A DNA stretch of 63,757 nt, counting the filler, from Octopus bimaculoides (lineage: Eukaryota), in assembly GCF_001194135.2 (NCBI RefSeq). It is 6 parts of 6 records of this genome, joined end to end, with 100 filler letters (N's around TTAATTAATTAA, not from the genome) between each part and the next. Parts side by side here need not be neighbours in the genome. Positions count along the whole stretch, not along the records: positions 1 to 25,550 come from NC_069002.1; 5 more parts are not named here. One strand, given 5' to 3'. Made by a program: the position numbers and the translations under genes. Below are positions 1-63,757 of this stretch, in pieces (position 1 is the first letter of the stretch; every line of letters starts with the position of its first letter). Under the pieces are notes generated by a model that saw only the letters and a list, made by a program, of their open reading frames with translations, made no database searches and was not told the origin of the DNA.

Positions 1-516
1 TATATATATGTATATATATATCTTGATATATATTGTTTTTTTTCTTGTTCTATTTGCTTCTTCGTTTACTATTTATTACTTTCTCTATTCTGTACCAGAC
101 AGTCTTTATAGTCCTACTACAAATACTAGAATAAATTTCAAATTAAAGAAGACCTATACCTCCTCGTATTCACAGTTCTGTATATCGTTTTTGTGTCAAA
201 CGTTTTAGCGGTACCATTCCAAATGTCTTTATTCCCCTTCTTTGCCTATCAAGTCATTTCTAATTCACTTAGCTTCCATTTCACAATGACATAACTCTTA
301 CTTATTACTAGAACAGCTAAAGTATTGATACCTATTATCTTATGTTTGTCATTTAACTCTGTTTTAAGACTTAATCTAATGTCTCTCTATTAGAATTACT
401 CCTTCAAATTTTCCTTCATACTTTATCATTGTATTTCTGTCAATTTCCTTAAGATACAAAGTATTTCCAAGATTGTCTTTGTGCCAAAAATCTTCTTTTC
501 TCATCTACTTCATTTT

Positions 517-635
517 GTTGTTGCTGTTGTTGTTGTTGTTGTTGTTGTTGTTCTTCTTCTTCTTCTTCTTCTTCTTCTTCTTCTTCTTCTTCTTCTTCTT
601 CTTCTTCTTCTTCTTCTTCTTCTTCTTCTTCTTCT
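517..635. repeat. Compound microsatellite (GTT)n-(CTT)n
   Basis: Read directly from the sequence; it explains the poly-E/Q and poly-V/L ORFs. Confidence 0.97.
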
Positions 636-684
636 ATTACTAATAACAGCAATAGTACTGTTTATCGCCATAATGATGATGACA

Positions 685-728
<44 letters not shown>

Positions 729-1959
729 NNNNNNNNNNNNNNNNNNNNNNNNNNNNNNNNNNNNNNNNNNNNNNNNNNNNNNNNNNNNNNNNNNNNNNNN
801 NNNNNNNNNNNNNNNNNNNNNNNNNNNNNNNNNNNNNNNNNNNNNNNNNNNNNNNNNNNNNNNNNNNNNNNNNNNNNNNNNNNNNNNNNNNNNNNNNNNN
901 NNNNNNNNNNNNNNNNNNNNNNNNNNNNNNNNNNNNNNNNNNNNNNNNNNNNNNNNNNNNNNNNNNNNNNNNNNNNNNNNNNNNNNNNNNNNNNNNNNNN
1001 NNNNNNNNNNNNNNNNNNNNNNNNNNNNNNNNNNNNNNNNNNNNNNNNNNNNNNNNNNNNNNNNNNNNNNNNNNNNNNNNNNNNNNNNNNNNNNNNNNNN
1101 NNNNNNNNNNNNNNNNNNNNNNNNNNNNNNNNNNNNNNNNNNNNNNNNNNNNNNNNNNNNNNNNNNNNNNNNNNNNNNNNNNNNNNNNNNNNNNNNATAA
1201 TAAAAAAAAATTAAAAAAAAGATATACTGCTTTTTAGTGTGTGTGAGTTTTTTTAAACTTTAGAGAATAATACGGATTTGGAAGAAAAAAATGTCGGTCG
1301 AGTGTTTCAATGAAATATAGCAGTAATGGCTGCTCGGTTCCTATAGCAACGCATCCTTATCAGAAAAAAAATGCCAATCTCTTCATAATCCTTTCCGTTT
1401 AAGTGCTATTCTACCTTTTCCAGTTATTTAGCATTTGGGAAAAAAATAATATGAGGCGTAAAAAATATTTCTTTGTAAAAGTCACTTAACCAAACGACCT
1501 TCACTTCAAGATGGCAGTATTGTGGTTGTCAATTCTTCATTAGAAGCATTACAAAATACACAAGAGGCATGCAACGACCTACAACGACTACAACAACAAC
1601 TTTATTTGCTTCTAACATTCTGCGTCAGAATACAGTACGACCTTTTCTTCTCCTCCTCCCAACTCATGATATAATGTTAGTTATTGAAAAAAAAGCTTAT
1701 TCAGATGTATGTTTGAATTACAACCAAGTGGTTTCGAGTTCGATATTGCTTTGTGGTAACATGCAGTGGTCTTCGTCTTTTAGTCAAGGCATCGTATTGA
1801 ACGAAAACTTGTGACCGGAAATTCACAGACAGAATCTACGATGAAAATTATTCGTAAATGTATACGGCTGTGTATATGTATGTATAAAAACAAACATTTA
1901 CTATACTCAGTAAATCCGAAGTCCAAAAGGTTCCTCTGCATGAATTTACATTGAATTGA

Positions 1960-2042
1960 CCCCAAGACTTATTCTATCGGTCTCATCTCCCGAACCGCTA
2001 AGTTACGGGGACGTAAGCAGACCAACATCGGTTGTCAAGCAA
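1960..2042 (-). mobile_element. SINE group B fragment (3' half)
   Basis: ccccaagacttattctatcggtctc...ccgaaccgctaagttacggggacgtaa...catcggttgtcaagc matches the copies at 43161-43310 and 52975-53230. Confidence 0.8.
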
Positions 2043-2121
2043 GTCCTGCTCTGTATTGAACGCATTTTTTAAGCAAACCAGTGGCACAACAGATATTTAG
2101 ATGACCAGAAACTAACTTCAA

Positions 2122-2180
<59 letters not shown>

Positions 2181-2858
2181 NNNNNNNNNNNNNNNNNNNN
2201 NNNNNNNNNNNNNNNNNNNNNNNNNNNNNNNNNNNNNNNNNNNNNNNNNNNNNNNNNNNNNNNNNNNNNNNNNNNNNNNNNNNNNNNNNNNNNNNNNNNN
2301 NNNNNNNNNNNNNNNNNNNNNNNNNNNNNNNNNNNNNNNNNNNNNNNNNNNNNNNNNNNNNNNNNNNNNNNNNNNNNNNNNNNNNNNNNNNNNNNNNNNN
2401 NNNNNNNNNNNNNNNNNNNNNNNNNNNNNNNNNNNNNNNNNNNNNNNNNNNNNNNNNNNNNNNNNNNNNNNNNNNNNNNNNNNNNNNNNNNNNNNNNNNN
2501 NNNNNNNNNNNNNNNNNNNNNNNNNNNNNNNNNNNNNNNNNNNNNNNNNNNNNNNNNNNNNNNNNNNNNNNNNNNNNNNNNNNNNNNNNNNNNNNNNNNN
2601 NNNNNNNNNNNNNNNNNNNNNNNNNNNNNNNNNNNNNNNNNNNNNNNNNNNNNNNNNNNNNNNNNNNNNNNNNNNNNNNNNNNNNNNNNNNNNNNNNNNN
2701 NNNNNNNNNNNNNNNNNNNNNNNNNNNNNNNNNNNNNNNNNNNNNNNNNNNNNNNNNNNNNNNNNNNNNNNNNNNNNNNNNNNNNNNNNNNNNNNNNNNN
2801 NNNNNNNNNNNNNNNNNNNNNNNNNNNNNNNNNNNNNNNNNNNNNNNNNNNNNNNNNN

Positions 2859-2920
<62 letters not shown>

Positions 2921-3666
2921 GTATATATCTATATTGAATAGAGAGGGATAATAAATCTAGGCAGGTACCGTTCAAGCACGCTAATATAATCGAAGTTATG
3001 GCTAACCGCTTCGAATGGTAGGGAAATAACCTGGAATTATTTAGGGTAAACAATTACAGTTTATTTCATCTGATGGGTAAATCCTCGCTTCGCCTCGTTG
3101 GATCATAAACAGGTTACTAAATGTATATCCAAGACATTAAAATAAAGATAGAAAAGTATTACACAGCTTTTATTACTACAGTCACTTATACATCATATTT
3201 AATCTAAAGCTGTGGCCAACATGTTTTCAATGCATGGATATTTCGCAATGTGGTTTTCATTTGCATCCATCTTTCATACAGATTAAAAGCATGCAGCTTT
3301 ATTCAAGGTGTTGCCGCTATTTCAGTTTGAAGAGGATTGAAGCATTATGGTTTCGATGGTCTGACATTTTAGCAGGATGTGATTAGAGTTAAGTGCTAGC
3401 AATAAGATACGAACTACTGGAAGATAGACAGCTATTGGTCACAGCAGGTCACATGGTGCTGTTAGAATTGAAATCGGCATACAGCGACACCAGTGGCCGT
3501 TTTGAACTTCCTGCTGTATTTCTTCATTACCCTGAGACTGAAAGGGTCAGGGTTTCTGTTAGAAACCTGCGATATTTTAAGTCACGTGGAGCCGAATCAA
3601 AACTGTTTTAAGCAATAGTATATGTAACACCTACAAATGTGCTGAGTGCCCTTCTCTTGATATATA

Positions 3667-3718
<52 letters not shown>

Positions 3719-4633
3719 NNNNNNNNNNNNNNNNNNNNNNNNNNNNNNNNNNNNNNNNNNNNNNNNNNNNNNNNNNNNNNNNNNNNNNNNNNNNNNNNNN
3801 NNNNNNNNNNNNNNNNNNNNNNNNNNNNNNNNNNNNNNNNNNNNNNNNNNNNNNNNNNNNNNNNNNNNNNNNNNNNNNNNNNNNNNNNNNNNNNNNNNNN
3901 NNNNNNNNNNNNNNNNNNNNNNNNNNNNNNNNNNNNNNNNNNNNNNNNNNNNNNNNNNNNNNNNNNNNNNNNNNNNNNNNNNNNNNNNNNNNNNNNNNNN
4001 NNNNNNNNNNNNNNNNNNNNNNNNNNNNNNNNNNNNNNNNNNNNNNNNNNNNNNNNNNNNNNNNNNNNNNNNNNNNNNNNNNNNNNNNNNNNNNNNNNNN
4101 NNNNNNNNNNNNNNNNNNNNNNNNNNNNNNNNNNNNNNNNNNNNNNNNNNNNNNNNNNNNNNNNNNNNNNNNNNNNNNNNNNNNNNNNNNNNNNNNNNNN
4201 NNNNNNNNNNNNNNNNNNNNNNNNNNNNNNNNNNNNNNNNNNNNNTATATATATATATATATTTTCCATACGTACATACATACATGCATTCAGACATACA
4301 ATTTTTAAAACATCTTTTATTTCTTAGTCAACAGAATATGGAACGTGTGAGGTGTGTGGAAACTAATAAAATCTCAACGCTTCTCTTCGCAATATTCTGG
4401 TGAGTGGAATAACAACACCTAGCCTCCTGTGGATATCATAATAAAGGAAGGAAATGGCTAATAGATAACAGATGTAGAAGCGAGTGTACGGGCGTTACGA
4501 TAATAAGAACATCCTTGCACCGACCAATAAATTCTGTAAGTTCGTTAAGAGCGAAACGTTAAGACGAATACTTTTAAAAGACTTTGTATCTGTTTGTGAA
4601 CCTGTCTATTTATCTGTCTTTCTATCGGTCGGT

Positions 4634-4815
<182 letters not shown>

Positions 4816-4932
4816 AAGTGCTTCTTGTGCTTTTGTGGTCAACCATTGTCGACCACGACATACCAAGCTAACAAGAACTTGTTGTTATACTACCATCACC
4901 ATCAACAGCAACGCTGCTACTACAGCTGCTAC

Positions 4933-5142
<210 letters not shown>

Positions 5143-5145
5143 CAT

Positions 5146-5292
5146 TGAACCATCTTGTTTATGGATGACCTGAAATTGTTTGGGAAATCTGAAAAACAGA
5201 TAGATTCTTTAACCAAAACAGTCCAGAAGTCTGGTAGGGACATCGGTATGGAATTTGGAATTACCAAACGCCCAGTACTTAATATGAAAAGA
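5146..5292 (+). mobile_element. Non-LTR retrotransposon RT fragment with catalytic FMDD motif, R4/Dong-like
   Basis: Translates LFMDDLKLFGKSEKQIDSLTKTVQKSGRDIGMEFGITKR. This matches the pattern I recognise for R4/Dong-type RTs, NHLLFMDDLKLY..SE..LDSL..TV..FS.DIGMEFG..KC. Clade assignment is by motif recognition only. Confidence 0.85.
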
Positions 5293-5453
5293 GAGAAGAA
5301 AGCCTGCCCCTGCCACTTCCCCTACCCCAAGCTTTCAGTCATACTCTAACATCTCTTATCCTTCACTCTCCATAGGACTCTAGGTGTGTCTCGGCAAGTG
5401 ATTGTAACAAACATGCAGATTAAAAGTAAAATAATAACAATAATAATAATAAT

Positions 5454-5489
<36 letters not shown>

Positions 5490-5497
5490 TCTATAAT

Positions 5498-5682
5498 TAC
5501 AGGGCCTGAACTCTTGTGGGAAAGAGGTAAGTCGATTACATAGCCCCCACCCCAGTGCTCAAATGGTACCTTATTTTGTCGACCCCGAAAGGCTGAGTGG
5601 ACATCGAGGAATTTGGATTCAGAACATAAAGAGGACTACATGCCGCTAAGCATTATAACGATTCTGCCAGTTCGCCAACTTA
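5498..5682 (-). mobile_element. SINE group C copy
   Basis: gtcgattac...ggtaccttattttgtcgaccccgaaagg...ttcagaac...atgccgctaagcatt...ctgccagttcgcc, homologous to 36602-36822. Confidence 0.8.
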
Positions 5683-5700
5683 CATAAGAATAATAATAAT

Positions 5701-5848
5701 CCTTTCTACTAAAGATGCAAGGCCTGAAATTTTGTGGGAAGGAGACTAGTCGATTACATCGACCCTAGTACTTCACTGGTACTTATTTCACCGACCCCGA
5801 AAGAATGAAAGACAAAGTGAAGACGGACGAAATGCCGCTAAGCATTCC
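5701..5848 (-). mobile_element. SINE group C copy (tandem with the previous copy)
   Basis: caaggcctgaaattttg...gtcgattacatcgacc...ctggtacttattt...gaccccgaaag...gacggacgaaatgccgctaagcatt. Confidence 0.8.
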
Positions 5849-5903
5849 ACCCTGCCTCCAAACGAATCTCTCAGTTAACCACCCTACATAAACATAATAA
5901 TAA

Positions 5904-5934
<31 letters not shown>

Positions 5935-5938
5935 TGTT

Positions 5939-5989
<51 letters not shown>

Positions 5990-6184
5990 ATGAAAATTAA
6001 TCATAGTGAAAATAATAATAACGAAAATAATAGTAAACACAACAGATTCACAATGTTACCGAGACCTGACACTAGCACCAAATTCCCTCTTCACTACGCA
6101 GCTGCAGCCCATTACTTATATACAAACCGCACACTACATGCCATACACAATAACTGTCCAACACTGTAATACATATCCCAGTCA

Positions 6185-6282
<98 letters not shown>

Positions 6283-6318
6283 ACCACCACCACCACCACC
6301 ACCACAACCACAACCACT
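6185..6318. repeat. (AC)n-(ACC)n microsatellite
   Basis: Read directly. Confidence 0.97.
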
Positions 6319-6689
6319 ACCAAACAAGCGCGTACACAGGTATGTTTATTTGTTTTATATAGCTATAGGTGAACAATAGCGTTGATGTTTACAGCATAAT
6401 CGGTGTTTCAATGCATCTCTTGACTGGAAGAGGAAGTGCTGGTAACCCGATGTTCAACCAAGTAATACGATTCACAAGGCATATAATCCCTACAAGACAG
6501 GAAAAAAAACATACATTAAAAATGTATCAAGAAACAATTCCATAAAAACGAAGCAAAAATAATATAGTTAAACTGGCATGAAAATACAATAATGCACGGT
6601 CCTTAGAAACATGGACGTGGTGCACTTGGTAAAGCGGAAGAAACAGTCATGTAACTGTCAAATAATAATGAGGAATACCAGGCCCTGGC

Positions 6690-6960
6690 TTTCATGGCTT
6701 CTAACCTCAACTGATTGTACATGTTATCATGTACATTGTTTTGTCTTGTTATAAAAGATGGGCTACAGCAAGTATTCTGCTCAATACCACAGATTTGCTT
6801 GCCGATTGCTTGACCTTAGCTAGTTGAATATATCCCTTAGTGGCTGACGATATGTGCATCTCTGATCACGAGTAGAAGTAGTGGGAGAGGATCATAGCCA
6901 TATGTTGGGAGGAGATCTTTGGAATTTGAATAATTCACCTCTGAAAACATGGTCGTTTCG
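6690..6960 (-). repeat. Interspersed repeat of uncertain class (possibly a retroelement 3' region)
   Basis: The minus strand reads ggctatgatcctctcccactacttctactcgtgatcagagatgcacatatcgtcagccactaaggga..., which I recall as a common octopus repeat. It is single-copy in this window, so it is not independently confirmed here. Confidence 0.4.
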
Positions 6961-7233
6961 CTCAACATCCTTAAACATCCCTTATTCAGGGAGCTTTTGA
7001 GCGGAGCTATTGAGTGCAATGCACTGTCTTCACCTGTCCCTTCACTCGATTGCCGGTCTTTATGACATGGCAAATACTTACATATAGCCTGCCACAGTCA
7101 ATGGAGTGCACATTCTGTTACACATCGGCCAGAGTTTTCCCCGTTTTTCTTTTGAAAAATGTTTGGCGGGAAGCCCCCATCGATATTTTAAAACACAGAA
7201 GTAGATCACCTTCCTTCTCTCTCATTCTTCAAT

Positions 7234-7585
7234 TAGTTCGTTTGGCAAAGAGGCACTAGTCTTTGTGACGTTACTTGTCCATATATTTATAATTTCCTTT
7301 AGCTGACTCAAGTTGTGACGATCTGTTCATCTGCAATTTTTGTAAAGGATTAATTCGTCTGACAGAGAAACACTCTCTTTTTTGACATTGCTTGTCCATA
7401 TATTTATAATTTCCTTAAGCTGACTCACATCATGTTGCTCCTTTCCATCCGCATATTTTGTAAAGGAATAATTCATCGGGCAACGAAACGCTCTCCCTTG
7501 AGACTCTACTTGTCCATTTATTTACCGTTTTCATGAGCTGACTAAAATCGTATTGCTTCTTTTCATCCGAAACTTTTCTAAAAGA
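7234..7585 (-). repeat. Three diverged 118-bp tandem units, each readable as a 39-aa peptide (decayed coding-like repeat)
   Basis: Units start at 7585, 7467 and 7349 on the minus strand. Peptides: SFRKVSDEKKQYDFSQLMKTVNKWTSRVSRESVSLPDEL, SFTKYADGKEQHDVSQLKEIINIWTSNVKKESVSLSDEL, and SFTKIADEQxRHNLSQLKEIINIWTSNVTKTSASLPNEL (the third needs one 1-nt gap). Confidence 0.9.
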
Positions 7586-7980
7586 TGCAATGTTATTTTT
7601 AGCATTGCTATTCGTACTATTTTCCTTCTTCAAATTAATGTTTTCTTCACTAAGCTTTCATTGTTCAAATATAAGAGTATAAACTTGAAACTTTATCTTC
7701 GCTTATGATTTTCCCATTGCATTTGTTTTGTTTATTTTTTTCTTCTGTTTCAAAATAATTTTGGTGTGTGTTTGCATGCAGTAGTGAAGCCTACATCTAC
7801 AGTGGAGAACATTTCTTCCTGCCACATCTGAAGCCATTTTGACCCACGAATACGTAATACAAATACAAATGGATATTTGCCAAAATTTATATATGCAAGA
7901 ACTACACGTTCTTATTTATTTTCTAAAGTAAATTACATTTTCGGGGAATTCTGACACAGACATCCGTTCGCTTCAAAGAA

Positions 7981-8300
7981 CACAACAACAAACATAAAAG
8001 CAACAAATAACAACAACAACACTAACAACAACAACAACAACAACAGCAGTTGTAATAGCAGCAGCAAGAACAAGAACGAAGATATTGATGGTGAAGTTGA
8101 TGACGGTGATGATGGTAAGAAGAAGAGGAAGAAGAAGTAGAGGAAGAAGAAGAAGAAGAAGAAGAAGAAGAAGAAGAAGAAGAAGANNNNNNNNNNGAAG
8201 AAGAAGAAGAAGAAGAAGAAGAAGAAGAAGAAGAAGAAGAAGAAGAATGATATCCGTAGTAGTAGTTGTAGTAACAAAAATAACAATAATAATGATGATA
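7981..8300. repeat. Compound (AAC)n/(GAA)n/(AAT,GAT)n simple-repeat tract
   Basis: Read directly. Confidence 0.95.
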
Positions 8301-9208
8301 AGAATGATAATGTGTCGGACATAGGCATTCGGCACAGAGGAGACGGGAAGGAGCTTGATACAGAAAGCTATTACAAAGTAACAACAGTGTGTCGAGAAAA
8401 ATATTTAGAAGGAAGTAAATGGAAACTGATTAGTGTAATAAGAGAAGATGGAAGAAAGGAAAGGATAAAGACAAACATCTTCTTTGTAACTCTCCTTTCC
8501 TCTTATTCTTATATACATACATACATACATACATATATATATATATAAATANNNNNNNNNNNNNNNNNNNNNNNNNNNNNNNNNNNNNNNNNNNNNNNNN
8601 NNNNNNNNNNNNNNNNNNNNNNNNNNNNNNNNNNNNNNNNNNNNNNNNNNNNNNNNNNNNNNNNNNNNNNNNNNNNNNNNNNNNNNNNNNNNNNNNNNNN
8701 NNNNNNNNNNNNNNNNNNNNNNNNNNNNNNNNNNNNNNNNNNNNNNNNNNNNNNNNNNNNNNNNNNNNNNNNNNNNNNNNNNNNNNNNNNNNNNNNNNNN
8801 NNNNNNNNNNNNNNNNNNNNNNNNNNNNNNNNNNNNNNNNNNNNNNNNNNNNNNNNNNNNNNNNNNNNNNNNNNNNNNNNNNNNNNNNNNNNNNNNNNNN
8901 NNNNNNNNNNNNNNNNNNNNNNNNNNNNNNNNNNNNNNNNNNNNNNNNNNNNNNNNNNNNNNNNNNNNNNNNNNNNNNNNNNNNNNNNNNNNNNNNNNNN
9001 NNNNNNNNNNNNNNNNNNNNNNNNNNNNNNNNNNNNNNNNNNNNNNNNNNNNNNNNNNTATATATATGTATGTGTATATAAACACACACACATATATATA
9101 TATGTATATATATGTGTTTATATATCAGGAAACAAAGTATAAAGTAGAAACTAATTACGAGACCGAAGAAAAGAAATTTAAATAACGGCAAGAAACAAGT
9201 GTAATAGA

Positions 9209-9251
<43 letters not shown>

Positions 9252-9644
9252 ATTAATTAATATAATGTAAATAATAAAAGTAAATAAAACTCAAGAAATC
9301 GAAATAGAAAAACAGAACTTCAAATTCTACCAAAAGAGACACCGTTCCATTATAACTAGATGCCTCATCCTATACAAAAGTGTTTTCAAATCAATGACGT
9401 AACTCAGGCTGCATTCAGTCACACAATATATTATGCAATCGCCAGTGAATATTATTTTAACAGAACTGACGCACCTTTGCTAATAGAAATGGCAGCTTCT
9501 CTTCATTCTTCTCCATCGCTTCATCACTCATCTCTGCTTTGTTTGATTGATAATTTCTCTCAGTAGCTTTCTCTCCTTCTGTTTCTCTCCCTCTTTCTAT
9601 CTCTCACCCTCTCTTTCTTCCTATCTCTTTCACTGTCTGTCTCT

Positions 9645-9697
<53 letters not shown>

Positions 9698-9832
9698 CTC
9701 TGCCTTTCATACAAGCATTTCAGGATTATTTGTACAAACTTATTCACTAGAATCTTCCCCACTCCACTTGGGAATTGGCCCAGGAGATGGAATGATCTCA
9801 TGATACCATCGCCCCTCACCTTCACTCGAGGG

Positions 9833-10268
9833 GCAATCCAGCTAAAACGACCCGACTGGCGTCACAGCATGCTCTTTAAACATAAAAAACGTCCATTACA
9901 TCACTAATTTCATCAAAGAGTCTATTTAAAACTTGTTGGTCTATTCAAGAACTCGGTCAGGAAGTTCTAAGTCACTCACTGTATTCTTTTGATATACCGT
10001 CTTTCTTGGTCGCTCTCCAACAGTCTACGAGACGTTTTATTCAACAACGATATAGGGCTGAAGATATGAGTGTCTCGATGAATTCTTTGACTGAAAACCC
10101 GGTGAATTCTACTGTCAAGGCATTGACAAGTTAAATGAATATTGTCAAGAAGTTCTGAACAATGAAGGGGAATATATTATTGACTGATTTGTTATAAACT
10201 CTTGATAAAAACAAAGATAAAAATAAATGAAAAATAGAAACGGACGAATTTATCTGACAACCCATCAT
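9833..10268 (+). mobile_element. Decayed mariner transposase C-terminus plus right end
   Basis: Frameshifted remnants AIQLKRPDWRH, IQELGQEVLSHSLYSFDI (compare mariner ELGWEVLPHPPYSPDL) and GEFYCQGIDKLNEYCQEVLNNEGEYIID* (stop ends at 10187). These are followed by a TIR-like gaaacggacgaatttatctgacaaccc. Confidence 0.85.
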
Positions 10269-10982
10269 ATCTTTGGAAGAAGATTAAGCATCTGGTACCT
10301 AGAAATTTTCTAGAGACTCACATCCGTACCATGAGGCTGGCACAACGCCAACCAATGATTAGTGCAGCCAAGGGAAACACTAATTTGGGAAAATGTTTTA
10401 GGGGCCTATCAAAATGTACTGAAGGGTCTATTTCGAGTGATTTCTAGACCGGAGATCGACTTCCAAGAGGTCTTGGATCGATATGTTTTGGAAAGACATT
10501 GTATTGCCCCAGGTTGGGCCTGTCAAAGATACGCAGAAAACGAGAAAAGCATTGCTGACCTAGGAATACTTAAGGTCTATAGGACCGCTCTGACTACCAA
10601 GATAGCGTACATGACTGAACGATAGAAAGTAAGAGCTTTCCCTCACCGGCCAGATACCTTCATAGAATTTTACGTGAACCACTAGAAAAAATGGAGTAGG
10701 ATATTCTGTCCTCAGGTAACTTTGATGGCTAATGTATATACATTTTGGCGTAGCTAAAATGGACCTACTCTGAAACTGAGTTGATTGTAGGCCGAGGACC
10801 TGACAGAGGTCCCATGCATGTGATATCAGAGTGACTCGGGAACTAAGGAGTTCTTTCTTTTTCTCTATATGATGTCACCACTCCACTCATAGGGCTCATA
10901 AGATTGGTTACCTGGCGTCCATGGTGTATAAGTGATAGAGATCACTACATTACTCTGAAAGAGACGTCGATTCGTTCAAAGC

Positions 10983-11170
10983 CAACAATTTTGAGGGATG
11001 GGCACAAGTCGATTGCATCGATCCCAGTACTTGACTGGTACTTCGTTATATCCACCCTGAAGGGATTACAGACCAAGCTGACCTCGGCTTGGAATTAAAC
11101 ACAGAACGTAAAAATGTCGGATGATATAGAGCTGATTCTTTTTGTCCAAGGTGCTAACAATTGTGCTAAC
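10983..11170 (-). mobile_element. SINE group C copy (diverged)
   Basis: aagtcgattgcatcgatcccagtacttgactggtactt...gacctcggc...cagaacgtaaa. Confidence 0.75.
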
Positions 11171-11364
11171 TGCATGCCTTCGACGGACTTTCCACTGGGA
11201 CCTAGATACGGGCCCCTCTATTGGGACGTAAAATGCTTTCATTTCTATACCCACTGTATTCTTTCTTCCATCCCACACATTTAGAAACAGAATACTGAGT
11301 CATTGTTTACGTATTCCTGTCCGCTGGTGTGTTTCCGCCGCAACTCAAATGGAGAAATAAAAGA

Positions 11365-11435
<71 letters not shown>

Positions 11436-11545
11436 CATTATTATTATTATTATTATTATCGTTGTTCTTATCGTTGCTGTTATTCTTCTTGATGTTGTTG
11501 TTGTTGTTGTTGTTCGTTTTGTAGCTGTTGTTGTTGTAGATGTTG
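11365..11545. repeat. (ATT)n-(GTT)n microsatellite
   Basis: Read directly. Confidence 0.95.
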
Positions 11546-11761
11546 CTATTGCATTTCGGTATTTCCTTTCCCAGCTTTAGGACATTTGTAATAGGAATTC
11601 TTGCCTTCGGGAACGATTAAAAAAACAAACAAAACAAAAAACAAACAAGAAACACATTCTTTTTACTTTATTTCAATTCTCTAAATAATGTATTATCATT
11701 TGTACACATGTAGTTGCTCATAAGAAGATCGTTCCTGGTGCAGCTGCTGCTGCTACTGCTG

Positions 11762-11810
<49 letters not shown>

Positions 11811-12408
11811 NNNNNNNNNNNNNNNNNNNNNNNNNNNNNNNNNNNNNNNNNNNNNNNNNNNNNNNNNNNNNNNNNNNNNNNNNNNNNNNNNNNNNNNNNN
11901 NNNNNNNNNNNNNNNNNNNNNNNNNNNNNNNNNNNNNNNNNNNNNNNNNNNNNNNNNNNNNNNNNNNNNNNNNNNNNNNNNNNNNNNNNNNNNNNNNNNN
12001 NNNNNNNNNNNNNNNNNNNNNNNNNNNNNNNNNNNNNNNNNNNNNNNNNNNNNNNNNNNNNNNNNNNNNNNNNNNNNNNNNNNNNNNNNNNNNNNNNNNN
12101 NNNNNNNNNNNNNNNNNNNNNNNNNNNNNNNNNNNNNNNNNNNNNNNNNNNNNNNNNNNNNNNNNNNNNNNNNNNNNNNNNNNNNNNNNNNNNNNNNNNN
12201 NNNNNNNNNNNNNNNNNNNNNNNNNNNNNNNNNNNNNNNNNNNNNNNNNNNNNNNNNNNNNNNNNNNNNNNNNNNNNNNNNNNNNNNNNNNNNNNNNNNN
12301 NNNNNNNNNNNNNNNNNNNNNNNNNNNNNNNNNNNNNNNNNNNNNNNNNNNNNNNNNNNNNNNNNNNNNNNNNNNNNNNNNNNNNNNNNNNNNNNNNNNN
12401 NNNNNNNN

Positions 12409-12550
12409 CAACAAATCGACTCACGAAGCTTCGGTCAGCCCGAGGCTATAGTAGAAGATACTTGCCCAAGGTACCACGCAGTGGGACTAAACCGGGGACC
12501 AAACCATGTGGGTGGGAAGCAAGCTTCTTGTCACACAGCCACGCCTGCGC
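12409..12550 (-). mobile_element. SINE group B, tRNA-related head (rest lost in the gap)
   Basis: The reverse complement gives gtggctgtgtgacaagaagcttgcttcccacc...ggtttagtcccactgcgtggtaccttgggcaagtatcttctactatagcctcgggc, homologous to 45241-45360. Confidence 0.85.
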
Positions 12551-13199
12551 CCATATATAGAAAATCATTATTGATGTTCTTTTATATTATTAATAAGAAT
12601 AACTATTCCTTCAAAACAACAACTACTACTACCACCACTACCAAAATTATTATTTCTACTACAAACAACAACAGCAATATTAATAATAATAATAATAATT
12701 CCATATATTTGCCACCAGGGCAATAATGTCGATATTTAAATACAGAAAAATTTAAAGACAAAAAGACAAAAAGAAAATGAAAGAAATATTTCCATTTATA
12801 ATGAAGAGCATATGAAATATTTATGTGTGAAATGTAGAAAGTTGATCATACGTAGGATATTACTCATTACGTTAAATAATTGAAGCCCGGAGCTTAAAAT
12901 CCTCTGGTACATCGCTATAGGCAAATAAACTGTTAGAGAATTAGAGAAAAATCTATAACGAATCAAAAGTACGAATTATTAAATACCGAATATATGTATA
13001 TGTGTGTGTGTGTGTGTGTGTGTCTGTGTCTGTGTGTCTGTGTGTTCTCTCTCTCTCACTTTCTTTCTCTCTATATATATATTTATATGTGTGCGTGTTT
13101 TCTCACTTTCTCTCTATACATATGTGTGTGTATATATATATATGTAATAGTAAAATAACGTATTTAAAGTGCTTTAGGAGCTTAGCTAGTGGGGTAGGC

Positions 13200-13357
13200 G
13201 GGTGTTGAGTGCGAGTGACAATACAGATGAGATTGATACCCGATACGATATGCATTTAAAGAACGGTAAATGGTGATAAGATGCATGGAATAGGACACAG
13301 ATATACGCATAGGTGTTTGCACATATAACGTGATATAATAGATATAGACATATATAT

Positions 13358-13416
<59 letters not shown>

Positions 13417-50192: not shown

Positions 50193-50215
<23 letters not shown>
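50003..50215 (-). mobile_element. SINE group B fragment
   Basis: ttatttcagtcattgg...ttttagtcgaacaaaatcgatc ... ccggttgtcaaacggtggagggagacaaacagacac. Confidence 0.72.
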
Positions 50216-50223
<8 letters not shown>

Positions 50224-50513
50224 TATATTCTTTTACTTGTTAGAAGCGTAAGAAGGAAAACTGCATGCAAGTTTGCTTTAAAAATAAAATTTAAAAATCG
50301 GTAAGCTGTAAAATGTTTCATTTAAAATTAAATATTGTTTTATCTTAATTAACCATTAAGTTAATTATCTTCACAACACAGAAAGTGTAATTCATTGAAT
50401 CAACTCTGAATTATACTGGAACTTATCTCAGTGACCCTCGGTCGTGTGAAAAGTGATACTAACCTATGAAGGATATCAAACGCAAAACACTGATTCAGAT
50501 ATTTACATCGTAT

Positions 50514-50816
50514 GAAAGCGCGTGGCTTTGTGGTTAGGGAATTCGGCTCACGATCCTAAGGTCGTGAGTTCGCTTCCCAGCGGCGTGTTGCGTCCTTGAG
50601 CAAGACACTATCTCACGTTACTCCAGTCCACTCGTCTAGCCAAAATGAATTGTACCTATAATTCAAAGGACCAACCTTGTCACATTCTCCCCGGGAACTA
50701 CGTTAATTGTGCGCGTGTCTGTGGAGTACTCAGCCACTTGCAAGTTGATTTCACGAGCTGGCTGTTCCGTTGATTGAATCGACTGGAACCCTTGTCGTCG
50801 TAACCAGCAAAATGCC
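50514..50816 (+). mobile_element. SINE head 2 + tail X
   Basis: aaagcgcgtggctttgtggttagggaattcggctcacgatcc...gtccttgagcaagacact...ctccagtccactc...gtgtctgtggagtactcagccacttgcaag...ctggaacccttgtcgtcgtaacc. Confidence 0.9.
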
Positions 50817-51649
50817 GGTTTGTTTGTTTGTTTGTCATTGTTTTTTTTTTATTATCTACATCAAAATATGAAGATAACGTCAGATACCTTAACCCAAATA
50901 AACTAGCTAACACGTTTCTAAATTAAAAATTGTAAAAAAGAAGGTGACCTTCTTCGTATTATCGTTTGTGTTTTGTTTCCATGTACAGGAAAAAGATGAA
51001 AATTTGAAGTTGAATATATTAAGCGTTATCATTATATAAAACAAAAATAATTCTGCAGTTTCCGCTATAGTTTAAATTACATAGGCCTACACATCTCTCC
51101 ATTTTTCGATAAGATGTAACTAAAGAAAGCATATATTGAAGAGGATAAGAGGATGTGGAAGATAACGTGACTTACTACAGTAGTAAAAATACTTAGCTAC
51201 ACATATATACACTCATACATAAATTCGTAAATACATATATGTGTGTGTGTGTTGGGTTTACGTAATAAGTACTCAGCTGATAGGCTAGCTGGTATAGTAA
51301 CATTTAGCTTGATAATAAAATTAACTGTTGTTTCGCTGATATTGCTTTCATGATTTCCTTTAAATAGTGTAAATGTGTTCCTACAATCAGCGCCACAAAA
51401 ATCACAAGTTTCATAGTAGTGGGTGTATAATTTAGCTTCGGTTATTCATTAAAAGCACAATTGAAGTGAAAATATTTTAACTGGGAATCGAAACCGTACC
51501 TTGGTCTCAACTTGTACGTATTTATTATTAGCAATGTATCGACATCAACGCCTCGATCATTAAATTCGTTTGTACATTTGTTAATTATCCCATCCACTGG
51601 GCATCAGGGATTTCATTACATAACCCCATGGAATAGGTACTCTTTTATC

Positions 51650-51778
51650 TTTTTCTTGTTTCAGTCAATGGAATACGGCCATGCTATGGCACCGCATTGA
51701 AGGGTTTTAGTCGAACAAATCAATCTCACTACTTACTCTTTTTCAAGTTTGTTACTTATTCTGTCGGTATCTTTTACC
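51650..51778 (-). mobile_element. SINE group B 3' remnant (insertion site of the next SINE)
   Basis: ttcttgtttcagtcaatgg...ggccatgct...ttttagtcgaacaaatc...tacttattctgtcggtatctttt. Confidence 0.75.
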
Positions 51779-52103
51779 GTTGGTTACGACGACGAGGGCT
51801 TCAAGTGAAATTAACGTGCAAGTGGCTGATCACTCCACAGACATGTGTACCCTTAACATAGTTCTCGGGGGAGATTCAGCATGACACAGAATGTGACAAG
51901 GCTGGCCCTTTTAAATACAGGAAGGAAGAGTGAAAGTTGTGGTGAAAGAGTACAACAGGGTTCGCCACCACCCCCTACCGGTGCCTCGTGGAGCTTTAGG
52001 TGTTTTCGCTCAATAAACACTCACAGCGCCCGGTCTGGGAATCAGAACCGCGGTCCTACGACAGCGTGTCCGCTGCCCCAACCACTGGGCCATTGCGCCT
52101 CCA
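51779..52103 (-). mobile_element. SINE group A (head 1 + tail X), 11-bp TSD
   Basis: TSD tatcttttacc at 51768-51778 and 52104-52114. Confidence 0.93.
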
Positions 52104-52974
52104 TATCTTTTACCCCACATATAAAAGAATATTATATAATTCCTCATCAATTACATAACTCGGCTATAGCCTATGCAGGTCCCAATGGTTAACCTTTCCT
52201 CTCATATCTCAAACTCATTTCGTAGACTCTAGTAATAATATTTACGAAAACTGCTTATATTCAGAAAAGCAGAAAAGCAGAATTAGAATATCTACATATT
52301 TCTAGTTAACTAATTAAATATAGAACTGTCGTTGGCATAATTGATTCAACAGGGCTTCTAAATCCATATATTCTGAAAAGACTGAGAGTCTGCTGCACAA
52401 ATTAACGAAACGTGTGTTAATTATAACCATCACATGATTTTTATTATAAGGCGCCTATTTGAGCTGAGACTATTAAGAAATGACCAACTTGCGTGTTGGT
52501 GAGAATATGTGAACACTGGAAAGGTTAACGCGCTACCGATGCTAGAAAAGATCAGTATTGATGATTATATGCAGCATTTCGTGCTTGGTTTGTGTATTGG
52601 AGAGATGAGGATCCTGAAGAAGCTGTTTCGATTCCTGGCTGATTCCTTTTCTCTACAGGATTCCATTATATCTGTAATTTCCAATCTAAGTTAAACAGCA
52701 AAAACTAAGAATTGGGGTTCTGTTAGGTAGGCCACCATAAACTCGAAAATCGTCGTCGGCGGTAAGCATATGAAGTCGTTAAATGTTACAGAGTTTTAAG
52801 TTACCCAATCAATTCCATAGATTCCAAGGTTCTCATTAGTGGATTCGAAGTTGTTTTTCAATCTGAGGTTGTTAGTCGTTTACTGTTTGGTTGCGTTCTA
52901 TCATTTGCATGTAGTTATGCAGTTGCACCGCCACCTACCGTATTTGCTCACATTTACTCTGGTACATATTAATG

Positions 52975-53147
52975 TCGACTTGAACCGCAGGACTTATTCT
53001 TTGTAAGCCTAGTACTTATTCTATCGATTCTTTGTGCCGAACCGCTAAGTTACGGGGAACGTAAACAGACCAGCATCGGTTGTCAGATGATGGGGTGGGG
53101 GACAAACACAGACACACAGACATATACACACATATACATACATACAT

Positions 53148-53204
<57 letters not shown>

Positions 53205-53230
53205 GCGGTTATATATACGGAGCTTTCCAT
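52975..53230 (-). mobile_element. SINE group B, 5'-truncated, with expanded internal (AT)n
   Basis: caggacttattctttgtaagcctagtacttattctatcg...gccgaaccgctaagttacgggg...cagcatcggttgtcag...gggggacaaacacagacacac. Confidence 0.88.
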
Positions 53231-54284
53231 TGACAGCACTTGCACAAATCATGTTTCCAATTCTCTAATCTGTATGTATTTATATGTACAGAGTGTTATG
53301 GAGTGTATATATGTATGTTTGTATGAACGTATGTATACACGCACACACACACACACGCACAAAGTGAGAGAGTGATAAAGAGAGGAAAAGAGAAGAGTCA
53401 GTGAAAAAGAAAGCGAGAATTAACGAAAACAGGTTTAAGAAGGAGACAACATTATCTTTTCCGTGTTTAAGCTTCACCGATAAACGAACCAGCAGCACGA
53501 AGTGGACAAATTGCGACATTTATTCTGAGACAAATTTGCATAATGTTCTTTGATGTTAATTCTTCCCTGCTTGATTTTTGGCGAGAAAAATGTTAATGCG
53601 TTAAGTTATTATAATGTGAATATATATTTCTACATACAAAGATATGTTTATACACACTCACACGCTATCATACATTTATATACATATACATATGTATTTG
53701 CATATATTTATCTATGCATACATAATATTATATATGCACGTATATGCATGTGATATCTGTATGGACATACATAAATACACACACTCACTCATAAATATAT
53801 GGACACGCACATATATATATATATTTCAATATATTTAGATATATAAGTACATAAGTAGATGTAGATGTGTATACATATATTTAAATATGATATATGTGTG
53901 TATGTATANNNNNNNNNNNNNNNNNNNNNNNNNNNNNNNNNNNNNNNNNNNNNNNNNNNNNNNNNNNNNNNNNNNNNNNNNNNNNNNNNNNNNNNNNNNN
54001 NNNNNNNNNNNNNNNNNNNNNNNNNNNNNNNNNNNNNNNNNNNNNNNNNNNNNNNNNNNNNNNNNNNNNNNNNNNNNNNNNNNNNNNNNNNNNNNNNNNN
54101 NNNNNNNNNNNNNNNNNNNNNNNNNNNNNNNNNNNNNNNNNNNNNNNNNNNNNNNNNNNNNNNNNNNNNNNNNNNNNNNNNNNNNNNNNNNNNNNNNNNN
54201 NNNNNNATATATATTACTATTTCATTTCAGTTTTATTTGTGTGTGTGTGTGTGTATCATTTATATACGTACATACATATAGAAT

Positions 54285-54320
<36 letters not shown>

Positions 54321-54520
54321 GCACATACATACACACAGATTGTACCATCGCTAAATTCCGCAAATACTCAGTGATCCAGAACTGTCGTTCTGCTGTTCTG
54401 CTTAATGACGTCTTCCCAATCACAACACCGGATGCAGTAATGACGTCAAACGATAGTCACTTCTTTTATCAGATATTTTCACACGGGGCGATATGATAGC
54501 GATACCTGTTAACATAAGCT

Positions 54521-54650
54521 CAACACACACAAGTGCAATCACACACACACAAGTGCAATCACACACACACAAGTGCAATCACACACACACAAGTGCAACC
54601 ACACACACACAAGTGCAATCACACACACACAAGTGCAATCACACACACAC
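54521..54650. repeat. Minisatellite, 20-bp unit acacacacacaagtgcaatc x6 plus a partial unit
   Basis: Read directly; near-perfect units with one aacc variant. Confidence 0.97.
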
Positions 54651-55004
54651 ATACACACCACATTTACTTTGATGCCTTGCTATATTGTAAAAAAAAAAAA
54701 TTATTTTCATAAAACTGCCATACTTTGAAGTGGCCAGGAATCGCAATGAGTTTTTTTGTGTATAGACTTTACCGCTCTCTCCGTCTCTCTCACTCTGTCC
54801 CTCTCGATCTCTCTGTCTGTGTGTCTATGTGTGTGTGTGTGGGGGGGTGTCTGTCTGTGTGTGTGTCTGTGTGTGTGTCTGTGTCTCTGTCTGTCTGTCT
54901 CTATTTCTCTGTCAGTCACTCTCTCTTTCTCTCTCTGTCTCTCTCTCTCACTCATTTTAAGTTCTGATTGGCGGTTCACTGGTTTAACATTATTTGAAAA
55001 TTTT

Positions 55005-55190
55005 AAGGCGCCGAGCTGGCAGATTCGTTAGCACGCCAGGCAAAATGTTAAGTGATATTTCATCTGTCTTTATGTTCTGAGTTCAAAATTCCGCCGAGGT
55101 CGACTTTGCCTTTTCTCTTTCCGGGCTCGATAAATTAAGTACCAGTTGCGTATTGGGGTTGTTGTAATCGACTAGTGCCCTTCCCCTTTG
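55005..55190 (+). mobile_element. SINE group C copy
   Basis: aaggcgccgagctggcagattcgttagcacgccagg...ttctgagttcaaaattccgccgaggtcgactttgcc...gtcgataaattaagtaccagttgcg (core read as ctcgataaattaagtacc). Confidence 0.9.
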
Positions 55191-55220
55191 TTTGACATTT
55201 TTTTATACATACATACTTGC

Positions 55221-55251
<31 letters not shown>

Positions 55252-55269
55252 CATACATACATATATATA

Positions 55270-55509
55270 TACGAGGGGTGCTGAAAAGTTCCTGGCTTTA
55301 AGGTTATCGCGAAAGGTCTGGTTGGAGGCCCAAGTTCTTTTACAGGGCTTTCAAGTCCTTTTACAGGTCTTAGAAAAACTGAAAAGCCGCTGCAATGCAT
55401 GTGTGAATTCGAGAGGGGTTATATTGATATGTTGAATAAAATCATAATTAACTGATCCCCCTGTATTTTCTTTCACCTAATGCCAGGGACTTTTCAACAC
55501 CCACTCGTG
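55270..55509 (+). mobile_element. Internally deleted mariner-type element (MITE-like), TIRs of about 30 bp
   Basis: Left: TA-cgaggggtgctgaaaagttcctggctttaagg. Right end reverse complement: cgagtgggtgttgaaaagtccctggcattagg. The interior keeps a transposase C-terminal remnant, LEKLKSRCNACVNSRGVI (compare LEKL..RC.KCI..RGEYVE). Confidence 0.88.
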
Positions 55510-56019
55510 TGAATACCTTTGATCATAAATTTCTTTCATAAAGGTTATTTAAAGCAAAACAACAACAACAATATCATCCAGTTCTTGATAATGATGTTAC
55601 TCCATTTGATCAACAAATCGTTAGATGAAATTGATTTTCTTTATAATGACAAACGGTTTCTATTCTATAATTCTTTATAATTAATTAAGAAGTTATCGCT
55701 CGTGAGGAACATCTTTCAGTGCTTCTGTGTTCCTCGTATTTCGTTCATTGACGTCAGAAAGTCAAAATATAAAACATGTCGAGGGAATTATTTGAAATCC
55801 TTGTGGTTAATAACCAAATCAAACTCTGTACAGTGTGTTCTCGATTCTGTGTTCTTTGCATTAATTCTAGACACATTGACCTTTGATCAATGTTGATGTA
55901 AAACAAGTTATTGATATTACCAATGTTTAATTAGAATCAATATTAATGTGGTGAAGAAGGAGGCGAACTTGCTGGCCTTGTGCCAAAATTTGAAGTCAAT
56001 ATTAATATAGTAAAGAGAA

Positions 56020-56498
56020 AGAAGGCAGCGAGATGGCGGCATTTCGTCCATGTTTATGTTCTGGGTTCGACTTTATCTTTCGTCTTTCGGGGTCGATAAA
56101 ATAAGTACCAGTCGAACACTAGAGGCGATATAATCGATTCGCTCACTTCCCCGAAATTGCTGGCCTTGTACCAAAATTTGGGAGAATAATTAGAACGTCG
56201 GACAAAATGCCGATCGATATTGCTTTCGGCTCCTTACGTTCTGAGTTCAAATCCTGCCGAAGTCATCATAGCCCTTTATCCCTTTCAGCTCAATAACTAC
56301 TGGGGTCGGTACTATCCACAGATATCCCCCCCCCCCACCTATCAGCTTGCCACCAATGGGCGGCAAGCTGATAGAATCGTTTCCATAAGGGACAAAATGC
56401 TTCGATGCTTTTCTTCCGACCTTACGTTCTGAATTCAAGTGTCGCCGAGGTCGACCTTACCTTTTGTCCTTTCGGGGTCGATAAGATGAGTACCACAG
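56020..56498 (+). mobile_element. SINE group C cluster, three same-strand copies or fragments
   Basis: Three ttatg/tacgttctg(g/a)(g/a)ttc cores at about 56055, 56235 and 56423; two include tttcggggtcgataa. Confidence 0.8.
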
Positions 56499-56501
56499 TT
56501 C

Positions 56502-56788
<287 letters not shown>

Positions 56789-57038
56789 NNNNNNNNNNNN
56801 NNNNNNNNNNNNNNNNNNNNNNNNNNNNNNNNTTAATTAATTAANNNNNNNNNNNNNNNNNNNNNNNNNNNNNNNNNNNNNNNNNNNNATACATATATAT
56901 ATATATATATAAACACATATAGATAGACAGTGAGACAGACAGACAGATAGATAGATAGATAGATACATACATACATACATACATACATACATACATACAT
57001 ACATACACAAACAGGCAGGCAGTCAGAGATAGATAGAA

Positions 57039-57073
<35 letters not shown>

Positions 57074-57514
57074 TAGATAGATAGATAGGTAGGTAGGTAG
57101 ATAGATAGATAGAAACAAACAAACAAACAAAGATTGGTTGATCGGTTGATTGATTGATCGCTTGATTGATTGATAAACAGACAGACAATAACTGCTAGAA
57201 ACACAGCCAAATCAACATCAACTTGCTCCCTATGAAGGTATCAACAAAAAGGAAAGATAGATTATATTGTTTTGGCCCAGAAATTTAGAAAAATGGGATG
57301 CTCAAAGCCAGAACCATCTTTACTCATAAATCTACTCGTTTGCGGTTGACCTTGGGTTAAACAACAACAACAACGATACACCAACGTCAGACTCTGACCT
57401 TGTATAATGTCAAAAAGTAACTGTTTGATATTCCGTTATAACTAATGAGATCGCGTGAAACTGTTGCAGGCGATGGGGAATATAGGATGACGATGTCCTC
57501 ATCAACATATGTAA

Positions 57515-57566
<52 letters not shown>

Positions 57567-58320
57567 NNNNNNNNNNNNNNNNNNNNNNNNNNNNNNNNNN
57601 NNNNNNNNNNNNNNNNNNNNNNNNNNNNNNNNNNNNNNNNNNNNNNNNNNNNNNNNNNNNNNNNNNNNNNNNNNNNNNNNNNNNNNNNNNNNNNNNNNNN
57701 NNNNNNNNNNNNNNNNNNNNNNNNNNNNNNNNNNNNNNNNNNNNNNNNNNNNNNNNNNNNNNNNNNNNNNNNNNNNNNNNNNNNNNNNNNNNNNNNNNNN
57801 NNNNNNNNNNNNNNNNNNNNNNNNNNNNNNNNNNNNNNNNNNNNNNNNNNNNNNNNNNNNNNNNNNNNNNNNNNNNNNNNNNNNNNNNNNNNNNNNNNNN
57901 NNNNNNNNNNNNNNNNNNNNNNNNNNNNNNNNNNNNNNNNNNNNNNNNNNNNNNNNNNNNNNNNNNNNNNNNNNNNNNNNNNNNNNNNNNNNNNNNNNNN
58001 NNNNNNNNNNNNNNNNNNNNNNNNNNNNNNNNNNNNNNNNNNNNNNNNNNNNNNNNNNNNNNNNNNNNNNNNNNNNNNNNNNNNNNNNNNNNNNNNNNNN
58101 NNNNNNNNNNNNNNNNNNNNNNNNNNNNNNNNNNNNNNNNNNNNNNNNNNNNNNNNNNNNNNNNNNNNNNNNNNNNNNNNNNNNNNNNNNNNNNNNNNNN
58201 NNNNNNNNNNNNNNNNNNNNNNATATATATATATATATATATATACATACACATACATATATATGTATTCTTACATATAAATGCATATATATATTGTTAT
58301 ACCACGTAAACGATTAACAG

Positions 58321-58357
<37 letters not shown>

Positions 58358-59747
58358 AGCATAATTTTCTGCTTCATCATCATCACCATCATCATCATCA
58401 TGCATTTCCCTCCGCTACAGTTTCCTCTGATCTCATTAGTTATAATGAAGTAACAAATATAGTTTTTTTCATTCGAAATAAGGTCAAACAAGATTTGACA
58501 CTGTGTCGCTGTCGTCATTATTGTTGTTATTTATGCCCACGTAAACATTAATCAAGTAAACTTAGTATCAAAGGTGATTCCAGCTGTGACCATCCCGCGT
58601 TTTTTATGCATACATATATACAGGCATGCACATACCTTTCACTTTCACTCTCGCTGTCTGTCTAGCTGTCTGTCTGTATCTCACTCTCTCCCTCTATCTA
58701 TCTATTTATTTCTCTCTTTCTCTCACTCCATCTCTCTATATATATAGAGAGAGAGGGGGAGGAAGAGAGAGGAAGGGAGAGAGATAGATACATACTTAGA
58801 TGTATGTGTACACACACAGACACACACTCACACACACTCACACACACAGTTATATATATATATATATGTATATACATATATATATATTACTCAATGAAAT
58901 TCCAACTTTGATTTTCACGTATTATTTACAATCATATAATAACTTAATATATGATAATAGAATATAATGATATGATAGAATATTAAATGTCCATTCTGAT
59001 TGAACTAGTACTTTCATACATTAAACAATGCAATCTTCAGGTTCATCTAGTAGTGGTAACAGTTATGTCTTACAATTTACAACTGCGGTGAGATGGATAA
59101 ACTGTGTACCTAAAATACATTTGTATATGCTCCAGAATGTTAATTTTTGCAAACTGTATTCTGACCAGTCAGTGTGTGATTTTACTAAATTACTTAAGTT
59201 GATTGGTGTTTGGTTTAGGCATCACGGTTTGTTGAACATGAAACAAACATATACATGTATATCGATATATATATATATATATANNNNNNNNNNNNNNNNN
59301 NNNNNNNNNNNNNNNNNNNNNNNNNNNNNNNNNNNNNNNNNNNNNNNNNNNNNNNNNNNNNNNNNNNNNNNNNNNNNNNNNNNNNNNNNNNNNNNNNNNN
59401 NNNNNNNNNNNNNNNNNNNNNNNNNNNNNNNNNNNNNNNNNNNNNNNNNNNNNNNNNNNNNNNNNNNNNNNNNNNNNNNNNNNNNNNNNNNNNNNNNNNN
59501 NNNNNNNNNNNNNNNNNNNNNNNNNNNNNNNNNNNNNNNNNNNNNNNNNNNNNNNNNNNNNNNNNNNNNNNNNNNNNNNNNNNNNNNNNNNNNNNNNNNN
59601 NNNNNNNNNNNNNNNNNNNNNNNNNNNNNNNNNNNNNNNNNNNNNNNNNNNNNNNNNNNNNNNNNNNNNNNNNNNNNNNNNNNNNNNNNNNNNNNNNNNN
59701 NNNNNNNNNNNNNNNNNNNNNNNNNNNNNNNNNNNNNNNNNNNNNAT

Positions 59748-60430
59748 ATATAAAGTTGAAACTTACTTGCAAATGGACGCGTGCGTTCGATGATATAATA
59801 ATGCAAATGATATATAAGCATATGCATGTATACATACATATATGTACTTACCTACATCTACATGTATATATAGATGCATATTCGGATACAGGACCTTAGA
59901 AAAATGAACGGGAACATAAAAACAAAACGGACTTTGTTTACAGACAACAGAACGGACACATAGGAAAACAAACAAGCCACTTATGGAATTATTCTTTCAT
60001 CAGCTACCTCTATTCTAAAACTAGGCGTTTCGATGATAAGGCAGGACGCACACTTAGAATAGTTTCTTCCTGTGGAGTGGATTAACCCACTAAACAAAGG
60101 ATTCCAAGGTAGCAAACAAATCAAGACAGGAAAACTTGGACAGTGAAAACAACATTAAAAAGCTGTAGGGCCAAACGTGATGGGATATTGAACGCTAGTG
60201 ATATGCCGAAGCTGGACGGAGAAATAGTAGGTTCGTCTCGCCTTTATGCTGGCTAGGGTGAGAAAGAGATAAGTGACCACAAGTCACATGTGAGCAGAGA
60301 AGAGTGGTAGAGGGAGGAAGTGGAACAAAGGTGGGTGACGAGAGACAGGGAGGGAGTGAGATATGTATAGCAGTGAAGGGCAGAAGCAAGGACAAAAGAA
60401 AGAAGCAGAGCGGGAGGGGAGATAGGTAAG

Positions 60431-60486
<56 letters not shown>

Positions 60487-60580
60487 GTCGCGTTAGAAAT
60501 ATAAAGTTGAAACTTACTTGCAAATGGACGCGTGCGTTCGATGATATAATAATACAAATGATATATAAGGATATGTATGA
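59748..60580. repeat. About 80-bp direct repeats (59748-59828 and 60499-60579) bracketing a 751-bp-period segment
   Basis: atataaagttgaaacttacttgcaaatggacgcgtgcgttcgatgatataataat(g/a)caaatgatatataag(c/g)atatg(c/t)atg occurs twice, with 3 mismatches. Confidence 0.92.
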
Positions 60581-60906
60581 ATACATACTCCCTTTCTGTC
60601 TGTTCATATCTTTGTCTTTACACACACACATGACGATTTATACACTTATAAACACACTCATATATACGCATATATATATACATGTGTGTGTGTATGTGTG
60701 TTTATGCATAAATGAATGTGTGTGGGCATGCATACATATATATATATATTATATATATGTAAATATATATCTTACATTTCTATAAAAACAATTTTATATA
60801 TATACATTAATACAAACATATATATGTACACAGACATGCACACACGTATATATGTGTACATATTACACATACATATATATATATATGTACATATATNNNN
60901 NNNNNN

Positions 60907-60945
<39 letters not shown>

Positions 60946-61082
60946 CACATATATTTATATGCACATATATATACCTACATATATATGTGTACCTACATAT
61001 ATATATACACCTACATATATGTACATATATATACTTGCATATACATATGTACTTATATATTTATATGTACATATATGTATAT

Positions 61083-61139
<57 letters not shown>

Positions 61140-61239
61140 NNNNNNNNNNNNNNNNNNNNNNNNNNNNNNNNNNNNNNNNNNNNTTAATTAATTAANNNNN
61201 NNNNNNNNNNNNNNNNNNNNNNNNNNNNNNNNNNNNNNN

Positions 61240-63757
61240 CGAACGAACGTAAGTACGTACGAACGAAACAACGAACGAACGCATGTACGAACGTACGAAC
61301 GAACGACCGAACGGTCGAAGGGACGAACGAACGATCTTACGTACGTACATACGAACGAACGAACGAAGGAACTAGCTAACGAATGTAAGTACGTAGATAA
61401 GTGCGTATGAACCAACGGTCGAACGAAAGAATGTACGTACGTACGTACGTACGAATGAACAAACGAACGTACATACGTATGAACGAACGAAAGAACGAAC
61501 GTACGTAGGTACGAAAAAAACGAACGAACGAACGAACAAACGAACAACGAACGAACGGACGTACGAACGGACGTATGAACGAACGAACGAACGGACGTAC
61601 GTAGGTACGAAAGAATGAGCAAACGAACGTACGTTCGTAAGTACGTACGTGCGTATGTACGAACGAAGGAACGAACGAAAGAATGAACGTACGTAAATAC
61701 GTATGTACGAACGAACGATCGTACGTACGTACATACGAACGAACGAGCGAAGGAACTAGCGTACGAACGAACATTCGAATGAATGTACGTACGTATGTAA
61801 ATACGTACCTAAGTACGTACGTACGAATGAACAAACGAACGTACATACGTACGAACGAAAGAACGAACTAACCAAAGAATGAACCAATGAAAGAACTAAC
61901 GGACGAACGGACGAACGTACGTACGTAGGATCGACCGAGCGAACGAACGAACGAACGAATGTACGTACGTACGTATGGACGAACGAAAGCATCTACGTAC
62001 GCCCGGACGTACGAACGAACGAGCATAACTACGTATGTATGAACGAACGAATGTACGTACGTACAAACGAACGAACGAATGAACGAAATGAAAGAACGAG
62101 TGAACGTACGAACGTACGTAACTCAGAACGAAAGTACGAACGAACTAACGAATGAACTTACGTACGTACGAACGAACGTTCCTACGTTATTACGTATATA
62201 CGATCGAACGAACGAACGAACACAAGAACGAACGTAGGAACGTACGTTCTGACGAGCGAAATAACGAATGAAAGAACCCATGAACAAACAAAAGAACGAC
62301 CGAACGAAAAAATAAACGTACGTACGTCCTTATGAACGAACGAACGTACGTACGTACGTAAGTACGTACGCACGAACGAACGAACGAACGTACGTACGAA
62401 CTAACGATCGAACGCACNNNNNNNNNNNNNNNNNNNNNNNNNNNNNNNNNNNNNNNNNNNNNNNNNNNNNNNNNNNNNNNNNNNNNNNNNNNNNNNNNNN
62501 NNNNNNNNNNNNNNNNNNNNNNNNNNNNNNNNNNNNNNNNNNNNNNNNNNNNNNNNNNNNNNNNNNNNNNNNNNNNNNNNNNNNNNNNNNNNNNNNNNNN
62601 NNNNNNNNNNNNNNNNNNNNNNNNNNNNNNNNNNNNNNNNNNNNNNNNNNNNNNNNNNNNNNNNNNNNNNNNNNNNNNNNNNNNNNNNNNNNNNNNNNNN
62701 NNNNNNNNNNNNNNNNNNNNNNNNNNNNNNNNNNNNNNNNNNNNNNNNNNNNNNNNNNNNNNNNNNNNNNNNNNNNNNNNNNNNNNNNNNNNNNNNNNNN
62801 NNNNNNNNNNNNNNNNNNNNNNNNNNNNNNNNNNNNNNNNNNNNNNNNNNNNNNNNNNNNNNNNNNNNNNNNNNNNNNGTAGGTACGAAAATACGATCGA
62901 ACGAAGAAACGAACGAACGAACTTACGTACGTAAATACGTATGAACTATAAAACGATCGAATGTACGAAATAACGAACGTACGTACTTAGGTACGAAAGA
63001 ATGAGCGATCGAACGTACGTACTGACGTAAGTTCGTAAGTACGTACGTGCATACGTACGAACGAGCGAAAGAACGAACGTACGTTCATACGTACGAACGT
63101 ACGAACAAAACAACGAACGAACGATCGTACGTACGTACGTACATACGAACGAACGAGCGAACGAATGTACGTACGTAGATAAGTGCGTACGCACGAACGA
63201 ATGATCGAACGTAGGAACGTACGTACGTATGAACTAACGTGCGAACGTACGTACGAATGCACGAAAGAACGATCGAACGAACGTACGTACGCACAAATGA
63301 ACGAACGTATATACGTACGTACGAACGATTGAGCGAACGAATGAACGTACGTACGTGTGTACGTACGAACGAAACAACGAACGTACATTTGTACGTACGT
63401 TCATACGTACGAAAGAACGAACGAACGAAACAACGAACGTATGTACGAACGTACGACCGAACGGTCGAAGGAACGAACGAAAGAACGAACGAATGATCTT
63501 ACGTATGTACGTACATACGAACGAACGAACGAACGAACGAACTAGCTAATGGACGTACGTACGTAGATAAGTGCGTATGAACCAACGGTCGAACGAAAGA
63601 ATGTACGTACGTAAATACGTACCCAAGTACGTACGTACGAATGAACAAACGAACTAACTACAGAATGAACCAACGAAAGAACTAACGGACGAACGTACAA
63701 ACGACCGGTACTTAAGTACGTATGTACGAAAGAACGACCGAACGAAGGAACGAACGA
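61240..63757. repeat. Complex CpG-rich satellite built from ACGT/ACGA tetramers, with higher-order repeats
   Basis: Read directly. An identical 55-mer occurs at 61389-61443 and 63559-63613. The array is interrupted by a gap and runs off the window end. Confidence 0.95.

What the first reader, a model, noticed from the sequence alone, without database searches (positions are those of the whole stretch)
7234..7585. Protein-like 39-aa repeat encoded by 118-bp units, with a +1 register shift at both junctions
Seen: three tandem units on the minus strand. Unit 1 vs 2 differ at 31 of 117 positions; unit 2 vs 3 differ at about 26. Each unit reads as the same stop-free amphipathic peptide (core SQL..I.N.WTS.V..ES.SL.DEL). 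By my hand count 7 and 8 codons differ only synonymously, which is a modest enrichment and not decisive. The period is 118 nt rather than 117, so reading through either junction goes out of frame. Both junctions read GAA-TTA-(T/A)TC-CTT-TAC, where a CTT to TTT +1 slip (the slip used in bacterial prfB) would restore the frame. Unit 1 is entered in frame from an upstream open stretch (KLSEENINLKKENST...). Unit 3 has a 1-nt deletion, so this copy is probably dead. Hypotheses: (a) neutral old duplication of a pseudogene piece; (b) relic of a gene or element using programmed +1 frameshifts between repeats; (c) an array of separately captured paralogous cassettes. It sits directly upstream of a probable retroelement-derived repeat (6690-6960), so it could be a chimeric retrocopy. 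Hypothesis (a) has the highest prior.
Basis: partly seen in the sequence, partly recalled or inferred. Interest (0 to 1): 0.7.

Follow-up and report, generated by a model that had tools for sequence, protein, structure and literature searches.

The report
Decayed triplicated 118-base ORF fragment
A short protein-like stretch of octopus DNA was copied head to tail three times long ago, and because each copy is 118 bases (one more than a multiple of three) the reading frame shifts at every joint by arithmetic alone, with no evidence of a frameshifting gene.

Summary
There are three head-to-tail units on the minus strand: 7582-7465, 7464-7347 and 7346-7230. They are 118, 118 and 117 nt long and 68-76% identical. 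Each is stop-free in the same relative frame, both junctions read GAATTA(T/A)TCCTTTAC, and unit 3 has a 1-nt deletion.

The +1 register and the matching junctions follow automatically from tandem duplication of a 3n+1 segment. They are not independent evidence for programmed frameshifting. The site lacks a slow or stop codon after CUU-U and has no stimulatory RNA structure. The locus shows no start codon, splice signals, poly(A) signal or poly(A) tail.

No homologue was found in 1.84 billion representative proteins, in Pfam, or in viral or metagenome contigs.

The one point that is not trivial is a modest protein-like substitution pattern among the units. Omega is about 0.34 (calibrated P about 0.02-0.03), and amino-acid replacements are conservative (P about 0.003).

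Best reading: an old local triplication at the C-terminal end of a coding segment that is now dead. A copy of three mutually exclusive 118-nt exons with the introns lost is a minor rival. Interest is low unless other octopus genomes show the array conserved.

The parts
7583..7657 (-). Upstream open stretch of 25 codons (KLSEENINLKKENSTNSNAKNNIAS), in frame with unit 1 and bounded upstream by TGA at 7658-7660.
   Evidence: Translations; stop-to-stop interval 7433-7657 is 75 codons.
7465..7582 (-). Unit 1 (118 nt): FRKVSDEKKQYDFSQLMKTVNKWTSRVSRESVSLPDELF plus 1 nt. It is the only unit reachable in frame from upstream and the only one with a significantly amphipathic 18-mer.
7460..7474 (-). Junction 1, GAA TTA TTC CTT TAC. 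Unit 1's frame runs on as LYKICGWKGAT and ends at TGA 7432-7430.
7347..7464 (-). Unit 2 (118 nt): FTKYADGKEQHDVSQLKEIINIWTSNVKKESVSLSDELI plus 1 nt, in the +1 frame relative to unit 1.
7342..7356 (-). Junction 2, GAA TTA ATC CTT TAC. Unit 2's frame runs on as LYKNCR and ends at TGA 7329-7327.
7230..7346 (-). Unit 3 (117 nt), with a 1-nt deletion between 7323 and 7322. Its core, RHNLSQLKEIINIWTSNVTKTSASLPNELI, is followed by EE and TGA (7224-7222).
7222..7229 (-). The 8 nt after the array (AAGAATGA). Joined to the spare 118th base of a unit, they give (Q/E)-E-stop, so before duplication the open frame ended two codons after the unit.
   Evidence: Direct reading; this is inference about the state before duplication.

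Best explanation
This is a dead relic. A segment of about 118 nt lay at the very C-terminal end of an open reading frame (25 or more upstream codons, then the 39-codon unit, then two codons and a stop). It was duplicated in tandem at the DNA level to three copies, probably in two steps, since u2 and u3 are closer to each other than to u1. Because 118 = 3x39+1, each copy lies +1 relative to the one before, and every junction is the same end-to-start join. A ribosome entering from upstream would read unit 1, then 11 out-of-frame codons, then stop, so units 2 and 3 would lie in untranslated sequence. A duplication at the extreme C-terminus changes only the last two residues. The host gene could therefore have stayed functional for a while, which would explain part of the protein-like substitution signal. 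Today nothing marks the locus as an expressed gene, and unit 3 carries an indel.

Shown: the repeat, its period, the frames, the junctions, the stops, and the absence of homologues and signals. Inferred: that the ancestral segment was coding, and the order of events.
For: - The array is exactly three units with unique flanks and no other copy in the window.
- The junctions are identical by construction.
- The 0-frame stops lie 10 and 6 codons after the junctions, and the natural stop lies two codons after unit 3.
- Only the sense frame of the six shows more synonymous changes than expected (14 against 9.1, P=0.05), no new stops (P=0.06) and conservative replacements (mean BLOSUM62 +0.26, P=0.003).
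- A codon model on a star tree gives omega 0.34-0.36. The chi-square LRT gives P=0.008-0.013. Calibrated against 400 neutral, stop-free simulations, P is about 0.02-0.03; the null median omega is 0.77.
- The locus looks dead. There is no Pfam domain in six frames of 6300-8100. No predicted protein in the 5.8-billion and 1.84-billion libraries matches the units or any neighbouring ORF, although those libraries hold Octopus vulgaris proteins. The sense strand at 7800-7150 has no AG preceded by a pyrimidine tract. There is no AATAAA/ATTAAA between 7522 and 6350 and no A-run of at least 7 downstream.
- The surroundings are repeat-rich and full of assembly gaps, with decayed LINE reverse-transcriptase fragments.
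Against: - If units 2 and 3 became untranslated at once, their own branches should look neutral. Yet they carry 9 synonymous of 21 changed codons, and u3's replacements are conservative (P=0.025). The numbers are small.
- Differences by codon position are nearly flat (17:12:20 on the star tree), so any constraint was weak or brief.
- With no homologue, the claim that the segment ever coded rests only on substitution statistics from 39 codons in three sequences, in a region picked out because it looked peptide-like.
Confidence: 0.55

Rival explanations
1. It never coded. An A-rich non-coding 118-nt segment was triplicated as a minisatellite-like tandem repeat. One of six frames happened to be open, and the protein-like substitution pattern is chance combined with ascertainment, because the reader selected it for looking like a peptide.
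For: - An open frame is expected by chance: P=0.34 for any of six frames in a shuffled 117-mer, and 72 intervals of 75 codons or more occur in the window.
- All three units stay stop-free with P=0.06 under neutrality.
- Differences by codon position are flat, 17:12:20.
- No homologue was found anywhere and no Pfam family.
- There are no gene signals.
- The window is full of tandem repeats.
Against: - Given that the units are stop-free, synonymous excess has P=0.065 and conservative replacements have P=0.002. The joint tail is 1.75e-5 before correction.
- Calibrated omega has P of about 0.02.
- None of the other five frames shows anything similar.
- The frame is continuous with 25 upstream codons and ends two codons after the array.
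Confidence: 0.22
2. It is an intron-less copy (a retrocopy, or the result of intron loss) of a transcript that included three tandemly duplicated, normally mutually exclusive 118-nt exons. The units diverged under selection in the parent gene, where only one is used per mRNA. Joined together they are out of frame, which is the known way that 3n+1 or 3n+2 exclusive exons are policed by nonsense-mediated decay.
For: - The units are of equal length, not a multiple of three, related at the protein level, and have omega below 1 on the whole tree.
- The constraint signal is not confined to u1.
- Clusters of mutually exclusive exons arise by tandem exon duplication, and isoforms with two or more such exons acquire premature stops (PMC6071210).
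- LINE reverse-transcriptase fragments lie in the same window.
- A weak A-rich patch (CAAAAGAAAAACGGGGAAAAC) lies about 75 nt after the stop.
Against: - No parent protein was found, although a 39-residue match at 50-60% identity would fall below threshold in a library of 1.8 billion.
- There is no real poly(A) tail or poly(A) signal.
- The upstream frame is open for only 25 codons.
- Triple inclusion followed by retroposition is a rare chain of events, and I know of no described case. A local DNA duplication explains the identical junctions more simply.
Confidence: 0.1
3. It is, or recently was, a translated gene that displays one unit per protein or joins the units. This could work by programmed +1 frameshifting at CUU-U at each junction, or by alternative splice or start sites so that each isoform ends shortly after a single unit.
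For: - CUU-U allows Leu-tRNA to re-pair in the +1 frame, as in prfB and Ty1 (established knowledge), and a +1 shift there restores the unit frame at both junctions.
- Omega is below 1 and replacements are conservative.
- An ATG lies four codons before unit 2 in its frame, giving the ORF 7327-7476.
Against: - There is no stop or obviously slow codon after CUU; the codon is UAC.
- There is no RNA structure: z-scores run from -0.1 to +1.5 on both strands, and there are no Rfam hits.
- The two junctions are copies of one event, so they are not independent.
- Unit 3 has a frame-breaking deletion and no start codon of its own.
- The sense strand has no candidate 3' splice site with a pyrimidine tract and only one GTGAG.
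- There is a stop 25 codons upstream and no upstream coding signal.
- No annotated or predicted protein matches.
Confidence: 0.04

Closest known systems
Ordinary DNA-level tandem duplication or minisatellite within or next to a decayed coding sequence
   Same: Head-to-tail copies with no spacer, identical junctions, a whole number of units between unique flanks, 24-32% divergence, and one indel.
   Different: The units keep one open frame and show a modest protein-like substitution pattern, with omega about 0.34. Purely neutral repeats should not show this.
Programmed +1 ribosomal frameshift sites (bacterial prfB CUU-UGA-C, yeast Ty1 CUU-AGG-C, metazoan antizyme UCC-UGA-U)
   Same: A CUU-U tetranucleotide at the point where a +1 shift would restore the downstream frame.
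   Different: There is no stop or rare codon in the A site, no stimulatory element and no intact gene. Conservation cannot be assessed, and the repeated site is explained by the duplication itself.
Clusters of mutually exclusive exons made by tandem exon duplication (reviewed in PMC6071210)
   Same: Units of equal length, not divisible by three, encoding variant versions of the same peptide. Joining two or more produces premature stops.
   Different: Here the units abut with no introns, no parent gene is known, and there are no hallmarks of a retrocopy.
Processed pseudogene (LINE-mediated retrocopy)
   Same: An intron-less, decayed ORF fragment in a region that also holds LINE reverse-transcriptase debris.
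   Different: No poly(A) tail, no poly(A) signal, and no identifiable parent.

Membership tests
Programmed +1 ribosomal frameshift site | A P-site codon whose tRNA can re-pair in the +1 frame | tested here: met
   CUU-U is present at both junctions (7474-7460 and 7356-7342). It carries little information and was duplicated along with the unit.
Programmed +1 ribosomal frameshift site | A slowly decoded 0-frame A-site codon (a stop or rare codon) directly after the slip codon | tested here: not met
   The next codon is UAC (Tyr). The first 0-frame stops come 10 codons (7432-7430) and 6 codons (7329-7327) later. Codon rarity in octopus was not measured.
Programmed +1 ribosomal frameshift site | A nearby stimulatory RNA element | tested here: not met
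   The units fold no better than shuffles, with z from -0.1 to +1.5. There was no Rfam match.
Programmed +1 ribosomal frameshift site | Intact, expressed ORFs on both sides, with the site conserved in homologues | tested here: not met
   There is a stop 25 codons upstream and a 1-nt deletion in unit 3. There are no gene signals. No homologues exist to compare. Expression cannot be tested with these tools.
Mutually exclusive exon cluster, seen as an intron-less copy | Homologous units of equal length with a conserved frame, length not divisible by three | tested here: met
   118, 118 and 117 nt, with the same relative frame.
Mutually exclusive exon cluster, seen as an intron-less copy | Units diverged under purifying selection | tested here: inconclusive
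   Omega is 0.34 with calibrated P of about 0.02-0.03. Replacements are conservative, P=0.003. Differences by codon position are flat.
Mutually exclusive exon cluster, seen as an intron-less copy | A parent gene with these exons separated by introns | not testable with these tools
   No cephalopod genome can be searched by similarity here. Protein libraries gave no parent, but sensitivity for 39 residues is low.
Processed pseudogene / retrocopy | A 3' poly(A) tract, with a poly(A) signal upstream of it | tested here: not met
   No AATAAA/ATTAAA between 7522 and 6350, and no A-run of 7 or more downstream. There is only an interrupted A-rich 21-mer.
DNA-level tandem duplication | Contiguous head-to-tail copies with identical junctions between unique flanks | tested here: met

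The most novel reading that the evidence does not exclude
The three 39-residue units are, or until recently were, selected and translated cassettes of an unannotated octopus gene. They would be read either by +1 ribosomal frameshifting at CUU-U at each 118-nt junction, or by a scheme that uses one unit per isoform, with the 3n+1 period ending translation just after the chosen unit.
Probability: 0.04. Interest if true: 0.7.

Novelty: new member of a known kind. Interest (0 to 1): 0.18.

Why it matters
As it stands it matters little: it is one more decayed tandem duplication in a repeat-rich octopus region. It does offer a caution for genome scans. Any tandem repeat whose unit is 3n+1 or 3n+2 long and carries an open frame will look like a series of conserved frameshift sites, so the junctions cannot be counted as independent evidence. 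It would become interesting only if other octopus genomes or transcriptomes showed the period, the junction and the frames conserved under selection. In that case it would be a rare metazoan candidate for repeated +1 frameshifting, or for a new way of making alternative C-termini.

Tried and rejected
1. Homologue searches all came back empty. These were the word-index search with the frame-corrected 144-residue concatenate; a profile of the three units against 1.84 billion representatives, whose four hits are repetitive junk sharing only an INxWTS-like motif summed over repeats; exact look-up of the 67-residue and 49-residue ORFs; all ORF pieces from 6369-7928; and viral and metagenome contigs.
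2. Pfam gave ZSWIM1-3_C at 17.7 bits, E=0.003. I rejected it as noise. It is below the cutoff, matches 13 residues, and did not recur in the six-frame scan, where unrelated hits reach 18 bits.
3. I tested whether the units are a tandem miRNA, snoRNA or other structured-RNA cluster. No unit folds better than shuffles on either strand, and there are no Rfam or tRNA hits.
4. I tested whether unit 3's deletion is a compensating mutation that puts the u2 and u3 cores into one ORF. It is not. The intervening TGA (7329-7327) is ancestral: u1 has TGA, u2 has TGG and u3 has TGA at the homologous place.
5. I looked for a fourth, degenerate unit or dispersed copies. There are none in the window or in the O. 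vulgaris locus L001.
6. I tried to reach the orthologous O. vulgaris locus through the reverse-transcriptase hit P0006. L001 shares only repeat fragments with the window, so it is a paralogous LINE copy.
7. I looked for in-place exon use. There are no plausible 3' splice sites on the A-rich sense strand.
8. Nei-Gojobori dN/dS of 0.18-0.36 overstates the constraint. Against a relocation null, omega is about 0.55 in effect, and the neutral, stop-free null itself has a median ML omega of 0.77.

Full report
**1. The observation**

On the minus strand there are three contiguous units: u1 7582-7465 (118 nt), u2 7464-7347 (118 nt) and u3 7346-7230 (117 nt).
- TRF reports period 118, 2.6 copies and 75% matches.
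- Self-BLAST gives 7232-7467 against 7349-7585 at 75% identity, E=1.6e-39.
- An nhmmer profile of the units finds exactly these three and nothing else in the window.
- Pairwise mismatches are 31/118, 28/117 and 37/117.
- Each unit is stop-free in the same relative frame.
- Both junctions read GAA TTA (T/A)TC CTT TAC.
- u1 is entered in frame from 25 open codons that follow a TGA.
- u3 has a 1-nt gap between 7323 and 7322.

The synonymous-only codon counts are 6, 9 and 5. u2/u3 differ at 28 positions, not about 26. Only u1 is significantly amphipathic.

**2. What is trivial and what is not**

An open 39-codon frame is not remarkable in this A-rich sequence. A shuffled 117-mer has at least one of six frames open with P=0.34, and the window holds 72 stop-to-stop intervals of 75 codons or more.

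The 118-nt period and the two identical junctions are what any tandem duplication of one 3n+1 segment produces. Each junction is simply unit end joined to unit start, so the two CTT-T sites are one site copied, not two independent observations.

Reading through gives LYKICGWKGAT-stop after u1 (TGA 7432-7430) and LYKNCR-stop after u2 (TGA 7329-7327). After u3 the frame ends with EE-stop (7224-7222). Before duplication, then, the open frame ended two codons after the unit. The duplicated piece sat at the C-terminal end of an ORF.

**3. The non-trivial part: how the units differ**

I reconstructed a majority ancestor on a star tree, with 22, 9 and 18 changes on the u1, u2 and u3 branches. I then moved each observed change to random sites holding the same base.
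- In the sense frame, synonymous-only codon changes number 14 against 9.1 expected (P=0.05).
- All units stay stop-free with P=0.06.
- The mean BLOSUM62 score of replacements is +0.26 (P=0.002-0.003).
- The joint tail is 1.75e-5.
- None of the other five frames shows anything comparable.

A GY94-type codon model gives omega of 0.34-0.36, and the LRT against omega=1 gives P=0.008-0.013. I calibrated this on 400 neutral relocation data sets conditioned on being stop-free. The null median omega is 0.77, and the observed value has an empirical P of about 0.02-0.03.

Two things weaken the signal. Differences by codon position are almost flat, 17:12:20. The region was also chosen because it looked like a peptide. 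My reading is that a protein-like signal is present and suggestive (overall about 1e-3), but it rests on 39 codons in three sequences.

**4. Searches for relatives and for function**
- No protein homologue was found by word-index search with the frame-corrected concatenate.
- The three-unit profile against 1.84 billion representatives gave only four hits. All are repetitive sequences matching a short INxWTS-like motif many times.
- Pfam gave only sub-threshold noise.
- Exact look-ups of the two ORFs, a search with every ORF piece in 6369-7928, and scans of viral and metagenome contigs were all empty.
- These libraries do contain octopus proteins. A reverse-transcriptase fragment at 16119-16436 is 85% identical to an Octopus vulgaris protein, and its DNA is 90% identical over 134 nt to O. 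vulgaris chromosome OX597814.1. The window therefore comes from an octopus or a close relative. That locus is a paralogous LINE copy, so no orthologous comparison was possible.
- A 39-residue match at 50-60% identity would fall below the significance threshold in libraries this large, so a diverged parent gene is not excluded.

**5. Gene and RNA signals at the locus**
- The units fold no better than shuffles on either strand (z from -0.1 to +1.5).
- Rfam and ARAGORN find nothing.
- On the sense strand between 7800 and 7150, no AG is preceded by a pyrimidine-rich tract, and there is only one GTGAG.
- There is no AATAAA/ATTAAA between 7522 and 6350, and no A-run of 7 or more downstream of the array.
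- The supposed retroelement repeat at 6690-6960 has no Pfam hit, no homologue, no second copy in the window and no tRNA-like head. Nothing ties the array to a retrocopy.

**6. Interpretation**

The best-supported account (confidence about 0.55) is an old local triplication of the last roughly 118 nt of a coding segment. The host ORF may have tolerated it for a time, because only its last two residues changed. It has since decayed.

The rivals are as follows.
- A repeat that never coded, with the substitution signal arising by chance (0.22).
- An intron-less copy of three mutually exclusive 118-nt exons (0.10). This would neatly explain selection on all units together with a 3n+1 length (background in PMC6071210). 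It lacks a parent gene and a poly(A) tail, and it needs a rare chain of events.
- A translated gene using +1 frameshifting or one unit per isoform (0.04). Of the defining features of +1 sites, only the slippery CUU-U is met. A slow or stop A-site codon, a stimulatory element and an intact gene are not.

The idea that u3's deletion compensates the frame is rejected, because the intervening TGA is ancestral.

**7. Verdict**

The repeat is real and was described accurately. The mechanism that made it look exciting is an arithmetic by-product of the unit length. The residual puzzle is a modest signature of purifying selection among the units. That could be settled quickly by comparing octopus genomes and transcriptomes, which these tools cannot reach. 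Interest is low (0.18).

Noticed in passing
window 16119-16436 (+) and 5149-5346 (+): Two decayed fragments of LINE-type reverse transcriptase. The first is 85% identical in protein to an Octopus vulgaris RT-domain protein (P0006) and 90% identical in DNA over 134 nt to OX597814.1. The second holds the F-M-D-D motif region, with Pfam RVT_1 at 17.3 bits (below threshold), and hundreds of RT proteins match the combined query at E of about 1e-20. These hits identify the source as an octopus or a close relative.
   Followed up: partly
window 14571-14750 vs 21618-21439: An inverted pair of 180-bp interspersed repeats, 84% identical, about 6.7 kb apart. They look like SINE- or MITE-type elements, but no family could be assigned.
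   Followed up: no
window 5470-5591, 5684-5803, 10987-11077, 20345-20438, 21268-21359: A dispersed family of short repeats (about 90-125 bp, 70-77% identity) occurs several times in the window.
   Followed up: no
window 16987-17155 and 12412-12478; L001 12993-13162: Another interspersed repeat is shared between the window (two places) and the unrelated O. vulgaris locus, at 75-84% identity.
   Followed up: no
window 1-25550: The piece is a draft-quality assembly. It has 12 runs of N (10-747 nt) and very dense microsatellites, for example (TC)91 at 4633-4815, (AAT)62 at 4957-5142, (AC)48 at 6186-6281 and (AAG)44 at 8117-8247. No ORF of 90 residues or more lies outside simple repeats or gaps.
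   Followed up: partly
window 7465-7582 (-): Unit 1 is the only unit a ribosome could reach in frame from upstream, and it is also the only one with a significantly amphipathic 18-residue segment (FSQLMKTVNKWTSRVSRE, hydrophobic moment 0.68, P=0.002). This fits, but does not prove, the idea that u1 stayed the translated copy after the duplication.
   Followed up: partly
window 7476-7327 (-): Read in the +1 frame, the D-E-L-F codons of unit 1's tail supply an ATG four codons before unit 2. This creates a free-standing 49-residue ORF (MNYS + unit 2 + LYKNCR). The homologous place before unit 3 reads ACG AAT TAA, so it has no start and an immediate stop.
   Followed up: partly
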